Below, piece after piece: positions 1 to 64,000 of a DNA stretch of 64,000 nucleotides. Source of the DNA: a virus; IMG/VR virus record IMGVR_UViG_3300044213_000051, positions 1 to 64,000 of that record. The stretch is one strand, 5' to 3'. How positions within the stretch are numbered: position 1 is the stretch's first letter; every line of letters starts with the position of its first letter. The position numbers and the translations under genes were made by a program. The notes beneath the pieces are model-generated. The model saw nothing but the letters and a program-made list of their open reading frames with translations. It was not told the DNA's origin and did not search any database.

Positions 1-1318
1 CTTCTGGGTGATACTTCAACAGTTCTTCACGACCAAGTTTCTTTTCGCAGTAATCATACCATTCTTGGCTAGTCCACATACCTTCAGAAACACCATTCCA
101 AAGTTTCTTCCACAATTCGTGTTCTTTATTGTTCTTACGATCTTCAACAAACTGGAATCTGCAGTCTTCATACTCTTTAGATCCAAGTTCAAGCATCTTT
201 TCGCGCAAGTAGCAAACAAGAGAGATACGCTCAGCGTCACCAACACATTCAATCTGTGTATTACCGTGAATAACTTCGTGATTGTTAATCAACAACAAGT
301 CACCTGGACGAACGTTGACAGCAACACGATACTCAGGTGCCACCAAATAGCAACCAGTATAGTTACCATTGTTAGACAATGTTAACAGATTAGACAAACC
401 ATTAGAAAAGTCACCAGCGTCACGGTGGCAAGCTGTACGGAAAGATTTGTTAACAGTAACAGTGGTAAATGGTGTTCCAGGAACAACAAATGCTGGGTCA
501 ATTTTACTTACAGCTTCCATCTGATTGTTATAACGCCAAGGAAGCAATTCCTTAAAACCCTTAGCCAGAGTTTGTAAGAAAGGATATGCCATAGCAAACT
601 TTTCAGGATTCTTGGCAGTAAAAGCAGTTGCTCTACCATAAGGAATGCGAGGGTAACGATCAAACCAACCAGCGATTCCAGAGAATACAGAGTTAGCGTA
701 TGTAGTTGCGCAAACTAAATTGTCATCAACGAACTTACCTGCTTCTTGCTGTTTATCAAGTGGAAGTTTGCGTGTTTCTTCAACCCAAGCATCAAAGTCG
801 AAATCGTTTTCTTTTGTTCTCTCAATAGACCAAACATTGTTACGATTAGAAACAACATCTTTTGCTACAGCATACTTCTTTTTAATTTCTTCAACAGGGT
901 CGTCTGCGATACCAGCCAAACCTGCACGTGGATTCTTGAAGTATTCAATAATCTCAGTTTGATAAGCAGTCACCCATTCACGATTACCCAGCTTTTCAGC
1001 ACGTGGACCAGCTGCAGCTCCACGATTTTGAGTTTCAGTTGCTGCGTCTCGTAAACCAGCATATGCTTGGTCTTGTTGTTCTTTGGTGAAGAAGTTCTTG
1101 CGGAACTTAAACACGATGCGACGTTCATCCATTCCATGAGAACAAGATGAACAATCTTTTGGAACATCACACGCAGCTTGAGTCGCCAGATCGCAATCTG
1201 GTGGCGCATAAACATCATAATCTTCTTCAATAAGCAAGTCATAGTCAGCTTCGGTTGGAAACTGTCCAATCATATGCTCCATATCAAGTTTTCTATCAGC
1301 AACTAAAACCTTTACCAT
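1..1318 (-). CDS. TET/JBP-family 2OG-Fe(II) dioxygenase (5-methylpyrimidine oxygenase-like), 3'-truncated by the window edge
   Basis: Absent from the ORF track; translated manually from ATG 1318 (GGAG RBS upstream) and open to position 1: MVKVLVADRK...GWFDRYPRIPYGRAT...PFTTVTVNKSFRTACHRDAGD...LVAPEYRVAVNVRPGDLLLINNHEVIHGNT...RISLVCYLREKM. HxD...H...RxS signature in TET/JBP context. Confidence 0.85.
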   Translation of the reverse strand, partial: MVKVLVADRKLDMEHMIGQFPTEADYDLLIEEDYDVYAPPDCDLATQAACDVPKDCSSCSHGMDERRIVFKFRKNFFTKEQQDQAYAGLRDAATETQNRGAAAGPRAEKLGNREWVTAYQTEIIEYFKNPRAGLAGIADDPVEEIKKKYAVAKDVVSNRNNVWSIERTKENDFDFDAWVEETRKLPLDKQQEAGKFVDDNLVCATTYANSVFSGIAGWFDRYPRIPYGRATAFTAKNPEKFAMAYPFLQTLAKGFKELLPWRYNNQMEAVSKIDPAFVVPGTPFTTVTVNKSFRTACHRDAGDFSNGLSNLLTLSNNGNYTGCYLVAPEYRVAVNVRPGDLLLINNHEVIHGNTQIECVGDAERISLVCYLREKMLELGSKEYEDCRFQFVEDRKNNKEHELWKKLWNGVSEGMWTSQEWYDYCEKKLGREELLKYHPE

Positions 1319-1327
1319 TTCATTCTC

Positions 1328-2722
1328 CTAAAACTTAAATCCACTAAATTGATCTTCATTATGTATTCGTTTTCCAAAATCACTTTTGTCGAATAGTGGC
1401 TTATCGTCATTCTTACCTGCGTCAGATAAACCTGTTTGAGCAGAAACTTCAACATCATATAGTTTCATCTTAGCTCTATCAATACCAATAACGAATCGTT
1501 TAAAGTAGTTCGGGTCACTATAACGATTCTTCAACTGCTTAACAATAATCTGATTTAACTGCTCTAATTCTTCATTACTAACCAACGCAAACATAAAGTC
1601 GGCTGTTGCTGGAAGACCAAATGACTCAGAAGTATCTTCAAGTCCTGGATCTGAGTTTGTAAAACCAGATCGAGTAGTTTGAGTTGCTGATACAATAGGA
1701 ACATTATACTCAACAGCCAAACCACGTAGTTCTTCAGCGATAGCCTTAATATATGTATAAGAGTTTACAGAAGCTCCCATTTTCATACGTTGACTTGCGC
1801 AAATATTCAGATAATCAATGAAGATAATATCAGGAAGAAATTCACGCTTCATCTTCAACTCTTCAAGCAACGCACGGAAGTGACCCGCATGAGCAGAAGC
1901 AGTTGGATATTCTTTAACGATCAACTTACCTTGCGTTTTCTTTGAGATCTTTTCAAGACGAGAATCAAAAATATCTTTATCAATAACCTTTAACTCGTCC
2001 ATGGTAAGATTTAATAAGTTCGCATCAATACGCTCAGCGATTCTTTCTTCAGCCATTTCCATAGTCACATAGAGAACATTCTTACCCTGCATTAAAGTTG
2101 AAGCTGCCACGTGACACATAAACAAAGACTTACCAACACCAGTACCTGCCAAAGCAATGTTCAAAGTTTTCTTCGAGAGTCCACCTTTGGTAATTTTGTT
2201 GAACATTTCCAAGTCGAAAGCCAGCTTCTCTTCAATCCTGTGATAAAAATCGTAACGAGCATCAGCATCCTGAAGATAGTCATGACCAACGTGATTATCG
2301 AAACAAACGCCAAGTGCTTCAGAGAGAATAGATGGGATAGCATCTTTCTGGTAGTTTTTATCTCGTCCCTCAGCAATTTTAATTGATTTAAGAATCGCAT
2401 TATATACAGCCCTATCTTTACAGAAGTTTTCTGTTTCGCTTAGCAACCATTCTTGATTCTTTTCTGTGTGTGTAAGTTCTTTAACATACTGCTCATATTC
2501 GGGAACTTCTTTATCAGTTAGCCCTGTTAAATTACCAACCTCAATAGATAGAATATCTTGAGAAGCTGGCTTGTTGTATTTTTCAAAGAATCCAAGTAAC
2601 AAGGAAGCAATTGCTGCTTCCTTTCTGTCAGTAAAATATTCAGTCTTTAAATGTGGAACTACCTTACGACAATATTCCTCATTGTGAATCAGGTTCGATA
2701 GGATCGCCTGTTCTATTCTCAT
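1328..2722 (-). CDS. 41: Replicative DnaB-like helicase (T4 gp41)
   Basis: Walker A AGTGVGKS, IFIDYLNI, SATQTTRSG, DTSESFGLPATAD, QLKNRY; likely start MRIEQ. Confidence 0.97.
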   Translation of the reverse strand: MRIEQAILSNLIHNEEYCRKVVPHLKTEYFTDRKEAAIASLLLGFFEKYNKPASQDILSIEVGNLTGLTDKEVPEYEQYVKELTHTEKNQEWLLSETENFCKDRAVYNAILKSIKIAEGRDKNYQKDAIPSILSEALGVCFDNHVGHDYLQDADARYDFYHRIEEKLAFDLEMFNKITKGGLSKKTLNIALAGTGVGKSLFMCHVAASTLMQGKNVLYVTMEMAEERIAERIDANLLNLTMDELKVIDKDIFDSRLEKISKKTQGKLIVKEYPTASAHAGHFRALLEELKMKREFLPDIIFIDYLNICASQRMKMGASVNSYTYIKAIAEELRGLAVEYNVPIVSATQTTRSGFTNSDPGLEDTSESFGLPATADFMFALVSNEELEQLNQIIVKQLKNRYSDPNYFKRFVIGIDRAKMKLYDVEVSAQTGLSDAGKNDDKPLFDKSDFGKRIHNEDQFSGFKF

Positions 2723-3008
2723 CAACACCACCTGTATAAGTTATTTCATTTTTAATCAATCCATAAGTGATAAACTCTACAAGCATATCACCTAGGTATT
2801 GCTCAAGTTCTTCTTTGATGTAGTCCACACCAGCGTCATCAATAATGTCGTATTCGAAGTGCAGTTTGAGACGATCGCCCTGCTCATCAAAATCAACCTT
2901 TCCATAATTAAAAATTATACCTGAATATGGACTTTCTGTCAACTTTATCGCTTGAACACCATTGCGTTTGTTTTCCAAAACTTTGTGGGGTCTTACAATA
3001 TTATTCAT
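2679..3008 (-). CDS. 40: Head vertex assembly chaperone-like protein (T4 gp40)
   Basis: uvsX-40-41 synteny; YSGIIFNYGKVDF...LHFEY...LGDMLVEFI pattern; 109 aa. Confidence 0.6.
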   Translation of the reverse strand: MNNIVRPHKVLENKRNGVQAIKLTESPYSGIIFNYGKVDFDEQGDRLKLHFEYDIIDDAGVDYIKEELEQYLGDMLVEFITYGLIKNEITYTGGVDENRTGDPIEPDSQ

Positions 3009-4071
3009 CTACATCAATCTCTGCAAGTTCAGCATCAATTTCATCATCACTTAGAATAGAATCAGTTCCAACTGAATATTTGTTTTTAACAAAATTAAAG
3101 AAAGATGGTTGTTTAAGAACTGGCAACCAGAAATCTTTTGTATCAGTTTCTTTTAGGCGATACTTCTTCTCATCAATTTCACCTGATTCTTTATCTACCT
3201 TTTGATACCAACCATTGGAAGGTTTGATGACGTGTCCAGATTCGAGTGCGATATCGAGTAAACCAGACCAACGGCTAATACCACCATCAAAAGATACGCT
3301 AACAGGTATCTTAGATTTTTCTTTAACATAACGAGATTTTTCCACATTGATAATAAAGTTATAACCAACAACCTCACTACCCTCTTTTTCTTGTTGTCGT
3401 CCAAGAATGAAGATGTTGTCGGCAGAATAATATGAACCAGTGCCACCACCAACGATGGCTTTAGGGAACATACCAATTTCCATATATGTATGATTCACAA
3501 CAACCATAGGAATATCCTTGATTGTAAGATGTGGAGTTACCATACGGAACAATGACTTCAGCTGTTTAGCACGTGTCATATCAGCAGCAGATTTTTGCTC
3601 TAGAGCATCCTCAACTTCTTTCTTCGAAGCAAGGTTACCAATAGAATCAATGATAATCATAACGTGATCACCACGTTCGATTTGACTAAGTTGATTCATT
3701 GCATCAAACTTCAACTGCTCAACATCGGTAATTGGTGTGTGAATGACACGATCCGATGCGATTCCAAAAGAATCAAAGTAAGATTGTGGTGTACCAAACT
3801 CACTGTCATAGAATAAAATTACACCATCTTCATACTTGTCAAGATATGCCTTAGCCATAAGCAAACTGAAGGCAGTCTTAAAGTGTTTTGATGGACCAGC
3901 CCACATAGTCAGACCTGGAGTTAGACCGCCATCTAGGCGACCAGACAGAGCTACGTTAATTACTGGAATAGAGGTGGGGATCATGTCCTTCTTGGTGAAG
4001 AACTTTGATTGAGAAAGAATTGCTGTATCTTTGATAGTGGAATTCTTTTTTAGTTTTTCTAGTACGCTCAT
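3001..4071 (-). CDS. uvsX: RecA-like recombinase UvsX
   Basis: AGPSKHFKT P-loop, FYDSEFG, IDSIGNLASKKE, GGGTG.YYSAD. Confidence 0.97.
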   Translation of the reverse strand: MSVLEKLKKNSTIKDTAILSQSKFFTKKDMIPTSIPVINVALSGRLDGGLTPGLTMWAGPSKHFKTAFSLLMAKAYLDKYEDGVILFYDSEFGTPQSYFDSFGIASDRVIHTPITDVEQLKFDAMNQLSQIERGDHVMIIIDSIGNLASKKEVEDALEQKSAADMTRAKQLKSLFRMVTPHLTIKDIPMVVVNHTYMEIGMFPKAIVGGGTGSYYSADNIFILGRQQEKEGSEVVGYNFIINVEKSRYVKEKSKIPVSVSFDGGISRWSGLLDIALESGHVIKPSNGWYQKVDKESGEIDEKKYRLKETDTKDFWLPVLKQPSFFNFVKNKYSVGTDSILSDDEIDAELAEIDVDE

Positions 4072-4073
4072 AA

Positions 4074-4334
4074 TTATTCACCTTTCACAAAAGAAATAAA
4101 CTCTGCTTCGGACATGTATCCAATTTTTCTTGAGATTTCTTTGTCGTCATCATCAACGATAACCAAAGTTGGAACACCTCGGACGCCCATTTGTTGGGTC
4201 ATGAAAAGGTTTTCATCAATGTTTACATCTTCGACTGGGATATCAATTTTATCTTTCGCATCTTCTACAACACGAGCAAGCATCTTGCAAGGTTGGCACC
4301 AGTCAGCATAAAATTTTAGAACTCGTTTAGCCAT
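4074..4334 (-). CDS. Thioredoxin
   Basis: FYADWCQPCK active site, GVRGVPTL. Confidence 0.92.
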   Translation of the reverse strand: MAKRVLKFYADWCQPCKMLARVVEDAKDKIDIPVEDVNIDENLFMTQQMGVRGVPTLVIVDDDDKEISRKIGYMSEAEFISFVKGE

Positions 4335-4355
4335 TATTATCTCCTATATTGTATT

Positions 4356-4384
4356 AGTTTACTATGTATGTTAATATTTGTCAA
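4356..4384 (-). promoter_or_regulatory. Sigma70-type promoter for the thioredoxin/uvsX/41 unit
   Basis: TTGACA-17 nt-TAAACT on the minus strand. Confidence 0.7.
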
Positions 4385-4390
4385 ATATAT

Positions 4391-4942
4391 TTACGGATTT
4401 TTCTTGTGGTGAGGAACGTCAAATACAAAGGTTATGCGCACGCAGTCGCCAATATTCTCTGTACCATGTGGTAATTTATTGTTGAACCAAAGTAGTGTTC
4501 CTGGCTCCACAATAACAGATTCATCACCTACCGTATACTTATAAGTGCCCTGTATTGACAAATGATAACGATCTTTTGTTTGGTAGTAAGACCCAACGTC
4601 AATGTGAGTTCCAACTTTACCACCTACAGGTAAAGATAAAAATCCACATCGACGGAATGAGTGAAAGTGTCTTGTTAGAAATCCAACAATTTCTGTGTGA
4701 TTGTAAAATGCTTTAGTTGGCATACACAATTCAGTGTCGCCAACATACTCCTCTGGTTTTGTTACGCCACCAATAACTAATTGAAGAACGCCAGCATCGA
4801 TAGAGGGAAACCCATGTTCATCGTGGACATTTTTAATTCCCTCGATGTTCTTTTGAGCACCCCAATCGTCTTTATGTTCTTTCAACTGTTTTAGGTAACG
4901 TGAAACATTGATTCCAGTTTTAATAATTCTAATGTTATCCAA
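4391..4942 (-). CDS. Aspartyl/asparaginyl beta-hydroxylase-like 2OG-Fe(II) oxygenase
   Basis: GTHIDVG (HxD), RYHLSI, WFNNKLPH, RITFVFD; probable TTG start at 4942 with GGAG RBS, overlapping the gp43 stop. Confidence 0.8.
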   Translation of the reverse strand: MDNIRIIKTGINVSRYLKQLKEHKDDWGAQKNIEGIKNVHDEHGFPSIDAGVLQLVIGGVTKPEEYVGDTELCMPTKAFYNHTEIVGFLTRHFHSFRRCGFLSLPVGGKVGTHIDVGSYYQTKDRYHLSIQGTYKYTVGDESVIVEPGTLLWFNNKLPHGTENIGDCVRITFVFDVPHHKKNP

Positions 4943-7424
4943 AGAAATTCTCCAAGGATGATTGTTCTTCTGTCTTCCAACCCAAAGGTTCAATTACAGT
5001 TTGCAGAGCATCAAGGAATGTCTTCTTAAACTGTAAATCATAATCAATAAAGTCGTGTAACCCAAATTCCTTCGGTAACTTTTGAGGAAACGCAACTACG
5101 TCCTCGTTAAATGGATTTGGTTTCTTGACATACACAAACTTAATCTTCTCACCCTCTTTGATAGGTTGGTATCGTTTTTCGAGTCCAAGACGTTTCAAGT
5201 GATGGTTGAATAACAAAGAACCTCGAACGTGAATAGGTGTTCCTTTCGCATAGATCGGAGAACCAGCATAAGTCTTCAGACCATTCACGCCACGTGGGAA
5301 AGCAATATCTTCAACGGACATCTGATTGAATTCTTTTTGAAACTCTAACACATATGTATGCAGAATCTTTTCATCACCTGCCAGAATAACATCCAGAGAA
5401 TCTTTCAACTTATCACGGATAACTGCAGGTGTTGAAGACTTAACCATCTCCAGACCCATCACCTTGAGTTTTGGTTTGGCATATTGAACACCCTCAGAGT
5501 TGTGTACGTTCAGAACATAACGCTTCTTCGCAGTCCAGATACCCTTGTCGGCAAGAACCTCACGCTTCATAATCATCTTCTGACTATAAGCATTCATATA
5601 TTCGGCAAGTTCTTGATAACCTTTATCAATGAATGGTTGGAATACATCCTCGCAAATCTTGTCCATAAATTTGATCTTCTGTTCGTCAGTCTTACCTGCG
5701 CAAACAGATTCAACTAACTTCTCGAGAGTCAAATAAATTGAGTCGGTGTCAATCGCGATAACAAAGTCAAGACCTTCTGTCTTCAGAGTTTTGTTTAGGA
5801 ATGCGTTTAGTTTATTCGCCATCCAACGAATCGACAACTGACCAGAAGTAGTAATTCCCTCAGCCATACGAATATCAAAGTAACGGAAATATTGGTTACC
5901 CATCGCACCATAAGCAGAGTTCAACGCAATCTTCATTGCCATCTGAAGGTTATTCAGACGAGAGATCTCTTTCAACAGATGCTTTTGCGACTTGTCGTTC
6001 TGATATTCCTGCTCAACTTTCAACATCTGCTTCTTAAACTTGCTTCGGTTGGCGTACATCTGTTCCATCAACTCAGGCATAAAACCTTTGACGTCTTTGC
6101 GATAACACCATCCATTGGCAGTAAGAGACAGATCCCTACGTTTACAATATGAAGTATCTACTTCTTGGTTGAGTAACTTGTCAACAGAAACAGACAACTT
6201 CTCACTGGTCAAAGTTTCAGGACTGATGTTATATTGCATAATCAAGTGCGGATATAGACTGTTCAAGTCGAAAGAAGCAACCCACTTATGCAATCCAATC
6301 AATGGATCTTTAACGAACGCACCTTCAAATGCCTCAGATTTAGATGAACCTTTGGTTGAAGGAATTGCGATCTTCTTTTTACGCAAATGATTATAGATGA
6401 TAGCATCCCACATACGAACTTGTGAGAACACATCCTCATAATTAATCTTTGCGTTATACGCCATCGTCAAACACAACTCAATCAAACGCATCTTGTCTTC
6501 GAGACGATCAACAAGTTCAGTATCTTGAATGTTATAGTCAACGAAATCTTGCCAATAGTTGGTATAGAATTCCTTGAAGGTATCTCCAGGGTTTTCTTTC
6601 TTCTTGTCACCAAGTTCTTGCTCGGCGATATAATCGAGACGATATGATTCCTGCTTCTGATAAGTAAACTTCTTATATAAGTCAAGGTAATCTAGCTGTG
6701 CGATACCACCAATATCGTATGTTATTTCTTCGTTACCCATGATGAAGATCTTACGTTCATTGGTAAATCCCCATGGTGAAATTTTAGAAGCCAGTGTTTC
6801 ACCAACCTCACGTTCAAGTCGTTTAATCAAATATGGAATGTCGAACAATCCAGTATTCCAACCTGTGATAACATCAGGATAGTTCTGTTGCCAGAATATC
6901 ATAAACTCTTTTAACAGATGCTGCTCGTCTCGACACAAAACATAGCGAACGTCCTTACGCTTATTCTCATATTCACGTGAACCGAACGTAATAATTTGTT
7001 TTGTTTGGGAATCTTTAATTGTGATAAGAAGAACTTCTTCGTTGGCAGTTTTCAAATCTGGGAAACCAGATTCAACTGCCGTCTCAATATCAAGTGAGAA
7101 TACACGGATCTTTTCCATATCGAAACGAATATCGCTTTCGAATGTGTCCGAGATATATTGAGAAACGTAATTAGTATTACCATACACGCTGAATCCCTGA
7201 ACGTCTTTATATCGTTCAACAAAGTCACGTGTTTCTTTTATACTTCCTGGCTTCACCTCGTCAACAACAGAACCATCAAGTGTGCGCCACTCGCTTTCTT
7301 CTTTGTTAGAAGTTACGTATAGAGTTGGAAAGAATTCTATTTTGCGTTGATAAGGTTTACCATTTTCAATTCCCCTAACAAGCATACGATTACCGTAGGG
7401 AAATACATTGGTGTAAAAATTCAT
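4935..7424 (-). CDS. 43: Family B DNA polymerase (T4 gp43)
   Basis: Exonuclease DIET, SFDLNSLYP, KIALNSAYG, DTDS, KKRYVLNV. Confidence 0.98.
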   Translation of the reverse strand: MNFYTNVFPYGNRMLVRGIENGKPYQRKIEFFPTLYVTSNKEESEWRTLDGSVVDEVKPGSIKETRDFVERYKDVQGFSVYGNTNYVSQYISDTFESDIRFDMEKIRVFSLDIETAVESGFPDLKTANEEVLLITIKDSQTKQIITFGSREYENKRKDVRYVLCRDEQHLLKEFMIFWQQNYPDVITGWNTGLFDIPYLIKRLEREVGETLASKISPWGFTNERKIFIMGNEEITYDIGGIAQLDYLDLYKKFTYQKQESYRLDYIAEQELGDKKKENPGDTFKEFYTNYWQDFVDYNIQDTELVDRLEDKMRLIELCLTMAYNAKINYEDVFSQVRMWDAIIYNHLRKKKIAIPSTKGSSKSEAFEGAFVKDPLIGLHKWVASFDLNSLYPHLIMQYNISPETLTSEKLSVSVDKLLNQEVDTSYCKRRDLSLTANGWCYRKDVKGFMPELMEQMYANRSKFKKQMLKVEQEYQNDKSQKHLLKEISRLNNLQMAMKIALNSAYGAMGNQYFRYFDIRMAEGITTSGQLSIRWMANKLNAFLNKTLKTEGLDFVIAIDTDSIYLTLEKLVESVCAGKTDEQKIKFMDKICEDVFQPFIDKGYQELAEYMNAYSQKMIMKREVLADKGIWTAKKRYVLNVHNSEGVQYAKPKLKVMGLEMVKSSTPAVIRDKLKDSLDVILAGDEKILHTYVLEFQKEFNQMSVEDIAFPRGVNGLKTYAGSPIYAKGTPIHVRGSLLFNHHLKRLGLEKRYQPIKEGEKIKFVYVKKPNPFNEDVVAFPQKLPKEFGLHDFIDYDLQFKKTFLDALQTVIEPLGWKTEEQSSLENFFG

Positions 7425-7427
7425 TAA

Positions 7428-7994
7428 TTATTTTCCATACATTAGCATCATTGCGTCAAGTGCGCAATCGTGAACAGGATGATGTTTAATTACAGCAGCA
7501 CGTTCAAATCCAGGATAATCAACATCGCAGTAACCATTCTTCGAACCAGTGAAACAATCGACAGCTGTTCTCACATCACGATATACATTATACCCTGTTA
7601 GGAGTTGCATGTCAACTTTTTTACACAGAGAATCTATTGCCATCTGATCAAGAGAGCCACGTGTCCACATCGTAAGGTTTCTTGCGTTTGGAATTCTGTT
7701 CATATAATCATGCAACATTTTGATTCCATCTTCTGCCAGAACATCACTGGTGCTCGGCTCAAGAGAAACACTCTTAACATATGGATGTTGATTCTGCCAC
7801 CACTCTAATGTACTAAGATCAAGAGTTCGCCCCAATCGTTTAGCTTGGTCTTTGGCGTCAAACTTAACGAACAATGCACCATCCAACAAATCTTGATAGG
7901 ATGGGTTCTTTTCTGGATCGAAATATACAAGTGCTGCTGATAGAATCACAGTAGTAGATTCTACCCCAAGAGTTTCAACGTCAAATACAAACAT
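7428..7994 (-). CDS. dexA: DEDDh 3'-5' exonuclease (DexA-like)
   Basis: FVFDVETLG, TLEWWQNQ, WTRGSLD, RDVRT, HHPVHDCALD. Confidence 0.8.
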   Translation of the reverse strand: MFVFDVETLGVESTTVILSAALVYFDPEKNPSYQDLLDGALFVKFDAKDQAKRLGRTLDLSTLEWWQNQHPYVKSVSLEPSTSDVLAEDGIKMLHDYMNRIPNARNLTMWTRGSLDQMAIDSLCKKVDMQLLTGYNVYRDVRTAVDCFTGSKNGYCDVDYPGFERAAVIKHHPVHDCALDAMMLMYGK

Positions 7995-8003
7995 AATAAT
8001 TCC

Positions 8004-8555
8004 TTATTCAGTGTGGCTGAACCAGCCAGTAACTACATACTTCTCTTTTGTTTGAGAAACTTGACCACGATGAGTAAACGTCCAGTCTGTTGGCCAGATT
8101 AAGGTCAACCCCTTTTTAGCTGGACAAATCCAATTCTGATGTTTGAATTCAGTACCACCATCATCAACATCGTTTAGATAAGTCATAAAGACTAAGTGCC
8201 TTGCTCCAACTCTACCATAACCAGAATGTCGTTCTGTGTGCCAAACTTTAAATCCGCCACCAACAGGATACCATTGAATGCCGATTGATTCAGTTATAGC
8301 CCATCTAGAATTTCCACCTGCTTCTGGATATTCTTCTAGATATTTTTTAACAACACCCATTAATTGAGAATAATAGTCAACCATGAGAGGAACACCCCTC
8401 TCAAGTGGAACATCAATCGATTCTTTTATTTTAGGATCGAATAATGACTTAACATTATCTTTACGTTCTGAATGATATTGAATTATCCTATCACAGATAT
8501 TAATATCGTTCAGAAAATAAGCACCAGCAAATTGTGGTGTTTGAATGTCACCCAT
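8004..8555 (-). CDS. 2OG-Fe(II) oxygenase (prolyl-4-hydroxylase-like)
   Basis: WHTE, MTYLNDVDDGGTEF, WPTDWTFTHRG, KYVVTGW; likely start MGDIQ at 8555. Confidence 0.85.
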   Translation of the reverse strand: MGDIQTPQFAGAYFLNDINICDRIIQYHSERKDNVKSLFDPKIKESIDVPLERGVPLMVDYYSQLMGVVKKYLEEYPEAGGNSRWAITESIGIQWYPVGGGFKVWHTERHSGYGRVGARHLVFMTYLNDVDDGGTEFKHQNWICPAKKGLTLIWPTDWTFTHRGQVSQTKEKYVVTGWFSHTE

Positions 8556-8838
8556 TAGGTTGTTGCTCTTTCCAAGTTGTGAAAAATACTTCTTTCTTTT
8601 TATCAGAAGTCCAAGAAGAACAATAATCGTTGTCCTCATCACAAATCGCCAACGCTTCTTCTTCAGAAACGGCACGACGACTTACGATTGTCTCACCCAA
8701 ATGTTCTTGAGAGAATTCTTTGGCTTCGTTCATCGTTACAGTGTCCATCGCCCAATCGATATGTTCCTCAGGAACTTCAACCATGTAACGCATACGAAAC
8801 ATTGAGACACACTCAACCATTACCCACTTATTCGTCAT
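8548..8838 (-). CDS. Hypothetical phage protein
   Basis: 96-aa ORF overlapping its neighbours in an operon-like arrangement. Confidence 0.7.
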   Translation of the reverse strand: MTNKWVMVECVSMFRMRYMVEVPEEHIDWAMDTVTMNEAKEFSQEHLGETIVSRRAVSEEEALAICDEDNDYCSSWTSDKKKEVFFTTWKEQQPNG

Positions 8839-9172
8839 AATCTAACTCCATCCAATTTGTATCTTCAGGCATAACTTCAATAGTAACACCATTTTCTGCT
8901 GATCGCTCAATCAAACCTTCTAGAACAGTATGACCATAGAAATTAGTTCCATATAAATCTTTGTGGCAGTCATATGCAGAACCAGAGTAACCATCAAAAG
9001 AATATACATTTCCCTCAAGAGTTACCTTGGTGATACCACTATTTAATTTCCAAGAATCCCCATTGAGATAACCACCATACCAGCAAGCAAAAACTTTATA
9101 GACAGGTTTCTTTTGATCTGTATAACCAGTGATCTTAACAACTATCCACTTATCAGGAATATAATTAGACAT
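8828..9172 (-). CDS. Conserved hypothetical T4-like phage protein
   Basis: YIPDKWIVVK...WYGGYLNGDSWKLNSGI pattern; coupled to neighbours. Confidence 0.7.
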   Translation of the reverse strand: MSNYIPDKWIVVKITGYTDQKKPVYKVFACWYGGYLNGDSWKLNSGITKVTLEGNVYSFDGYSGSAYDCHKDLYGTNFYGHTVLEGLIERSAENGVTIEVMPEDTNWMELDYDE

Positions 9173-9701
9173 CTACTTCACCCCTTCCTTTGGCGTGTTC
9201 ATCGCACAATGTTTGAATCCAACCACCACCTCTACTTTTACCAACATTACCACAAGTTTCGCAACTACGACCAGCCCAAACTTCAGCCATAGTTACCATA
9301 CCACCGATCGTGTCATCACCACCAGAATAGTAGAATCGAAGTCCACCGAACTTCTCTTTAATCTGTTCAATGCAAATATAATCTACACGTGGTGTAATAT
9401 CTACACCAGCCATAATTTTATCGGCACGTTCTTCTTCCCAAGAGAATGCTGAAGGACGCCCACGAGTAAGTTTAGCCATAACTGCGTCGCGACCCTTACG
9501 AGCCAGACGTTGGTTACGTAGATCTTCGGCACGCATGCGGCGACGCCACTTAGTATATGAATCAATTTGCCCAATCAGAGCTTCTAGGATAGGATACCAT
9601 CCTGGTCCAACTGCAAATCCACCAAAGTGTCTACCCTCACCACAATAGCGAGGATATTTCTCAGCCATGTGTTTACTAAATTGTTCGTAATTATCATCCA
9701 T
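9165..9701 (-). CDS. Hypothetical phage protein (KEKFGGLRFY family, C-terminal CxxC...C Zn motif)
   Basis: QIKEKFGGLRFY, CETCG, TLCDEH. Confidence 0.7.
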   Translation of the reverse strand: MDDNYEQFSKHMAEKYPRYCGEGRHFGGFAVGPGWYPILEALIGQIDSYTKWRRRMRAEDLRNQRLARKGRDAVMAKLTRGRPSAFSWEEERADKIMAGVDITPRVDYICIEQIKEKFGGLRFYYSGGDDTIGGMVTMAEVWAGRSCETCGNVGKSRGGGWIQTLCDEHAKGRGEVDV

Positions 9702-9930
9702 GTTCACCACCAAATGCTTCGATTAAAAGATTACAAGCACGAATGTATTTTTTATTACCAACTACATCATCTGGATGTAGCCAGTACCCATCAGGGTTCA
9801 ATTCGTCTTTCGGATTTGCTTCCCAATGATCTAACTCAGATTGAAGATAATTTCTCCAATCAACTAGGGTTGCCTTTGTGATACCAGAAGCAACATCGTA
9901 AGGAATTTCAAGTTTAGTTTCAGTCGTCAT
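9694..9930 (-). CDS. Hypothetical phage protein
   Basis: 78-aa ORF with GGAG RBS, tightly packed. Confidence 0.65.
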   Translation of the reverse strand: MTTETKLEIPYDVASGITKATLVDWRNYLQSELDHWEANPKDELNPDGYWLHPDDVVGNKKYIRACNLLIEAFGGEHG

Positions 9931-9931
9931 A

Positions 9932-10369
9932 TCAACTCCATGTTCTATGTTTTTCAGCTACCCACTCTTTACCATCATACTCTTCAATTTGCCATTCAAC
10001 GCCATCAGGAATATTCACGATCTTTAGAGATGCGTGATCGCCGTTTGCTTCTTCTCCCAATTCCTCAATTACTTGGATTAGAATTGAATCATCACGAGAA
10101 ACGTCATGAGGATACCAAGTGTTATTCGAATATTCCTCATTGTATGCCTTACGGTCATCCATGGTCATGGCATAGAATGCTTCGCCTTCTTTTGATTCTG
10201 GTCGTTGCTCTGGTGGAACAAGCCAAACAGTGTACAATCCGAATGACTTAAACTTAGTATCCTCAGTGATCCAATATGGTGTGCCTTTGATTTCTAAATA
10301 ACGTTCAACAGCTTTTCTAGAAATACCAAACCCACCATAACAACAATTAATAACAACTTTAGCCATCAA
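9932..10369 (-). CDS. Conserved hypothetical phage protein
   Basis: KVVINCCYGGFGIS...RDD..LIQVIEELG...IEEYDGKEWVAE. Confidence 0.7.
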   Translation of the reverse strand: MMAKVVINCCYGGFGISRKAVERYLEIKGTPYWITEDTKFKSFGLYTVWLVPPEQRPESKEGEAFYAMTMDDRKAYNEEYSNNTWYPHDVSRDDSILIQVIEELGEEANGDHASLKIVNIPDGVEWQIEEYDGKEWVAEKHRTWS

Positions 10370-10566
10370 TTTACTCCTAAAACTTTATGAATAACCTTGT
10401 CTTTGATCATATCTGGAATCGTCAGATATGGAAACTCCAGGATATATGGGCAACCATTCGTATGCTTCCAAGAATATGTTTTCAAAAACTCTGCATACGC
10501 ATTAATATCTTTCTTATCGCGAACATTAAAAAATCGTTTTGGTCGAATAATTGTATCAAGAATCAC
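10366..10566 (-). CDS. Hypothetical phage protein
   Basis: 66-aa ORF with 4-nt overlaps on both sides. Confidence 0.65.
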   Translation of the reverse strand: MILDTIIRPKRFFNVRDKKDINAYAEFLKTYSWKHTNGCPYILEFPYLTIPDMIKDKVIHKVLGVN

Positions 10567-11873
10567 TTTATGTCCTTATCACTATCAGCTACATCTTTAT
10601 CATCGCGAAGTTCAATAAACACTGGAAGGAACAGAGATTCCTCACCAAGTTTATTTCTAATACGACAATTATACTTTACAGCTACGATTTTGTCAACTAA
10701 ATTTTCACCCCAGTAGTTCTTGCGTTGCGAATCACTGAACCCTGAACCAACACGAACCTTTACAACACCATCTGAGGATTCGCAAATAATCGCACCCAGA
10801 CTACCTGCAGCTTTTCCATTACCTTCTTCGACAGCAACAATCTTCAGGTCACATTCCAACTCACCTTTGAATTTAATCTGGTGCTTGGCACGTTTGTCTT
10901 CCCATGGACCTGAACCATCCTTCAGAATAATTCCCTCAAGACCCTGAGTCAGATACTGCTCGAAGATCTCGGTAGCCTGTTCTTGAGTCTCAACAATGTC
11001 GCTGGCCACAAGCCATACACGTTTGTCCTTGACCTTTTGGTTATCAATCAAACCTTTGAGTGTAGAAAACCTTTGTGAGTATGGAGCAGCACAGTAGCCA
11101 GTCTCAAACATCACATATGGGATAACGTCCCAAACAGTTGCGTGAACCAGTGCAGCTTCTTTCTCAGAGATAGTTCCCTTGTTCGCTTTGTTCAAAATAC
11201 CATTACCAGTCTGACGATCAGCGAACTGATGGTCGCCTTCGAACATAACAAGCAACTCACCATCAAAGACGCAATCAATATCACCAGCAAGAGCTGCGAA
11301 GTCAGCTTCAAGGTTACCCAACAGATGAATCTGTTTACCATTACGAGAACGGAACTCTACCTTTCCATCACGAACGATTGCGTTGAAACGCATACCATCC
11401 ATCTTTAGCTGAGCATAAGCAGGGAAACTAATTTTGTCTACCAGCTTTTGTTCAAATGGAGAACACAACATACATGGGTACTCGTGAATCAACCCCATCC
11501 AAACTTTGTTGGCAGTTGACACATCAACACCACACTTCAGATCCTTCTGAATAATACGCTCAATCACCTTTGCGTCATCAGCCGAGAGAACCTCAAGCAA
11601 CGAACGAAGGTGATCGATTGCTGCGTTACCAGTCACCAGACGTGACGACAGATCATACAGCGAATCAAGGGCAAACTTCAACGTAACGTTGGTTGGCTCT
11701 GTCCTTGGTGTATACGCAGGGATCTTTCGTTGATAGAACTGCGTAAATGGGTCGAGAGCCTTACGAACTACCTCACGCAGAACCTCGTTATCGCTGTTCG
11801 CTTTTAGTTGATCGATTTTGAAGTTGCGTGAATTGTTTGCCGCAAGACTCTCGAGAAAGACGTTTATATTCAT
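10563..11873 (-). CDS. 30: ATP-dependent DNA ligase (T4 gp30)
   Basis: KMDGMR adenylation motif, FDGELL, EGIILK, GSGF, SLFLPVF..LRDDK. Confidence 0.96.
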   Translation of the reverse strand: MNINVFLESLAANNSRNFKIDQLKANSDNEVLREVVRKALDPFTQFYQRKIPAYTPRTEPTNVTLKFALDSLYDLSSRLVTGNAAIDHLRSLLEVLSADDAKVIERIIQKDLKCGVDVSTANKVWMGLIHEYPCMLCSPFEQKLVDKISFPAYAQLKMDGMRFNAIVRDGKVEFRSRNGKQIHLLGNLEADFAALAGDIDCVFDGELLVMFEGDHQFADRQTGNGILNKANKGTISEKEAALVHATVWDVIPYVMFETGYCAAPYSQRFSTLKGLIDNQKVKDKRVWLVASDIVETQEQATEIFEQYLTQGLEGIILKDGSGPWEDKRAKHQIKFKGELECDLKIVAVEEGNGKAAGSLGAIICESSDGVVKVRVGSGFSDSQRKNYWGENLVDKIVAVKYNCRIRNKLGEESLFLPVFIELRDDKDVADSDKDIK

Positions 11874-12058
11874 TTGTGTTTCAATTCTTTAAAGGTTCTG
11901 TGACGCATGTCGAAACGGATCTTCTTACTAAACTTAGTAATCTTCTTCGTCTTTACATTATAGAAGGCAACCATGTACTCTTTAGTATCAGTAAGATAGT
12001 AGATGTGGTTTGGGAAGTCGCCCACCCAATCCTTGGTTGTTTCTTGGAAAACTCTCAT
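11870..12058 (-). CDS. Hypothetical basic early protein
   Basis: 62-aa ORF with ATGA overlaps. Confidence 0.6.
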   Translation of the reverse strand: MRVFQETTKDWVGDFPNHIYYLTDTKEYMVAFYNVKTKKITKFSKKIRFDMRHRTFKELKHK

Positions 12059-12258
12059 ATGAAAGACTTACGTGGAAAACCAACAGCGAAACCAGCAGTA
12101 CCAGTGGAAGCAACACGGGTATTCTTACACTTCATTGTTTGTTTTGGAGCTTTGCGAGATTTTACAACCTCAATTGACCCACCACGTTTCAGGAACAAGG
12201 CAACTGCATCGGCAGTTTCTTGACGGATCTGGGACTTAGACTTGTAAACTACAGACAT
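12055..12258 (-). CDS. Hypothetical basic early protein
   Basis: AAGGAG RBS before MSVVYKS; first gene after a consensus promoter. Confidence 0.65.
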   Translation of the reverse strand: MSVVYKSKSQIRQETADAVALFLKRGGSIEVVKSRKAPKQTMKCKNTRVASTGTAGFAVGFPRKSFI

Positions 12259-12288
12259 TTCAATCTCCTTTTCAATCATCATACATTA

Positions 12289-12317
12289 ATTATACCCCAA
12301 AGGTGAATATTTGTCAA
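12289..12317 (-). promoter_or_regulatory. Consensus sigma70 early promoter
   Basis: TTGACA-17 nt-TATAAT. Confidence 0.85.
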
Positions 12318-12334
12318 GCATTTTGTATGAATAC

Positions 12335-12374
12335 CCCTACTCCCAGTAGGGTTTTACAACCCTTACCTGTAGGG
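12335..12374. repeat. CCCTAC-N5-GTAGGG palindrome plus variant copy CCCTTACCTGTAGGG
   Basis: Related motifs at 19435, 20710, 20735 and 23028. Confidence 0.75.
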
Positions 12375-12384
12375 ACTTTTGAAA

Positions 12385-12411
12385 GGAAAAACCCCACGTG
12401 GATAGTGGGGT
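12385..12411 (-). terminator. Intrinsic terminator
   Basis: ACCCCAC/GTGGGGT stem followed by a T-tract on the minus strand. Confidence 0.7.
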
Positions 12412-12424
12412 CTGGGAAGGTTTT

Positions 12425-12727
12425 TTAGCCTGTAACTATTGATCCAGCTGGGGCGATTTGGATACCAGAACCAAACAGACGTCTGTACTCGTTTTCCATC
12501 TTAATGTCGGGGTTACCCTCAGATGCGATTGCAGACTTATACAGGACGACCTGACCATCCGCATAGGGCATGTATGGAGCAATACCCACACCTACACCCT
12601 TTTCGGTCTGTTGCATTACGATGGTTGCTGGAGAAGTCAGTTCATATGTATCTGAGACCTGAATCGTCTCCTTAACTTCACTAATAATCTCTTCACCACT
12701 AATCATCTTAAAAACTTTCACTGTCAT
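12425..12727 (-). CDS. Sm/LSm-like fold conserved phage protein
   Basis: VKVFKMISGEEIISEV...APYMPY...YRRLFGSGI. Confidence 0.6.
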   Translation of the reverse strand: MTVKVFKMISGEEIISEVKETIQVSDTYELTSPATIVMQQTEKGVGVGIAPYMPYADGQVVLYKSAIASEGNPDIKMENEYRRLFGSGIQIAPAGSIVTG

Positions 12728-12933
12728 ATTGAATCCTTGTCAACTATCATGTTAATAAAATCTGCAGCTAAATCTTGATTTGTGAATTGTTTTATAACAA
12801 ACTTTTCAACATCAAAGATATGCTGAGCCACAACTAAAACATCTTTCTTTTTGTATACAGAAATTTTCATGAGCCAATCCCCACGTCGTATACATACAAA
12901 CGAAATTAAATTCTGGGAGATCTTAGCATTCAT
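12724..12933 (-). CDS. Hypothetical protein
   Basis: 69-aa ORF coupled to the downstream gene. Confidence 0.55.
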   Translation of the reverse strand: MNAKISQNLISFVCIRRGDWLMKISVYKKKDVLVVAQHIFDVEKFVIKQFTNQDLAADFINMIVDKDSI

Positions 12934-12937
12934 ACCT

Positions 12938-13492
12938 TTATTTAGGTATGTGATTCACCCAGAATGTATTCTTAAACAGTTTCATGTTATTTTTAACAAG
13001 CATATCATATAAAGCAAGTCTGTCTAGATATGCGTCTCTAAACTTAGTTATCGGTGTCGGTGGTTCGACCTTAACCGTAGCGTCTGTTTCACCATAAGAA
13101 GAAACAACAGTCATGTCGTTCTTTCTGGCGATATGTTTCATCGCATCGTTCTCAGTTAAACAATGCATATACACTGTTTCAATACCCAGACTTCTAATAT
13201 GAGTAACTGCTCGCTCAAACATTATCTGAGCCAAACCAGCTCCACGATAATCTTTATCGACTGAACATCCAAGTTCAGCTTCATTATTACTAACTGATAC
13301 GTGACACGCAGAGATAAGTTCGTCATCGAAACAGCCAAACCAAACGTCACCAATTGTATCATCTACATACTTCTCAATGATATAATCAGATACGACTGCG
13401 CCAAAACGCAGCCTACGGTCTTCACCTTGTAGTCTGAGTAAGTGTTTCTTTAATTGGTCTTTTTCAAACCCGATTAATCTTCTTGGTACCAT
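12938..13492 (-). CDS. GNAT-family acetyltransferase
   Basis: SVDKDYRGAGLA acetyl-CoA motif A, CLTENDAMKHIARK; N-terminal HLLRL..EDRRLRFG. Confidence 0.85.
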   Translation of the reverse strand: MVPRRLIGFEKDQLKKHLLRLQGEDRRLRFGAVVSDYIIEKYVDDTIGDVWFGCFDDELISACHVSVSNNEAELGCSVDKDYRGAGLAQIMFERAVTHIRSLGIETVYMHCLTENDAMKHIARKNDMTVVSSYGETDATVKVEPPTPITKFRDAYLDRLALYDMLVKNNMKLFKNTFWVNHIPK

Positions 13493-13500
13493 AATTGCTG

Positions 13501-13520
13501 AAGGGGAGTTTCCTCCCCTT
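13501..13520. terminator. Hairpin / probable terminator
   Basis: AAGGGGAG-tttc-CTCCCCTT perfect inverted repeat. Confidence 0.55.
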
Positions 13521-13524
13521 GTTT

Positions 13525-13710
13525 TTAGAGACCTCTAGCTTGTCCGTCGTAATATTTACGAGTCCAATGCTCAACATCTGATGCAGATGTTGGTTTCTTG
13601 CTGTTAATATAATTCTCTAGTGGAGATCTTTTATATTGTTCAGCTTGAAGTCTGCGAGTTTCTTGGATAACCTCAACTACAGCCATCATAAACTTTTTGA
13701 TGGTTTTCAT
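13525..13710 (-). CDS. Small hypothetical protein
   Basis: 61-aa ORF directly after hsp20. Confidence 0.65.
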   Translation of the reverse strand: MKTIKKFMMAVVEVIQETRRLQAEQYKRSPLENYINSKKPTSASDVEHWTRKYYDGQARGL

Positions 13711-13711
13711 A

Positions 13712-14176
13712 TTAGGTTCTCGCTTTCACATTAACTTTCTTTGGTTTCTTTTCTTCTGGAACTAAACGCTCCAAGAAGATCTTCAACATACCATTGAATA
13801 GTTCAGCATTTGAAACTTCGATGTGATCGTCGATACCAAAGGAACGAGTGAATGCACGATTAGCGATACCCTTGAATACAAAGTTATCTTCGCTATCTTC
13901 GGTGCTTGATTGAGTATTACCTTTAACGATCAATTTACCACCATCGATTTCGATATCAAGATCAGCTTGACCGAATCCAGCTACAGCCATTTCGATGACG
14001 TAGTGTGTATCGTCTACTTTCTTGATATTGTATGGAGGATAGTTAGGGATGTTTTTGGTAACATCGTTGTGTAGTTTTTGGAATTGAGCGATTGGTTCTT
14101 CAAATCCAACGAAGAATCGATCAAAATCCTTAAACACGTCTTGACTAAAAAATGCAGGTACGAACTGTTTGTTCAT
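13712..14176 (-). CDS. hsp20: Small heat-shock protein Hsp20 (IbpA-like)
   Basis: NYPPYNI, IEMAVAGF, GIANRAFTRSF, NGMLKIFLE. Confidence 0.95.
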   Translation of the reverse strand: MNKQFVPAFFSQDVFKDFDRFFVGFEEPIAQFQKLHNDVTKNIPNYPPYNIKKVDDTHYVIEMAVAGFGQADLDIEIDGGKLIVKGNTQSSTEDSEDNFVFKGIANRAFTRSFGIDDHIEVSNAELFNGMLKIFLERLVPEEKKPKKVNVKART

Positions 14177-14360
14177 GTTGTTTCTCCTATTAAGCGAGTT
14201 GAAAAACTCTCAAGCAAATCCCCGAAGGCGAAATGAAGAGAGCCATGTTAAAATACTGGTTACGGGATCCAGCGACATCGTACGTCATGTCCGCTTTAAA
14301 ACGCTTCGTATACTTAGCGGTCCTAAGGTGAAGCCATTATACGTCCCATCCCGAGGGATA
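14177..14360 (-). ncRNA. Candidate structured RNA / hsp20 5' leader
   Basis: GC-richer non-coding stretch with several stems (GCUUC/GAAGC enclosing CUUAG/CUAAG, GACAU/AUGUC, CUGG/CCAG, CUCUC/GAGAG with CCUUCGGG) downstream of a CTAAATA motif. Confidence 0.45.
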
Positions 14361-14367
14361 GATTTAT

Positions 14368-14562
14368 TTAGGCAGCAGGTGTAGCTGGAGCCTCTGCTTG
14401 AGCAGCTTGTGCTGCTTCAATTTGCTTGATGATTTCTTGTGCTTGTGGATCGCCTTGCTCTTTGATCTTACTGATAACAGCAACGACTTCCTCAAAAGGA
14501 TGCTTACCCAAAACGCGAAGAATCATATTTACTTCATCGATAGTCAATTCAATTTTAATCAT
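14368..14562 (-). CDS. Hypothetical protein
   Basis: IELTIDEVNMILRVLGKHPFEEV..VI.KIKEQG.PQ. Confidence 0.65.
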   Translation of the reverse strand: MIKIELTIDEVNMILRVLGKHPFEEVVAVISKIKEQGDPQAQEIIKQIEAAQAAQAEAPATPAA

Positions 14563-14977
14563 TTCGTTTTTTTCCTATGTTGTATTTCGGCACTAATTCC
14601 CACTCAGCTTTCTCTTTGTAGGAAACCACTTTAATTTGCGAGAGAGACGCTTTTTGGTCCACTGTTGTTGGAACTAAAATCTTTAGAAGATCCCAGTCTT
14701 GCAACAGAGAAGCGATTGCGTTTCTTCGCTCTATATCACCAGAGGTAATATTCGATTCTTTACCATCCAAAGCAAAGAGTTCTTTGAAGTGAACGATAAA
14801 GTACCTACCTTGCTTATGTAAAATATGGCAAGATTGGTATAATTTCTTTTCTTTTCTGGAAGCGATGCCAATGCGAGTCAGTGTTTCACGAACCTTCAAA
14901 AAATTATCGGGTTCAGGTAGAGTCACTTCAAGCATGGAATCTGGCGTCCAGTCGTAATAAATCATTTCAACAGTCAT
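14555..14977 (-). CDS. regA: Translational repressor RegA
   Basis: FLKVRETLTRIGIAS, LYQSCHILHKQGRYFIVHFKELF. Confidence 0.97.
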   Translation of the reverse strand: MTVEMIYYDWTPDSMLEVTLPEPDNFLKVRETLTRIGIASRKEKKLYQSCHILHKQGRYFIVHFKELFALDGKESNITSGDIERRNAIASLLQDWDLLKILVPTTVDQKASLSQIKVVSYKEKAEWELVPKYNIGKKRND

Positions 14978-14979
14978 TA

Positions 14980-15366
14980 TTATTTTCCACCCTTATATAA
15001 TTTTTCTTCTATCATAGCCAGTTGTTCTTGGGTAAGAACACTTAATGCTTGTTTAGCCTTTTCAGCAGAGTATTTATAATACTCCATAACAAGTTTCAAA
15101 GAATCAGATTTGGCTTCTTTTTTAGCCCAGTCCTTTTTGAACCTCTTTTTCTTTGGTATACTATTTAGGTAAAATGAAAATTGCCACTCGGGTGGAATGT
15201 AATAATGCTGGTTCATCTGATTCACATACATAATTGTATCTGGAAACTCAGACAACCCCTTGTTTACTATAAATGCTGCCTTTCTATAATCTTTAGCTGC
15301 TTGTGGGTCTACGAATAGGTTTTCCTTGGAATAGTTAATCGCATTTAAAAAGTCAAAGGGATTCAT
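14980..15366 (-). CDS. 62: Clamp loader small subunit (T4 gp62)
   Basis: MNPFDFLNAIN..K, FIVNKGLS, YYKYS.EKA..AL; adjacent to regA. Confidence 0.9.
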   Translation of the reverse strand: MNPFDFLNAINYSKENLFVDPQAAKDYRKAAFIVNKGLSEFPDTIMYVNQMNQHYYIPPEWQFSFYLNSIPKKKRFKKDWAKKEAKSDSLKLVMEYYKYSAEKAKQALSVLTQEQLAMIEEKLYKGGK

Positions 15367-15538
15367 GTAGCACCCAATCCTCGGCTACATCTTCGGCTTC
15401 GTCAATTGTTGGAAATGATTTAAATTCATTATAATCATCCTGTGCGTCAAATAACAAAACTCCATATTCGCCATTCGCAGTTCTATAAACTCGTGCGTTA
15501 CGAGTTCCTTCAGTATATTCACTTATAATCGGTGTCAT
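15353..15538 (-). CDS. Hypothetical protein
   Basis: 61 aa, AEDVAEDWVL ending. Confidence 0.6.
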   Translation of the reverse strand: MTPIISEYTEGTRNARVYRTANGEYGVLLFDAQDDYNEFKSFPTIDEAEDVAEDWVLHESL

Positions 15539-15849
15539 TTGTCAAACCCCAAACTCTTCAAATTGTCTGGTTCGGCACCAAACAACTTTCCTGGATAACG
15601 AGAAGCTAAATTCTTCTCAAGTTCTTTACGAGTATTTCCCTGAGCCATAAAAGATTTATTCTCTGCATTATACACGTAGTATGTATCGTTTTCGTGCTCG
15701 ATAATAATACGAATAATGTTTGCCTTGACATCATCAACTACAGCAGTTTCAATTTTACCCATAAAACTTTTGACTCTGTATTGAGCATACAACTCTCGAA
15801 GAAGCCAACCTAAAGCAAATGATACGAAGAATGTAATAATAATGTCCAT
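15535..15849 (-). CDS. Hypothetical protein with N-terminal transmembrane helix
   Basis: IIITFFVSFALGWLL hydrophobic stretch. Confidence 0.65.
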   Translation of the reverse strand: MDIIITFFVSFALGWLLRELYAQYRVKSFMGKIETAVVDDVKANIIRIIIEHENDTYYVYNAENKSFMAQGNTRKELEKNLASRYPGKLFGAEPDNLKSLGFDK

Positions 15850-15856
15850 ATCATCC

Positions 15857-16810
15857 TCACTTAAACTTACAGTTGACCATAATCTCAGTCATAGCAGCCA
15901 TGATATTTATCTCTTGGTCAGCCACGAAAGCAGCTTTATATTGATAATCAGCAAGAACAAGAATCAATTGTGGAATACTAGATTCTTGTAATGTGTTGAT
16001 TGCGTTATCATAAAGTTCTTTGAATAATGCAGCAGTTCCAAGTTCAGAGTTTTTACCAACCCATTTCCGCACTTCAGAGAAATTCTTTTCCTTCAGATTC
16101 TTAATCAACTCTTTATATGATTCAGCAGAAGTATTTAGAAGGATTCCAGAATCAATCTTACCTGAAACTGAATAACGTTGTAGTTCGTTTAGAATACGAC
16201 GATAATCAGGGAAGTGTTTGATGATTAGTTCAGAAACAACCTTTGGATCAAAGTCAATGTTCTCTTGTTTCAGAATCTGAGTTGCACGCTTAAAGAACGT
16301 GGCAGCGATTTCTTGTTTATCTTTATTGTCGATCTTAAACTCAACAACAGCACAACGAGAATGTAATGGTTCAATAATACGATTCTTGAAGTTACACGTA
16401 AAAATAAAAGAACAATTGCTAGAGAACTGCTCAATGAAATTGCGCAAAGCTGGTTGAACCGACTCAGCGTTCATATAGTCTGCTTCATCGATAATAACAA
16501 CCTTCTTTGAGTCAGTCAAAGAAACTGTTGAGGCGAAGTTCTTAATTGTTGTGCGAAGAGTATCAATTGACCGACCTTCGTCAGATCCGTTAATAATAAT
16601 CCAGTCGGCACCAACTTCATTACAAAGTGCCTTCGCAATTGTAGTTTTACCAACACCAGCTGTTCCACAGAACAAGAAAGTTGGTAGTTGACCCTTGGCA
16701 ACATACTCCTTAAATGTTTTCTTTAAGGATTCGGGTAGGACACAGTCATCAATTTTCTGTGGGCGATATTTCTCAACCCACAGAAATTGTTCATCACGAG
16801 ATTCAATCAT
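15857..16810 (-). CDS. 44: Clamp loader large subunit (T4 gp44)
   Basis: LWVEKYRP, GTAGVGKTT, IIDEAD, SRC. Confidence 0.97.
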   Translation of the reverse strand: MIESRDEQFLWVEKYRPQKIDDCVLPESLKKTFKEYVAKGQLPTFLFCGTAGVGKTTIAKALCNEVGADWIIINGSDEGRSIDTLRTTIKNFASTVSLTDSKKVVIIDEADYMNAESVQPALRNFIEQFSSNCSFIFTCNFKNRIIEPLHSRCAVVEFKIDNKDKQEIAATFFKRATQILKQENIDFDPKVVSELIIKHFPDYRRILNELQRYSVSGKIDSGILLNTSAESYKELIKNLKEKNFSEVRKWVGKNSELGTAALFKELYDNAINTLQESSIPQLILVLADYQYKAAFVADQEINIMAAMTEIMVNCKFK

Positions 16811-17391
16811 ATATACTCCAACGGTAAAGTGGATTTCAAGTCATACATATAATCTTGTTTAACTGGAAGACCTGTATAAACAAAACTATATTTTTCTAAT
16901 ACAGGATAATACATTTCAATAGTATCCCGTTTTCTTTTGGCGTCAGTAAAAAACTTATCTCGTTCTTTTATTATTTCATTCTTTAAACCCTTTAGAGATT
17001 CTCCGTAAGAAAATAAAACTAGAACTGGATATGGGTGGTTGACGCTATCTCTATCATACATAGCAAACATAAACCCATCAATCTGATCAAAATGTTTAAA
17101 TCTAGACTCAGAAACGTCAAACTCAAAATATAAATTTTCAAGATTATATTTGTTTGTTGTTTTTCTGATAGTAGCGTTGACAGATTTATGTTCTACAGAA
17201 ATTAGACCAAGCTCTGGGCAAATACCATCTGCACCATATCTACCTTTCTTTTTAAGAATACTCGGAAAAACTGCCCGCATGTATTCAAATGACATAAATT
17301 CCCTCCAAGCATAATTGTCGTGGGGGTTTATGCCATATTTTAGTCTAAATTCTTCGGTCTGCTTTAATAGAGTTATTAAATCAGTAATCAT
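16807..17391 (-). CDS. Hypothetical protein, possible PD-(D/E)xK nuclease fold
   Basis: E...GADG-x9-EHKS motif; AT-rich; interrupts the 45-44 junction. Confidence 0.45.
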   Translation of the reverse strand: MITDLITLLKQTEEFRLKYGINPHDNYAWREFMSFEYMRAVFPSILKKKGRYGADGICPELGLISVEHKSVNATIRKTTNKYNLENLYFEFDVSESRFKHFDQIDGFMFAMYDRDSVNHPYPVLVLFSYGESLKGLKNEIIKERDKFFTDAKRKRDTIEMYYPVLEKYSFVYTGLPVKQDYMYDLKSTLPLEYI

Positions 17392-18047
17392 CCAGAGAAA
17401 GTAGAATCTGCTTCAACAGCTACGTAGTAAACTAAGTCACCAGCACCTTTGAAACGAGAGATCTTCTTGCTAGAGATGCTGACAGAATAGTCACCAGGAA
17501 GCATCTTCAAGTTTTCAACTTTCAAATTAACCTTGAATGTCTTATCAGTTTTACCAACAGGTTCGCTGAAATTATTACCAGTGGCATTTTTCTTATCACC
17601 AACAACTGCAGTGATAGTAGTACCATCACCAACGATAGACAAATCCTCAGAACGAAGAACGCCAGCAGTCTTACGAATCATATCCAACTGTTGGCTGGTT
17701 AACGTAAAGTCGATGTCAGAATCAGGGAATGTGATAGACTTAGTTGGAGCAACCAAAACGTCTGGAGCTGCACCAAAGTATTTGATGCTTTGACCATTCT
17801 GAGAGATTGTAACGAACTTATCATTGAACGTCAACTCAGGGTCTTCGAACACAGACATCGCACCCAAGAACTCATTCAAGTCGTAGATACCAAAATCTGC
17901 TGGGAAGGTTTCAGTTACAGTTGTATCAGCCATTACGTTTTTCTGAGACGAGATAGTTGACACTTTGTTACCAGACTTCAAAAGAAGATTGCTGTTAATA
18001 CCAGCAAAGTTTTTAATAAGGGTAACAGTTTCTTTAGAAAGTTTCAT
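17388..18047 (-). CDS. 45: Sliding clamp (T4 gp45)
   Basis: MKLSKET..LIKNFAGINSN, FGIYDLNEFL, NLKMLPGDY, YYVAVEADS. Confidence 0.96.
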   Translation of the reverse strand: MKLSKETVTLIKNFAGINSNLLLKSGNKVSTISSQKNVMADTTVTETFPADFGIYDLNEFLGAMSVFEDPELTFNDKFVTISQNGQSIKYFGAAPDVLVAPTKSITFPDSDIDFTLTSQQLDMIRKTAGVLRSEDLSIVGDGTTITAVVGDKKNATGNNFSEPVGKTDKTFKVNLKVENLKMLPGDYSVSISSKKISRFKGAGDLVYYVAVEADSTFSG

Positions 18048-18087
18048 TATATTTCTCCATGTAATTAACACATAATATGTATAAAAA

Positions 18088-18116
18088 ATTATACTTCATT
18101 TGAATCATTTTGTCAA
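18088..18116 (-). promoter_or_regulatory. Consensus sigma70 promoter upstream of gp45
   Basis: TTGACA-17 nt-TATAAT. Confidence 0.85.
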
Positions 18117-18162
18117 ATTTTTATATTCTTTAAACTTGTCAACCAATTCTTGGTGACGTTTA

Positions 18163-18513
18163 TCACTCCTTTGAATATTTCACATCATGTTCATACAGAA
18201 ACATCAGACAACACATTGCATGCGCCAAATGGTTCTTACCAGTTTCAGGGTCGTTTTGTTCACCCTCTTTCCATGCCCAGAGATGCCTTTGCATTGCGTC
18301 AAAGTATCTACGTTTTGAGTCAGGAACCACCTTCCAATTATCTGGTTCGTATTTCTCCGCACCAAATGTCAGGATTTCTACAGTAGCTTTCAAAGCCAGT
18401 GGCGGGACAAGACCATATTGTAACTTACCACCATCAAACTTTCTACCGCCAGTCGTAGCGTTTTGACTCGCCTTAACCTTATCTTTTACTGTAACAATCG
18501 TATCTTTTGCCAT
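18163..18513 (-). CDS. dATP/dGTP diphosphohydrolase domain protein (DUF5664-like)
   Basis: KFDGGK..YGLVP, FGAEKYEPDNW, AMQRHL.AW..GE..DPETG..HLAHA.CCLMFL. Confidence 0.85.
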   Translation of the reverse strand: MAKDTIVTVKDKVKASQNATTGGRKFDGGKLQYGLVPPLALKATVEILTFGAEKYEPDNWKVVPDSKRRYFDAMQRHLWAWKEGEQNDPETGKNHLAHAMCCLMFLYEHDVKYSKE

Positions 18514-18572
18514 TATTCCTCCAGTGAAATGACGAATGGACACTCAGAGAATGTCCATTCATAACTCACTGA

Positions 18573-18836
18573 TTAGCGTTGTGCAGTGAACACTTGTGCA
18601 CCACCAACAGCATTGGCGATAGCAACAATACGCTTGCTTGGTGCACCGATACGGTACTTAGTAGTCTTAGTACCATTCGCCAACTTAGCAGGATTTGCAT
18701 AGATGCAATGACCTTGACTGCGCAATTGGTGGATTGCGTCATGTGGATTCTTCAAACCAAATGAACCAGCAATCTGTTTAGCTGTAACTTGCGCACCTGA
18801 TTGCAAATAAGACAACAACTTTGCTTGTTTAGACAT
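18573..18836 (-). CDS. Small winged-HTH DNA-binding protein (putative)
   Basis: LLSYLQSGAQVTAKQIAGSFGLKNPHDAIHQLRSQGHCIY HTH-like pattern followed by a beta-wing. Confidence 0.65.
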   Translation of the reverse strand: MSKQAKLLSYLQSGAQVTAKQIAGSFGLKNPHDAIHQLRSQGHCIYANPAKLANGTKTTKYRIGAPSKRIVAIANAVGGAQVFTAQR

Positions 18837-18912
18837 AATATCTCCATAATTAACCATCGTAAAATAAAAAATCGGAAAGGGCGATGGCAGTTACCCAATC
18901 CGATCGAAAAAC

Positions 18913-19347
18913 TTAAACCTCGATACCGTTCTCACGGAGAATTTGATTGAAGTCTTCAACTTCCTCATCTTCAATGTAAGATTCATCTACGATTTTTTGT
19001 AGGCGAGATTGCTCTAGTTCAGTATCTGTTTTAACAGAAACTTTCTTAGCCTTAGGAGTTTTCACAATTTTAGTTTTAGGTTGCGCAGGTTGAGCGAAGC
19101 TAGACAACTGCGCATCAGTTGGCCAAGGCATTTCGTATTGACCACGACCAACACGATTGCTTGACTGCAACCAATTAGGATAACCCAACTTCTCACCAGA
19201 AGCAGAACGAGAGTCCTTCATCTTGTAGTAAGCAGCATGAATCTGCTTGGCTCCAAGGGTTTTCTCAGAACGATACTCAGGGAAAAGTTCCAGAGTACGA
19301 ACGATAAAGGTCTTTTGGGATTTGGTAAGATCAGCAAATTTCAACAT
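18913..19347 (-). CDS. Hypothetical early protein related to the N-terminal domain of the adjacent AAA ATPase
   Basis: YPNWL...RVGRGQY versus FPSWL...KAGRGLY; AAGGA RBS. Confidence 0.65.
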   Translation of the reverse strand: MLKFADLTKSQKTFIVRTLELFPEYRSEKTLGAKQIHAAYYKMKDSRSASGEKLGYPNWLQSSNRVGRGQYEMPWPTDAQLSSFAQPAQPKTKIVKTPKAKKVSVKTDTELEQSRLQKIVDESYIEDEEVEDFNQILRENGIEV

Positions 19348-19389
19348 AATATATTTCCTTTTCAACAAAGAGTTTCAACTACAATAATA

Positions 19390-19418
19390 ATTATACTACA
19401 AACAGGGTTATTTGTCAA
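19390..19418 (-). promoter_or_regulatory. Consensus sigma70 promoter
   Basis: TTGACA-17 nt-TATAAT. Confidence 0.85.
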
Positions 19419-19453
19419 GTCTTTTTTCAAATAACCTTGCAACCTGTAGGGGA

Positions 19454-20617
19454 TTAGAATGGCACCTCTGCACTAGGAGCTACAGGGACTTCCTGAACCA
19501 CAGGTGGAACTGGTTCTGGGTTTGATACCTTCTCGAACAGATCCAAGAACGCAGCTTTTGTTGCAACATCAAAACGATTGCAGCAAAGTTCAACAGCTTT
19601 CTTAGTGTTTTTGAAGATTGCAAAGGCACGAACGATGTGGATCATACGACGAGTAGTGATAGTTTCATCAACACCACCATCCTCGAAAGTGCGACGAATT
19701 GCTTCAGCCCACTTGACGAGAGTTTCAGCAAACTCTTGATTCTCACATCCATAAGTCTGCATAAGGTTTGTGATAATCTTCACTTCTACCTTTGCGTTTG
19801 GATATTCTTGGTTGAAAGTCACAGCGAATCGTTCCAAGAATGCTTCGTTCAACACGTTGGTACCAATGTAACGACCATCATCGCTACCTTTACCTTTAGT
19901 GTTGGCAGTAGCCATAATGTTAAAACCCTCGGCAGGAACAATCATCTCATTCTTCAGTTTGAAGTAATAAGGTTTACCCTCGAGAACAGGTTGTAAACAC
20001 AACAGAGTGTTAGCTGAACCAGCATCAATCTCATCAAGCAATAGAGTGCAGCCAGTACGCATAGCGATTAGCACTGGACCCTCAACGATTTCTACGTTAC
20101 CGTCTTCAAGGGTTTTAGAACCAATCAACTGATCTTCGTCAGTCATCATGTTCAAGTTTACACGAATCAAAGGACGTTTGTGTTTCGCACAAATCTGTTC
20201 AACCATAGTAGACTTACCGTTACCTGTCGGACCAGAGATATATGCTGGGTAGAAAATCTTAGACTTGATAATGTTCTCAAGATCTGAGTAGTTTCCGAAT
20301 GGCACAAAATTTGGATCCTTCTTAGGAATCAAAGAGCTGACGTTAGTATAATCCACAGTAAAAGATTCCACAGGTTCAACAGGTTTCAAAGCAGTATTTC
20401 CAACAGCAGGCGCAGTTTTGCCGCCATCAATCGTATACAATCCACGACCAGCTTTATTTACCATTAGCCAGCTTGGGAATTTTTTGGTGCCAAGGGCATC
20501 CATAGTTTCCATAAGTTGCGCACGAGAAACTACACCATTGGTAAAAACATCAGGATGTAGTTCGGTCAACTTAGACTCGAAAGAACTAACAAAACCAGAA
20601 TCAAAATTTGCCATCAT
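19454..20617 (-). CDS. MoxR/CobS-like AAA+ ATPase
   Basis: GPTGNGKS, LLLDEID, ATANTKGKGSDDGRYIGTNVLNEAFLERF. Confidence 0.92.
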   Translation of the reverse strand: MMANFDSGFVSSFESKLTELHPDVFTNGVVSRAQLMETMDALGTKKFPSWLMVNKAGRGLYTIDGGKTAPAVGNTALKPVEPVESFTVDYTNVSSLIPKKDPNFVPFGNYSDLENIIKSKIFYPAYISGPTGNGKSTMVEQICAKHKRPLIRVNLNMMTDEDQLIGSKTLEDGNVEIVEGPVLIAMRTGCTLLLDEIDAGSANTLLCLQPVLEGKPYYFKLKNEMIVPAEGFNIMATANTKGKGSDDGRYIGTNVLNEAFLERFAVTFNQEYPNAKVEVKIITNLMQTYGCENQEFAETLVKWAEAIRRTFEDGGVDETITTRRMIHIVRAFAIFKNTKKAVELCCNRFDVATKAAFLDLFEKVSNPEPVPPVVQEVPVAPSAEVPF

Positions 20618-20667
20618 TCACTCACTTTCATAATAAAACAACTTACAATTCAACTTTCCATACAATA

Positions 20668-20696
20668 ATTATACCTGATTATTGAATTATTGTCAA
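20668..20696 (-). promoter_or_regulatory. Consensus sigma70 promoter
   Basis: TTGACA-17 nt-TATAAT. Confidence 0.85.
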
Positions 20697-20709
20697 TACC
20701 CCATGGGAT

Positions 20710-20752
20710 CCTTTACAGGTAAGGGTCTAAAAGACCCTACACCCTGTAGGGT
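20710..20752. repeat. Variant copy plus ACCCTAC-N5-GTAGGGT palindrome (may also act as terminator)
   Basis: 20735-20751 matches the motif exactly; 20710-20725 shares 12 nt in inverted orientation with 12360-12371. Confidence 0.75.
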
Positions 20753-22926
20753 TATGCAACATAGCCAATAAACTGGTTCAGTAAAACTCGGCTGGTCTTT
20801 TTACCAGACATAACCTTTGTAAACTGACGAGCAATTTGCTTGGCTGTATGCTTTTCTTCAACTTCCACTTCAGCATCTTCCGTTTTCAAAGAGTTGATTG
20901 GAATGATAAACAAATCATCACGACCACTGTTCTTGATAGAAGAAAACCCCTGATCACGAAAATCTTTTCTCATATTTTCAATCATGTTGAACATACTACC
21001 GTTGAATCCTGGGATATTAGAATTAACAACAGCTTGTAAATCATTACGATGGTTTCTTGTGACGTAGAAACCAACAGTCGTAACACCATAACGATCTTTA
21101 ATCATACGAATCAACGATTCAGTTTGAATATTAGAATACCGTGAGAAGTTATAAGTTTTCTTCGTAACTGGATCCACCAGAAAATGTTTCTGTTGAATCT
21201 TAGTATACTTACCTTGATCATCATAAACATAACGATGATCGTCCAAAGCATAACGAGAAGAACTGTGTGGATATAAAGGACTACCCTCACCATCGGTCAA
21301 CGTGATGAACGAAAGTTTCTCCACATTATTTGCGGAAACAAACTTAGGAATATACTTTAACATATACGCAAGTGCTTCGTTAAGTGGAGTTCCACTCAAA
21401 CTATAATCGAAAGATTTAGAACGTTGGAATTTCCAGAAACACAACAATCTACGAACCATTGTATTAAACTCAACACTACTCATCTTGTTAGACAACAATT
21501 CAAGCAAAGCAAATGTTTGTCTACCATTATTCAAAGTTCCATCAGCACGTCCTTGGCAGCCGAGTTCTGCTTGTTTAACCCTTTCTTCGTATGTAAAATC
21601 GCGGAAAATGTCATACTGCGAACTAAAGGCAAATACCTGATATGGAATCTGAGCACGATGACAGAACATAGCCAAGGTAACAACCTGTTCGATTGTTTCT
21701 TGAATCACGTTTTGCATAGAACCAGACCAATCGAGTAAGAAAACCATGCCATGGTTTTTACCTTGTGGAATAGTAGTAACACGTTTGAACAAATCGTCGT
21801 TTAGTTTGTAAGACCAAACCTTACGCATGTCCAACTGACCAATCTTCGATGTTTGAGCACGTTTGTATAAAGTCGCACTCTTACGCATCTCAAACTCTTT
21901 GATTAGATAGTTAACAATACGTGAAGAATTCAATTTGAATTTGTCAAGAGTTTCTTTCTGTTTATTACCATAGTCAGGGTCTGTGTATATTTCATCGGTT
22001 TCAGTGGTTTCAGAAATAACTTTCTTGAATGGGACAATTGGGTCGAACGTGTAAGAATCATCAACTTGATAATACAAGATTTCTGTTTTATCGTCAGCCA
22101 ACTCTTCAAGTTTCTTAGACAACATTTTGTCTGTCTTGGTTTCCAACTCAGAGTCAAGTTTCTGTTCTATTTGTTCTTCAGAAGATCTACCCAAAGAAGG
22201 TTGTTTTTTATCGTTATTATCGAAACCATCGTCCTCAGAAGTTTCGTTTGTGTCTTCAATATCAGAGTCGTCAAATGATCCAGAGAAATCTTCATCAATT
22301 TCGTCAAGGTCACCAAAATCGTCATCACCCTCTAACAGTTCTGGTTCTTCAGCAAGACCCTGTTCAATTTTCTTGCGCAACTCTTCACGTGAATACGCAT
22401 AAATTTCGTTGGCCAATTCAAGAACATCATCAACAGTTTCAGTGCGTTCGGCACGATCAACGAAATTCTTTTCGCCGATGCTGAATTTTACACCACAACC
22501 ATATCCAGCTTTAAAGTAAAGGTTGATTTTATCAATCAACAACATCGCATTCATGTCAGATTTCTGAACACCAAAAAAGTCTTTCTCGTTGAGTTCTTTG
22601 TAACCCTCGGACATTGTTTTGCGAATACCAGGATATTTACGCTTGATCAACTTCTCGATGCGAACGTCTTCGAGGATGTTTAGATAACCCATAATCTTAG
22701 GGTTGTTTTTGATCGGCTCGAAATACTCTTCAGTTGTATACAATGCATGACCAACTTCGTGACCAACAAGCATACCCTCTACCACAGGGGACATTTCTTT
22801 CCACATAGGTAGGGTTAGCACACGGGACTTAACATCGAACGATGCAGTTTGGGTTCTTGCTCGGCGAACACTGATGTTCTCAGTGGCGAGTAGTTTTGCA
22901 GAAAGGTCAACAGCGTTTATTTTCAT
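20752..22926 (-). CDS. CobT-like protein: N-terminal HExxH metallopeptidase-like domain, acidic linker, VWA domain
   Basis: HEVGHALYT, NILEDVRIE, MIDAS DWSGSM, GTPL, LTDGEG; paired with the MoxR ATPase. Confidence 0.88.
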   Translation of the reverse strand: MKINAVDLSAKLLATENISVRRARTQTASFDVKSRVLTLPMWKEMSPVVEGMLVGHEVGHALYTTEEYFEPIKNNPKIMGYLNILEDVRIEKLIKRKYPGIRKTMSEGYKELNEKDFFGVQKSDMNAMLLIDKINLYFKAGYGCGVKFSIGEKNFVDRAERTETVDDVLELANEIYAYSREELRKKIEQGLAEEPELLEGDDDFGDLDEIDEDFSGSFDDSDIEDTNETSEDDGFDNNDKKQPSLGRSSEEQIEQKLDSELETKTDKMLSKKLEELADDKTEILYYQVDDSYTFDPIVPFKKVISETTETDEIYTDPDYGNKQKETLDKFKLNSSRIVNYLIKEFEMRKSATLYKRAQTSKIGQLDMRKVWSYKLNDDLFKRVTTIPQGKNHGMVFLLDWSGSMQNVIQETIEQVVTLAMFCHRAQIPYQVFAFSSQYDIFRDFTYEERVKQAELGCQGRADGTLNNGRQTFALLELLSNKMSSVEFNTMVRRLLCFWKFQRSKSFDYSLSGTPLNEALAYMLKYIPKFVSANNVEKLSFITLTDGEGSPLYPHSSSRYALDDHRYVYDDQGKYTKIQQKHFLVDPVTKKTYNFSRYSNIQTESLIRMIKDRYGVTTVGFYVTRNHRNDLQAVVNSNIPGFNGSMFNMIENMRKDFRDQGFSSIKNSGRDDLFIIPINSLKTEDAEVEVEEKHTAKQIARQFTKVMSGKKTSRVLLNQFIGYVA

Positions 22927-22950
22927 AATCAATTCCTCATTATAAGAGTA

Positions 22951-22979
22951 ATTATGCCTGATTATGTGTTTTTTGTCAA
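22951..22979 (-). promoter_or_regulatory. Sigma70 promoter
   Basis: TTGACA-17 nt-CATAAT. Confidence 0.75.
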
Positions 22980-22998
22980 GGACTATTTTTAGCCCTCG

Positions 22999-23011
22999 TA
23001 AGTCGTTGATT
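22999..23011 (-). promoter_or_regulatory. IHF-consensus site
   Basis: AATCAACGACTTA matches WATCAANNNNTTR, ~20 bp upstream of the -35. Confidence 0.5.
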
Positions 23012-23023
23012 TATAATGAAAAA

Positions 23024-23048
23024 ATAACCCTACAGGACGTAGGGTTAT
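23024..23048. repeat. ATAACCCTAC-N5-GTAGGGTTAT palindrome (terminator and/or operator)
   Basis: Perfect 10-bp arms, T-tract on the minus strand, overlaps the gp46 stop. Confidence 0.75.
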
Positions 23049-24757
23049 ACAATTACGGAGAACTCGTTTCTCTTCTCAAATCTGATTACAGACCTGAATT
23101 TGTCGAAAAGTTGGTCACCCTTGTGACTTATAACGAAGATGTTGGACTTGTCACCGAACTGGTTCATAAGGTTTAGGAAGTAGTCGGTTCCAGCTGTATC
23201 CAATGATGAGTCAAAAATCTCATCCAGCAGCAATAGGTTTGTATTGACTGAGTTCTTCATCTTGGCAATTTGTCTCCATGTAAAGAGGATGGCTAAGTCA
23301 ATACGCATCTTCTCACCCTCTGAGAAACTTGCGTAAGTAAACTCGTCACGATGGCGTGACTTAACGATCTCGTTAAACGACTCATCAAGTTCAAAATGAA
23401 TATAAGCATCCATTGCATTAAGATACTTATTGATCAACTTGTTCATCGCTGGTAAATACTCACGAATGATCGCAGTCTTAATCCCAGTGTCTTTCAACAA
23501 AATAGAAGCAACTTCCTCAAGGTTTCGTTTCTCGTTAAGTAATGTTTTCGCAGTAATCTTATCGAGTGCATCTTGAGCCAAATCTTTTAACTTACGTTTC
23601 TCTTCATCAATGTTTGTTGTATCATTCTTCGCTGTTTGAATCTCTGATTCAAGGCTACCATTTTGTTTATTGAGTAACGTGATTGTGGAATTTTTTGTTG
23701 ATAGCTCAATGTTTTTCTCTGTGATTTTTTCAACGATGGAGTTAATACGCTCCAGGTCAGCATTAAGTTTTTGTAAGACTGTGGTAAGATCTTCGACTTT
23801 TGAATTATTCTCCGCAAGTTTACTCTCAAGATCTTGAATGATTTTCGACTTATGATCTTCTGGGATGTCTTGACTGCATGACGGACATACTTCATGCTCT
23901 GAAAAAAATTCACTGTGTAGTTCACAGGTTTCGACTTTTTGTAACAACTTTGACTTAAGAGTTTTTGCCTTTTCGATATCTTCAGCAATTCGTTTCTTAT
24001 CCGCAATCCCTGTTTTAAGTGACTCGATCTCCGAAACGATTTGCTCAATCTCGCTCTCTGTCTTAGCCACTTCAGCATTGTTAGCAACAATCTTTGCTTG
24101 GATGCTTTCGATTGCTGTGGTCTTGGCTTCGGTAATCGTTTTGATGATTGTTTGCTGAGACTCAACTTTATCTTTTGCGCTCTTGATTTCACTCTCTGTT
24201 CTGTTAATAGCATCTTTAGTTTCCTGCGCTTTCTCTTTCAATAACTGATTCATTATTGAAAAGATTTTAATATCCAAGATATCTTCAATAACTTCTCTAC
24301 GTTGGTGAGATGGAAGTTGCATGAATGGAACAAATGAAGCTGATCCGAGGATAACAACTTGTGTGAAGGTCTTGTAATTTAGACGTAGAATTTGTTGCTC
24401 AAGAACTTTCTGATAGTCACGTGATGCAGCATCTTGATTGAGCATGACGCCATCACACCAAATTTCAAATACGTTTGGTTTGATACCACGAATGATTTTA
24501 TATTCTTTGTTCCCAACATTAAATTCAATGGTGACTAAACAGTTCTTCCCATTGATTGAGTTAATCAACTGTCCCTTGTTAATGTTACGAAATGGTTTTC
24601 CAAACAACGAAAAACACAATGCGTCTAAGATTGTGCTCTTACCTTCGCCATTCTTACCAATGATTAAAGTTGTTGGTGACTTATCTAACAGTACTTTATT
24701 AGCAGAGTTACCAGTAGATAAAAAATTTTTCCACTGAACAGAACGAAAAATGATCAC
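23045..24757 (-). CDS. 46: Rad50/SbcC-like recombination ATPase (T4 gp46)
   Basis: GKNGEGKS, CPSC zinc hook, FSEGEKMRID, LLLDEIFD, SHK. Confidence 0.97.
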   Translation of the reverse strand: MIIFRSVQWKNFLSTGNSANKVLLDKSPTTLIIGKNGEGKSTILDALCFSLFGKPFRNINKGQLINSINGKNCLVTIEFNVGNKEYKIIRGIKPNVFEIWCDGVMLNQDAASRDYQKVLEQQILRLNYKTFTQVVILGSASFVPFMQLPSHQRREVIEDILDIKIFSIMNQLLKEKAQETKDAINRTESEIKSAKDKVESQQTIIKTITEAKTTAIESIQAKIVANNAEVAKTESEIEQIVSEIESLKTGIADKKRIAEDIEKAKTLKSKLLQKVETCELHSEFFSEHEVCPSCSQDIPEDHKSKIIQDLESKLAENNSKVEDLTTVLQKLNADLERINSIVEKITEKNIELSTKNSTITLLNKQNGSLESEIQTAKNDTTNIDEEKRKLKDLAQDALDKITAKTLLNEKRNLEEVASILLKDTGIKTAIIREYLPAMNKLINKYLNAMDAYIHFELDESFNEIVKSRHRDEFTYASFSEGEKMRIDLAILFTWRQIAKMKNSVNTNLLLLDEIFDSSLDTAGTDYFLNLMNQFGDKSNIFVISHKGDQLFDKFRSVIRFEKRNEFSVIV

Positions 24758-24760
24758 TGT

Positions 24761-25120
24761 TTATTTACCTTTAATAATATTATCTTTCCACTCCCAACCA
24801 AGAATTAACTTAGTAAAGATTCTATGTAAAAAATTCGGTTTGGTTTTACGACCAACAGACATATTTGGTGTCACTTTCCAAGAACCAACAGCACCATCTG
24901 GTAATACTTGGAAGTCCTGATAATTTGGACTAACAGTAGCCCAAGTGACAGCACCATTAGCAGCAAGAGTTAATCCTGTTCCAGATGTAAGAGTAATAGA
25001 ACTCGCTGCCCATTGCTTACGTTGTTCCTCTTGATATCGTTCACAAGGTGTATAATCTAAATCAAGATTTACTTGCTCAGTTAATGGCCAAAAGAACGGG
25101 ATCTCTTGTTGATGCATCAT
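24761..25120 (-). CDS. Hypothetical protein between gp47 and gp46
   Basis: 119-aa ORF overlapping the gp47 stop. Confidence 0.6.
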   Translation of the reverse strand: MMHQQEIPFFWPLTEQVNLDLDYTPCERYQEEQRKQWAASSITLTSGTGLTLAANGAVTWATVSPNYQDFQVLPDGAVGSWKVTPNMSVGRKTKPNFLHRIFTKLILGWEWKDNIIKGK

Positions 25121-26172
25121 TGAACCTCTAAATTGATAGCTTCCGTATAAAGCGATTTCATGAACGATTTTACTTGTTCTTTATCGCTATCAGTTTCAAT
25201 CGAATCAATAAAATGAGAAAGAACACTTACAGTGTCTTCCAAATTAATCTCTTCTCCAATCTCTCCGTCCTCAAACTCAGAAAGATCTTCAATAATTTTT
25301 ACTTCAGTACATCCTTTATTATACAGCTTTTGAGTAAATCTGTCAAATTTATAATAATCAGTTTTATTAACTACTACAAGTTTAACATATTTGTCTTTCA
25401 AGTCAACAGTATCTAAGTCCAACGGCTCTTTTTCTTTGTCGTCGTATTCGATTCTGGCGAACATTGTATAAGGATTTTGGATGAATTCGAGTTCTCTTGA
25501 TTCAAGATCGAACAAGTGAAATCCTCGGGGATCGTTATAATCTTGCCATGTGAGTTCGTACGGATTTCCCAGATAGTATATGTGAGAATCATTGCTGCGA
25601 TGATGGTAGTGACCAGAAAACACAAGATCAAACTTTTCAAACAAATCTTTAGATAAACCTTCATGGCTTTCCATTCCTCTATACATTGCAAAGCCAGCGA
25701 TTTCAAAATGCCCCATACATACAACAGCTGATGTTGTTTTCATATGTTCAATACTTTCAGTATAATTCTCTGGACAAATCCAAGGTATCATGGCAATCTT
25801 CATACCATCAACCTCAATATCAACAGGAGAATCAATTACGTTGATATTATCATACTCTTGTAACAATAAATCTGGCGAATTTATTTCATTAGTGTTTTTA
25901 AAGTAAGTATCATGATTACCAGCAAGCATATGTACGCTAATACCTTTATCCTTAAGCTGGTCGAAGAACATCTTTTTTGCTCTGTCAAGTGCGTAAAAAT
26001 TGACATACTTTCTTCTATCAAAGGTATCACCAAGAATAAGAACAGTGCTAATACCAGCTGAATCGAGAATAGGGAAAAAAGTATTGTCATAAAACTTTTG
26101 GTAGAAATCTAGAAATGCTACGCTATCATTCCTCGCACCAAAATGCTGGTCTGTTATTATCGCTACTTTCAA
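25117..26172 (-). CDS. 47: Mre11/SbcD-like nuclease (T4 gp47)
   Basis: DQHFG, GDTFD, GNHD, GHFE, SGHYH metallophosphoesterase motifs. Confidence 0.97.
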   Translation of the reverse strand: MKVAIITDQHFGARNDSVAFLDFYQKFYDNTFFPILDSAGISTVLILGDTFDRRKYVNFYALDRAKKMFFDQLKDKGISVHMLAGNHDTYFKNTNEINSPDLLLQEYDNINVIDSPVDIEVDGMKIAMIPWICPENYTESIEHMKTTSAVVCMGHFEIAGFAMYRGMESHEGLSKDLFEKFDLVFSGHYHHRSNDSHIYYLGNPYELTWQDYNDPRGFHLFDLESRELEFIQNPYTMFARIEYDDKEKEPLDLDTVDLKDKYVKLVVVNKTDYYKFDRFTQKLYNKGCTEVKIIEDLSEFEDGEIGEEINLEDTVSVLSHFIDSIETDSDKEQVKSFMKSLYTEAINLEVQ

Positions 26173-26296
26173 TATCAACCTCCAATGTTTTAATGTTAAC
26201 TGAATACTTCTCTATATACTCACTCAATTCTTGAATATTATCATATGATCCTTCGGTAGTAATACCATCGATCATCATAGCTCGTACACGGATCAT
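26126..26296 (-). CDS. Small hypothetical protein (56 aa; below the ORF-track cutoff)
   Basis: ATG overlaps the stop of the AAA gene (ATGA); MIRVRAMMIDGITTEGSY...; fills the gap before gp47. Confidence 0.45.
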   Translation of the reverse strand: MIRVRAMMIDGITTEGSYDNIQELSEYIEKYSVNIKTLEVDIESSDNNRPAFWCEE

Positions 26297-27477
26297 AGGA
26301 AACCTACCTTTCTTTCTTTTGGTTTGTTAACTTGAGTGTTGAAAATTTCAGCGATAGAGAAAGTGATAGTCTCACCACCCTTACGTTCGGGTACAACACC
26401 ACCAAGTTTATCGGCAAGTTTTTTCGCATCACCGATTTGTAGTGGTTTGAACTCTACGATGTCAAAACAACGTCCAGGACGAACCAACGCTGAATCAATA
26501 TCGCGAATAGAAGGCAGGTTTGTTGAGAAAATCATTTTCTTACCTTTGGTAGTTACCAGACCATCGCCCACATTAAGGAAACGATGCATCATTGTATTAC
26601 CATCGCTGCGTGATTTTAAGAACGCATCGCTGTCTTCAAGAATCATAATGTTATCATCTGATTCAATGAAACGTGCAAAGAAACCATCTTTATCCAAAAT
26701 GTTTGAATCGTAAGAAACAACAGCTGATGAGTTTGTGTGCGCAAGCAAACCTCGGATAAAGGTAGTCTTACCAGTTCCAGGTGGTCCAATTAAAAGGAGG
26801 ATGTTTGCTGAAGATTCCATGTATCGATCATAATATGATTCTAAACTTTCTCCATTCAAGAAAGGATACATTTCTTCAACTGGAAGGCGATCGCGATTCA
26901 ACGGAACATTAACAGAGTTTCCGTCTGCGCTATACACCCATTCGATGTGACAAGTAACAACTGAAAAGTTATTCTCTACCAAAGAAATTACACCATCACA
27001 GAAGTCAGCATCACCATAAGCACGAACGCTTGTTGTGTTACTGTTTACATCATAACGAATGTAATTATTCGTTTCTTGTTCAATGATCATACCACTAGAA
27101 CTGTTTGGCTGAATATACAATTCTTTTGTGAATGTAGCTTCTGCCCATTTCGCCCAGTGTTCTCTGTTACAAAGAACATTAGTTTCACGATGTACTGTTT
27201 TTTGATTTGCGTCAAAACGTCTCTTAAGAAGTTCTGATACAATCAAATCATCAAAATCACTACAGCCTAAAAAGATTTTTTGGTTTTCAGTTTCGTTCAT
27301 AATTTTATTCAAGTTAAACATGTTATCAGTGGCATCCCAAGTATGCCTACGAAGAGTTCTATCTTTTCTTCTAGCTCTCCCTCGTCTTCTTCTTACAGGA
27401 AATGGGCGAACTCCGTCAGCAATTAAGCTGTTAATCCAACTGCGGACGCTCGTCGGTCTTGCTGTCATTCTCTTCAC
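26293..27477 (-). CDS. AAA+ ATPase (classical clade, BCS1/FtsH-like second region of homology)
   Basis: GPPGTGKT, ILEDSD, STN...IDSALVRPGRCFD. Confidence 0.88.
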   Translation of the reverse strand: MKRMTARPTSVRSWINSLIADGVRPFPVRRRRGRARRKDRTLRRHTWDATDNMFNLNKIMNETENQKIFLGCSDFDDLIVSELLKRRFDANQKTVHRETNVLCNREHWAKWAEATFTKELYIQPNSSSGMIIEQETNNYIRYDVNSNTTSVRAYGDADFCDGVISLVENNFSVVTCHIEWVYSADGNSVNVPLNRDRLPVEEMYPFLNGESLESYYDRYMESSANILLLIGPPGTGKTTFIRGLLAHTNSSAVVSYDSNILDKDGFFARFIESDDNIMILEDSDAFLKSRSDGNTMMHRFLNVGDGLVTTKGKKMIFSTNLPSIRDIDSALVRPGRCFDIVEFKPLQIGDAKKLADKLGGVVPERKGGETITFSIAEIFNTQVNKPKERKVGFL

Positions 27478-27997
27478 CTATAAAATCATCTAGAGACGCT
27501 TTCTTTTTCGCAACCTTTTCTTTTTTCTTGGTCACAAATGAATCGTCATAATTACTATTGTTTTGCATAAAGTCAATGTAAGCATTATGATAATGCCCAT
27601 CTTCGTCATGTTCTTGTATATCAAATGATTCAAACGACATGTCTTGAATCAACTTACCTTTAATATACGACTGTTTCTTTTCCTTCGAAATTCTTCGCAA
27701 GAAAGCAAAGTAAATAATCTGAGTAAAATATGCAAAAGGATTGCTTGACTTACTTGGGTCGAAGTTATCAATATAATGAATACAGTTCTCGATGCCATCA
27801 AGAATCATATCATCTTTGTAACTATAGTTAATAAAATTCGGTTTGTATGATAAGTGCGTTGCGATCTTTAAAATACACTCGCCGATATAATTACTAACGA
27901 TCGGTTTCGGTAAGCCATTCTCTTCAGCGTGTTTTACCTTTTCTTTATAATCTTTTATTGCGACTAAAAAGTCAGCGTTATTTACATATTGTGCCAC
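27431..27997 (-). CDS. 55: Late-transcription sigma factor (T4 gp55)
   Basis: YVNNADFL, KIATHLSYKPNFINY, NPFAYFTQIIYFAFLRRI.KEKKQ. Confidence 0.96.
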   Translation of the reverse strand: MAQYVNNADFLVAIKDYKEKVKHAEENGLPKPIVSNYIGECILKIATHLSYKPNFINYSYKDDMILDGIENCIHYIDNFDPSKSSNPFAYFTQIIYFAFLRRISKEKKQSYIKGKLIQDMSFESFDIQEHDEDGHYHNAYIDFMQNNSNYDDSFVTKKKEKVAKKKASLDDFIGEENDSKTDERPQLD

Positions 27998-28034
27998 ATT
28001 CGTATCCTCTGTTAATTAATAACAGCTAAGAGTA

Positions 28035-28063
28035 AGTTTACTTCTAAAGGGGAATTTTGTCAA
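28035..28063 (-). promoter_or_regulatory. Sigma70 promoter for gp55
   Basis: TTGACA-17 nt-TAAACT. Confidence 0.7.
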
Positions 28064-28153
28064 ATCTTTTTTCTTGTATATTTACAAAGAAATAAATTTG
28101 CTTTTTATTTGACGAAAGAGTAAAGTTACGGTGTAGGGTTTGATGTGAGTAAA

Positions 28154-28627
28154 TTAATGAATCGTATCATTACCATCAACGAAGTTCTTGTTCTCATCAA
28201 TTATGCTCTTTAGCATATCAAGACGTTTCTTTACTTCTTCCATTGTTAATTCAGACAGCTCTTCATTAACACCCTCCTGATCATCTTCCCACTGCAGATC
28301 TTCTGCTTTATTTCCCTGAGTTGCAAGCACCTCTCGAGAGTTTTCCTCTACGATGCGATTGAAGTGGGGAATTAAAATATGATGGAGATTTTTGATAAAC
28401 AGGATTTTACTTTTGTCAATGACCAGTGATTGATCATCGGAGAATTTTGAATATGGAGTTGCGGTAACGTGTTCTTTACCGTTGTTCCCTTCCATAACAG
28501 GAAACAATCTAATTAACATCGGATTTAAAATTTTGATCTGGTCTGCAGTTTCAGCTTCCAACACAGCCATTACTTGTTCACCAGAAACAAATTTTACAAT
28601 TACGTAGTGCTCGTTACCAGTTAACAT
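28154..28627 (-). CDS. Conserved Sm-like hypothetical protein between uvsW and 55
   Basis: IVKFVSGEQVMA..., conserved position in T4-like genomes. Confidence 0.65.
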   Translation of the reverse strand: MLTGNEHYVIVKFVSGEQVMAVLEAETADQIKILNPMLIRLFPVMEGNNGKEHVTATPYSKFSDDQSLVIDKSKILFIKNLHHILIPHFNRIVEENSREVLATQGNKAEDLQWEDDQEGVNEELSELTMEEVKKRLDMLKSIIDENKNFVDGNDTIH

Positions 28628-30105
28628 AAATTTACCTCTACCAATTTTAAATCAAATTGTTCTTCAGCATAAGTTTTGTATCTTTCTGCTGCGTGATTCA
28701 ATGTATGATTTTTCCAAGATTTCCAATGCAGATCGTCAGCAATATCATATAGATTACAATGCGTTTTTCCATCTTTCAAACGCAACCCTCTACCGATTGA
28801 TTGTAAGTTTCGTATCTTACTTTTCGAGGGAGATGCAAAGATAACATTTTCCAACGAAGGTATGTTAATACCAGTTGAGAAAGTGCCAAACGAAGCTACA
28901 ATAATAGCGTCGTCTTCTCCCTCTGTTATGTGTCTAATAGACTCACGATCTGCAGTTTCTGTTCCACCATAAACGAAAAATACTTTTCGATCTTCGTGAA
29001 CTTTACTTTTAATCATATCGTATAGGACTTTGCCGTGCTTTTCAACGTATTGAAAAAGAACCAGCGTATTGCCGTTAGATTTTACTGCCAAGTTTCGAAT
29101 AAACTTGTTTCTTGGTTCACAAGTAACTAGCCAATCCATTTCTTCTTGGTACGTGTTATTCTTTCGTCCTTTACGAATCTCATCATTATATTTCAGAACT
29201 ACACATGTAATATTTAGTTGTGCGAGTTTCTGTGTTTCCATCAACTGTTTAGTAGTGGTAACCCTGTGAACTGGACCAAACATACCCTCAAGAACTAAAC
29301 GATGAACCTTTTTGTTATCAAGTGTTCCTGTTGTTCCGATGCGATAGCGAATGTTATCCATTTTTTCCATTACAGTAGATAATGACTTCGCTTTAAACTG
29401 ATGCGCTTCGTCTCCGAAAATTACATCGAACTGTTTGAACCAAGCACGTGGTTGTAAATAAACAGATTGCCAAGTTGTAATAAGAACATCTTTGGTAAAA
29501 TCTTTTGAGAATCCACTGTATAATTTTTGACAATGACCAGAAACACTCCATTTATTTTCAGTTGAGTAATCTTCAAAGTCAGCGTATAATTGTTCTACTA
29601 AAGATGTTGTTGGAACAATAATAATACATTTACGATTGTGAGCAAGGTGCCATCTCATCGTAGTGTAGATGATAAACGATTTACCTGATGCTGTTGGAGA
29701 AAGAAGTAGAGTACGTTCTTTATCAAGAGCAGTCTTTACTGCTTCTACTTGATAGTCACGAATTTCAATAGGTTGCCCACGACCCATTGGTTTCAAAATT
29801 TTTGCGAATCCTTCAACTTGTTCGTGAGTGATTCCATTTTGATATGTTACTTGATTTAAATATTCAACCGCATAGCCATTGCGTGTTGCGAATTCTTCCA
29901 CGTATGAAACCAAACCTACATAGAGTGTTTTTCTCACTTGATCATATAAACGAACTTTACCATCCCACAAACGTGCTCTATACTGTGGAGTAAATCTTGC
30001 TCCTGGATACTCGTATGTGAAAAAGTCCGATAGTTCTTGTTCGACACTTGGGTCGCTGAACACTCGGACATAAACCTCATCTAATTTTTCAATTTTAATT
30101 AACAT
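28621..30105 (-). CDS. uvsW: SF2 helicase UvsW
   Basis: SPTASGKS, GDEAH, GTTGT, QSIGRGLR. Confidence 0.97.
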   Translation of the reverse strand: MLIKIEKLDEVYVRVFSDPSVEQELSDFFTYEYPGARFTPQYRARLWDGKVRLYDQVRKTLYVGLVSYVEEFATRNGYAVEYLNQVTYQNGITHEQVEGFAKILKPMGRGQPIEIRDYQVEAVKTALDKERTLLLSPTASGKSFIIYTTMRWHLAHNRKCIIIVPTTSLVEQLYADFEDYSTENKWSVSGHCQKLYSGFSKDFTKDVLITTWQSVYLQPRAWFKQFDVIFGDEAHQFKAKSLSTVMEKMDNIRYRIGTTGTLDNKKVHRLVLEGMFGPVHRVTTTKQLMETQKLAQLNITCVVLKYNDEIRKGRKNNTYQEEMDWLVTCEPRNKFIRNLAVKSNGNTLVLFQYVEKHGKVLYDMIKSKVHEDRKVFFVYGGTETADRESIRHITEGEDDAIIVASFGTFSTGINIPSLENVIFASPSKSKIRNLQSIGRGLRLKDGKTHCNLYDIADDLHWKSWKNHTLNHAAERYKTYAEEQFDLKLVEVNLC

Positions 30106-30542
30106 TACATCCCAGCTAAAAATCTCTTCCATTCTACAGCTGTTTTAATTTGCCAGTCACGTGCTTTAATTTGGCTGAGAACAGATTCCAAAAAGTATAT
30201 CATTGTTTCAAGATAATCAATCTTCACCTTCAATGTATTTAGATCAGTGTCACCAGAGAGAAACTCATCCATTTCATTTTTAAGTGGCTTAACACCTTGC
30301 CATTGTAACCAACCAAGATCTGTCAATTCATCTCGAGACAATTCTCCACGATAATAACGAAACTTGTTTTTACGCAGAATGTTATAATCAGAACTTAATT
30401 TTGTGTGTTTGAGTTTAACATTAACAAGTAATCTTACATACTTGGCGTGTAGTTTTGGTGTTGCTGTAGAATTTTCGCCCAGATAGTTATCATCAATTTG
30501 GGAATCAACATCCCACATGTCCTGCATTTCTTCAAGTGTCAT
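30105..30542 (-). CDS. uvsY: Recombination mediator UvsY
   Basis: W..DSQID, PKLHAKY, R.WQIKTAVEWKRFLAG; 3-uvsY-uvsW synteny. Confidence 0.92.
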   Translation of the reverse strand: MTLEEMQDMWDVDSQIDDNYLGENSTATPKLHAKYVRLLVNVKLKHTKLSSDYNILRKNKFRYYRGELSRDELTDLGWLQWQGVKPLKNEMDEFLSGDTDLNTLKVKIDYLETMIYFLESVLSQIKARDWQIKTAVEWKRFLAGM

Positions 30543-30555
30543 AATATCTCCAATG

Positions 30556-30595
30556 TTCGTAGTATAATTTTACTACGAATCTGCAATAATGTCAA
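30556..30595 (-). promoter_or_regulatory. uvsY promoter with overlapping 9-bp inverted repeat
   Basis: TTGACA-17 nt-TAAAAT; TTCGTAGTA/TACTACGAA arms at 30556-30564 and 30571-30579. Confidence 0.7.
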
Positions 30596-31122
30596 GCGAA
30601 ATTAAAGTAAGAAAACTTAAAAGTTGCATTACCAACAATATATGGAACATCAGTATTTGTAGACTCGAACATAACTGCGTCAATGGAAGCAGGGAATATA
30701 TCGTAGAAATTTACAGTTTGGCTAACGTTGTTGGAATGGTCAAGAATTAATAATGTTGCGTTTGATAAGTTTTTTGCAAGTTCAGATAAAGCTGTAACTG
30801 CGTTTGCGTCTACAAGATTAATGTATTGTTGATATGTTTCAGGAAACCCCAACGCAACAATCCAATTGTAAATTGCTTTGTAGTTCGCCATCGATTCATC
30901 AATTTGAAACTGAATGTTCAAAGTGTCATACGTCAAGTGATCGCCTGGAATTGGGATGTTAGCAAATGGGTTACCGAAATCTGGAGAACCAAGAGTTATC
31001 CCTGGAAGATTTACTTGCTGACAGAAGTAAGACATCTCTGGCAATGATGCGATCGTAAACAAAAACCCATTAGGCGATAATGGAGTTATTTTTTGCGGAA
31101 TTGGGTTAGATGTAATAGTCAT
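30592..31122 (-). CDS. 3: Tail completion/tube terminator protein (T4 gp3)
   Basis: LSPNGFLF, YFCQQVNLPGI, IPGDHLTY, DESMANY..IYNW. Confidence 0.9.
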   Translation of the reverse strand: MTITSNPIPQKITPLSPNGFLFTIASLPEMSYFCQQVNLPGITLGSPDFGNPFANIPIPGDHLTYDTLNIQFQIDESMANYKAIYNWIVALGFPETYQQYINLVDANAVTALSELAKNLSNATLLILDHSNNVSQTVNFYDIFPASIDAVMFESTNTDVPYIVGNATFKFSYFNFA

Positions 31123-31127
31123 AATAG

Positions 31128-31135
31128 TATTTATC
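31128..31135 (-). promoter_or_regulatory. Late (gp55-type) promoter
   Basis: GATAAATA; similar xTAAATA boxes precede gp22, gp19, gp18 and fibre genes. Confidence 0.65.
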
Positions 31136-31140
31136 TTATG

Positions 31141-31169
31141 AAAAAAGAGGGATCCGAAGACCCCTCTTT
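31141..31169 (-). terminator. Intrinsic terminator after the major capsid gene
   Basis: AAAGAGGGGTC-TTCG-GATCCCTCTTTTTT; C(UUCG)G tetraloop. Confidence 0.9.
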
Positions 31170-31206
31170 AAATACCGTTCTTACGTCGGTTTAATTAAAA
31201 ACTTGA

Positions 31207-32511
31207 TTACATCAAGTTAGTAACAGCAACCTTACGGTAGTAGTAGTTTTGACCAGCGCCAAGGTTAGTATTGCCATTGTCCAATTGAACGAATGGGTTA
31301 GAAACCATACCGTAGCGAGTCTTGAAACCGATCTTAGGTTGGAAGCTGTTAGGATCAACTGCACGAACCAATTGTAGTGGAACGTATGGGCAGTAGAACA
31401 AACCAGCGTCGAATGCTGAAGTACCTTTGTAACCAGCTACGAAGAACTGAGTAGAAGATTGGTTAGCAGCATATGGATCGATATACACTTTATATTTGCC
31501 GTTTAATACACCAGCGAAAGTAGTTGATGCTTCATCAACATTTAGACCATTGTTACGGTCAAGAGCTGGAGTATAGTCAAGAACTCCCGCCATCGCTAAA
31601 GCAGATGCAACATCGCTTGAGCAGATTAGGAAGTTAGCACGACCACGACGAGTTTGTTGAGCAATCGCATTGGCTTCACGTTCGATTTGGAACATTAGAC
31701 CTTTGAATTTTTCAACAGACCAACGACCATTTGAGTCGATATCTAAGTCGAAAGTACCAGCAGTAGCAGTACCAACTTGAGCACCAACTTTAGCAGAAGA
31801 GTAAACTGTACGAACAACTTCACGGTTGATCTCAGTCATAATCTCAGCAGAAAGAATGTTGCTCAATTCGCCTTCAGCGTCAAGACCATGAACAGCTTTC
31901 AAGTCTTGTGCTAATTCAACTGTGTATTCAGCTTTTAGAGCACGAGTTTGAGCAGTTACGCTAGTCTTTTCGATTGAGAAAGCCATTTCAGCAAAAGCAC
32001 CACCACCAGAAGTACCTAGAGCTTCTGCGTTAGCAGTAGTCATACCAGTACCAGTAGTGTAAGCACCGCTCACTGGGTTAGAACCAGTTTGAGTACCAGT
32101 ACCAGAGAAAGCGTCGTTAGCTTCGTTGAACAATGCTTCAGTACCGTTTTGGCTGCTGTAGCGTGATTTCATTGCGAAGATCAAACCAGTTGGTTGAGTC
32201 ATTGGCTGAACACCGCAAATATCGTAAGCGATAAGTTGTGGCATAGCACGACGTACTAGGCTGATCAATACTGGATCGTAGCCAGCTACGGTACCAGTAG
32301 CAGCACCAGAACCACCAAGGGCTAGACCAGTACCACCAGAGTTAGTTGGAGCATTTTCGAAAAGAGCTTCAGCTTGTTTGCTCATTTCGCGTTCTTGGTT
32401 CTCTAAAAGAACCGCAGTCACTTCTTTACGATAGTGATCTTTAATTTGTGGTAGCGATTCGTGTTCAAGAATCGGTGCCCACTTTTTAAGTAAGTCTTGA
32501 CGTGCAGTCAT
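31207..32511 (-). CDS. 23: Major capsid protein (T4 gp23)
   Basis: LISLVRRAMPQLIAYDICGVQPM, RALKAEY..ELAQDLKAVHGLDAE, FYCPYVPL, GFKTRYG. Confidence 0.98.
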   Translation of the reverse strand: MTARQDLLKKWAPILEHESLPQIKDHYRKEVTAVLLENQEREMSKQAEALFENAPTNSGGTGLALGGSGAATGTVAGYDPVLISLVRRAMPQLIAYDICGVQPMTQPTGLIFAMKSRYSSQNGTEALFNEANDAFSGTGTQTGSNPVSGAYTTGTGMTTANAEALGTSGGGAFAEMAFSIEKTSVTAQTRALKAEYTVELAQDLKAVHGLDAEGELSNILSAEIMTEINREVVRTVYSSAKVGAQVGTATAGTFDLDIDSNGRWSVEKFKGLMFQIEREANAIAQQTRRGRANFLICSSDVASALAMAGVLDYTPALDRNNGLNVDEASTTFAGVLNGKYKVYIDPYAANQSSTQFFVAGYKGTSAFDAGLFYCPYVPLQLVRAVDPNSFQPKIGFKTRYGMVSNPFVQLDNGNTNLGAGQNYYYRKVAVTNLM

Positions 32512-32526
32512 GGTTTTTCCTTTTAA

Positions 32527-33576
32527 TTACTTGATGTTGTTAAATACATGCATGTAGCGTTTAACAGAAGGGTCAATTACTTTCTCTTCAGTTAAAGTTT
32601 CTACAGGAGTGTCAGTTACTACAGAACTAACTGTAGCTGCCTTGGTAGTGAAATAATTTTCACGAATTGTCTGAACTTTTGCAGCAAAAGTATCAGCGTC
32701 CTCATATGACAATTCTTCAGCTAGACCTTTTAGTTTCTCAACTTGAGTATCAGACAAACCAACACATGCTTCGCTTACTAGTTCAGCACGCTTCATTTCG
32801 CTGATTGATTTTTTCAATTCAACGTTAGAAGCTAATTGTTCGTTTAACTTTTCTTCAAGTTCAGCAACACGATCTTCCATCTCAGCCATTACATCGAACT
32901 TCTCTTCAGGCATATCGATATAATGTTCTTCGAAAAGACCTTTAAGTCCAGAAACGAATCCTTCGAGGATTTCGGACTTCATACCACGCTCAAGGGCTAA
33001 TTCATTCTGTGCAATCCACTGCTCGACAACGTAGTCGAGATATCCATCAACTTTTTCAACAAGACCCTCTTGATTCTGTGCCGCAGCTTCTTCTAGCTTG
33101 GCTTCGAATTCTTCTTCGATTCGTGCAACTTCAGCTTTTACACGAGCCATAACCGCAGCTTCAAAAATAGTAGCAGCTTTGGTTTTAAATTCTTCAGTAA
33201 GTTCTTCGCCATTCAACATAGCGTCGATATCTTCTTTCATACCAGCGATATGGCTTGCTTCTGGAGCAGACTCTTTATCGTTAGCTTTGTTCTTTTTCTT
33301 AGCTTGACCTTTAGCGATTGCTTCGTCTTGGTCGCGAGCATCGTTACGAGCATTGTCAGGGTTTGCGTTTTCGCCTTGGGCTTTAACAGCGTCACCTTGA
33401 CGAATAACATCTTCAGATGGTTCGTTTTCGCTATTGCCAGTTGGCTCAGATTTGTTCATTTTTTCCAAATGATTTTCTTCTGCAGCAGAGGCATTAGCTG
33501 TTACGGGATTTGATTCGTCCAACTGGGCTTTGCGAGACTCAGCAAGCAACTCAGCGATTTTTTGTTCGATTGACAT
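32527..33576 (-). CDS. 22: Prohead core scaffold protein (T4 gp22)
   Basis: FKTKAATIFEAAV, VDGYLDYVVEQW, LFEEHYI. Confidence 0.93.
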   Translation of the reverse strand: MSIEQKIAELLAESRKAQLDESNPVTANASAAEENHLEKMNKSEPTGNSENEPSEDVIRQGDAVKAQGENANPDNARNDARDQDEAIAKGQAKKKNKANDKESAPEASHIAGMKEDIDAMLNGEELTEEFKTKAATIFEAAVMARVKAEVARIEEEFEAKLEEAAAQNQEGLVEKVDGYLDYVVEQWIAQNELALERGMKSEILEGFVSGLKGLFEEHYIDMPEEKFDVMAEMEDRVAELEEKLNEQLASNVELKKSISEMKRAELVSEACVGLSDTQVEKLKGLAEELSYEDADTFAAKVQTIRENYFTTKAATVSSVVTDTPVETLTEEKVIDPSVKRYMHVFNNIK

Positions 33577-33619
33577 CGTTTTCTCCTAACTGGATAAGTT
33601 CTATTTAATTATTTATTAT

Positions 33620-34273
33620 TTATCTGATTTTACTCAGGAAATTTTGGAAAGCACGAATTTTGGCTTCCTGTAAATTCTTAGAAGATGCGTTTCTAATTAA
33701 AGTCTTCGCTTCCTCAATATTTCTCTCCACAAACTTTCCATCAACGAATACCCATTCTTTATTCTCCATAATACCACGTACGTAAGCATCTGGAGCAGAT
33801 GGGTCGGCAACGATGTCTGCTGCAGTAGACAGCATAAAATCGTCCTGAACGACTTGGACACCTTCTTTGTTTAATCGAAGAGAACCTAGTGCTCGTGAAG
33901 ACACGCCAAGATTCGCACCACCTTCTAAAAGACCTTTAGCGATTTGACCCATTGGAGTATCTAAAATTTTGGCACGACCGATATAGTTAGTGCCTTCTTT
34001 ACGCAAAGAAGTGATTAGGTGAGAAACACGATCTAAGTTAATAGATGGGTTTTCTGGATGACCCAATTCGCCGTAAGCACGGTTCTTCTCTACATATTCT
34101 TTAATGTAACGATCAACTTCACGATCCATAACTGATTCTGGATACATGCGTCCGTTACGATTTTTTAATTCTGATTGAAGGAAAACACCTTCAATAAAAT
34201 ATTGTTTTGGTTTGCCTAACTTTTCTTCAACGATTACGTTGGAAGTTTCGACAACTTCTCTAATCAGTTTCAT
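33620..34273 (-). CDS. 21: Prohead protease (T4 gp21)
   Basis: NRNGRMYP, GELGHP, GVSSRALGS, DIVADPSAPDA. Confidence 0.96.
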   Translation of the reverse strand: MKLIREVVETSNVIVEEKLGKPKQYFIEGVFLQSELKNRNGRMYPESVMDREVDRYIKEYVEKNRAYGELGHPENPSINLDRVSHLITSLRKEGTNYIGRAKILDTPMGQIAKGLLEGGANLGVSSRALGSLRLNKEGVQVVQDDFMLSTAADIVADPSAPDAYVRGIMENKEWVFVDGKFVERNIEEAKTLIRNASSKNLQEAKIRAFQNFLSKIR

Positions 34274-34275
34274 TT

Positions 34276-34737
34276 TTATACCTTACCTGGAGAACCAGAC
34301 TGAGTTGTTGAAGCACCAACGATAGTTGGATCATCGTAAGCACCGTAAGTAGCATTCTCAACTGTAGTATCCCAACCAGCAACTTTACGTAGTACTAGAT
34401 AACCATTAACTGCTTTAGCAGCATCATTAACGATAACGATGTCAGCAGTGTTGTTTGTTGTATCAGACCAACCATTCTGAGTAAAATCGAAAAATGGTGC
34501 GTTTTCTGGAGCAGCTGAAATAATGTTCTTACCACTACGAGTAATTCTAGTGCCAGCCCCAAGTTCACCTGTGATCAAAACTTTAGTGATGTTCACTGTT
34601 GGCGCATCAGAGTTTCTTGCCTGAGTTGCGCAACCTAATGACGCAAGAGAAATAGTACCAGATTCAGCAGCGACTGTGTCGAAGTGAATAACTGTCTCTT
34701 GGTTTGTATTTTTAATTGTTGTGAATAAAACAGCCAT
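34276..34737 (-). CDS. Hypothetical virion-associated protein
   Basis: 153-aa ORF within the head operon. Confidence 0.65.
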   Translation of the reverse strand: MAVLFTTIKNTNQETVIHFDTVAAESGTISLASLGCATQARNSDAPTVNITKVLITGELGAGTRITRSGKNIISAAPENAPFFDFTQNGWSDTTNNTADIVIVNDAAKAVNGYLVLRKVAGWDTTVENATYGAYDDPTIVGASTTQSGSPGKV

Positions 34738-34741
34738 TTGA

Positions 34742-35284
34742 TTATTCCTTAATCTTATTGATTACATAGAAAAAATTATTTTTTGATTCTCTCATGTATT
34801 CAACGACTTCTAAATTGTTTGCCAATAAATTATTTAGCTCTTGTTGTGTTTCTTCATTTATTGCAACAACAGTTCCATCAGCTAAAACATAATCAAGTTT
34901 ATTTTCTATGATCGAATCCAATTTGTTTAAAGCACGAATTTTTTGAACAACTGGATCTACTGTAAATAGTTTAGAAGAAGCAAGCTCTACGTATGATTCA
35001 ATTAACTGTTCTGTAACTTTAATGTCGTAATATTCTTTAATGATAGTAGCGATACGAGATTCAGACATCTCTTCGTATATTTCCTGAGCGACTTCTTTTT
35101 CTAAATTTTCTGAGTAATGTTTATTCTTAACAAATATTCTTGCTTCTTCTAACTCTTTAAACTTTGTCTCTTCACCATCAATTAAGATAGAACCTTCGGT
35201 AGTCTTTTCAATAAGACTACCAAAAGAACGGATCGACTCAGCGATTCCTGTTTTTAGAGATTTCTTAAACTGGGTAAAATACAT
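34742..35284 (-). CDS. Hypothetical prohead core-region protein (gp68 position)
   Basis: Acidic, located between gp67-like and gp21. Confidence 0.6.
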   Translation of the reverse strand: MYFTQFKKSLKTGIAESIRSFGSLIEKTTEGSILIDGEETKFKELEEARIFVKNKHYSENLEKEVAQEIYEEMSESRIATIIKEYYDIKVTEQLIESYVELASSKLFTVDPVVQKIRALNKLDSIIENKLDYVLADGTVVAINEETQQELNNLLANNLEVVEYMRESKNNFFYVINKIKE

Positions 35285-35712
35285 TACTTGTTTAATTTTT
35301 TTAGTGTTAATGCTAAACGAGCACGTTTCCCAGCTTTACCTGAGTCGTGTTCATGTTTGTGTTCATATTCAGAAGTAGATTCGCCAGCACGTTTTGCTGC
35401 ACGAGTTAAAGCACCTGGATGTTTGATAGCACCCGCGATCCAATTTTTAGCTTCGTATACCAACTGTTGTTCTTCTTCATCCAAAACAGAAATTTCTTCT
35501 TCTGTTAAAGAAGTAATAGCAAGCATTTCTTCTTCTGATAGATCGAAACTTTCTTCAACAACTGGAGTAGTGAACATACTCTTAGCCATATCAATGCGCA
35601 TATCATCTAAACGAGCAGCAATTTTTTCTGCCATTGCAGCGTTAAATGATGTTTCAATAGCATCAGCATTACCACTTGCCAGTGCGCTTACTAAATTTTT
35701 AGTTGCTTCCAT
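35284..35712 (-). CDS. 67: Prohead core protein gp67-like with basic C-terminal extension
   Basis: N-terminal LVSALASGN...FNAAMAEKIAARLDDMRIDMAKSMF resembles T4 gp67; directly follows the portal gene. Confidence 0.65.
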   Translation of the reverse strand: MEATKNLVSALASGNADAIETSFNAAMAEKIAARLDDMRIDMAKSMFTTPVVEESFDLSEEEMLAITSLTEEEISVLDEEEQQLVYEAKNWIAGAIKHPGALTRAAKRAGESTSEYEHKHEHDSGKAGKRARLALTLKKLNK

Positions 35713-37313
35713 TATTTACTCCCTTTGTTATTACCGTTAGTTTGCTGTGGTGGTTCAGGTTCTAAATTTGGATCAGGAATAGCATTCTGAACCGCATAAT
35801 TCTGAGCAGCCACTTGTTGAACACCTTGAATTTGACCTTCGTGTTCAGCGAAACTTAGTTGTTCATCACGATCTTCTTCCATTTCACTTTCCATCTGTTC
35901 GATGTCATCATCAGTTTGCATTAATACATTTTTACGAACCCACATTGAAGAATAGTATCTACCAATGTATGGTTCAATTTGTTGTAAAGCAGCGATTCTC
36001 TGCAACAAAATTTCATTGTCTTTTAATTCAGAGAAATGATTATCTTCTTGATAATCATAATAGATTGAATCTTCAACCTGTTCCCACTCATCAGCAGCAA
36101 TAATACCTTTAGCGATAAGTTGTACTCTTAAAGCACCGCTAAACAAATATGAAAATTTCTTACGAATACGATTGATGAACTTATTAAACTTAATTTCATC
36201 ACGTGTAATTTCAGTGCTACGACCAAGAGCAAAACCAGATGACTCTTGTAGTCTAGACAATGGCACATTAAGTGCTTGATATAACTTCTTCTGGAAATAC
36301 TGAATATCTTCAATATCGCCAAGATTCTGTCCACCTGGAAGTGTTGTAATTTCTGTACCTTTACCACCTTCACGACGTGGCATCCAGAAATCTTCCATCA
36401 TACTTAAGTGACGACGATCGTCACGAACTTCACCAGTGGTAGCATCATAAACAATCTTATTACGGAACTTATTCATAATGTCCGCAACATATTGTTCAGC
36501 TTTAATCTTTGGTAAGTTACCTACGTCTACATAGAATACACGTCTTTCAGGAGCACGTGAAATACGATAGATAACAACCGCATCTTCAATCATTTTTAAC
36601 TGGTTCGTTGGCTTAATTGCTTTATGCAAATAAGACATCATAATACCAGTGTTATTGTCTATCAAACCAGATGGTGCATAGACAATAGAATCTAGTGACA
36701 TTTTAATACCCTGAGTAGATGCCTCAGTAATACCTTTGTCGTTATAAATGTAGTATTCTTCTACTTTCTTTACAACTTCAATACCCTTTGCGTCTTTCTG
36801 TTTGTCAATCGTTTTAACTTTGCGGATTTTTCTTGGGTCCACATAACGCATTTCTTGAATACCAGCTTTGGGATTCTTTGGGTCTATCAATACATTATAA
36901 TACAAACGACCATCTACGTACCAATTCTTAAATATATCATGGCCACGATGGTCGAATTTTAATAACTTTAATATGTAAGCAAATTCTTCACGAATTTTAC
37001 TTTTAATTTTTTCCGATACGTCTAATTTATCAAGATTAATTTTAACCGTGCTATCATCGTTTTCAGAAATAATCGCTTCATTGATAATGTCCTCAATAGC
37101 CATATCACAATCGGCATATTGAGAAACTTCTCTATATCTACGAATAAGGTCGTTTTCGTTCTTGATAATTGTATCAAGATCCATAACCATACCGTAGTAT
37201 GACGCAGTTGATGCGGATACTACGGTTGATCCATCTTCGGATGTTGGAGGTATTACGCTACCAACATCACGAATTTCGTCCTTACGTTTTATTTCAAAAC
37301 CAAATAATTGCAT
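35712..37313 (-). CDS. 20: Portal protein (T4 gp20)
   Basis: WYVDGRLYY, NQLKMIEDAVVIYRISRAPERRVFYVDVGNLP, EDFWMPRREGGKGTEI. Confidence 0.98.
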   Translation of the reverse strand: MQLFGFEIKRKDEIRDVGSVIPPTSEDGSTVVSASTASYYGMVMDLDTIIKNENDLIRRYREVSQYADCDMAIEDIINEAIISENDDSTVKINLDKLDVSEKIKSKIREEFAYILKLLKFDHRGHDIFKNWYVDGRLYYNVLIDPKNPKAGIQEMRYVDPRKIRKVKTIDKQKDAKGIEVVKKVEEYYIYNDKGITEASTQGIKMSLDSIVYAPSGLIDNNTGIMMSYLHKAIKPTNQLKMIEDAVVIYRISRAPERRVFYVDVGNLPKIKAEQYVADIMNKFRNKIVYDATTGEVRDDRRHLSMMEDFWMPRREGGKGTEITTLPGGQNLGDIEDIQYFQKKLYQALNVPLSRLQESSGFALGRSTEITRDEIKFNKFINRIRKKFSYLFSGALRVQLIAKGIIAADEWEQVEDSIYYDYQEDNHFSELKDNEILLQRIAALQQIEPYIGRYYSSMWVRKNVLMQTDDDIEQMESEMEEDRDEQLSFAEHEGQIQGVQQVAAQNYAVQNAIPDPNLEPEPPQQTNGNNKGSK

Positions 37314-37334
37314 AATTAAATTTTCAAGTTAATA

Positions 37335-37931
37335 TTAAACTGGGATTGGGAAAGTGCCAATCGGAGTGCTTACGCTAGCATTCAATCCAAATCCGTTAGT
37401 ACCGCTTGCAACATCAGATACGAAGTAGTTGTATTGGAACTCAACATCAAACTGTTCGATCTGGTTTTGTTGGTCAAAATCTAATGCGATTGGACCAATG
37501 TTAACAGGGAAAGCATCGTGGAATGTGTAAGTCTTAATAACATTACCAGCACGATCTAATTGACGAATGTTCAAGTCAACTTGATAGTCACGTGGGTTAG
37601 TGATACCGTCCGTGCTAGCATAGTTTTGAATACCATTCTGCCATTGTTCAAACGCATTACGGATGTTGAAAGAAACATCGTTGTAAATTGTTACAGTCCA
37701 TGGTGCGTAGTTACGTTCACCAGCGAAGTTCACTGGACGACCACGATAAAGAACAGAGATGTTCTCGATAGTGGAAGCAGGCATCTGAGCAGCTTTACAT
37801 AAAAACTGCGCACGAGTACCAGCGATTACACCCAATGGAACAAACGATGGGAATGTTAACTCTGCTCTAAACTGGTTAGGGCGAGCACCACCCCCAAGCA
37901 TCTGGGCTTTAAAATCAGCAATATTTGCCAT
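37335..37931 (-). CDS. 19: Tail tube protein (T4 gp19)
   Basis: GGGARPNQF, AGERNYAPWTVTIYND, QLDRAG, IEQFDVEFQY. Confidence 0.95.
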   Translation of the reverse strand: MANIADFKAQMLGGGARPNQFRAELTFPSFVPLGVIAGTRAQFLCKAAQMPASTIENISVLYRGRPVNFAGERNYAPWTVTIYNDVSFNIRNAFEQWQNGIQNYASTDGITNPRDYQVDLNIRQLDRAGNVIKTYTFHDAFPVNIGPIALDFDQQNQIEQFDVEFQYNYFVSDVASGTNGFGLNASVSTPIGTFPIPV

Positions 37932-37966
37932 TTAATTCTCCTTTATTGTTCTTTACTATTTAGCTC

Positions 37967-40132
37967 TTATGCGCCAATTTCTGAGAAATTAACACCAGTA
38001 CGGGCAGCCACAAAGTTAAGAGTAATGTAGTTGATAGAACGAGCTGGCTTAATAAAGATATCAGCAACGAATTGGTTCTCGTCGATAATCTGAGGAGTGT
38101 TGTTAGTGCTATCACACTTAACAACGAAGTCAGTAATACCACGGCGACCTTGAACGTCGCGTAGGAATGGTTCTACCAAGTTCTTAAATTGAGCTTGAGT
38201 GAATGGGTCGTTAAATTCAAACAACTGGAATTTAGCAGCTGTAGCAATTGCTTTTTCAAGAACAATAAACAGACGACGCACGTTGATACGATCAAACGCA
38301 CTTGGCTTAGCCAACATAGTTTTATCGCCGAACAATACAGTACCTTGTCCTGGGAAAGTAACAACTGGGTTAATTCCAGCGTTGTAAAGATTGTCGCGAT
38401 CTGTTTTATTTGGTTGAACAGCAAGTTTAACAACGTTCTTAATTTGACCACGATTTAAACCACCTGGAGAATACCATGGGTCATTAGTCAAATCAGTACG
38501 AGCGCACAAACCAGCGATATCGCCATTCAATGGAACCCAACGATATGTGTCGCTGTAACGATCGTATTGATATTTATAACCTGAATCAAGAACAGCATAA
38601 GAAGTGCTTGGTAGCGCATTGCGATACGCAACTAACTCATTAACAGCATTAGCTTGTTGTTGATTGTTAGTAATCAAGCTGCCATCAGTAACGTTCTCTG
38701 GTGATAGGAATGCCACGCAATCAGCACGACTTTCAACCATAGCGATAACTGCTTCTGCCACAGCAACTGAAGCTGGACCAACTGGAACTAAAGAGATGTC
38801 ATACAAAGTAGCATCGCCGTAAAGATTCCAAGCAGTAATTGTTTGACCATCAGTAGCAATAATATCATCAACACCACCACTTAATACTGTTGTAATTGGA
38901 GCAACAGCATTGAACGCATGGTTAAGAGCTGGAACACCCCAAGTTGCGCCAACTGGATGATCCATCCACCAGATGAATTTTGAGCTGCTGTTTAATACGT
39001 TTTTGTAGTAGTTGTTTGAACCATCTGCGTTCTTAGCATCAGATGCTTTAGAAACATAAGCAAATTTTTCTAGAACAGAACCTGCTTGACCAGTCCAACG
39101 ACCATCATTGTCAATAATAACAATGTGCATTTCGTCATTTGAACCACCAACACTAGCAACATACTCAGATGTTGTAGGAGCAGATTGGAAATAACCAGCA
39201 TATGCCCAAGTAGCAAAATCTGAAGTGCCAGAGCAAACAGAAACTAATAGAGAGTTACCTAGTGTTCCTGGATATTTCGCAGCGAATGGACCAACAACAC
39301 CTTCACCATCGATCCAGTTATTGATGTAATCGTTTTCGTTTAGAACTTTAACACCGCCAACAACGATAGTAGCATCAGCAACAGCACCAGTACCAGCACC
39401 ACCAGTTATAACTACTGTTGGGTTGTTAATGTAACCAGTTCCTGGATTTGTAATTGTGATACGAGAGATAGAAGATGTTGCGATACTTACAACACCAACA
39501 GTTGCGCCAGTACCAGTACCAGTAATAGTTACTGTTGGGCGAGTTACGTAACCTGAACCACCATTAGTAATAACGATACCAGTGATAGCACCAGCAACGA
39601 TAGTTGCAGTACCAGTAGCTTGAACACCACCTGGAATTGTTGGAGCAGAGAAGCTAATTGTTGCGTTGCTATAACCAGAACCACCAGCAGCGATAGTTAC
39701 GGCAGTAACTGCACCACCAGTCAAGAATGCTGAAGCAGTAGCTTGTGTACCACCAGCTTCATCTGGAGCAGATAATGTTACAGTTGGGTTAGTTGTATAA
39801 CCAGAACCAGCATTGTCTAAGTTAATAGCAGAAACTGAACCCGATTGGATCGCAACAGCGTTTCTGTGATTAACAGTGTCAATACGAGTAACCAATAGGT
39901 TGCTTGCATACGACAAGAAATTTGCGGCAGTAAACCATGACTGAGCATTGTCAGCAAATGGGCGACCGAAACGACTAACTAACTCGTTTTCGGAACTAAT
40001 TGTCACAGGTTGAAGAACTGGACCCCATACAAAAGTTCCAACAGTTGCGCCAGCAGAAGTTGATACAGCTGGAATGATGGAAGTGAAGTCTTTTTCTACG
40101 ACTGCAACGCCAGGACTTAATTGAAAAGGCAT
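37967..40132 (-). CDS. 18: Tail sheath protein (T4 gp18) with inserted repeat domain
   Basis: LSPGVAVVEKD, PWYSPGGLNRG, FDRINVRRLF, IKPARSINYITLNF. Confidence 0.97.
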   Translation of the reverse strand: MPFQLSPGVAVVEKDFTSIIPAVSTSAGATVGTFVWGPVLQPVTISSENELVSRFGRPFADNAQSWFTAANFLSYASNLLVTRIDTVNHRNAVAIQSGSVSAINLDNAGSGYTTNPTVTLSAPDEAGGTQATASAFLTGGAVTAVTIAAGGSGYSNATISFSAPTIPGGVQATGTATIVAGAITGIVITNGGSGYVTRPTVTITGTGTGATVGVVSIATSSISRITITNPGTGYINNPTVVITGGAGTGAVADATIVVGGVKVLNENDYINNWIDGEGVVGPFAAKYPGTLGNSLLVSVCSGTSDFATWAYAGYFQSAPTTSEYVASVGGSNDEMHIVIIDNDGRWTGQAGSVLEKFAYVSKASDAKNADGSNNYYKNVLNSSSKFIWWMDHPVGATWGVPALNHAFNAVAPITTVLSGGVDDIIATDGQTITAWNLYGDATLYDISLVPVGPASVAVAEAVIAMVESRADCVAFLSPENVTDGSLITNNQQQANAVNELVAYRNALPSTSYAVLDSGYKYQYDRYSDTYRWVPLNGDIAGLCARTDLTNDPWYSPGGLNRGQIKNVVKLAVQPNKTDRDNLYNAGINPVVTFPGQGTVLFGDKTMLAKPSAFDRINVRRLFIVLEKAIATAAKFQLFEFNDPFTQAQFKNLVEPFLRDVQGRRGITDFVVKCDSTNNTPQIIDENQFVADIFIKPARSINYITLNFVAARTGVNFSEIGA

Positions 40133-40212
40133 TGTAATTCTCCTTATTACGTTATTCTATTTTGCTTCGAGGAGCACTTGAAAGCACTAATTTATTTATT
40201 GAAAACCTAATT

Positions 40213-41790
40213 TCAGAAGTTCAATAAGTTCTCTTTTTCTATTCCATCATCTATAAAACCAAATGGGGTCAATTCTTCCTCCATGGCTTGAATCTTTTTC
40301 TCGTACATTAATTGTCTTAGATTTATATTATTTAGCTCTTTAAAATAACTCGTACTTGTGAGCCAAGAGAACAAAACGCAACACATAACCAAGTCATCGT
40401 GGTATCCATCATCTGCTTTGTATGTACCTTTGGTTTCAATAAAGGTTGATATTTCAGAGATAATATCTGGATCTTCGATGATAAATTTGTTTTCTTCAAC
40501 TAATGCTTTGAAATTATGACAACCTGTGCGCTTAACTTTTTTATCAGTTTGTACACCAAGTTGCGTTTTACCACCACCAAAACCACCCGAAACTGTCTGA
40601 GACTGTGTAGTTCTGTTTACGAAAATTATGTTCTCATACTCCAATTCGTTATGTAAAATGTACGGAACTTGCTCACTAAAGTTGGTTTCGACCAATACCC
40701 ATGCTTCATTAAATTGTTTTCCAACGTGAGCAATTACGTTTGGATACATCAATGGGCTAATAGTTGTATTTTTATATTTACCAACCAATCTGTATGGAGC
40801 TTCAGTGATATCAGCAATCACGAATGCTGAAGCATCACCACCAACACCTTCTGCCGTATCAGCAACAATAACATAACTGTGCCCTTTCTTTGGATTTTCA
40901 TAAAGATCTAAACCATCTTTACTAAACACAGTTACAGCTGTTGACATTTTGGCAATAACGTCAGCATTAATAAGCGTCAAACTAGAACCAAGGAATTTAC
41001 ATAATACTTCTTGGTTATATTTTAATTCGCCCAACATTCCTTTCTGTTCAGCTGCCCATTTCTCATCACGTCCTGGAATTTTCCAGTATGGAATGTACAA
41101 TGGAACGAACCCATTTCTACCTTTTTCTGCGTCGTTCCAGAATTTCCAGAAGTGATTATAACCAAGTGGTGTTGAACTTAAAAGAATTTTAGTTGTTTCA
41201 CCAGCAGAAATTGTAGGATAAACTGAAGTAAAGAACTGCTCAGCAACAGTATTAGGAATAATCGCAGCCTCGTCAACATATAAAAGGTTAACAGATTTAC
41301 CTCGAATACCACTAGCAGAAGTCGCAGCAGTAAATACTTTTGATCCATTTTCGAGTTCTACGTCACCCTTGTTCCAAGTAGTGACCCCTTGTTTTAGCCA
41401 GTTAGGTAAATGTTCAAACATTAATTGATAACGATCTAAAACTTCACGAGCAGCTGTAGCTTTGTTTGCCAGAATAGCTACGTTCTTATTTTCTTGGAAG
41501 TTTGTGTACCACAAAATATAAGCAGCAGATGTAGTTGTTTTACCCTGCTGACGACCTTCCATAAGAATAACCCTACGATTTTCGTGGATTACTTTAACCT
41601 TATCTCGTTGGCAATCATATAACTTAAATGGTATTAATCCGTGGTCAAGTGAAACAATTTTACAATAATTTTCAATAAAATATATTGGATCCTGGGAACA
41701 TTTAACCCATTCTTCAATTTGTTCTTGTGTGAATTGAACTGCCACATTGGCAGCTTTCAGGTTCACATTTGCATTATAAATTTGTGCCAT
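40213..41790 (-). CDS. 17: Terminase large subunit (T4 gp17)
   Basis: RQQGKTT, YVDEAA, SSTPLG.NHF, GYHDDLVM. Confidence 0.97.
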   Translation of the reverse strand: MAQIYNANVNLKAANVAVQFTQEQIEEWVKCSQDPIYFIENYCKIVSLDHGLIPFKLYDCQRDKVKVIHENRRVILMEGRQQGKTTTSAAYILWYTNFQENKNVAILANKATAAREVLDRYQLMFEHLPNWLKQGVTTWNKGDVELENGSKVFTAATSASGIRGKSVNLLYVDEAAIIPNTVAEQFFTSVYPTISAGETTKILLSSTPLGYNHFWKFWNDAEKGRNGFVPLYIPYWKIPGRDEKWAAEQKGMLGELKYNQEVLCKFLGSSLTLINADVIAKMSTAVTVFSKDGLDLYENPKKGHSYVIVADTAEGVGGDASAFVIADITEAPYRLVGKYKNTTISPLMYPNVIAHVGKQFNEAWVLVETNFSEQVPYILHNELEYENIIFVNRTTQSQTVSGGFGGGKTQLGVQTDKKVKRTGCHNFKALVEENKFIIEDPDIISEISTFIETKGTYKADDGYHDDLVMCCVLFSWLTSTSYFKELNNINLRQLMYEKKIQAMEEELTPFGFIDDGIEKENLLNF

Positions 41791-41792
41791 GA

Positions 41793-42548
41793 TTAAAAAT
41801 TAGTTGTCCAGTCTTCTTGACTAACTGTGGCATTAACCACATTTCCTGTTGCCGTATAAACTCTATTCGGAGCACTAAAATCTTTATTTTCTCCGATATT
41901 CGCATCAACCTTAGTAATAATACCTTGACCAGTAACAGGTCCAAATAGATTTAGTTTCATTTCAAAATTAAGTGTATGTGTTACGTATCTTCTATCTTGA
42001 AAATCGCCATCATATTCGTCTACAACAGAAACGCTATTTAAGATAACAGGAACAGGCATCGTAACTCCCAACTCTGGTACCATCTCTACTTGCATAGTAT
42101 ATTCTGGTGTGAATGTTGGAAGAATCTGTTCAATAATCTGCATACCGTCTTCTTGTGTTTTAGTAATAACATAAAGAGAGATGTCTAGATTATACGGAAC
42201 AGGTGTGTATGCTGTCGATAAATTGTTCGCATTGGTTGTATCTGTTGCTGTAATTTTATTCATACGATTAACCTTACGAGTTGAATCGTAAACATACCCA
42301 ATAATTTCAAATGACATTCTTGGCAACGTAACCATTGTTACATTATTTTCTATGTCTGGTTGCTGATCAATACGAACTAACCATTTCTCTTTCGGAGCAT
42401 ACGAAATTGGAATTTGTAAACGCTGAACAGTTGTTCCGTTAACAGAATCACCCTGTTTACGATCGATGTAAATGCTGCTGAACAAACGACCGAACGAAAC
42501 GATCGCTTTTCTTATCGAGCCATGGTAATAAACATTTCCGCCAAGCAT
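41793..42548 (-). CDS. 15: Tail sheath stabiliser/terminator (T4 gp15)
   Basis: IVSFGRLF, PISYAPKEKWL, LPRMSFE, QIIEQILPTF.P. Confidence 0.94.
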   Translation of the reverse strand: MLGGNVYYHGSIRKAIVSFGRLFSSIYIDRKQGDSVNGTTVQRLQIPISYAPKEKWLVRIDQQPDIENNVTMVTLPRMSFEIIGYVYDSTRKVNRMNKITATDTTNANNLSTAYTPVPYNLDISLYVITKTQEDGMQIIEQILPTFTPEYTMQVEMVPELGVTMPVPVILNSVSVVDEYDGDFQDRRYVTHTLNFEMKLNLFGPVTGQGIITKVDANIGENKDFSAPNRVYTATGNVVNATVSQEDWTTNF

Positions 42549-43474
42549 TAAGTTACATCTCCGAATGGGTTAGATTCACTAAAGTCTAAGAAATTAGTAG
42601 ACTCAAGTTTGAATTCATTATTTTGTCCAACATTGCCTTGTTTGTCGATATCGGTGTGTAGAACAGCTGTAGCAGTTGCGACGTCAGCAGCATTTCCAGT
42701 TCCTGGAGAACTAAACGTAATTGTTGGGGCAGCTTGATAACCATGACCAACGTTGGTAATATGTATTGCTGTAACTTTACCGTTTGTAATATCGCAAGTT
42801 GCCGTAGCACCTTTACCACCATCACCTGCAGCAGCACTAATAGTTACGCTAGGAGCAGTTTGGTATCCATTACCTGGATTTGTTAAAGTAATATCGAAAA
42901 CTCCACCAGCATCGCTGCGAGTAACGTTAGTAGTAAATGATTTTAATGTTTCAAAATTATCAATTTCAGCAACACCAGTGTCCAACAACTCTGACGCATA
43001 TTGGAACAATTCTATTTGTAATTTGTAAACATATAGTTTACCTAACTGATAGAATGGGTCTTGGTGTTGAACAAATTTAATTTCAAACAATCCCTTAGTT
43101 AATGGGAAATAAATTAAATCGCCTTCGTTTGGTCTATTCGGTAATGTTGTCATTCCATATTGACCAACAAGTTGATCCCAACGGCGACGAGCTACAACCA
43201 AAGTAGCTGACTGTTCTATTACCAAACCAAATTTCTGAATAAATGCGCCTTGACCAGCAAGGGAATCCACATTTTCAAAATACATTTCAATAGGAAACGC
43301 AGATTTAAATGTGCTTAAACGATCTTCACCAAGAATATCGTCTTTGGAAACTAATGAACGTGGGATGTACATTACCTCATTACCATAAATCTTTAAAGAT
43401 TCAATAATAATGTCTTCGATAAGGAACTGTTCGTTCTCAGTTCCTTGCGTAAAATATACGTTTACTGTACTCAT
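42548..43474 (-). CDS. 14: Neck protein (T4 gp14) with inserted repeat domain
   Basis: ESLKIYG, YIPR, RPNEGDLIYFP, PFYQLGK.YVY, DFSESNPFG. Confidence 0.94.
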   Translation of the reverse strand: MSTVNVYFTQGTENEQFLIEDIIIESLKIYGNEVMYIPRSLVSKDDILGEDRLSTFKSAFPIEMYFENVDSLAGQGAFIQKFGLVIEQSATLVVARRRWDQLVGQYGMTTLPNRPNEGDLIYFPLTKGLFEIKFVQHQDPFYQLGKLYVYKLQIELFQYASELLDTGVAEIDNFETLKSFTTNVTRSDAGGVFDITLTNPGNGYQTAPSVTISAAAGDGGKGATATCDITNGKVTAIHITNVGHGYQAAPTITFSSPGTGNAADVATATAVLHTDIDKQGNVGQNNEFKLESTNFLDFSESNPFGDVT

Positions 43475-43475
43475 G

Positions 43476-44453
43476 TTAACCCATTATGAATTCTAACGGA
43501 GCAGACTTATTTCTCAAGTCGTCTTCAAGATCTTTAATTTCTTGAATTGCTTCTGCGTATAATTTGTCTCCATCTAAAGTAACGCCACCTGGAAGTTGTA
43601 GTCCAGAAAACTTTTTAAGGTTTGTTGCCCATTGTCGTTTGAATAATGCAGTTGTATACAATTTTAACCACCCATCATTCCACATTGCAGTCCAAACATT
43701 CGGATCAAGAATCGCATAACACTCAGCGACAATCCAGTCACCTATGTTTACGTTCTGTTCCCAATTCATATCCAACCAAATTTGTTGCTGCATTCTATTA
43801 AATCTAAACTGAATTTTACCATTTAATGTAAAATCTAATAAATCCAAATGATTCATTACTGTTTTATAGTAAATAATAGAAGTGGCAGTTAAATCATACA
43901 AGTCATTCAAACGCAATTGGTATTGAATGTCGAACATATTTTTAGAACTTGATGTTCCAGCCAAAGGAAGGATCTGAGTTACACCATACACCAGTGGACT
44001 AACTGGAATAGATTTCGTATAAAAATCTCCAGGAATAAAATAATCTGATGTCGATTCTAAAACTGCTGATAAACCAGCACCAGTAATAGTTTCACCTGGA
44101 AGGAAAATAGAAGTATCAGCAAGTTTTGGGTTTTGAATATCACCAACTTGAATTGTTGACGCATCAAATGGATCGTTAATTAACGCAGTGGCGCCAGAGG
44201 TTTCTCCTGTAATAACAGTACCCTTGATCCATTGAGAAGCAACTGGAGTTGTTAATTTTAACCCCGAACCAGTTAACTTATGCTTCATCCAAATTTTTTC
44301 TATACCATCCCAATGGTATAGACTATACATAGCTAACGCTTCGTCAATACGATCTTCTAATTGATCATCGTCCACGTTAATTTCAAGAACAGGTGCGCCA
44401 AGGTTTCTCAGCGCATACTGTTTTAAATCTTCTCTAGATGCTAAAGCAGCCAT
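43476..44453 (-). CDS. 13: Neck protein (T4 gp13)
   Basis: LRNLGAPVLEINVDDDQ, KRQWATNLKKF, LPGGVTLDG. Confidence 0.95.
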   Translation of the reverse strand: MAALASREDLKQYALRNLGAPVLEINVDDDQLEDRIDEALAMYSLYHWDGIEKIWMKHKLTGSGLKLTTPVASQWIKGTVITGETSGATALINDPFDASTIQVGDIQNPKLADTSIFLPGETITGAGLSAVLESTSDYFIPGDFYTKSIPVSPLVYGVTQILPLAGTSSSKNMFDIQYQLRLNDLYDLTATSIIYYKTVMNHLDLLDFTLNGKIQFRFNRMQQQIWLDMNWEQNVNIGDWIVAECYAILDPNVWTAMWNDGWLKLYTTALFKRQWATNLKKFSGLQLPGGVTLDGDKLYAEAIQEIKDLEDDLRNKSAPLEFIMG

Positions 44454-44461
44454 GTTTTCCT

Positions 44462-45031
44462 CTAAGTAAATTTCGGTCCTTCAAACCAACCGACTAAACT
44501 ATATCTTTTACCCTTAGTCACTGGTGTTAATCTATGATAAACAAAGGAAGGGAATGTTAACAATGTTCCTTGTTTTCTTACTATTTCTGCAGGTGGTGTT
44601 TCAGTAAGATTTTCCAAAACTAAATCGCCACCTTCATATGTTTGTTCATCTGATAATTGAAGAACGAATGTAACTTTTCTATGGTTGTTTGATGGATTAA
44701 TCCAAAAAACATCTTGGTGAGATTTATACTCACCTTTATAAGACTCATCATATTCAGTAAACTGTAAATATGGTAAAGAATTGATATTAAATCCATACCA
44801 ATTTTTATTTACATTAAGTAACATTTTCCAGTAATCTTCAAATACCATCCAGAAATCTTGATTCTCTGGATGAATCCATCTAACTTTAGATCTTCTATAA
44901 TTATCATCACCAACTTTACCTTCATATCCCAAAGTTGGATCTTCTGGAGTAATCTTTAATGCTTTTTCTATAATAAAATCGCACTGCTCTTTTGTATAAA
45001 AAGATTCATTATATACCCATTCACCTTTCAT
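44462..45031 (-). CDS. 2OG-Fe(II) oxygenase (PKHD/prolyl-hydroxylase-like)
   Basis: QFTEY, HQD, RKVTFVLQLS, YEGGDL, FPSFVYHRLTPV, RYSLVGW. Confidence 0.9.
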   Translation of the reverse strand: MKGEWVYNESFYTKEQCDFIIEKALKITPEDPTLGYEGKVGDDNYRRSKVRWIHPENQDFWMVFEDYWKMLLNVNKNWYGFNINSLPYLQFTEYDESYKGEYKSHQDVFWINPSNNHRKVTFVLQLSDEQTYEGGDLVLENLTETPPAEIVRKQGTLLTFPSFVYHRLTPVTKGKRYSLVGWFEGPKFT

Positions 45032-45042
45032 TATATCTCCAA

Positions 45043-45282
45043 TCAAATTACGTTAAGAATAATACCTTGTTCTATTTCCCTTTGAATTTGCGCAGTTAAT
45101 ATAGAAATTACATTATTTTTCATTTCTGTATTAAATTGAATTCCTTGTTTCGCCAACTGCAAATTAGTTCCTGGAACAACAGCAATCAGATTATATGTAT
45201 CTTCATGCACAACATCGTTATGTGTAAACCTGATTGTCGCAGTCCAAGACACATCATCTTCAGTAATAATTTCAACTTGCAT
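45043..45282 (-). CDS. Small hypothetical protein downstream of tail fibre
   Basis: 79 aa with GGAG RBS, overlaps the fibre stop. Confidence 0.6.
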
Positions 45283-48200
45283 TATTTTCTCCAGTTAATT
45301 TAGAAATAATATTTTCTAGTTGTGCGATTCTCGCTTCAAGAGCTGCAACTTTGTCGTCAGTTTGTTTAGAAGCAACTGCAAGAATTGCTGTAGTTTCGCC
45401 GTAAGCAACAGAAAGAGTTCCAGTTCCAGTAGTTAATTTCAAACTGTCGTCAGCTTCTGCTACAAACTCAGAGCATCCATTATCACGTAGAGTTTGTGCT
45501 CCATAACCAATAGAAGTTCTACCTTCACGTTCATATTTAATCGCTGCAGCAGCAAGGGTATTTCTTCTTTCTGTTACATTATCAATCTCACGAACATTAT
45601 CTTTTAGACGTAAGTCAGAATATGTTTGAACGAAACCACCGAAAGTAGTGTTGCCATTCATATCTGAGATCATTAACCAACCCCACTGAGGGTTGTAAAC
45701 ACCCCAAGTTCCACCGTTGGCCATTAATATACAGTTGTTTGGATAAACACCGAAACCACGCCAACCATTTAAACCTGAGCCATATGTTCCCACGTTACCA
45801 TAACTATATTCGTTATCAGAAGCACGAATACCACGACCGTAATCTTCCCAGTAAACACCAGTAGCACCTTGACATCTATGCCAGTCGTTTGCGTAAATTC
45901 TTGTTCCGTAAACATAACCAGTAAATGTTCCACCACCCCATGGCGAGCCAGATGGACCAGTAGGACCTGTTGGACCAGGAGAACCAGCAGGACCTGTCGG
46001 ACCAGTTGAGCCAGTAGGACCTGTCGGACCAGGACTACCAGGAGCACCAGTTGGACCAGCCGAACCAGTCGGACCTGTTGGACCTGTTGGACCAGGAGAA
46101 CCTGTTGCGCCTGTTGGACCTGTTAATCCTGTTGGACCAGGAGAACCAGCAGGACCTGTTGGACCTGTTGGACCAGGAGAACCTGTTAATCCTGTTGGAC
46201 CAGTAGGACCAGTAGGACCTGTTGCACCAGTAGGACCTGTCGGACCTGTTGCACCAGTGGCACCAGTTACACCTTGAATACCTTGAGAACCAGTATCAGT
46301 GATTGTCCAAGTAGACAATGTTCCACTACCACCAACATAATCAACACTGATTGTTAATGTAGTTGCGCTATATGCAGTAATAGCACCAGCGACAAAGTTT
46401 GTTGGAGCAGCTGTGTTAAACGCACGAACGTACTGACCAACAACGAAAGCATTAGTTCCTTGCGCTTGGTTAACTGTAAATGTTTTAGAACCAGTTCCGA
46501 TAAGAACTGAAGAAGTAGAAGTTAAACCACCATATCCTAAACCATTGGCGCCAGTTGGACCTGTTGCACCAGCAGGACCTGTTGCGCCTGTTGCGCCTGT
46601 TGCGCCTTGTGGACCTGTTGGACCTGTTGGACCTGTTGCACCAGTGGCACCTGTAGATCCTGTCGGACCTGTTGCACCAGTGGCACCTTGTGGTATAGTA
46701 AAGTTTAAAACTGCAGCAGAAGTTGTTCCGCTATTTGTAACTGTTACGCTTGTTCCAGAAGCACCTGTTGTTACTGTTCCTACAGTAACAGTGGCAGCAC
46801 TTCCTGTTGGACCTGTTGCGCCAGTAGGACCTGTTGGACCAGGAGCTCCTGTTGGACCAGTAGGACCTGTTGGACCAGTAACACCAGAAGTGTTTGTCCA
46901 TTTACTTGTTGTTGAATTATAAACAAGTACTTGATTGTTTGTTGGAGATGTTATGCTTACATCTGATAAGTTAGCAACTGGAATAGAAATATTCGCACTA
47001 CCATCAAATGACACACCAGCAATGGTACGAGCAGTTGCTAGCTTAGTAGCTGTATCAGCATTACCTGTCAAAGCACCAACGAAGCTAGTAGAAGTAACAG
47101 AAGTTAAACCAGCAAGTGTTGTGCTAGAAGATCCCAGTGCAATCGCAGTAGTACCAACAGTAACAGAACTGTTGGCAAGTGCTGTATTTGGAATAGAACT
47201 TAAACGAGCATTCGGTAAAGTTCCACTAGTAATATTTGATGCGTTGGTAGTATCAGTTGTAGCTGATGCTGCTAGACCAGTAATCTTGCTAGTTGCGATA
47301 GAACCAGCAAGCATTGTATTTGTTACGGTGCCAGTATCACCTGTTGTAACAACAGTACCAGTGACTGCTGGTATAGTGATAGTATTAGTACCAGCAACGG
47401 CAGGAACTTGAACTGTTATAGTACCAGAAGTTGATCCGTTAAGTAATAATGTTTTACCTGCTGCTAAAGCTAAATGCTCAGAAGAAGTCCAAGCACCAGT
47501 GGCATTATACCAGTTGAATGTCTTATCAGTAGTTCCGTGTAGTTTTAAACCACCACCATCAGCTGTAGTATTAGTTGGAGTTGTTACTGTACCAAGTTCG
47601 ATATTTTTATCTGCAATCTGAACAGTTACAGAATTTAGATATTCTGTTGTACCATTAACTGTTAGGTTGCCCGTTACGACTAAGTTTCCACCAAGACTAG
47701 TATTTCCTGTTGTAGTAAGCGCAGCAAATGTCGGAGATGCAGTAGTAGAAATATCTTGAACAGTACTAATAACACCAGTAGTGCTATTATAAGAAATACC
47801 AGTACCAGCTGATAGAGCAGCACGTGCACGTGTATCTGTATAGTAAAGGTTTGTTCCTTCAGCAATATCGCTTGTTGTAGCTGACGCACCAACAGTTGCA
47901 CGACCCTTAGCATCAACAGTAATCTTAGTATAAGTACCAGCAGTTACACCAGAAGAAGCAAGAGTTAAGACAGACGAACCAGCAGAAGTAGTAGCATCAC
48001 CAGTAAATGCTGGTAAACGAGCATTCGGTAAAGTGCCAGAACTAATATTAGAAGCATTAGTAGTATCAGTTGTAGCTGAGGCAGCTAAACCAGTAATTTT
48101 ACTTGTTGGAATAGAACCAGCCAACATAGTGCTAGTAACAGTACCACTGTCAGCTGACGTGATAACAGTACCAGTAACTGCTGGTAGAGTGATAGTATTA

Positions 48201-49366
48201 GTTCCAGCAATTGCTGTTGCTAATAAAGTAACTCCTCCACTTGTTGAACCATTGAATAAAGCACCAGTTCCACCAATCGCTGGTAGAGTTAAAGTTTTAT
48301 TTAATAGAGTTTGTGTTCCAGTTAATGTAACAACAGTAGAGTCAATAGAAACTGTTTGACCTGATACAGTAATACCAGTACCTGAGCTAGTAACTACTAT
48401 ATTAGAAGTGCCATCAAAAGTTACACCGTTAATTGTTCTTGCTGTTGCTAGCTTAGTCGCAGTATCTGCGTTGCCAGTAAGAGCACCAACGAAACTTGTT
48501 GATGTTACGCTAGTCAAACCAGCAAGTGTTGTGCTCGCAGCACCGAGAGAAATAGTTGTTGTACCAACTGTTACAGAACTGTTGATCAGTTTACCGTTGG
48601 CAATAGAACCAGCCAACATTGCGTTGGTAACAGTACCAGCGTCGCCAGTTGTGATAACAGTACCTGTTGTAGCAGGCAATGTGATAACAGTACCAGTACC
48701 AGCAGTTGAACTTGGAATAAGCTGGATAGAACCTGAAGTTGATCCAGGTAATGTTACTGAAGAGATACCAGTTAATGCTAAGTTTGCGCTTGCTCTGTTT
48801 AAAGCTACAGCAGTAGTACCAATATAGTGGGTATCAGTGGAGTTAGCGATACCAGTGATCGCACCATTAACGCCATTGACAGAAAGAACACCAGTGTTAG
48901 CAATAGTTACTGCGCCAGAACCATCGAAACTTGTGCCACTTAAACCAGTACCAATAGTAAGAGCATTAGTAGTACTGGCTTTAATTGTGATAGCTGCACT
49001 ACCATCGAATGCTACGCCATTAATATTAGCTGCAGTTAATAGTTTAGTAGCTGTACTTGCGTTGCCAGTAAGAGCACCAACGAAACTAGTAGAAGTAACA
49101 GAAGTTAAACCAGCTAAGGTTGTCGAAGAAGAACCTAATGAGATTGTTGTAGTACCAACAGTAACAGAACTGTTTGCTAATTTAGTATTAGGGATTGACG
49201 ATACGTTACTTAAATCTGCTCTAGCAAGTTGATAACCACCAGCAGTAACACCATCGTGAACGTGTAAAGTATTAAGTGTTGTATTGAATGTAGCTTCAGC
49301 CAACTGACCTGTAAAAGTCGAATGTTGGGTAGCAGTACCTCTTCTTAGTTGTATTTGAATTGACAT
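45272..49366 (-). CDS. Long tail fibre: Mtd-N-like N-terminus, Thr/Gly-rich repeats, collagen (GXT)n blocks, C-terminal S74 intramolecular chaperone
   Basis: IQLRRGT...HDGVTAGG; (GPT/GAT)n; SDLRLKDNV...IGYGAQ...coiled coil. Confidence 0.88.
45955..46880 (-). repeat. Collagen-like 9-bp codon repeats in two blocks
   Basis: Degenerate GGACCTGTT/GGACCAGTA tandem repeats on the + strand, encoding Gly-Pro-Thr on the minus strand. Confidence 0.9.
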
Positions 49367-49376
49367 TGTTTACCTT

Positions 49377-50507
49377 TTACACTATCGTTCCGCCATCTAC
49401 TTGCGCAGAAGTATTTATTTGATCTGTAATAGAACCAGCATCTACATAAGGGAATCCACTACTACCACCGCCACTAACAGTAGCCCACTGAACACCAGTT
49501 CCTGTTGATTGAAGAACTTGACCAATCGTACCAATCGTACCACCAGCAGTAACAGTTCCTATTAAAGTTAAATTATTTTCAGTAGCACTATTTATTGTTG
49601 GACTTGTTAATGTCTTATTAGTTAAAGTCTGAGAACCAGTAAGTGTTGCTACTGTAGAATCAATACTTACTGCAGTTCCACTAACAGAAATACCTGTTCC
49701 AGCTGTGGTTACTGTTACGTTTGCTGAACCATCAAAAGAAACTCCATTGATTGTTATAGCTGTCGCTAATTTAGTAGCAGTTCCAGCATTGCCTGTTACT
49801 GATGTTTGTGGACCAGTATATGCAGTAGTTTGTTGCGTAGAATCTGGAAACTGAATACCAGTAGTTAAAATCTTAACACTATACGGACTAGTCATAGTAC
49901 CGTCAGAACCGAAATTCCAGATGTTACCGTTTGCGTTAAGTAAGACGTTACCTGCCGCAACAAGAACACCGCCAGTAGTAGATCCCTGAGTAATAACTGG
50001 CAATTGTAACTGGCCAGTAGAAGTGAATGAAGCAGTAAAGCTACCATTCACTAAGGTATTGATAGAAGCAGATCCTCCTAAACTAACTGCAGCAGAGTTA
50101 ATAGTAATGCTACTATTAGTTAAAGCAGAGTTTGGAATATTAGTTAGCGTATTTGATGCGCCACTAATTGTTTTATTTGTTAGTGTTTGAGTACCAGTAA
50201 GCGTAGTTACTACTGTTGTATCAATTGCAACAGTACCAGAAGAAGTTATTGTTCCACCAGTAAGACCTGTACCTGCAGTTATTGAAGTTACTGTTCCAGT
50301 AGAACCACCACTGGTAGTTACGTTAGCCCATTGAAGACCAGTACCAGTAGACTGAAGAACTTGACCAGCGGTACCAGTAGAACCACCAGCAGTTAACGTT
50401 CCAGTTAATACTGCGCTGTTTAATGTTTTATTGGTTAGGGTCTGTGTTGCGCTTGATGTGACAACACTACTCGGAGCAACAATATTTGATAGTAAAGTAT
50501 TAGACAT
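49377..50507 (-). CDS. Tail fibre-like virion protein
   Basis: TQTLTNKT repeats, GQVLQSTGTG repeats, shared [18 protein letters not shown] module. Confidence 0.75.
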   Translation of the reverse strand: MSNTLLSNIVAPSSVVTSSATQTLTNKTLNSAVLTGTLTAGGSTGTAGQVLQSTGTGLQWANVTTSGGSTGTVTSITAGTGLTGGTITSSGTVAIDTTVVTTLTGTQTLTNKTISGASNTLTNIPNSALTNSSITINSAAVSLGGSASINTLVNGSFTASFTSTGQLQLPVITQGSTTGGVLVAAGNVLLNANGNIWNFGSDGTMTSPYSVKILTTGIQFPDSTQQTTAYTGPQTSVTGNAGTATKLATAITINGVSFDGSANVTVTTAGTGISVSGTAVSIDSTVATLTGSQTLTNKTLTSPTINSATENNLTLIGTVTAGGTIGTIGQVLQSTGTGVQWATVSGGGSSGFPYVDAGSITDQINTSAQVDGGTIV

Positions 50508-51781
50508 TATCTAACCACCTGTACGTGTAGAATTGGGGTATCTTCATTACCATTACCATATCGAGCAACAGTTAAAGAGAATCCAGTAGTTGATGGTGTA
50601 GTTCCGTTTGTAATATTAACTGCACAATCAGAATTTGATCCAGGAGTCTGAGCAGTGGCAGTAATAGCATAATTACCATCTGGCATTGCAGTTCCAAATG
50701 TAAAGGTATAGACACCAGCAGAAGAACGAGAAACAGAAAGGTTTCCGCTCGCTCTAGTAGTCATAGAACTGCCATTCCAACCACAGTTAATCCATGCACG
50801 AACACCGTAAACTGGCGCAACTGAACCATACCCACTATTCATTGATGTTACACCACCAAGATTAACCCCACCAGAGGTTTGAGTATTAAGATTAACTGTG
50901 CTACCATCAGTAGCATTCAACCATAGAGAACCAGCAGTGCTGTGTATATGGAAGTTTCCATCATCAAATAAGTTACCAGTAGATCCTACTGTAATACCAT
51001 TAGTTGATATGCCACCAGCTGCAATACTAAGTTTAGTTAATGTGCCAACAGAAGTTAAACTAGAAGAAACAACTGTAGAGTTTAGTGATGTTCCAGTAAG
51101 TGTTGTTGCTGCTGCCGCAATAGTAATCGCAGCAGAACCATCAAATGCCACACCATTAATATTTCGAGCAGTAGCCAACTTAGTAGCAGTTGCTGCGTTA
51201 CCGCTTGCAGTAATATATCCAGAATCGTTAGTGAACGCTGATAGTACAGTTGGAACTGTTGGTATAGTTGGTTTATTCGTTATATTAGACCAGTCAACAA
51301 CACCAGAACCATTACCACCACTCGCTCCAACCTGCGTATAAACTAACCAAGTAGTTCCATTAAAAGTTAATGTGACTGAAACACCTTGAATGTCTAGGTT
51401 TAGATCTTGCGCAATACCATCAATTGTTTGAGAATTTCTAGCAACAGTAAGTGGGGTTGTGCTAAAATTAGAACCATCAGCAATAACTACCCAATCTCCA
51501 GAATTTGGAGAAGCTGGTAGGGTAATGGTAAATGCGCCACCTGAGGTATTGGCGATGTATGATTGACGAGCAACTGCAGTTGTATTTGCAGTAACTGTAA
51601 TATATGAAAGAAGATTACCGTTAGTTGAAACGGAAATTAAAGAATCTGTCCCGTTTGGGGATTTTTTGAAGAATAAGTTGCCGTCGTATGTGTTTAGTGC
51701 CAACTCACCGAGCTGTAAAGACGCAGTAGTTGGTATTTTCCCTTGAACGCTAGAGCGTTTTAGTAAAACATTATTTGACAT
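50507..51781 (-). CDS. Tail fibre-like virion protein
   Basis: LKRSS...GELALNTYDG N-terminus, FTITLPASP module, C-terminal RAWIN...GVYTFTF..AMPDGNY domain. Confidence 0.78.
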   Translation of the reverse strand: MSNNVLLKRSSVQGKIPTTASLQLGELALNTYDGNLFFKKSPNGTDSLISVSTNGNLLSYITVTANTTAVARQSYIANTSGGAFTITLPASPNSGDWVVIADGSNFSTTPLTVARNSQTIDGIAQDLNLDIQGVSVTLTFNGTTWLVYTQVGASGGNGSGVVDWSNITNKPTIPTVPTVLSAFTNDSGYITASGNAATATKLATARNINGVAFDGSAAITIAAAATTLTGTSLNSTVVSSSLTSVGTLTKLSIAAGGISTNGITVGSTGNLFDDGNFHIHSTAGSLWLNATDGSTVNLNTQTSGGVNLGGVTSMNSGYGSVAPVYGVRAWINCGWNGSSMTTRASGNLSVSRSSAGVYTFTFGTAMPDGNYAITATAQTPGSNSDCAVNITNGTTPSTTGFSLTVARYGNGNEDTPILHVQVVR

Positions 51782-51859
51782 TATAACCTATTCTATGTAG
51801 AAATTGATACTCAGTATATACTGAGGGGTGGGAATTTCACCCACCCAATTATTTAGCTA

Positions 51860-54553
51860 TTAGTATGTGCCACCATCAATTGTAAAGCCATCAAGAGTAG
51901 AAGTGGAAGCACCAGATCCAGTAATGTTACCAGAAGCACTGATGTTACCAGTAAATGACGAAGTAGAAGTTACGCTTAATGTTCCACCAATACTTGCGTT
52001 ACCAGAAGTAGTAACAGTAGTACCACTGAAGCTAGAAGAAGTAATTGTTTTGTTACTTAAAGTTTCTGTTCCAGCTAATGTAGCAAGAGTACCGCTATTA
52101 GGTAATGTTACAGATGTAGAACCTGTAGCTGTTAACGAGATTCCATAAGCACCAATAGTAGTAAACGCACCAGCAGTGTTAATATTACCACCAAGAGTGA
52201 TAGTATTTGAGCCGTTGTTTACACCAGTACCACCATAAGTAGCACCAAGAACAGTACCTTGCCAAGTACCAGTAGTAATAGTACCTAGAGTATTGATAGA
52301 TGTTTGACCAACATATGTTGATTTAATTTGTAGTTGGTTAGCTACGATAGCAAGTGTTGTATTATCAACAACAGCACTTAACGTGTTACCAGATTTAGAT
52401 AAACCAGCACCAGCAGTAATCTCACCAGCACCAGAGAATTGAATCCAGTTTTGAGCATTAGTATCAACAGTAATTGTTGCTACATCGGCAGAGAACTCAG
52501 CTAGAACATAACCAGAGTTAGCGTTCTGTGTACCTTCTGTGGTAAACACGAACATACCTGGAGTAACTGTACCAGTAGTAGTTGCACCGTCAGCATCAGT
52601 AGCACGAGTCAATACCCAGTTAGTAGAAACAGAACCAATACTAGTAACAACGTAAATACCATTATCTTTAGTAGTTGTCTGATCTTTAACAAGAACACGG
52701 TCACCAACAACAGCTGGAACAGAGTCAATGGTCAACGCAGCTTGAGTGCCAGAGTTAGTAAGTGTTTTACCTGCACCAGAACCAGAAGCAGTTGCAGTTA
52801 AGTTTGAACCAGTAGTCGCTAAACGAACTGGGTATTTAATATCTAAACCTGATTTTAGACCATCAACATATGCTTTGTTAGCAGCGTCAGTAGCTTGAGT
52901 TGGAGTTCCAACAGAAGTAATTCTGGCACCAGCAACGTCAACAGTACCAGTACCAGTCGGTACTAAGTTTACGTTATTATTGCCAGAAGCAGCAGTAATT
53001 GATAGGCTACCAGAAGCACCAGTTAAACTTGTTACAGTTGCAGCACCAAGAGTTGGTGTAGTGAAAACTGGGCTAGTTGTTAAAGCAACGGTATTTCCAG
53101 AACCAGAGGTGCCAGTAATTGAAGTTCCATTAACTTTTAATACGTTGCCAGTTGCAGCAGTATCAAATGTCTTGTTAGTGAACGTATCAGTTGTTGCTTT
53201 ACCAACCAAAGTATCAGTTGTTGCTGGTAGAGTTAATGTACCAGAAGCTGTTGCTGATGCTTGTAGGGTTGTTTGACCAGTTGTAGAACCACCATAGTTA
53301 ATACCACCAGTAATAGATGGTGTTGCAGACAACATAACAACAGCACCAGAACCAGTGTAACTATTAATTTGGTTGCCATTGATTTTTAATACGTTACCAG
53401 TTGCGGCAGTATCAATTGTCTTGTTAGTTAGGGTATCGGTAGTTGCTTTACCGATTAAAGTATCAGTAGCAGCTGGTAGAGTTAAAGTGTTTGTTCCTGC
53501 AGTGGCAGAAGCAACAACAGTAATCTGACCAGAAGTAGATCCCTTAAAGATTGCGCTGGTACCAAGAGTTACAGCACCAGTTAATGTCGAAGTACTAGAA
53601 ACAGATAAAGTACTTGATAAAGTAGTTGCGCCAGTTACACCTAGTGTACCTGCGATTGTTGTATTACCAGAAGCAGTATCTACTTGGAATGTAGTAGAAG
53701 TACCGTTATTGATTGTTAAATATTCAGTTCCAGGTGTTGCAGAACCAGATAATGTTAAACCATTCTGGAATGTTACACCACCAATAGAAGTTTCAGTTCC
53801 AGTAAGAACTAAGTTGCCGCCAACATACAAGTTACCAGCAACACCAACGCCACCAGAAACAACCAATGCGCCAGTAGAAGTTGATGTAGAAGCAGTAGTA
53901 TTAAGAACTGCTAGTTTAGTATTATCCCAAGTACCAACTTGAGTAGAAGTGCCAGAAGAACCTGAATAGAAGTGAAGAACATCATCACCAGCACCTGGAG
54001 AAGTTTCTGCGATGATATATGTTTTACCATCAACAGAACGAACACCACCTAGTGATGTCCAGTTAGTGCCATTATAACCTTCGAACTGTACGTTAGTAGT
54101 ATTGAAACGAACAGCTGCAGTTACTGCTGGACCTTGCTGAGCAGTAGTACCAGAAGGAATAACTAATCCGTTTGTTCCAGAGACAGAAACGTAACCAGTA
54201 CCATTAGGTGTTAAAACGATGTTACCGTTAGTATTCTGTGCTTGAATAGTGTTACCTGATAGGTATAAGTTACCTACGTACCACTTATCGATTGTACCAG
54301 TTGCGGAAAGAACTGGAATAGATGATTGGTTTGTTGTTAATGTACCAGCAACTGATGCGTCAACTAAACCTGTGTAGTATTGACCACCAATGATAATGTG
54401 GTTTGCAGCGTTACCGCTGGTTTCTGTGCCCATACCGATGTATAAGCGATTACCACCTGTACCTGCAAACGCTGAATATGCTAATTCACCTGCGGCAAGG
54501 GTACTTGGATTCCCTGCGGTAGACGAACGTTTAATTCTGATTGTTGATGCCAT
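51860..54553 (-). CDS. Virion structural/fibre protein
   Basis: IRIKRS...GELAYS, DAANKAYVD, RVLVKDQT..KDNGIY, LTRATDAD, IDGGTY. Confidence 0.8.
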   Translation of the reverse strand: MASTIRIKRSSTAGNPSTLAAGELAYSAFAGTGGNRLYIGMGTETSGNAANHIIIGGQYYTGLVDASVAGTLTTNQSSIPVLSATGTIDKWYVGNLYLSGNTIQAQNTNGNIVLTPNGTGYVSVSGTNGLVIPSGTTAQQGPAVTAAVRFNTTNVQFEGYNGTNWTSLGGVRSVDGKTYIIAETSPGAGDDVLHFYSGSSGTSTQVGTWDNTKLAVLNTTASTSTSTGALVVSGGVGVAGNLYVGGNLVLTGTETSIGGVTFQNGLTLSGSATPGTEYLTINNGTSTTFQVDTASGNTTIAGTLGVTGATTLSSTLSVSSTSTLTGAVTLGTSAIFKGSTSGQITVVASATAGTNTLTLPAATDTLIGKATTDTLTNKTIDTAATGNVLKINGNQINSYTGSGAVVMLSATPSITGGINYGGSTTGQTTLQASATASGTLTLPATTDTLVGKATTDTFTNKTFDTAATGNVLKVNGTSITGTSGSGNTVALTTSPVFTTPTLGAATVTSLTGASGSLSITAASGNNNVNLVPTGTGTVDVAGARITSVGTPTQATDAANKAYVDGLKSGLDIKYPVRLATTGSNLTATASGSGAGKTLTNSGTQAALTIDSVPAVVGDRVLVKDQTTTKDNGIYVVTSIGSVSTNWVLTRATDADGATTTGTVTPGMFVFTTEGTQNANSGYVLAEFSADVATITVDTNAQNWIQFSGAGEITAGAGLSKSGNTLSAVVDNTTLAIVANQLQIKSTYVGQTSINTLGTITTGTWQGTVLGATYGGTGVNNGSNTITLGGNINTAGAFTTIGAYGISLTATGSTSVTLPNSGTLATLAGTETLSNKTITSSSFSGTTVTTSGNASIGGTLSVTSTSSFTGNISASGNITGSGASTSTLDGFTIDGGTY

Positions 54554-54567
54554 CTTTTATTCTCCGA

Positions 54568-54795
54568 TTAAAATTCTCCACCTTCCATGTCCTGCGCATC
54601 TAACGTAGTAGTCGCAGTCCATAAGGCGGTGTTATTCTTATAAACTAATACTGCTCCATCTGTTAACCCAGTCAAGTTAACATCAGCCATTGCTTCTATA
54701 GAATTTGGAGGTACTGATGTAGGTGATGCAGTTACGGCAGTTCCACTAGTGGAAACACCATAAGGATTTGAAACGACTGCTATAATGTCTGCCAT
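54568..54795 (-). CDS. Small virion protein
   Basis: MADVNL...GAVLVY...W, ends EGGEF like the neighbouring fibres. Confidence 0.65.
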   Translation of the reverse strand: MADIIAVVSNPYGVSTSGTAVTASPTSVPPNSIEAMADVNLTGLTDGAVLVYKNNTALWTATTTLDAQDMEGGEF

Positions 54796-54796
54796 A

Positions 54797-55129
54797 TTAT
54801 TGGGTAATCTCTGGGCTTATTGTTACTATACCTTCAACAACTCTTGTACTTTCGCCAGTAGGGTTTGTCACTCTAATGTCATACAAATATCTGCCTGGAG
54901 GTATAACTCTTGATTGCGCAGAATCTAATTCGATCTGCACTCTACCGTTGATTGGATTACTGATAACAGCAGTGAAATCGTAAGAAGTCGATGACTGGTA
55001 CGATTTTCTCATTTGAGAAGCTACAGTGAAACCTGTCAAGTCCAATGGAACACCATTAGTACCCGACACAGTCACATATGTCCTAAAAAAAGCACCTTGA
55101 TCTACATAAAGGTTGGAAATTGTAGCCAC
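54797..55129 (-). CDS. Conserved virion protein (BppU-N-like Ig fold)
   Basis: NLYVDQGA, DLTGFTVASQMRKSY, GRYLYDI, RVVEGIVTISP. Confidence 0.75.
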   Translation of the reverse strand: MATISNLYVDQGAFFRTYVTVSGTNGVPLDLTGFTVASQMRKSYQSSTSYDFTAVISNPINGRVQIELDSAQSRVIPPGRYLYDIRVTNPTGESTRVVEGIVTISPEITQ

Positions 55130-55155
55130 TTGTTTAATCTCCCGATATACATTCT

Positions 55156-55183
55156 TATTTATCTTATTTTGGAACGCTAAATA
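55156..55183. promoter_or_regulatory. Back-to-back divergent late promoters
   Basis: GATAAATA on minus (55156-55163) and CTAAATA on plus (55177-55183). Confidence 0.6.
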
Positions 55184-55227
55184 CTATTGAGCTGCGAGGC
55201 GATTTTTAACTATTATGGAGTTATTAT

Positions 55228-55869
55228 ATGGACAATATTCAAGCACCCCAAAATGGAACAGGTTCAGCGACTGAAGTTCCATCAGATAAACAGTTAGTTA
55301 CAAAAACTTTCGAAAAACTGTTATTCCCAACCGATATTAAAAGTTTCCAAATTTCGGATTTTGAGGATTTTCAACAGAAACTTTTGACATTTATTCAAAG
55401 TGAAGAATGTCAACCAAAAGATTCTTTAGAGCCGATCGACCCGATTTTTAAAGAAGATGACAGTATCTTCAAACTTCGCGAAATTGTATACTCTATTTGT
55501 GAACAATTACCAGAGTTTAATATACCAGAGCTTCAATACACACCAACTATTATTGGCTCACAGATATTTTATCAACAACAATACGAACACATTCCACCGC
55601 ATGCGTATGAATTTGTTCCGTTGGTATTTTCGTTCATTTTGTCATGCCCAGAATCACCCCCAGTAACTTATTATCCAGATACTCGTGGAGCAGTTCAAAC
55701 AGTTAGAGATACAGTATCTCAAAACTTAGTTGCTACTAGTTTCTCTCTGCGTGGATGGCAAGGTGAAGTTATTGTCACACCTGGATATCTACAACGTTAT
55801 GTGGAAACAAACTTGTCTGAAAGAACTTACGTTGTTCTTAATGTCAAAATTGGTTTTGCTTCCTATTAA
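55228..55869 (+). CDS. Degenerate 2OG-Fe(II)/cupin-fold protein (TIGR02466-like)
   Basis: GGAG RBS; PPHAY...YPDTRGA...GEVIVTPGYLQRYVETNLS follows the family pattern HxH...DPR...G.L.IFPSWL.H.V..N.S..R with ligands lost. Confidence 0.6.
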   Translation: MDNIQAPQNGTGSATEVPSDKQLVTKTFEKLLFPTDIKSFQISDFEDFQQKLLTFIQSEECQPKDSLEPIDPIFKEDDSIFKLREIVYSICEQLPEFNIPELQYTPTIIGSQIFYQQQYEHIPPHAYEFVPLVFSFILSCPESPPVTYYPDTRGAVQTVRDTVSQNLVATSFSLRGWQGEVIVTPGYLQRYVETNLSERTYVVLNVKIGFASY

Positions 55870-56917
55870 ATTTAGCAGTTCGAGGAATGTAGCGTAAGCT
55901 ATAATCTTCATATAAAAATAACCAAGTCGGTATGGGGTTTCCTAAATTGGAAACCCCTTTTGGTTTGTTCCAAGCATAGTAAGAATCTCCACTATACTCC
56001 TCAATCAATTGACGCATAACCCATCTGTGAGTTAGTGCGTTTCCAACTTCTTTCGTAAATGGTTCTTTGGTTGTAATAACATAACGCTGAAAATCGTCAG
56101 TATTAAAAAAGTGATATATGTTATCTTGACGTTTCGTACTAACCATTGACGCAAACTGAGAAGTATACCAATCATAGTTAAAAATACACCACCATCTTAA
56201 ATCACGCAAAGTTTCAATTTTTTTAGGACTTGCCTTTATTGACGGAAGAATAAACTCGTGTAGCTCTGGGTTTATACATTTGGTGTAATCCATCAGTGGA
56301 TCTGGACCTTTGAACTGATGATGGAAAAATGATATATCAGTTTTCACAGTTCCAGTTGTAAAGTCGTCTGTCGGACCAAACAGTTGGTTACCAAAAAACC
56401 CTGTTACAAAAATCTCATCTTCAGGACAGTCATCAAACTCTCTTCTGGAAGTAACCTTAATTTTATGGTTTACGCCAGATGGTAAGATAACTTTATCAAA
56501 CATCGAGCCAGATTCTAATACAGAACTGTAAGTTCCATAAACAGTAATTCTTGATGGATCTTTCGCGTAGTGAATCAGCGCAAACAGAACCAATGTGCTG
56601 TCAATACCACCACTCCAAACAACGTTAATTTTCTTACCTGTTGCAAGAAGCTCTTCGCAACGTTCTTTAACTATCTGCTCGAACGACTTGTTAAAACCTT
56701 CTGGAATTTCTGGTATCTGTAGCAACCCACCCTTCATATTAAGGTAATGTGGAGTATTACCAGTTCTATCAAACACAACATTCAAATTCATGTTATGTTT
56801 CTCATAGAAGTTAAACAACTCTATAGCATTATCCGATAGATCGTCAGCAATCGTATCTGGATATTGAGCCATTACTTGTTTAACGTACCCTGTATTATAA
56901 AATAAAATTTGTTTCAT
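55844..56917 (-). CDS. Asparagine-synthetase-like (PP-loop adenine nucleotide alpha-hydrolase) protein without glutaminase domain
   Basis: VVWSGGIDST PP-loop; FVTGFFGNQLFG (cf. AsnB SGEGGDELFG). Confidence 0.75.
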   Translation of the reverse strand: MKQILFYNTGYVKQVMAQYPDTIADDLSDNAIELFNFYEKHNMNLNVVFDRTGNTPHYLNMKGGLLQIPEIPEGFNKSFEQIVKERCEELLATGKKINVVWSGGIDSTLVLFALIHYAKDPSRITVYGTYSSVLESGSMFDKVILPSGVNHKIKVTSRREFDDCPEDEIFVTGFFGNQLFGPTDDFTTGTVKTDISFFHHQFKGPDPLMDYTKCINPELHEFILPSIKASPKKIETLRDLRWWCIFNYDWYTSQFASMVSTKRQDNIYHFFNTDDFQRYVITTKEPFTKEVGNALTHRWVMRQLIEEYSGDSYYAWNKPKGVSNLGNPIPTWLFLYEDYSLRYIPRTAKFNRKQNQF

Positions 56918-56929
56918 TATATCCTCAAA

Positions 56930-56956
56930 ATAAAAATGGGGAGCTTAGGCTCCCCA
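56930..56956 (-). terminator. Intrinsic terminator hairpin
   Basis: TGGGGAGC-ctaa-GCTCCCCA followed by TTTTT on the minus strand; GATAAATA box at 56958-56965. Confidence 0.7.
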
Positions 56957-56975
56957 ATATTTATCACGCTACAGA

Positions 56976-57923
56976 TTAATGTAATTGAATCTTGCTTACA
57001 AGACCTGGAGTGAAGTAGTCAGCAAACTTCTCGTAAACTGCAGAAGTAACTTCTTTGAATTTCTTCTGTTCAGTTTCATCCATGCGAACAACCATAACAC
57101 CCTTTTCTTCACATTCAGCTAGAATGTTTGGAATGTCAGCAACTGATTCACGACGCTCTGCACGAGCAGCGTTGAAAGCAGCAGTAGCCATAATTTCTTG
57201 AGTTTCTTCATCGAACTGAGCCATGAAGTCTTTGTTAACAATAATAGAAGTCAAGAACAAGCTGTGGGCAGTGTCATTAACAACCTTGAAAGACTTATAT
57301 TGGTCAAGTGGGAAAATACGAACGTAAGTAGATTCGCCAGCAGCAATTTCGCCACGATCAGCAAATTCGTTCATTTCTTCTAGAGCGATGTGCTCTTTTG
57401 GTTCTGCTCCAAGCAACTTAAATGTTTCAACAGCAACAGGGCTACGGCTAGTACGAACAGCTTGACCTTTCCAAGCATCTACAGTGTCAGCCTTAAAGTT
57501 AGCTGGAACAACACGATAGCCACCAGAGTAAGTGAAAGACATAGCGTGGATATTACTATTCTTAGAAACACCAGCTAACAACTCAGCACCAACTTCACCT
57601 TCCAAAACAGCGTCAGCATGGGCGTGGTCACGGAATAGGAATGGTAGGTCTAAAGCGTGTAGATCTTTGTTGTAATCAGCCAACCAAGTAGTGTAGATGT
57701 GGCTCATTTCGATAGTGCCATCATCGATCATCTGCATTAGGTCGTTCTTGCTGATTTTCTTGCCATCGTTATACTTAGCTGCATAGTCTGATAAAGAAAG
57801 AACTTCAATGTTAAACATACCATTGGTTTTTTCGTTAACTTCTTTAGCAAAGTGCTCAGCAACTTTCAAAAACAAGCCAATAGGCTCGTGGGCGATAACC
57901 CATTTTACATGTTTTTGTTCCAT
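56976..57923 (-). CDS. TRAP transporter substrate-binding protein (DctP-like)
   Basis: FAKEVNEKTNG.FNIEV, LDLPFLFRDHAHADAVLEGEVG.ELL, GGYR, VR, FKLLGAEP, TAH. Confidence 0.88.
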   Translation of the reverse strand: MEQKHVKWVIAHEPIGLFLKVAEHFAKEVNEKTNGMFNIEVLSLSDYAAKYNDGKKISKNDLMQMIDDGTIEMSHIYTTWLADYNKDLHALDLPFLFRDHAHADAVLEGEVGAELLAGVSKNSNIHAMSFTYSGGYRVVPANFKADTVDAWKGQAVRTSRSPVAVETFKLLGAEPKEHIALEEMNEFADRGEIAAGESTYVRIFPLDQYKSFKVVNDTAHSLFLTSIIVNKDFMAQFDEETQEIMATAAFNAARAERRESVADIPNILAECEEKGVMVVRMDETEQKKFKEVTSAVYEKFADYFTPGLVSKIQLH

Positions 57924-58250
57924 TTAAATCTCCTTTTTGTTTCTATGTAGTAGGTACCCAAGTTTAGTTAGGTCCAATATCCAGCTTTCTTCACTACTAT
58001 TTATCTTATGGTAGATTACTGGAATGTTATTTTCGACAATTATTCTTATATATTTATGAACAACTGCTTTTTGCTCCTCACTTCCAACCAACTTAAATTC
58101 TGGGATCTGGATAGATACATTGTTGTTTTGAAACGACTCTGTAGTTTCTGAATTATGATAGAAAATCCTAGAGATAGTATGTCTATCATAATTCGATCCA
58201 TATCTTGGAAATTTATTAACTTCCCAAATATAACAATCTAAAAAAGCCAT
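57924..58250 (-). CDS. Hypothetical protein
   Basis: 108-aa ORF coupled between the radical SAM and TRAP genes. Confidence 0.55.
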   Translation of the reverse strand: MAFLDCYIWEVNKFPRYGSNYDRHTISRIFYHNSETTESFQNNNVSIQIPEFKLVGSEEQKAVVHKYIRIIVENNIPVIYHKINSSEESWILDLTKLGYLLHRNKKEI

Positions 58251-58251
58251 A

Positions 58252-59721
58252 TTATTGAATAGTCGTTGGAATGCTAACAACTGGAATGTTTACAGGTTTG
58301 CGAACTTTCCAAGATTTCTGTGTACCACCAGATTTCACAAAATCAATGTCAATAACAGGTTGGCTTGTTTGTCCGTCGAATCTGATTTTTTCGCCTTGTA
58401 TTTCAACCAAAACCAATCCATCAGTCATGATAAACATAGAAGCTGCCAGTATTGCCAAATTATACCAATAGAGATTCTCGCATGCTTGACTCCAATATTG
58501 ATCTTCTAAGAACAGGCACGCACCTTGACATAGTTGAACAACTGGACAAGAAGGGCATTCTGCACGAGTTGACCAGTGATATGAGTTCTTCAAACGAACA
58601 TCTTCTAACTGATCGATATTACCAAGGTTGTGTTTAGTTAGAGAAGAAGTGTTTTGGCAAGTAGTTACGTTACCTTTCATATCGATGGCAATCGTATCTT
58701 CTTTATCCATACCACACTTTTGACCAACAACAGTAGCTGGTCTTTGGTAAACTAACGATTCAAAAAACCCTTGGATTTTCTGATTAATTGTCCAACTAAA
58801 CTGATTCTTAAACTCAATAGTTTCCCAGAACAACGAATGTAGAATTTCTTTCTTCTCATCTGGCGTTTGAATAGAGTGAGCCATGCCACTATCATCATAT
58901 GGTAACATCAATTCTTCTGTTGTTACCTGCAATTCAGTCTGTCCAATTTCAACATAATCATATCCAAGATCTTTACGATTTAATTTTTCTTGAATAAAAT
59001 CACGAACAGCTGCAATTGAAACATTCTGACGTGTCAATACACAGTTAAACGTAAATCTCATCTGACCCATTGTTTTTAAAGCATAAACAACAGCATCTTT
59101 TGCTTCTGGTTCATCCAAAGGATCTGGTCCACGGTTCTGAGCATGCAGTGGTCCATCGTGAGACATACCAATAGAGAATCCCATTTGATTGAACCAATCA
59201 ATCTTTTCTCGTGTTAATAGTGAGCCATTAGTCACCATCATAAACTGCGCATTAGGATAAACCTTACGAATCTTTTCCGCCAATGGTTTTAGAGTTTTCC
59301 AATAAACCATTGGTTCACCACCCCAAAATTCCAAACGGAATCTATCATAAGTGCTAAACTTAAAATTATTTTTAATCTTTTGAACAAGTTCTTCAGCATC
59401 CTCTGGACCACCAACTGGATCGTGTGGTTGATGTGCCTGATTGCAATATGAGCAAGCGTAGTTACACTTAAGACCCATAGTAATTTTTAGAGTTGCTGGT
59501 TTATCTGACTTCTTACCCCAGAGATCTGGGTTATGTGGATTGGTTATTTTAGCAGGTTCCCATTTTTTAGCAGTTACCTGATATTCTAATCCGTTTGAAA
59601 TGTGAGTCAATGTAGGTTTAGTGCCATCCGATTCCCAATAAACTTCAGAAGTCATTGGATCATACACTAATGTTTCTTTCACATCATTTGATCCTTGTAG
59701 GATCAACTTATATTTACTCAT
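58252..59721 (-). CDS. Radical SAM/SPASM-domain enzyme (anSME/peptide-maturase-like)
   Basis: CNYACSYC (CX3CX2C), FWGGEP, VTNGSLL, SHDG; SPASM C...GNVTTC...CPSCPVVQLCQGAC...C. Confidence 0.93.
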   Translation of the reverse strand: MSKYKLILQGSNDVKETLVYDPMTSEVYWESDGTKPTLTHISNGLEYQVTAKKWEPAKITNPHNPDLWGKKSDKPATLKITMGLKCNYACSYCNQAHQPHDPVGGPEDAEELVQKIKNNFKFSTYDRFRLEFWGGEPMVYWKTLKPLAEKIRKVYPNAQFMMVTNGSLLTREKIDWFNQMGFSIGMSHDGPLHAQNRGPDPLDEPEAKDAVVYALKTMGQMRFTFNCVLTRQNVSIAAVRDFIQEKLNRKDLGYDYVEIGQTELQVTTEELMLPYDDSGMAHSIQTPDEKKEILHSLFWETIEFKNQFSWTINQKIQGFFESLVYQRPATVVGQKCGMDKEDTIAIDMKGNVTTCQNTSSLTKHNLGNIDQLEDVRLKNSYHWSTRAECPSCPVVQLCQGACLFLEDQYWSQACENLYWYNLAILAASMFIMTDGLVLVEIQGEKIRFDGQTSQPVIDIDFVKSGGTQKSWKVRKPVNIPVVSIPTTIQ

Positions 59722-59770
59722 GCTATTCCTTTAATATAAATGAAAATACCCTGCTTTATCTTACACAGGG

Positions 59771-59777
59771 TATTTAG
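59771..59777 (-). promoter_or_regulatory. Late promoter box upstream of the radical SAM gene, overlapping a 10-bp inverted repeat
   Basis: CTAAATA; AAATACCCTG/CAGGGTATTT arms. Confidence 0.55.
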
Positions 59778-59787
59778 CCACTAGAAA

Positions 59788-60819
59788 TTAAACCAGTGTA
59801 ATCATTAACTCAGCAAAAGTTAATTGTGGTCCACAGTTTAATTTAAATTTGATAAAATCACCAGCTGAAAGTTTGTTGTCAACGATAACGTCTTCGTATC
59901 CAGCAAATCTTGAGGGAAGATTATTTAGACCAAGATATGTGAAATCTGGAGCTACTTGACCAGTTCGTACCCCAGAAGTTAATCGAGTTTTAGATGGTGT
60001 TCCATTTACACAATTTATATCGAATGTTACTGGTAAAGTTTTATCTGGTATTCCACTCTGATATACAACTCTAAACTTATATTCAGGATTGGTCGGTAAA
60101 GAAATTGCAAATTGTCCGCCAGCAAATTTTTGTGGATCTACCCCAGGCATAACGAATGTTGATGGAACCATACTTAAAGGGACTTCAGTGGTAACAACAT
60201 TATTATTAGCGTCAAGAATTTGGAAAATGATATTTACTATATAGTTCATAGCGATATCTTTAATTCTGTCTTTGGTAGACATTTCAACTGGTGCTGGTGT
60301 AGTAGCAGAGTCTATTACTGTTGCGTGTGGTGATCCATCTTCAATAACATGGAATGTTAAAACACTAGCAGAAAAATCAGTTACTGTTCCATAAAATGAT
60401 TCAATTTGAAAACATGGAAACAATTTTTCGCTTTGTCTTGCTTGAATGTCACTCCAAATAGTATGATGAGATGTACTAGAATTTATTAGTGTTTGAGTAT
60501 ACGATAGAACATTAAATGGGTCGTTGATCGTTTCAGTTTCAGCGTCAAACTCAACGATCCAAGCCATATTGTCTGTATACTGAACAAAATCTGCTGGAGT
60601 GAACGCTCTTGTAGCTACAGTTGTATATGTAATTGGAGCGTCTACAGCAGAATTTAAGTCTGGTTTAACTAGTTTATCAACAGTAAGGTTGATTGTTTTA
60701 GTACTATCAACATATCCCATTGTTACTCTATAGTTAGAATTAACCGCAAGAACACCCTGTGGGTATGATGTTTGACTAGGATCAAATCCTACGATTGGTG
60801 TTTTATAGATTTTATACAT
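59788..60819 (-). CDS. Hypothetical protein (beta-rich C-terminal domain) between the Cys-rich ORF and radical SAM gene
   Basis: 343-aa ORF with AGGG RBS; no recognisable motif. Confidence 0.7.
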   Translation of the reverse strand: MYKIYKTPIVGFDPSQTSYPQGVLAVNSNYRVTMGYVDSTKTINLTVDKLVKPDLNSAVDAPITYTTVATRAFTPADFVQYTDNMAWIVEFDAETETINDPFNVLSYTQTLINSSTSHHTIWSDIQARQSEKLFPCFQIESFYGTVTDFSASVLTFHVIEDGSPHATVIDSATTPAPVEMSTKDRIKDIAMNYIVNIIFQILDANNNVVTTEVPLSMVPSTFVMPGVDPQKFAGGQFAISLPTNPEYKFRVVYQSGIPDKTLPVTFDINCVNGTPSKTRLTSGVRTGQVAPDFTYLGLNNLPSRFAGYEDVIVDNKLSAGDFIKFKLNCGPQLTFAELMITLV

Positions 60820-60832
60820 TTATATTCCCTAA

Positions 60833-61204
60833 TTAGCAGTTACAGTTGCATGCGCAGTTACAGTTGCAATTACAGTTGCAATTACAGTTTACGCGATAGT
60901 AACGGAACATACCAAGAGACTGTTCTTGAGAATCGTGACGCATACCAGCACCATTATATGCACCATTGGCGAAGATGTTAATACGCCAGTCTGTAGTATA
61001 TATGTTTAAGGGGATTGGTCCTGGATTACAGTTACCACAGTTACAGTTACAAGCTGTGTTACATGCGTTACATGCGCAGTTCCAGTTACAGTTACCGTTA
61101 GAATCATTCACATAACGTGCGCCAACGTCACCCTGCCATCCCCAGAAAATACCGTTAAGGTCGGTACCACCCGAATTTCTAAATCCAACCGCTGCTACTG
61201 GCAT
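60833..61204 (-). CDS. Cys/Asn-repeat protein; putative radical-SAM substrate / tail-tip protein
   Basis: GGAG RBS within the fibre end; 17 Cys in two arrays (NCNWNCACNACNTACNCNCGNC; NCNCNCNCNCNCACNCNC-stop). Confidence 0.8.
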   Translation of the reverse strand: MPVAAVGFRNSGGTDLNGIFWGWQGDVGARYVNDSNGNCNWNCACNACNTACNCNCGNCNPGPIPLNIYTTDWRINIFANGAYNGAGMRHDSQEQSLGMFRYYRVNCNCNCNCNCNCACNCNC

Positions 61205-61205
61205 A

Positions 61206-62396
61206 TTATTTCTCCAAGTTTTCTAATCGAGTATTTAACTCTTTAATAGTTTCGTTTTGTTCTTTAATTGCTTCAATCAGTAAACCAACGATGTTAGCAT
61301 AGGCAACAGATTTGAATCCCTCGGAGTCTTCTCCGACTAAGAAAGGCATAACTCTTTCTACTTCCTGGGCGATTAAACCGATTTCTGGTTTACCTTGTTT
61401 CAGATAGGAAACGCCACGCAATTGTAAAACAGTGTCTACGGCATTATTTAGCGTTTGTACGTTCTCTTTTAATCGTTGGTCAGAAGAAATCTGGAATCCG
61501 CCAGCATAAACAGTTCCACCAACACTTTCGTTACCATTAACAGTATTGCTTCCTGTAAAGGTGTTATTAGCGTTTAGACGTGGAATATTAGAACCAACGT
61601 TAATTGTTGGATTACCAGCAACACCATCTGGATTGCTAATAGTAATATCTGATCCAGCAGCCAAAGTTCTTGGAACGATTGTGTTAGTTGCTGTTCTGGC
61701 AACCAAGCCAGTTGTAGATAAGTTAGCGTAAGCTGTTAACTCTGCGCTGAATGGTTGAACGTCTGTACCAACACGAGTACCTAAAACTGCCTGAGCACCA
61801 GAAGTCGATGTTGTGGCAATAAGAGATCTGGCATAAGAAGTTAGCGATGCTGTTGTTAGGGTATTAGCACCATTAAAATAAACAACCTGATCAGCTGCAC
61901 CAGAAATCCCTGATAATGAGTCTAGTTTTGTGTTCCACGCTTGGACGTTTGTTCCGATAATCAATCCAAGATTGGCACGAGCATTTGACGCATTAGTTGC
62001 GCCAGTACCACCAACGGATACAGGAATAGAACCACCGCTAATTGAAATTGAACCAACCGACAAAGAACCAGTAAATGTAGCATTTACACCAGTAATGTTA
62101 TTTGTTGAGGTTAAATTGTAGAATGTAGAGCTACCTGTAGAATCGCGAGTAACTACAGAACTGTAATTTGGACCAGTTGGTAATGATGGATTGGATTGCA
62201 ATCCTTGTAACAAATCAGCGTCTAAACCAGATCCAACACCATCAACAGTCTCCAATTGCGTAATAATGTTATGCGCATTAAAGTCTGTGATTAATACTCT
62301 TGTCTGAATATCTGCGTTTAGGTTTGTGAAGTTGGCATCAACTTCATTATTTGTTAGGGGTGAACCCTTAGATTGTCTTAAAACGAGTGTCGCCAT
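61206..62396 (-). CDS. Tail fibre protein with C-terminal S74 intramolecular chaperone
   Basis: LRQSKGSPLTNNEVDANF, GSGLDADLL, SDQRLKENV, IGLIAQEVE, VAYANIVGLLIEAIKEQ. Confidence 0.9.
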   Translation of the reverse strand: MATLVLRQSKGSPLTNNEVDANFTNLNADIQTRVLITDFNAHNIITQLETVDGVGSGLDADLLQGLQSNPSLPTGPNYSSVVTRDSTGSSTFYNLTSTNNITGVNATFTGSLSVGSISISGGSIPVSVGGTGATNASNARANLGLIIGTNVQAWNTKLDSLSGISGAADQVVYFNGANTLTTASLTSYARSLIATTSTSGAQAVLGTRVGTDVQPFSAELTAYANLSTTGLVARTATNTIVPRTLAAGSDITISNPDGVAGNPTINVGSNIPRLNANNTFTGSNTVNGNESVGGTVYAGGFQISSDQRLKENVQTLNNAVDTVLQLRGVSYLKQGKPEIGLIAQEVERVMPFLVGEDSEGFKSVAYANIVGLLIEAIKEQNETIKELNTRLENLEK

Positions 62397-62410
62397 TGTT
62401 TTCCCTTAGT

Positions 62411-62653
62411 TCAGCGATCTTTAATTAACAGCAAAAGCATCTGTTTAATCTCAGAAATATCTGCCTTTATATTATTTATTTGTTCTGTATGTTGAGAAAG
62501 AACCTCTGATTCGCGTAAACGCTTCTCGTGTTCTTCTTTCATTTTTAGATAATTTTCATACTCGGTCTTGTTAGTATTTAGGATTGCTCCTGTACTTGTA
62601 TCTCTAACAAGACCCGTATGACCCTCAACCTTCAAAAATTTAACATTATGCAC
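62411..62653 (-). CDS. Conserved small coiled-coil phage protein
   Basis: KVEGHTGLVRD..TGAILN...IKADISEIKQML. Confidence 0.75.
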   Translation of the reverse strand: MHNVKFLKVEGHTGLVRDTSTGAILNTNKTEYENYLKMKEEHEKRLRESEVLSQHTEQINNIKADISEIKQMLLLLIKDR

Positions 62654-64000
62654 AAGAAATTACTCTAAAATCTTTTAGTTTAGGAACCGCACAAGTATTT
62701 GTGGATTGTAGAACAATCTTAACAACAATTGTGTCATATGGTGCAGTATTTTGAGCTGTGTATGTAACATCCGTAAACGATGGGTCGCCGAACTGAACAT
62801 TAGGTAATGTGCCAGCGTCTGGAGTCAACAATGTGTATGGAGTTGTAGCCAATTGACTGCTATCACCTAAACAAGTCTTATAGTAAACCAATACGTTAGC
62901 CTGTGTAGGAATGTTCGCACCGAACATAACACGAGTATAAGTCGATTGTGCCGCCAACTTAATAGGAGTTGTTACATATTTGCTTATTGTAGAACTTCCA
63001 GTTGGAGCAATCTCATCAACGAACAACTGTTTGTAAGAAACTGTTGTTCCAGTTGCACCAGCTTCGCTAGTGAAAGTTCCGCTAACAGTTAAAGTACCTG
63101 TTCCGCTAGAACCAGAAGCAAAGTTTCCAGGATTTGTGTCACTGTAACCAGTAACTAGAACAGTCTGACTATTGCTTGACGTTGTAGCACCACTGATAAC
63201 AACATAACTACCAACAGGAATAGTTGCTAAAGCAGCACGAACTGCGTAGTTAGTAGAAGTTATTGTGTTACCAGAGAAACTAAATGCTCCAGTTGCGCCA
63301 GTAAACACAGGAAGAATATCAAGAACAGCAAGGTCAGTTGTTGCTGGATTTGGTACGTTTACGCTATTAGAAATAGCAATCATACTTGTTCTAGTTGTAT
63401 CAATAACAGGAGATACTGCGTCATTTGATGTAGTCAATTGAGCAGAGAATGTTAATGATTTGGCACCAGACAAATATGTTGTTTCATTAATCTTAGAAGC
63501 AATAATTCTTGGAGCAGTAAAGTTATTGTTATTGTAAGTCAAACAAGGGCTAAAGTTAGAATCAACAACATATGGAGTTTCACTACCACTAATTGATTGA
63601 CCAGAAGTAGTCTTAACTGAGAACGTACTTGTTGTCAATGGGAATGTCTGCATTTGAACTGTTGGATTGATAACATCAAACTTGATGTTCTTAGATGCAC
63701 GATATCCATTGCCACCAACATAACCAGCAATCGTTGCGTTAGTTGTTGATGTAATAGTATAGCTATCTTTCAACACGTTACTAATTGAATGAGTTCCTAG
63801 AATCTGAGAAGCAGGAATTCCGTTTAGAGGATTGATGAAATTACCTAAAGTATATGATGATAATGCTTCAGTTGCATTTGCTGTTAGTGTTAAAGTAGTG
63901 TTATTAGCAATAGCAGCAACCTGACCGATTAAAGTCATATTGTTGTCGTATAAACAAGAACCAACAACTAATTGGGTAGTGAAAGAAGTTCCAGTTCCAG
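62646..64000 (-). CDS. Large virion structural protein, C-terminal part (5'-truncated by the window edge)
   Basis: Frame stays open to 64000 (GTGTSFTTQLVVGSCLYDNNMT...); VSPVID, SKYVT, VYYK, IKIVL.S...VPKLKDFRVI typical of large T4-like virion proteins. Confidence 0.8.
   Translation of the reverse strand, partial: GTGTSFTTQLVVGSCLYDNNMTLIGQVAAIANNTTLTLTANATEALSSYTLGNFINPLNGIPASQILGTHSISNVLKDSYTITSTTNATIAGYVGGNGYRASKNIKFDVINPTVQMQTFPLTTSTFSVKTTSGQSISGSETPYVVDSNFSPCLTYNNNNFTAPRIIASKINETTYLSGAKSLTFSAQLTTSNDAVSPVIDTTRTSMIAISNSVNVPNPATTDLAVLDILPVFTGATGAFSFSGNTITSTNYAVRAALATIPVGSYVVISGATTSSNSQTVLVTGYSDTNPGNFASGSSGTGTLTVSGTFTSEAGATGTTVSYKQLFVDEIAPTGSSTISKYVTTPIKLAAQSTYTRVMFGANIPTQANVLVYYKTCLGDSSQLATTPYTLLTPDAGTLPNVQFGDPSFTDVTYTAQNTAPYDTIVVKIVLQSTNTCAVPKLKDFRVISCA

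What the first reader, a model, noticed from the sequence alone, without database searches (positions are those of the whole stretch)
55228..62396. Phage-encoded RiPP-like cassette inside the tail-fibre module: (Asn-Cys)n protein, radical SAM/SPASM enzyme, AsnB-like ligase and TRAP binding protein
Seen: between two blocks of virion genes lies a co-oriented run of S74 tail fibre, 123-aa protein with 17 Cys, 343-aa unknown, rSAM with CX3CX2C and a full SPASM Cys set, 108-aa unknown, DctP-like protein and PP-loop (SGGIDS) ligase, plus a convergent degenerate cupin. xTAAATA late-promoter boxes lie at 59771, 57998, 56958 and 55177. Established: rSAM/SPASM enzymes next to Cys-rich short ORFs install thioether cross-links (sacti/ranthipeptides; NxxcB links Cys to the Asn beta-carbon), and AsnB-type synthetase domains make amide or macrolactam bonds (lasso cyclases). 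Inference: a lytic phage uses RiPP chemistry late in infection to mature a virion component, or to make a peptide product. I know of no characterised system of this kind.
Basis: partly seen in the sequence, partly recalled or inferred. Interest (0 to 1): 0.92.

Follow-up and report, generated by a model that had tools for sequence, protein, structure and literature searches.

The report
Radical-SAM system modifying phage fibre tips
A freshwater T4-like phage, like hundreds of other phages and prophages, keeps a radical-SAM/SPASM enzyme beside a tail-fibre tip protein that ends in an alternating Cys-Asn tail, so the fibre tip is probably modified chemically in the way peptide antibiotics are; no paper found here describes this.

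Summary
All eight genes exist as described, and their order is kept in at least 16 related IMG/VR contigs.

The main new result is comparative. This rSAM/SPASM family (phrog_1802; at least 584 IMG/VR stretches, 189 in bacterial genomes) almost always lies just downstream of a protein ending in a (Cys-X)n tail, where X is N, A or D.
- Forward test: 16/16 close loci, 45/50 distant loci and 52/58 bacterial loci carry the tail. None of 503 downstream genes do.
- Reverse test: 33/36 loci chosen only by an in-frame C-terminal NCNCNCNC carry the rSAM. None of 38 out-of-frame controls do.

In relatives the tail is the C-terminus of true tail fibres, or is followed by a Hint self-cleaving domain. The 343-aa protein belongs to a second near-universal partner family ('A').

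The AsnB-like enzyme, the signal-less DctP-like protein and the 108-aa protein are accessories limited mainly to T4-like lineages. The 'cupin' is a PF13759-type oxygenase homologue with one iron ligand replaced.

Best reading: the rSAM modifies the fibre-tip tail, most likely by thioether cross-links. The enzyme-substrate link is strongly supported by context. The chemistry is inferred. I found no description in the literature.

The parts
61206..62396 (-). Tail fibre (396 aa) with a C-terminal S74 intramolecular chaperone domain. Its shaft is orthologous to the L113 fibre, which ends directly in an NC tail.
   Evidence: PF13884 at 51.5 bits. Tail-fibre PHROGs. 48% identity over residues 1-266 to L113:5019-6164.
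60833..61204 (-). NC123, a 123-aa Asn/Cys-rich protein and the proposed substrate. It is a free-standing version of the C-terminal 'NC domain' of fibres in other phages.
   Evidence: 17 Cys. Family alignment A3 has Cys invariant at alternate positions. No Pfam, NCBIfam or PDB match. Its profile weakly hits the JWF and L020 fibres.
60836..60886 (-). C-terminal (Cys-X)8-Cys tail, CNCNCNCNCNCACNCNC, ending the protein.
   Evidence: It is the only long C-x-C run in the 87-kb contig.
61028..61090 (-). Internal Cys-rich tract, residues 39-59 (CNWNCACNACNTACNCNCGNC).
59788..60819 (-). p343, a member of family 'A'. This is a tandem beta-sandwich protein always encoded beside the tail-bearing protein. 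It evolves fast and may be a tip chaperone, adaptor or adhesin.
   Evidence: Clusters with family A, found in 59 loci. AF2 pLDDT 82. BFVD fold matches to uncharacterised phage proteins, E down to 6.5e-14. 17-38% identity to relatives whose rSAM is 64-89% identical.
58252..59721 (-). Radical SAM/SPASM enzyme (489 aa) of the phrog_1802 family.
   Evidence: PF04055, TIGR04085, and phrog_1802 at 216 bits. Invariant Cys at 86/90/93 and at 336, 355, 389, 392, 398, 402, 414. Nearest solved structures: TvgB 8vpo, anSME 4k36-39, CteB 5wgg.
59443..59466 (-). CX3CX2C radical-SAM cluster motif (CNYACSYC).
58516..58557 (-). SPASM CX2CX5CX3C motif (CPSCPVVQLCQGAC).
57924..58250 (-). p108, a small protein of unknown function. 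It travels with the PP-loop enzyme in T4-like lineages.
   Evidence: Alignment A5 includes L116 and L113 homologues. No Pfam or PDB match.
56976..57923 (-). DctP-family (TRAP) solute-binding protein with no signal peptide. It is an orphan with respect to membrane subunits.
   Evidence: PF03480 at 142 bits. Starts at the first beta-strand of the mature domain. The conserved carboxylate-binding Arg context is kept. No DctM or DctQ in the contig. 77% identical in L113, where the rSAM is only 38% identical.
55844..56917 (-). Stand-alone AsnB-type synthetase (PP-loop) domain protein. SGGIDS lies at residues 102-107 (window 56597-56614). There is no glutaminase domain.
   Evidence: AF2 pLDDT 80. VIA Z 12.2-13.9 to beta-lactam synthetase, ASNS, AsnB, CarA and TsnB9, against 10.5 or less for other PP-loop enzymes. 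314 uncharacterised clusters.
55228..55869 (+). Convergent 213-aa divergent PF13759-type 2OG-Fe(II)-oxygenase homologue. The distal His is replaced by Arg.
   Evidence: hhalign probability 96.6%, E 5e-10 to the OXY family. The Arg is conserved in all 16 members. It is kept next to the rSAM even where p108, DctP and the PP-loop gene are absent.
56937..56956 (.). GC-rich hairpin between the DctP stop and the PP-loop start. It is terminator-like on both strands and is overlapped by an ATAAATA box at 56958-56964.
57998..58005 (-). GATAAATA late-promoter-like box, 75 nt upstream of the DctP-like start.

Best explanation
This is a phage fibre-tip maturation system.

**Shown by comparative context**
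- The rSAM/SPASM enzyme is functionally tied to a C-terminal (Cys-X)n tail, where X is Asn, Ala or Asp.
- In relatives, that tail is the distal end of tail-fibre proteins. In this phage it sits on a separate 123-aa tip protein encoded right after an S74-chaperoned fibre.
- The family-A protein (p343) is a near-universal third partner.

**Inferred**
- Late in infection, in the reducing host cytoplasm, the rSAM threads the free C-terminal tail into its active site.
- It then converts the alternating Cys residues into thioether (ranthionine or sactionine type) cross-links to the neighbouring X residues. This would give a compact fibre tip with no free thiols, resistant to oxidation and proteases.
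- p343 acts as a tip chaperone or adaptor, or stays on the tip as an adhesin.

**More speculative**
- The AsnB-like synthetase domain, the 108-aa protein and the cytoplasmic DctP-like carboxylate binder form a lineage-specific second tailoring step. This would be ATP-dependent amide formation on a carboxylate of the tip protein, or attachment of a bound organic acid.
- The PF13759-like protein descends from an Asn/Asp-type hydroxylase partner common in other loci. Here it has an altered metal site.
For: **Synteny.** The whole cassette is syntenic in 16 or more IMG/VR contigs.

**Forward association.**
- A run of 4 or more alternating Cys lies on the same strand within 7.5 kb upstream of the rSAM in 16/16 close loci and 45/50 distant loci (34-49% rSAM identity).
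- Three of the five exceptions have shorter NCNC or NCQC tails.
- None of 503 downstream genes carries the motif.
- In bacterial genomes, 52/58 loci carry it.

**Reverse association.** Loci were picked only by the DNA pattern for NCNCNCNC. Of 36 with an in-frame C-terminal motif and at least 4 kb of downstream sequence, 33 carry the rSAM. Of 38 with the pattern out of frame, none do.

**Virion context.**
- The L054 tail-bearing protein has a T7 tail-fibre N-terminal domain, collagen repeats and a CBM5/12 module.
- The L113 orthologue of the window's fibre ends directly in NCNCNCNC.
- Where the motif is internal (phage JWF, L051, L077 by Pfam; L064 by sequence likeness), a Hint self-cleaving domain follows at once, starting at the last Cys. 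The tail would therefore still end up C-terminal.

**Enzyme features.**
- The CX3CX2C motif and seven SPASM Cys are invariant.
- A possible fourth ligand of auxiliary cluster I (C227) is present in only 12/22 sequences. This is compatible with a site open for substrate Cys, as proposed for thioether-forming enzymes.
- NCBIfam best hits are RiPP maturases and anSME.

**Tail composition.** X is N 55%, A 25%, D 13%, Q 1.6%. [quoted passage not shown] Cys itself is invariant.

**Precedent for protein substrates.** CrpC installs ranthionines on the Cys-rich protein CrpA (PMC13692751).

**Selection.** Synonymous codon variation with a fixed repeat number points to protein-level selection.
Against: - No chemistry was observed, so the modification type is inferred from family resemblance only.
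- The rSAM scores far below the cutoff of every curated maturase family.
- No RiPP recognition element, leader protease or exporter was detected.
- Thioether links between directly adjacent residues in a strict C-X-C-X pattern have no characterised precedent that I know of.
- The AsnB-like, DctP-like and p108 genes are missing from most rSAM-plus-tail loci. A different accessory set replaces them in L035, L037 and L048. Their link to the tail is therefore weak.
- Virion incorporation of NC123 itself is not shown.
Confidence: 0.6

Rival explanations
1. The rSAM does act on the tail, but the chemistry is not thioether cross-linking. It could be anSME-like oxidation of Cys to formylglycine, epimerisation, or another radical modification.
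For: anSME is among the best NCBIfam hits and the best full-length PDB hits. The top partial PDB hit is TvgB, a C-C-bond-forming enzyme that acts on repeat precursors. SPASM enzymes carry out many chemistries.
Against: The TIGR03942 score is 65.7 against a cutoff of 349. The tails lack the sulfatase C/S-x-P/A-x-R motif. Only seven SPASM Cys are conserved. As I recall it, not checked here, anSME has both auxiliary clusters fully Cys-ligated. The residues at X match the acceptors tolerated by a thioether-forming enzyme.
Confidence: 0.15
2. The (Cys-X)n tail is a metal-binding or disulfide ladder in the trimeric fibre, analogous to the His-X-His iron sites of the T4 gp37 tip. The rSAM would then have another substrate, such as protein A or a small molecule.
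For: Alternating residues put all Cys on one face of a beta-strand, as in HxH fibre motifs (my own knowledge of T4 gp37; not tested here). C-x-C runs resemble metallothionein motifs. No modification has been seen.
Against: This reading does not explain the near-obligate two-way coupling of tail and rSAM. It also does not explain the restriction of X to N, A or D, or the need for a free C-terminus enforced by Hint domains.
Confidence: 0.1
3. The cassette makes a diffusible peptide or protein product, such as a bacteriocin-like, anti-defence or signalling molecule, and not a virion part.
For: rSAM/SPASM enzymes next to Cys-rich ORFs are the signature of RiPP clusters. NC123 is small and separately encoded.
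Against: No leader protease or exporter lies in the locus. In most relatives the tail is fused to 200-726-aa fibre proteins with fibre domains. The position inside the fibre module is conserved across podo-, sipho- and myovirus-like contexts.
Confidence: 0.07
4. The AsnB-like, DctP-like and p108 genes are an independent metabolic or host-takeover module that happens to sit in the fibre region. They would be unrelated to the rSAM system.
For: They are absent from most rSAM loci and from all 58 bacterial loci with enough upstream sequence to judge. DctP is far more conserved than its neighbours (77% against 38% for the rSAM in L113), which suggests a constant small-molecule ligand. The hairpin and ATAAATA box between DctP and the PP-loop gene suggest separate transcription.
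Against: They co-occur with the rSAM in two T4-like lineages whose rSAMs are only 38% identical. The PP-loop gene alone sits next to the rSAM in L021 and L116. A different accessory set occupies the same slot in L035 and L037, as tailoring genes do in biosynthetic clusters. The DctP-like protein has no signal peptide and no DctQ/M partner.
Confidence: 0.3

Closest known systems
Ranthipeptide and sactipeptide maturases (PapB, NxxcB, CteB)
   Same: Both are rSAM enzymes with a SPASM domain encoded next to a repetitive Cys-rich substrate. Cys is strictly required. The acceptor set reported for NxxcB (Asn native; Ala, Gln, Asp tolerated; PMC9389541) matches the residues at X here. PapB can also use a free C-terminal carboxylate residue (PMC12373016).
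   Different: Scores lie far below family cutoffs: PapB model 66.6 against 340. The substrate is a 120-726-aa structural fibre protein, not a leader-core peptide. The motif is a strict C-X-C-X alternation at the extreme C-terminus. No RRE, protease or exporter is present. The setting is a phage fibre module.
CrpC/CrpA of Methanococcus voltae (PMC13692751) and QhpD/QhpC
   Same: A SPASM rSAM installs thioether cross-links in a Cys-rich protein, as opposed to a short peptide.
   Different: Those are cellular systems (archaeal; amine dehydrogenase subunit) with no sequence-family relation shown here. The target here is a virion fibre tip, and the system has its own conserved partner, family A. 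QhpD is cited from my own knowledge and from the NCBIfam hit TIGR03906.
Anaerobic sulfatase-maturating enzyme (anSME)
   Same: It is the closest full-length solved relative by profile (4k36-39). It acts on Cys in a folded-protein substrate. Database annotators have used this name for phage homologues, for example in phage JWF.
   Different: TIGR03942 scores 65.7 against 349. No sulfatase is present and the C/S-x-P-x-R motif is absent.
Asparagine synthetase B family synthetase domains (AsnB, beta-lactam synthetase, CarA, TsnB9; lasso-peptide cyclases)
   Same: The PP-loop SGGxDS motif is present, and the fold gives Z 12-14. Several family members have a glutaminase-type domain that is reported inactive (from memory, not checked here) and form intramolecular amides.
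   Different: Only the synthetase domain is present (357 aa). TIGR01536 scores 16.9 against 267. No lasso B1/B2 partners were found. The substrate is unknown.
Fibre-tip partners such as T4 gp38/gp57A, Mu/lambda Tfa, and S74 intramolecular chaperones
   Same: A gene immediately downstream of the fibre gene evolves fast and is needed at the fibre tip, which is the position of family A and NC123. The window's fibre also uses an S74 chaperone.
   Different: No sequence or specific fold relation was found. None of those systems involves a radical SAM enzyme. The comparison rests on gene position and my own knowledge.

Membership tests
Radical SAM superfamily (PF04055) | CX3CX2C motif binding the SAM-cleaving 4Fe-4S cluster, plus a Pfam hit above the gathering score | tested here: met
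   CNYACSYC at residues 86-93. PF04055 scores 40.3 bits against 29.5. The motif is invariant in 22 homologues.
SPASM subfamily (TIGR04085 / PF13186) | C-terminal seven-Cys motif CX9-15GX4C ... CX2CX5CX3C ... C | tested here: met
   TIGR04085 scores 36.5 against 27. C336-x13-G-x4-C355, C389/392/398/402 and C414 are all invariant. Pfam PF13186 alone is below its cutoff, at 13.9 against 21.5.
anSME (TIGR03942) | Score above the equivalog cutoff, and a substrate with the C/S-x-P/A-x-R motif | tested here: not met
   The score is 65.7 bits against 349. No such motif occurs in NC123 or in the relatives' tails.
PapB-type ranthipeptide maturase (NF047865) | Score above the equivalog cutoff, and a short precursor with Cys-X3-Asp/Glu motifs | tested here: not met
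   The score is 66.6 bits against 340. The substrate motif here is C-X-C-X. A similar mode of action is not excluded.
Classical RiPP gene cluster | Short leader-core precursor, a recognition element (RRE), and a leader protease and/or exporter | tested here: not met
   The substrate candidates are 120-726-aa proteins. Pfam, NCBIfam and PHROG scans of the eight cassette proteins named no PqqD/RRE, protease or transporter family. A cryptic RRE in the rSAM N-terminus (residues 1-75) or in p108 was not excluded.
Thioether (sactionine/ranthionine) cross-linked product | Loss of 2 Da per link, with non-alkylatable Cys sulfur bonded to an alpha, beta or gamma carbon | not testable with these tools
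   This needs mass spectrometry of the expressed or virion protein.
AsnB-type synthetase domain | PP-loop SGGxDS motif and the AsnB C-terminal domain fold | tested here: met
   SGGIDS is invariant. Z is 12.2-13.9, rmsd 3.0-4.6 over 181-244 residues, to 1mc1, 9b6c, 1ct9 and 1q19. This stands above other PP-loop enzymes at 10.5 or less.
Asparagine synthetase B (TIGR01536) | N-terminal Ntn glutaminase domain, and a score above the cutoff | tested here: not met
   The protein has 357 aa. The models align only from about residue 65 onward to the synthetase domain. The score is 16.9 bits against 267.
TRAP transporter solute-binding protein (DctP, PF03480) | DctP domain with the conserved carboxylate-binding Arg | tested here: met
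   142 bits against 23.4. NF037995 scores 104.9 against 50. The Arg in AVRTSRSP aligns with KIRT of 4p47.
Functional TRAP transport system | Signal peptide on the binding protein, and DctQ/DctM membrane subunits | tested here: not met
   The N-terminus starts at the mature domain. There is no PF06808 or PF04290 match in the 87-kb contig, which is about 55% complete.
PF13759 2OG-Fe(II) oxygenase | Pfam hit, and the His-x-Asp/His...His iron triad | tested here: not met
   There is no Pfam hit. Homology appears only by profile-profile comparison, at 96.6% probability. The distal His aligns with an Arg conserved in all 16 members.
S74 intramolecular chaperone fibre (PF13884) | C-terminal Peptidase_S74 domain | tested here: met
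   51.5 bits against 22, over residues 305-354.

The most novel reading that the evidence does not exclude
A widespread and so far unrecognised post-translational modification of phage receptor-binding fibres. A dedicated rSAM/SPASM enzyme would turn a C-terminal (Cys-Asn)n tail into a thioether ladder. The ladder would rigidify the tip, or covalently staple the fibre trimer, or attach the fast-evolving family-A adhesin. Interchangeable tailoring modules (an AsnB-like ligase with a cytoplasmic solute-binding protein, 2OG oxygenases, desaturase-like enzymes) would diversify tip chemistry and so host range.
Probability: 0.45. Interest if true: 0.9.

Novelty: new variant of a known kind. Interest (0 to 1): 0.82.

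Why it matters
Tail-fibre tips decide which bacteria a phage can infect. They are usually treated as plain folded protein, in some cases matured by self-cleavage. A radical-SAM enzyme dedicated to the fibre tip would add enzyme-installed covalent chemistry to virion assembly, and the system here occurs in hundreds of phages and prophages of Alpha- and Betaproteobacteria and in freshwater T4-like phages.

It would also extend RiPP-type chemistry to large structural proteins, and it defines a new, very simple substrate motif, (Cys-X)n at a free C-terminus. Several uncharacterised families get a testable role: phrog_1802, family A, the stand-alone AsnB-like domain and the cytoplasmic DctP-like protein.

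Two carriers are cultured phages, Achromobacter phage JWF and Ralstonia phage RSP15. The question can therefore be tested directly by virion mass spectrometry and by gene knock-outs.

Tried and rejected
I obtained contexts from the search for related loci and the DNA search instead.
I could not test binding of NC123 to the rSAM or to p343.

**Sequence and profile searches that found nothing useful**
- NC123, p343 and p108 against Pfam and NCBIfam gave nothing; PHROGs gave nothing for NC123 and p108 and one weak hit for p343 (phrog_16344, unknown function, E 1.2e-4). Their profiles against PDB sequences gave nothing significant.
- The ESM Atlas gave no usable hit for NC123.
- NCBIfam has no model for the tail-bearing fibre ends or for families A and B.

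**Fold searches**
- p343 against the PDB gave only generic Ig-like or beta-sandwich matches: Foldseek TM about 0.2 and VIA Z of 9 or less for residues 194-343.

**Profile-profile comparisons**
- p343 against distant family-A members was only weak by hhalign (33.7% probability, E 4e-4, C-terminal 55 aligned columns). Membership rests on transitive BLAST clustering and the BFVD fold matches.
- Family B, fam33, fam76 and p108 showed no relation to one another or to the oxygenase family.

**Literature**
- Seven searches found no description of the system.
- The cyanophage 'radical SAM maturase' in PMC12801897 is a different context.

**Expression**
- No RNA holder was listed for this stretch. The only strong DNA holder is a freshwater metagenome that may be the source sample. 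I did not lay reads.

**Ideas considered and set aside**
- The idea that the AsnB-like enzyme converts encoded Asp to Asn in the tail. Lineages that carry the enzyme encode mostly Asn, while lineages without it encode more Asp. That is the opposite of what the idea predicts.
- The canonical T4 late promoter TATAAATA is not enriched in the window.

Full report
**What the window is.**
- The window is the first 64 kb of an 87-kb linear viral contig, about 55% complete by CheckV.
- It encodes T4-type major capsid, portal, sheath, terminase and DNA polymerase proteins.
- Its capsid protein is about 65% identical to those of Methylophilales phage Melnitz, marine cyanomyoviruses and Pelagibacter phage HTVC008M.
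- The only strong DNA holder among public runs is a freshwater metagenome.
- Nearly all genes, including the cassette, lie on the minus strand.

**Checking the observation.**
- The 396-aa protein carries a Peptidase_S74 chaperone domain and matches many tail-fibre PHROGs.
- The 123-aa protein has 17 Cys and 25 Asn.
- The 489-aa protein has the CX3CX2C motif, a Radical_SAM hit and a SPASM hit above its NCBIfam cutoff.
- The 315-aa protein is a DctP-family binding protein that begins at the mature domain with no signal peptide.
- The 357-aa protein has an invariant SGGIDS PP-loop.
- GATAAATA or ATAAATA boxes lie at 58005..57998, 56964..56958 and 55163..55156, and a weaker CTAAATA lies at 59777..59771.
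- ATAAATA is strongly enriched just upstream of starts on this contig (9 of 19 copies in 5.6% of positions). The canonical T4 octamer is not enriched.
- The cassette is flanked by virion genes. Upstream are a 2178-aa structural protein and an 80-aa virion protein. Downstream are a 110-aa protein of a fibre-assembly PHROG and further fibres.

**The cassette is conserved.**
- tblastn of the window proteins against fetched IMG/VR loci shows one order in at least 16 contigs: big protein, p80, S74 fibre, NC protein, p343, rSAM, p108, DctP, PP-loop, reversed cupin-like gene, p110, p75, fibre.
- Conservation is uneven. The rSAM is 71-89% identical, DctP 73-90%, PP-loop 58-75%, NC protein 45-77% and p108 37-58%. 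p343 is only 17-38%.
- The NC-protein alignment shows Cys invariant at every second position of the C-terminal tail, with N, A, D, Q or T in between.
- Homologues differ by synonymous Cys and Asn codons while keeping the repeat number. The repeat is therefore held by selection on the protein, not by DNA slippage.

**The key result: the rSAM and the (Cys-X)n tail travel together.**

*Size of the family.*
- The rSAM belongs to a large phage family. It scores 216 bits to phrog_1802.
- It has 1094 protein clusters at E of 1e-20 or better.
- It has at least 584 IMG/VR stretches and 189 stretches in species-representative bacterial genomes. The bacterial hits are mostly Alpha- and Betaproteobacteria such as Limnohabitans, Ferrovibrio and Rhodospirillales.

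*Forward test.* I scanned every ORF in the fetched loci for four or more alternating Cys.
- The motif lies on the same strand within 7.5 kb upstream of the rSAM in 16/16 close loci and 45/50 distant loci. Distant means 34-49% rSAM identity.
- Three of the five exceptions have shorter NCNC or NCQC ends.
- None of 503 downstream genes carries the motif.
- In bacterial genomes the figure is 52/58.

*Reverse test.* I scanned IMG/VR for the DNA pattern AAYTGY repeated four times, without reference to the enzyme.
- 36 loci read the pattern in frame as NCNCNCNC within 12 residues of an ORF end and have at least 4 kb of downstream sequence. Of these, 33 contain the rSAM.
- 38 loci do not read the pattern that way. 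None contains the rSAM.

**The tail belongs to tail fibres.**
- In the distant loci the motif is usually the extreme C-terminus of proteins of 200-726 aa.
- One such protein (L054) has a T7 tail-fibre N-terminal domain, collagen repeats and a CBM5/12 module before the tail.
- In L113, a related T4-like contig, the orthologue of the window's fibre is 48% identical over residues 1-266. It has no S74 domain and ends directly in ...HNCNCNCNC.
- Where the motif is internal, a Hint (intein/hedgehog-type) domain follows at once, in a CFPAGT-like context. Pfam finds it in Achromobacter phage JWF, L051 and L077; L064 has no Pfam hit and is included by sequence likeness. Self-cleavage there would again leave the tail at a free C-terminus.
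- NC123 is therefore best read as a free-standing version of a fibre-tip domain, encoded just after a fibre whose own C-terminus is removed by the S74 chaperone.
- NC123's profile weakly detects the JWF and L020 fibres.
- It is the only protein on the 87-kb contig with a long C-x-C run.

**The other partners.**

*Family A (p343).*
- Clustering the neighbours shows that p343 belongs to a family present in 59 loci.
- It is usually encoded directly after the tail-bearing protein. In a few loci it comes directly after the rSAM.
- Its AlphaFold model (pLDDT 82) is a chain of beta-sandwich domains.
- The model matches uncharacterised phage proteins in BFVD at E down to 6.5e-14. These include a 271-aa protein, the length of the RSP15 family-A member (an inference from length, since BFVD gives that entry no name), and a protein of Ralstonia phage RP12.
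- Against solved structures it gives only generic Ig-like hits.
- It is the fastest-evolving gene of the cassette, and its last 80 residues are the most conserved part. This fits a tip chaperone, adaptor or adhesin. I cannot tell which.

*Oxygenase family.*
- A PF13759 2OG-Fe(II) oxygenase family accompanies the rSAM in 31 loci.
- The window's convergent 213-aa ORF is a divergent member (hhalign 96.6%, E 5e-10).
- Its distal iron-binding His is replaced by Arg in all 16 lineage members.

*PP-loop protein.*
- Its model has pLDDT 80.
- It aligns to the synthetase domains of beta-lactam synthetase, human and E. coli asparagine synthetase, carbapenam synthetase and TsnB9 at Z 12.2-13.9. Other PP-loop enzymes reach 10.5 or less.
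- It lacks the glutaminase domain.
- Its 314 relatives are all unnamed.

*Distribution of the accessory genes.*
- The PP-loop protein, p108 and the DctP-like protein occur together only in T4-like lineages: the window's own and L113, where the rSAM is 38% and DctP 77% identical.
- The PP-loop protein occurs without DctP beside the rSAM in L021 and L116.
- All three are absent from the bacterial loci.
- In L035, L037 and L048 a different set fills the same slot. It comprises family B, two fatty-acid-desaturase-like proteins and two unknowns. The same set recurs in the distant loci L020 and L114.

**How it most likely works.**

*Shown.*
- The enzyme family and the tail are coupled in both directions, in a fibre context.
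- The radical-SAM Cys and seven SPASM Cys are invariant.

*Inferred.*
- The rSAM acts on the free C-terminal tail in the cytoplasm and forms thioether cross-links from the invariant Cys to neighbouring residues.

*Three things point to thioethers in particular.*
- The best family and structure matches are Cys-modifying SPASM enzymes.
- The candidate fourth Cys ligand of auxiliary cluster I is not conserved (12/22). This is compatible with substrate-Cys ligation as proposed for such enzymes (PMC9389541).
- The residues at X across 82 distinct tails are N 55%, A 25%, D 13% and Q 1.6%. For NxxcB, Asn is the native beta-thioether acceptor and Ala, Gln and Asp are tolerated, while Cys cannot be replaced (PMC9389541).

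*Precedents.*
- PapB's use of a C-terminal carboxylate residue gives a possible reason for the free-end requirement (PMC12373016).
- Modification of whole Cys-rich proteins has a recent precedent in CrpC/CrpA (PMC13692751).

*Role of the accessory module.* The role of the AsnB-like, DctP-like and p108 module is the weakest part. AsnB-type domains adenylate carboxylates and TRAP binding proteins hold carboxylates. My best guess is therefore an amide-forming step on the tip protein, or ligation of a bound organic acid. I give this about 0.2 to 0.3.

**Rivals.**
- A different radical chemistry on the same tail (0.15).
- A metal or disulfide ladder with the rSAM acting elsewhere (0.1).
- A diffusible product (0.07).
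- Independence of the accessory genes from the rSAM system (0.3, not exclusive with the main reading).

**Comparison with what is known.**
- The enzyme is a member of the radical SAM/SPASM superfamily. It is not a member of any curated maturase family: every score is far below cutoff.
- The system works like ranthipeptide or sactipeptide maturation and like CrpC or QhpD protein cross-linking.
- It differs in substrate (fibre proteins), motif (strict C-X alternation at a free C-terminus), partners (family A) and setting (virion module).
- Seven literature searches found no description. The library is incomplete, so 'undescribed' is provisional.
- Databases call the phage homologues 'anaerobic sulfatase-maturating enzyme' or 'radical SAM domain protein'.

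**Limits.**
- Nothing here shows a modification, virion incorporation of NC123, or timing of expression.
- ORFs in the loci were called by a simple longest-ORF rule.
They are not independent support.

Noticed in passing
L035:10418-15230, L037:10373-15748, L048:1-1819; also L020:4857-9925 and L114: In some members of the window's lineage, the p108, DctP and PP-loop genes are replaced by another conserved set. It comprises family B (about 285 aa, no Pfam), two PF00487 fatty-acid-desaturase-like proteins and two unknown families. The same set recurs in distant loci. It looks like an interchangeable tailoring module.
   Followed up: partly
L001:5844-7295 (Achromobacter phage JWF PJWF_00028); L064:4510-6081; L077:4398-5339; L051:218-850: These fibre proteins have an internal (Cys-X)n run followed at once by a Hint/intein-like domain (…CSC|FPAGTMV…). 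Self-cleavage would probably expose the tail as the C-terminus, possibly through a thioester intermediate.
   Followed up: partly
L029:1672-4015, L054, L055, L076, L084, L087: Several loci carry two tandem rSAM genes. A shorter paralogue of about 335-340 aa lies directly upstream of the full-length enzyme of about 450-480 aa.
   Followed up: no
L141, L156, L172, L198, L204: A variant gene order occurs here: a 133-173-aa tail-bearing protein, then the rSAM immediately, then family A.
   Followed up: no
window 56937-56964: A perfect 8-bp GC-rich hairpin is terminator-like on both strands. An ATAAATA box abuts it, between the DctP-like stop and the PP-loop start. Transcription may be re-initiated inside the cassette.
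   Followed up: partly
window 55844-55869: The convergent PP-loop and cupin-like genes overlap by 26 nt at their 3' ends. A plus-strand terminator-like hairpin at 55934-55957 lies inside the PP-loop coding region.
   Followed up: no
window 45272-49366: A 1364-aa fibre protein gives collagen-like and tail-fibre PHROG hits. An earlier first-reader note reports a 2OG oxygenase just downstream of it (44462-45031). I did not examine that gene.
   Followed up: no
L263, L273, L311, L245 (Limnohabitans isolates) and other L234-L313 loci: The tail, family A, oxygenase and rSAM set occurs inside the chromosomes of cultured Limnohabitans strains and of many Alpha- and Betaproteobacterial MAGs. These are presumably prophages or tailocin-like elements. 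They hint at the host range of the system.
   Followed up: partly

What the first reader, a model, noticed from the sequence alone, without database searches (positions are those of the whole stretch)
60833..61204. (NC)n protein placed like a gp38-type tail-tip adhesin
Seen: the ORF starts 1 nt after the stop of a fibre ending in an S74 autocleaving chaperone. It has a non-Cys N-terminus (VGFRNSGGTDLNGIFWGW), an 8-Cys array, a ~45-aa aromatic-rich spacer and a terminal 9-Cys array. Asn and Cys codons vary (AAC/AAT, TGT/TGC), so the repeat looks maintained at protein level rather than by DNA slippage. Established: in T2/S16-type phages a separate adhesin caps the fibre after chaperone cleavage. 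Inference: the N-terminus docks on the fibre tip; the two Cys arrays are cross-linked or bind metal (metallothionein-like or Fe-S) and present the spacer as a receptor-binding loop, possibly mimicking a metallophore for a TonB-type receptor.
Basis: partly seen in the sequence, partly recalled or inferred. Interest (0 to 1): 0.78.

Follow-up and report, generated by a model that had tools for sequence, protein, structure and literature searches.

The report
Asn-Cys fibre-tip protein with radical-SAM maturase
This small phage protein, one-seventh cysteine, is a free-standing copy of an Asn-Cys "ladder" that many phages carry at the end of their tail fibres, and it nearly always comes with a dedicated radical-SAM enzyme, so phages probably modify their host-binding fibre tips chemically, which no paper I searched describes.

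Summary
Window 60833..61204 (minus strand) encodes a 123-aa protein with 17 Cys: an 8-Cys array, a 46-aa spacer and a terminal (XC)9 array. It starts 1 nt after the stop of a Peptidase_S74 fibre gene.

- The fibre-tip placement holds. The gene follows the S74 fibre in all 25 related IMG/VR loci that hold the fibre's end (26 fetched). A second, unrelated lineage has the same layout.
- In prophages, a module with the same opening motif and the same Asn/Cys layout is fused to the C-terminus of true tail fibres.
- The protein is not gp38-like in sequence, and its spacer is not hypervariable.

That enzyme family and C-terminal (Asn-Cys)n tails co-occur almost without exception, tested in both directions. 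An Ig-like protein (p343, family M1) accompanies them, and often a 2OG-oxygenase-like protein.

Best reading (about 0.6): this is a fibre-tip piece whose Cys ladder the rSAM enzyme matures, probably by thioether cross-links.

I found no paper on this. Earlier agents of this scan reached the same reading on other genomes; I re-derived it independently here. Novelty: new variant of a known kind.

The parts
61206..62396 (-). Tail fibre, 396 aa, with a C-terminal Peptidase_S74 self-cleaving chaperone (residues about 305-396)
   Evidence: Pfam PF13884, E 1.2e-13. PHROG tail-fibre families, E down to 5e-29. Conserved upstream of the NC gene in all 25 loci that hold its end.
60833..61204 (-). The finding: a 123-aa Asn/Cys-rich protein (17 Cys). 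The stop codon is at 60833-60835.
   Evidence: Homologues.
61148..61195 (-). N-terminal motif A-(A/T)-(V/T)-G-F-R-x-S-x-G-T-D-L-N-x-x (residues 4-19), shared with the start of prophage fibre-tip modules
   Evidence: hhalign of the NC family against the prophage tip module: probability 96%, E 2.8e-9 over these 16 residues, and 80% with the terminal arrays stripped. The same motif occurs three times in tandem in P0012.
61028..61099 (-). First Cys array (residues 36-59), NGNCxWNCACNACNxxCNCNCGNC, with 8 Cys
   Evidence: Mean identity 0.85. N36, N38, C39, C43, C45, N53, C54, N58 and C59 are invariant.
60890..61027 (-). Spacer (residues 60-105), aromatic- and Gly-rich, moderately conserved and not hypervariable
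   Evidence: Mean identity 0.50. D72, R74, F78, R89, Q93 and R104 are invariant.
60836..60889 (-). Terminal (X-Cys)9 ladder, NCNCNCNCNCNCACNCNC, ending on the last residue. Proposed rSAM substrate.
   Evidence: Nine units in 22 of the 26 complete copies (10-11 in the others), with synonymous codon variation. NCNCNC begins 109 of 124 distinct C-terminal arrays collected.
59788..60819 (-). p343, a 343-aa beta-rich protein and fastest-evolving gene of the operon. Member of family M1, which follows (NC)n fibres in prophages.
   Evidence: About 30% identity among relatives. hhalign to M1: probability 94.4%, E 8.9e-8, 206 columns. AF2 pLDDT 85.5. BFVD hits to uncharacterised phage proteins, E 2e-14. 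C-terminal residues 194-343 form a generic Ig-like sandwich.
58252..59721 (-). Radical SAM/SPASM enzyme, 489 aa (CNYxCxYC at C86/C90/C93, plus seven conserved SPASM Cys). Proposed maturase.
   Evidence: Pfam Radical_SAM. NCBIfam SPASM TIGR04085, 36.5 bits against a cut-off of 27. Matches of about 60-67 bits to the top-ranked maturase models (PapB, anSME, nif11, DynA, QhpD), all far below their cut-offs. phrog_1802, 216 bits. Conserved Cys. PDB comparison.
57924..58280 (-). p118, a small unknown protein conserved only in this T4-like clade
   Evidence: No family hit.
56976..57923 (-). DctP-like solute-binding protein, last gene of the transcription unit, clade-specific
   Evidence: Pfam DctP, E 3e-41. 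73-90% identity in relatives. Terminator-like hairpin at 56956..56937 on the minus strand.
55844..56917 (-). PP-loop (SGGIDS) AsnB/LarE-like protein, clade-specific accessory
   Evidence: Weak NCBIfam hits, E 2e-3 to 1.5e-2. Conserved in relatives.
55228..55869 (+). p213, convergent gene, a remote relative of family M2 (2OG-Fe(II)-oxygenase-like) found in the prophage cassettes
   Evidence: hhalign to M2: probability 91.8%, E 7.5e-7. M2 hits phrog_81 2OG-Fe(II) oxygenase, E 1.5e-9, and Pfam PF13759, E 4.5e-4. In the alignment, Arg stands where M2 has its second conserved His, so catalysis is unproven.

Best explanation
The 123-aa protein is a free-standing version of an Asn-Cys fibre-tip module. 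In many phages and prophages that module is the covalent C-terminal end of a tail fibre.

It is made late, translationally coupled to the S74 fibre gene. It most likely joins the distal end of that fibre through its conserved N-terminal A-TGF+..G.D motif (inferred).

Its Cys arrays, above all the terminal NCNCNC... ladder, are the substrate of the radical SAM/SPASM enzyme encoded two genes downstream. The substrate link is inferred from co-occurrence. The enzyme most likely installs thioether cross-links between Cys sulfur and a carbon of neighbouring Asn, Asp or Ala residues. These could lie within a chain or between the three chains of a trimer, giving a covalently stapled tip made in the reducing cytoplasm. 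The chemistry is inferred only by analogy with CteB, PapB, NxxcB, QhpD and CrpC.

The Ig-like protein p343 (family M1) is an obligatory partner. It may be the variable receptor-binding piece that sits on the ladder, or a substrate-presenting or assembly factor.
For: (1) Synteny. The order p430, p80, S74 fibre, NC, p343, rSAM, p118, DctP-like, PP-loop is kept in every IMG/VR locus that reaches far enough.

(2) Forward test. An rSAM profile fetched 80 loci from bacterial genomes. 59 of the 80 carry a (X-Cys)n>=4 array. In nearly all of these it lies 1-3 kb upstream of the rSAM on the same strand, at or next to the C-terminus of an ORF. Of the loci with the full 8 kb upstream, only 4 lacked such an array. 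Of those 4, one has a shorter array and one has a broken fibre.

(3) Reverse test. A DNA pattern for (NC)4 fetched 120 viral loci.
- Arrays at the C-terminus of an ORF of at least 90 aa, with at least 3.5 kb downstream: 36 of 39 have the rSAM at 30% identity or more. Two of the other three (L191, L225) have a weaker rSAM hit; L184 has none.
- Arrays in short non-ORF segments: 0 of 41.
- Internal arrays: 1 of 14.

(4) The array is the only shared element. Thirteen BLAST clusters of pre-array sequence carry the array, about nine of them clearly real proteins. Some have no other Cys, for example collagen-like L075, the L062 type, L089 and L191.

(5) The array-bearing ORFs are tail fibres by PHROG and by GenBank annotation in Achromobacter phage JWF and Ralstonia phage RSP15.

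(6) The array must end the mature chain. 68 of 124 tails stop on the last Cys. Where a domain follows, it is a Hint-like self-cleaving domain whose first Cys is the last Cys of the array.

(7) A second lineage (L199) has S74 fibre, an unrelated 133-aa NC protein, rSAM, then M1.

(8) The enzyme has CX3CX2C plus a full 7-Cys SPASM motif. Its best solved relatives are 8vpo (an unnamed rSAM protein) and the thioether synthase CteB (5wgg). Like CteB, it lacks the extra Cys that anSME has in the first SPASM segment.

(9) Purifying selection acts at protein level: invariant Cys with synonymous codon changes.

(10) Precedent exists for rSAM/SPASM thioether cross-links on whole proteins, in CrpC/CrpA (PMC13692751).
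Against: - There is no chemical or virion evidence of any kind.
- AF2 gave no usable model of the protein (pLDDT 45.7), and no multimer tool was available. Docking on the fibre is therefore untested.
- No RiPP recognition element was detected in the rSAM N-terminus or in p118.
- In the window the rSAM is not adjacent to the NC gene.
- The enzyme scores far below the cut-off of every characterised maturase family, so its chemistry cannot be read from homology.
- Ala often replaces Asn in later units, so a side-chain acceptor is not universal.
- Homology between the window protein and the prophage tip module is statistically shown only for the 16-residue N-terminal motif. The rest is shared architecture.
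Confidence: 0.6

Rival explanations
1. gp38-type adhesin. The small protein caps the fibre, its Cys arrays are a rigid metal-bound or disulfide scaffold, and the spacer is the receptor-binding loop. The rSAM is irrelevant to it.
For: Position directly behind the fibre gene. The module is fused at fibre tips elsewhere. CxC runs are classical thiolate metal ligands (general knowledge).
Against: No gp38 homology. The spacer is not hypervariable, whereas the neighbouring p343 is. The near-obligate co-occurrence of the array with the rSAM in both directions would be left unexplained.
Confidence: 0.12
2. The rSAM does act on the ladder but performs other chemistry. Candidates are Cys-to-formylglycine oxidation (anSME-like), epimerisation, or C-C or C-O cross-links, rather than thioethers.
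For: anSME and YydG are among the solved relatives, at scores similar to CteB. All NCBIfam maturase models score equally poorly.
Against: There is no C/S-x-P/A-x-R sulfatase motif. The invariant element is Cys, which in SPASM systems is most often the thioether donor. The anSME-specific extra cluster ligand is missing.
Confidence: 0.15
3. The rSAM, M1 and oxygenase cassette modifies something else, such as p343/M1 itself, another part of the fibre, or a small molecule. The (NC)n tail is merely a co-inherited metal-binding or disulfide tip.
For: M1 or a positional alternative is present in nearly all cassettes. The T4-like clade adds a DctP-like binding protein and a PP-loop enzyme, which hints at a small-molecule ligand.
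Against: The fibres that accompany the rSAM share nothing but the array. M1 is replaced by unrelated families (M3, M5, M6) in some cassettes while the array stays. p343 has few Cys, none seen to be conserved.
Confidence: 0.08
4. A secreted RiPP (bacteriocin-like peptide) encoded as a phage moron, not a virion part.
For: A small Cys-rich ORF near an rSAM/SPASM gene is the classical RiPP layout.
Against: No leader peptidase or exporter is present. The gene is translationally coupled to a fibre gene within the structural module. In most relatives the same array is the end of a 200-700 aa tail fibre.
Confidence: 0.04

Closest known systems
SCIFF/CteA-CteB and the ranthipeptide and sactipeptide systems (PapA-PapB, NxxcA-NxxcB)
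   Same: A Cys-rich substrate is encoded next to a radical SAM enzyme with a SPASM domain. CteB (PDB 5wgg) is among the two best solved relatives of the window enzyme, and both lack the extra Cys ligand of anSME. NxxcB uses Asn as acceptor (my knowledge; NxxcB is named in PMC11851443).
   Different: The substrate here is a virion protein or the end of a 200-700 aa tail fibre, not a leader-core peptide. The motif is a strict dipeptide ladder (N-C)n at the extreme C-terminus. No protease, exporter or detectable RRE is present. The enzyme scores far below every family cut-off.
QhpD/QhpC and CrpC/CrpA (rSAM/SPASM thioether cross-links on whole proteins)
   Same: An rSAM/SPASM enzyme cross-links Cys of a structural protein subunit rather than a secreted peptide (CrpC/CrpA: PMC13692751; the QhpD model TIGR03906 scores 60.6 bits).
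   Different: The context is cellular enzyme subunits or archaeal Cys-rich proteins, not phage particles. The substrates have no Asn-Cys ladder. Membership is not met, since the score is far below the cut-off of 453.
T2/S16-type gp38 adhesin on the gp37 fibre tip
   Same: A small separate protein is encoded immediately after the distal fibre gene and may sit on the fibre tip after the fibre's own C-terminal processing (positional analogy).
   Different: There is no sequence relationship, no glycine-rich motifs and no hypervariable segments. gp38 needs no modifying enzyme.
T4 gp37 needle tip with HxH iron-binding repeats (my knowledge)
   Same: An alternating-residue ligand ladder lies at the very tip of a trimeric fibre. 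CxC could play the role of HxH.
   Different: The residues are Cys rather than His. There is a dedicated radical SAM enzyme, which metal binding alone would not require. This was not tested.

Membership tests
gp38 tail-fibre adhesin (T2/S16 type) | Sequence homology to the GP38 family | tested here: not met
   No Pfam, NCBIfam or PHROG family at E<=0.01 to 0.1.
gp38 tail-fibre adhesin (T2/S16 type) | Glycine-rich motifs alternating with hypervariable segments | tested here: not met
   The sequence has no Gly-rich repeats. Spacer entropy is 0.94 against 0.99 for the N-terminus, with six invariant residues.
gp38 tail-fibre adhesin (T2/S16 type) | Gene immediately downstream of the distal fibre gene | tested here: met
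   1-nt gap. Conserved in all 25 loci that hold the fibre's end, and in lineage L199.
gp38 tail-fibre adhesin (T2/S16 type) | Bound to the fibre tip in the virion and determines host range | not testable with these tools
   Needs virion MS, cryo-EM and genetics. No multimer prediction was available.
rSAM/SPASM-matured Cys-rich substrate (sacti- or ranthipeptide-like; QhpC/CrpA-like) | Cys-rich substrate gene co-oriented and co-transcribed with an rSAM/SPASM gene | tested here: met
   Same strand, 1.1 kb apart. No terminator-like site on the minus strand before 56956.
rSAM/SPASM-matured Cys-rich substrate (sacti- or ranthipeptide-like; QhpC/CrpA-like) | Enzyme has CX3CX2C and a seven-Cys SPASM motif | tested here: met
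   C86/C90/C93, and C336, C355, C389, C392, C398, C402, C414, are invariant. TIGR04085 scores 36.5 bits against a cut-off of 27.
rSAM/SPASM-matured Cys-rich substrate (sacti- or ranthipeptide-like; QhpC/CrpA-like) | Substrate motif and enzyme co-occur across lineages | tested here: met
   Forward test. Reverse test 36 of 39 against 0 of 41.
rSAM/SPASM-matured Cys-rich substrate (sacti- or ranthipeptide-like; QhpC/CrpA-like) | Membership of a characterised maturase family (PapB, CteB/SCIFF, QhpD, anSME, and others) | tested here: not met
   The best model scores 66.6 bits against cut-offs of 340-855.
rSAM/SPASM-matured Cys-rich substrate (sacti- or ranthipeptide-like; QhpC/CrpA-like) | Leader or RRE-mediated recognition | tested here: inconclusive
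   No PqqD/RRE hit in the rSAM N-terminus, p118 or JWF gp029, even at E<=5.
rSAM/SPASM-matured Cys-rich substrate (sacti- or ranthipeptide-like; QhpC/CrpA-like) | Thioether (or other) cross-links actually present | not testable with these tools
   Needs mass spectrometry.
Metallothionein | Homology to an MT family; Cys-X-Cys clusters with few or no aromatic residues; metal binding | tested here: not met
   No Pfam hit. The protein has about 11 aromatic residues and a conserved non-Cys N-terminus. Metal binding itself is not testable here.
Peptidase_S74 chaperone-bearing fibre (the upstream gene) | C-terminal intramolecular chaperone domain | tested here: met
   PF13884, 51.5 bits against a cut-off of 22, residues 305-354.

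The most novel reading that the evidence does not exclude
Tailed phages of many lineages use a virus-encoded radical SAM/SPASM enzyme to build a covalently cross-linked Asn-Cys ladder at the extreme tip of their receptor-binding fibres. These lineages include aquatic T4-like myoviruses, siphoviruses such as Achromobacter phage JWF, Ralstonia phage RSP15 and many proteobacterial prophages. A co-evolving Ig-like partner (M1) attaches to the ladder or presents it. This would be RiPP-type chemistry used as a general step of virion morphogenesis.
Probability: 0.45. Interest if true: 0.88.

Novelty: new variant of a known kind. Interest (0 to 1): 0.78.

Why it matters
Enzymatic post-translational cross-linking of a phage receptor-binding organelle by a radical SAM enzyme has not been described in any paper I could find. 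One pelagimyophage study noted only that radical-SAM gene cassettes lie in the host-recognition cluster (PMC7029224).

If true, it would:
- add a new kind of virion maturation step;
- explain why oxygen-sensitive Fe-S enzymes sit among tail-fibre genes in abundant aquatic phages;
- give RiPP enzymology a new, very simple substrate motif, (N-C)n at a free C-terminus;
- matter for host-range prediction and fibre engineering, because heterologous expression of such fibres without the enzyme would yield immature tips.

Cultured carriers exist (JWF, Achromobacter phage 2-1, RSP15), so the idea is directly testable.

Tried and rejected
- AF2 of the NC protein with a 27-sequence alignment gave pLDDT 45.7 and pTM 0.28, unusable, so it was not fold-searched.
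- The p343 model is good (pLDDT 85.5). Foldseek against the PDB found nothing at E<=1e-3. VIA-align wide matched only a generic Ig-like sandwich for residues 194-343, with Z no higher than 8.2. No function could be assigned.
- Searches of GenBank phages with the region DNA and with the NC protein found no match.
- A 'longer' search for fused forms of this exact family found none.
- An exhaustive HMMER profile search found only 3 clusters plus 2 weak hits. The standalone family is therefore narrow, and the prophage modules are too diverged or too biased for HMMER.
- ESM Atlas gave no usable hit.
- The RRE/PqqD search was negative.
Context was obtained through the search for related loci and the DNA search instead.
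- DNA slippage as the origin of the array was rejected. The array has nine units in 22 of the 26 complete copies, and its codons vary synonymously.
- I considered that the A-G-G-F-Q-I-S-S-D start of the S74 domain resembles the NC N-terminal motif, but did not pursue it. This is an eye observation only.
- Six literature searches for any description of rSAM-modified tail fibres found nothing relevant.

Full report
**1. What is there**

The finding lies on the minus strand. ORF 60833..61204 encodes 123 aa. On that strand the fibre gene ends ...GAG AAA TAA, one T follows, and then comes the ATG. A GGAG lies 8 nt upstream of the ATG, inside the end of the fibre gene, so translation is probably coupled.

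The upstream ORF (61206..62396, 396 aa) is a tail fibre with a C-terminal Peptidase_S74 chaperone (PF13884, E 1.2e-13; PHROG tail-fibre families).

The protein has four parts:
- a Cys-free N-terminus (residues 1-38);
- eight Cys between residues 39 and 59, each preceded by Asn or Ala;
- a 46-residue spacer with seven aromatic residues;
- a terminal NCNCNCNCNCNCACNCNC that ends the chain.

It is the extreme Cys outlier of the 87-kb contig, at 13.8% against a median of 0.57%.

The contig is an uncultured T4-like myovirus. Its major capsid protein is about 65% identical to those of Methylophilales phage Melnitz and marine cyanomyoviruses.

**2. The protein family**

Ten database clusters and 26 IMG/VR loci encode homologues of 117-133 aa.

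The two Cys arrays are the most conserved parts, with mean identity 0.85 and 0.89. The N-terminus (0.57) and the spacer (0.50) are alike, and the spacer keeps six invariant residues. The predicted 'hypervariable spacer' is therefore not seen.

The terminal ladder has nine X-Cys units in 22 of the 26 complete copies. The first three units are always N-C. Both residues show synonymous codon changes, which means selection on the protein rather than slippage.

An exhaustive profile search of 1.8 billion representatives found only three clusters of this standalone family. No longer fused forms of it turned up.

**3. The neighbourhood is the key**

On the same strand follow:
- p343 (59788..60819);
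- a radical SAM/SPASM enzyme (58252..59721);
- p118;
- a DctP-like protein, followed by a terminator-like hairpin;
- a PP-loop protein.

A convergent 213-aa gene closes the region.

The enzyme has CX3CX2C and seven invariant SPASM cysteines. It reaches the SPASM domain cut-off. The top-ranked peptide-maturase models (PapB, anSME, nif11, DynA, QhpD) match it at only 60-67 bits, far below their cut-offs, and CcpM, SCIFF and the rest score lower still.

This gene order is kept in every related IMG/VR locus that extends far enough. The rSAM is 68-89% identical, but p343 only 27-38%.

**4. Enzyme to array**

The rSAM has homologues of 35-38% identity in Achromobacter phages JWF and 2-1 and in Ralstonia phage RSP15, again beside tail-fibre genes.
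- The JWF fibre gp028 contains NCNCDCNCNCSC immediately before a Hint-like domain.
- The RSP15 side tail fibre ends ...NCQCGN.

A profile of the enzyme retrieved 200 relatives from one-genome-per-species bacterial assemblies. These are mostly freshwater Alpha- and Betaproteobacteria, presumably prophages or binned phage contigs. I analysed 80 of them.

59 of the 80 loci carry a (X-Cys)n>=4 array. In nearly all of these it lies on the same strand, 1-3 kb upstream of the rSAM, at or next to the C-terminus of an ORF. Among the loci with the full 8 kb upstream, four lacked such an array. One of these has a shorter array, one has a broken fibre, and two are unexplained. The array-bearing ORFs are tail fibres by PHROG.

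**5. Array to enzyme**

A DNA pattern for (Asn-Cys)4 retrieved 120 viral loci.
- Array at the C-terminus of an ORF of at least 90 aa, with at least 3.5 kb of DNA downstream: 36 of 39 loci have the rSAM at 30% identity or more. Two of the other three (L191, L225) have a weaker rSAM hit; L184 has none.
- Arrays in short non-coding segments: 0 of 41.
- Internal arrays: 1 of 14.

The link therefore holds in both directions.

**6. What is shared**

Thirteen BLAST clusters of pre-array sequence carry the terminal ladder, about nine of them clearly real proteins. Several have no other Cys, including a collagen-like fibre that runs straight into NCNCACDC.

Across 124 distinct tails:
- X is Asn in 79%, Ala in 9% and Asp in 7%;
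- 88% begin NCNCNC;
- 55% end on the last Cys.

Where a domain follows the array, it is a Hint-like domain whose first Cys is the last Cys of the array. The Pfam Hint hit for L061 is weak (E 5e-3); JWF gp028 is annotated as a Hint family protein. So the ladder appears to need a free C-terminus.

This explains the split gene in the window. A fibre that uses a C-terminal S74 chaperone cannot also end in the ladder, so the ladder is supplied on a separate small protein.

The same solution appears in an unrelated lineage. L199 has a 656-aa S74 fibre, a 133-aa NC-rich protein of a different sequence family, the rSAM, and then an M1 protein.

**7. Relation of the window protein to the fused tips**

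One large group of prophage fibres ends in a module of about 135 aa with the same order of parts:
- A-TGF+..DG.D;
- an N/C-rich stretch with NGNC;
- a Trp/Gly/aromatic spacer;
- Arg, then (NC)n.

Profile comparison aligns only the 16-residue opening motif (probability 96%, E 2.8e-9; 80% with the arrays removed). Homology is thus shown for the motif, and shared architecture for the rest. The motif also occurs three times in tandem in a Cys-free phage protein (P0012), as expected for a structural or docking element.

**8. Partners**

Between fibre and rSAM the prophage cassettes carry family M1 (about 270-340 aa) and often family M2 (about 185-255 aa).
- The window's p343 family matches M1 (probability 94.4%, E 8.9e-8).
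- The convergent p213 family matches M2 (probability 91.8%, E 7.5e-7).

M2 is 2OG-Fe(II)-oxygenase-like (phrog_81, E 1.5e-9). In the p213 alignment, Arg stands where M2 has its second conserved His, so its activity is uncertain.

Presence among loci with enough flanking DNA:

| Family | T4-like loci | Genome loci | Viral loci |
|---|---|---|---|
| M1 | 17 of 17 | 33 of 44 | 7 of 7 |
| M2 | 17 of 17 | 25 of 44 | 4 of 7 |

In all but one of the remaining genome loci, M1 is replaced by the unrelated families M3, M5 or M6. The DctP-like, PP-loop and p118 genes are essentially confined to the T4-like clade (one other locus carries them).

The AF2 model of p343 is confident (pLDDT 85.5). It matches uncharacterised phage proteins in BFVD (E 2e-14). 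Against the PDB it shows only a generic Ig-like C-terminal sandwich. Its variation is spread along the chain, with two very variable loops at residues 221-240 and 281-300. It is a better candidate for the host-specific surface than the NC spacer.

**9. Mechanism**

Shown:
- the anatomy;
- conservation of the Cys;
- coupling to the fibre gene;
- near-obligate co-occurrence of the terminal ladder with this rSAM/SPASM family and an M1-type partner.

Inferred:
- the ladder is the enzyme's substrate;
- the product is thioether cross-links.

The chemistry rests on analogy. CteB is among the closest solved relatives. Like CteB and unlike anSME, the family lacks the additional Cys in the first SPASM segment. 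In CteB that leaves a cluster site for the substrate thiolate; this point comes from my own knowledge of the CteB structure paper. rSAM/SPASM thioether formation on whole proteins has precedent in CrpC/CrpA (PMC13692751), and in QhpD/QhpC (my knowledge).

A covalent staple that can be made in the reducing cytoplasm would be a sensible way to harden a trimeric tip. Metal binding by unmodified CxC runs, by analogy with the HxH iron sites of T4 gp37, remains possible, for the first array in particular.

**10. Comparison and novelty**

The protein works 'like' a gp38-type cap only by position. It is not a member of that family. The system is a new variant of rSAM/SPASM maturation of Cys-rich substrates, in a new setting (a virion receptor-binding fibre) and with a new motif.

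No paper retrieved describes it. One study notes radical-SAM cassettes in the host-recognition cluster of pelagimyophages (PMC7029224).

Earlier notes and follow-up reports of this scan, on this genome and on others, give the same reading. They are AI notes. I consulted the words search only after my own tests were complete, and I treat those notes as agreement, not as evidence.

**11. Limits**

- There is no chemistry, no virion data and no multimer model.
- The viral reverse test is ascertained on NCNCNCNC, so its motif statistics are biased towards Asn. The genome loci, ascertained on the enzyme, show the same NCNCNC start.

Noticed in passing
window 56976-57923 (-): A DctP-like TRAP solute-binding protein is the last gene of the fibre/rSAM transcription unit. 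It is 73-90% identical across the T4-like clade and absent from prophage cassettes. No dctQ/dctM genes were seen among ORFs listed in 54000-64000. With the PP-loop gene, it may point to a small-molecule ligand in this clade.
   Followed up: partly
window 55844-56917 (-): A stand-alone PP-loop (SGGIDS) protein with weak AsnB, LarE and TilS similarity. It is conserved with the cassette only in the T4-like clade. Its function is unknown.
   Followed up: partly
window 55228-55869 (+): A convergent 213-aa gene is a remote relative of the 2OG-oxygenase-like M2 family. In the profile alignment, Arg stands where M2 has its second conserved His. The conserved motifs are EH.P.H.YE and PG...RY.E.N.
   Followed up: partly
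L016 10418-15173: In one relative, about 4.8 kb is inserted between the NC gene and the rSAM. It includes two tandem fatty-acid-desaturase genes (Pfam E about 1e-16) and four unknown ORFs. The ORF right after the NC gene (328 aa) is too diverged to match p343 by tblastn.
   Followed up: partly
L225 2873-3583 (also L182, L209): Two tandem small proteins rich in C-Q-S/T repeats (…CQSxxCQS…) end in NCNCNCNC or NCDCGDDGG. They lie next to a much more distant rSAM (21% identity). This is possibly another flavour of the same system.
   Followed up: no
L031 6962-7984 (also L032, L051, L056, L057, L065, L089): Some prophage cassettes carry a second, shorter radical SAM gene (340-362 aa; Pfam Radical_SAM E 1.8e-8) between M1 and the SPASM enzyme.
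   Followed up: no
L199 5138-6340: In the second S74-fibre/NC-protein lineage, a 400-aa ORF follows M1. It starts with a dinucleotide-binding-type GxGxxA motif (MKIGIIGSGTASA…), so it is possibly a flavin enzyme. It was not analysed.
   Followed up: no
P0012 (199 aa, metagenomic): This protein has three tandem copies of the TGFRxSxGTDLxxLF motif that opens the NC protein, followed by a Cys-free domain. The motif is therefore a portable element of phage proteins.
   Followed up: partly
window 60817-60832 (-): The 13-nt spacer between the NC stop and the p343 ATG reads TTAGGGAATATAA. Together with the ATG it forms TATAAATG, one base from the T4 late-promoter box TATAAATA.
   Followed up: no
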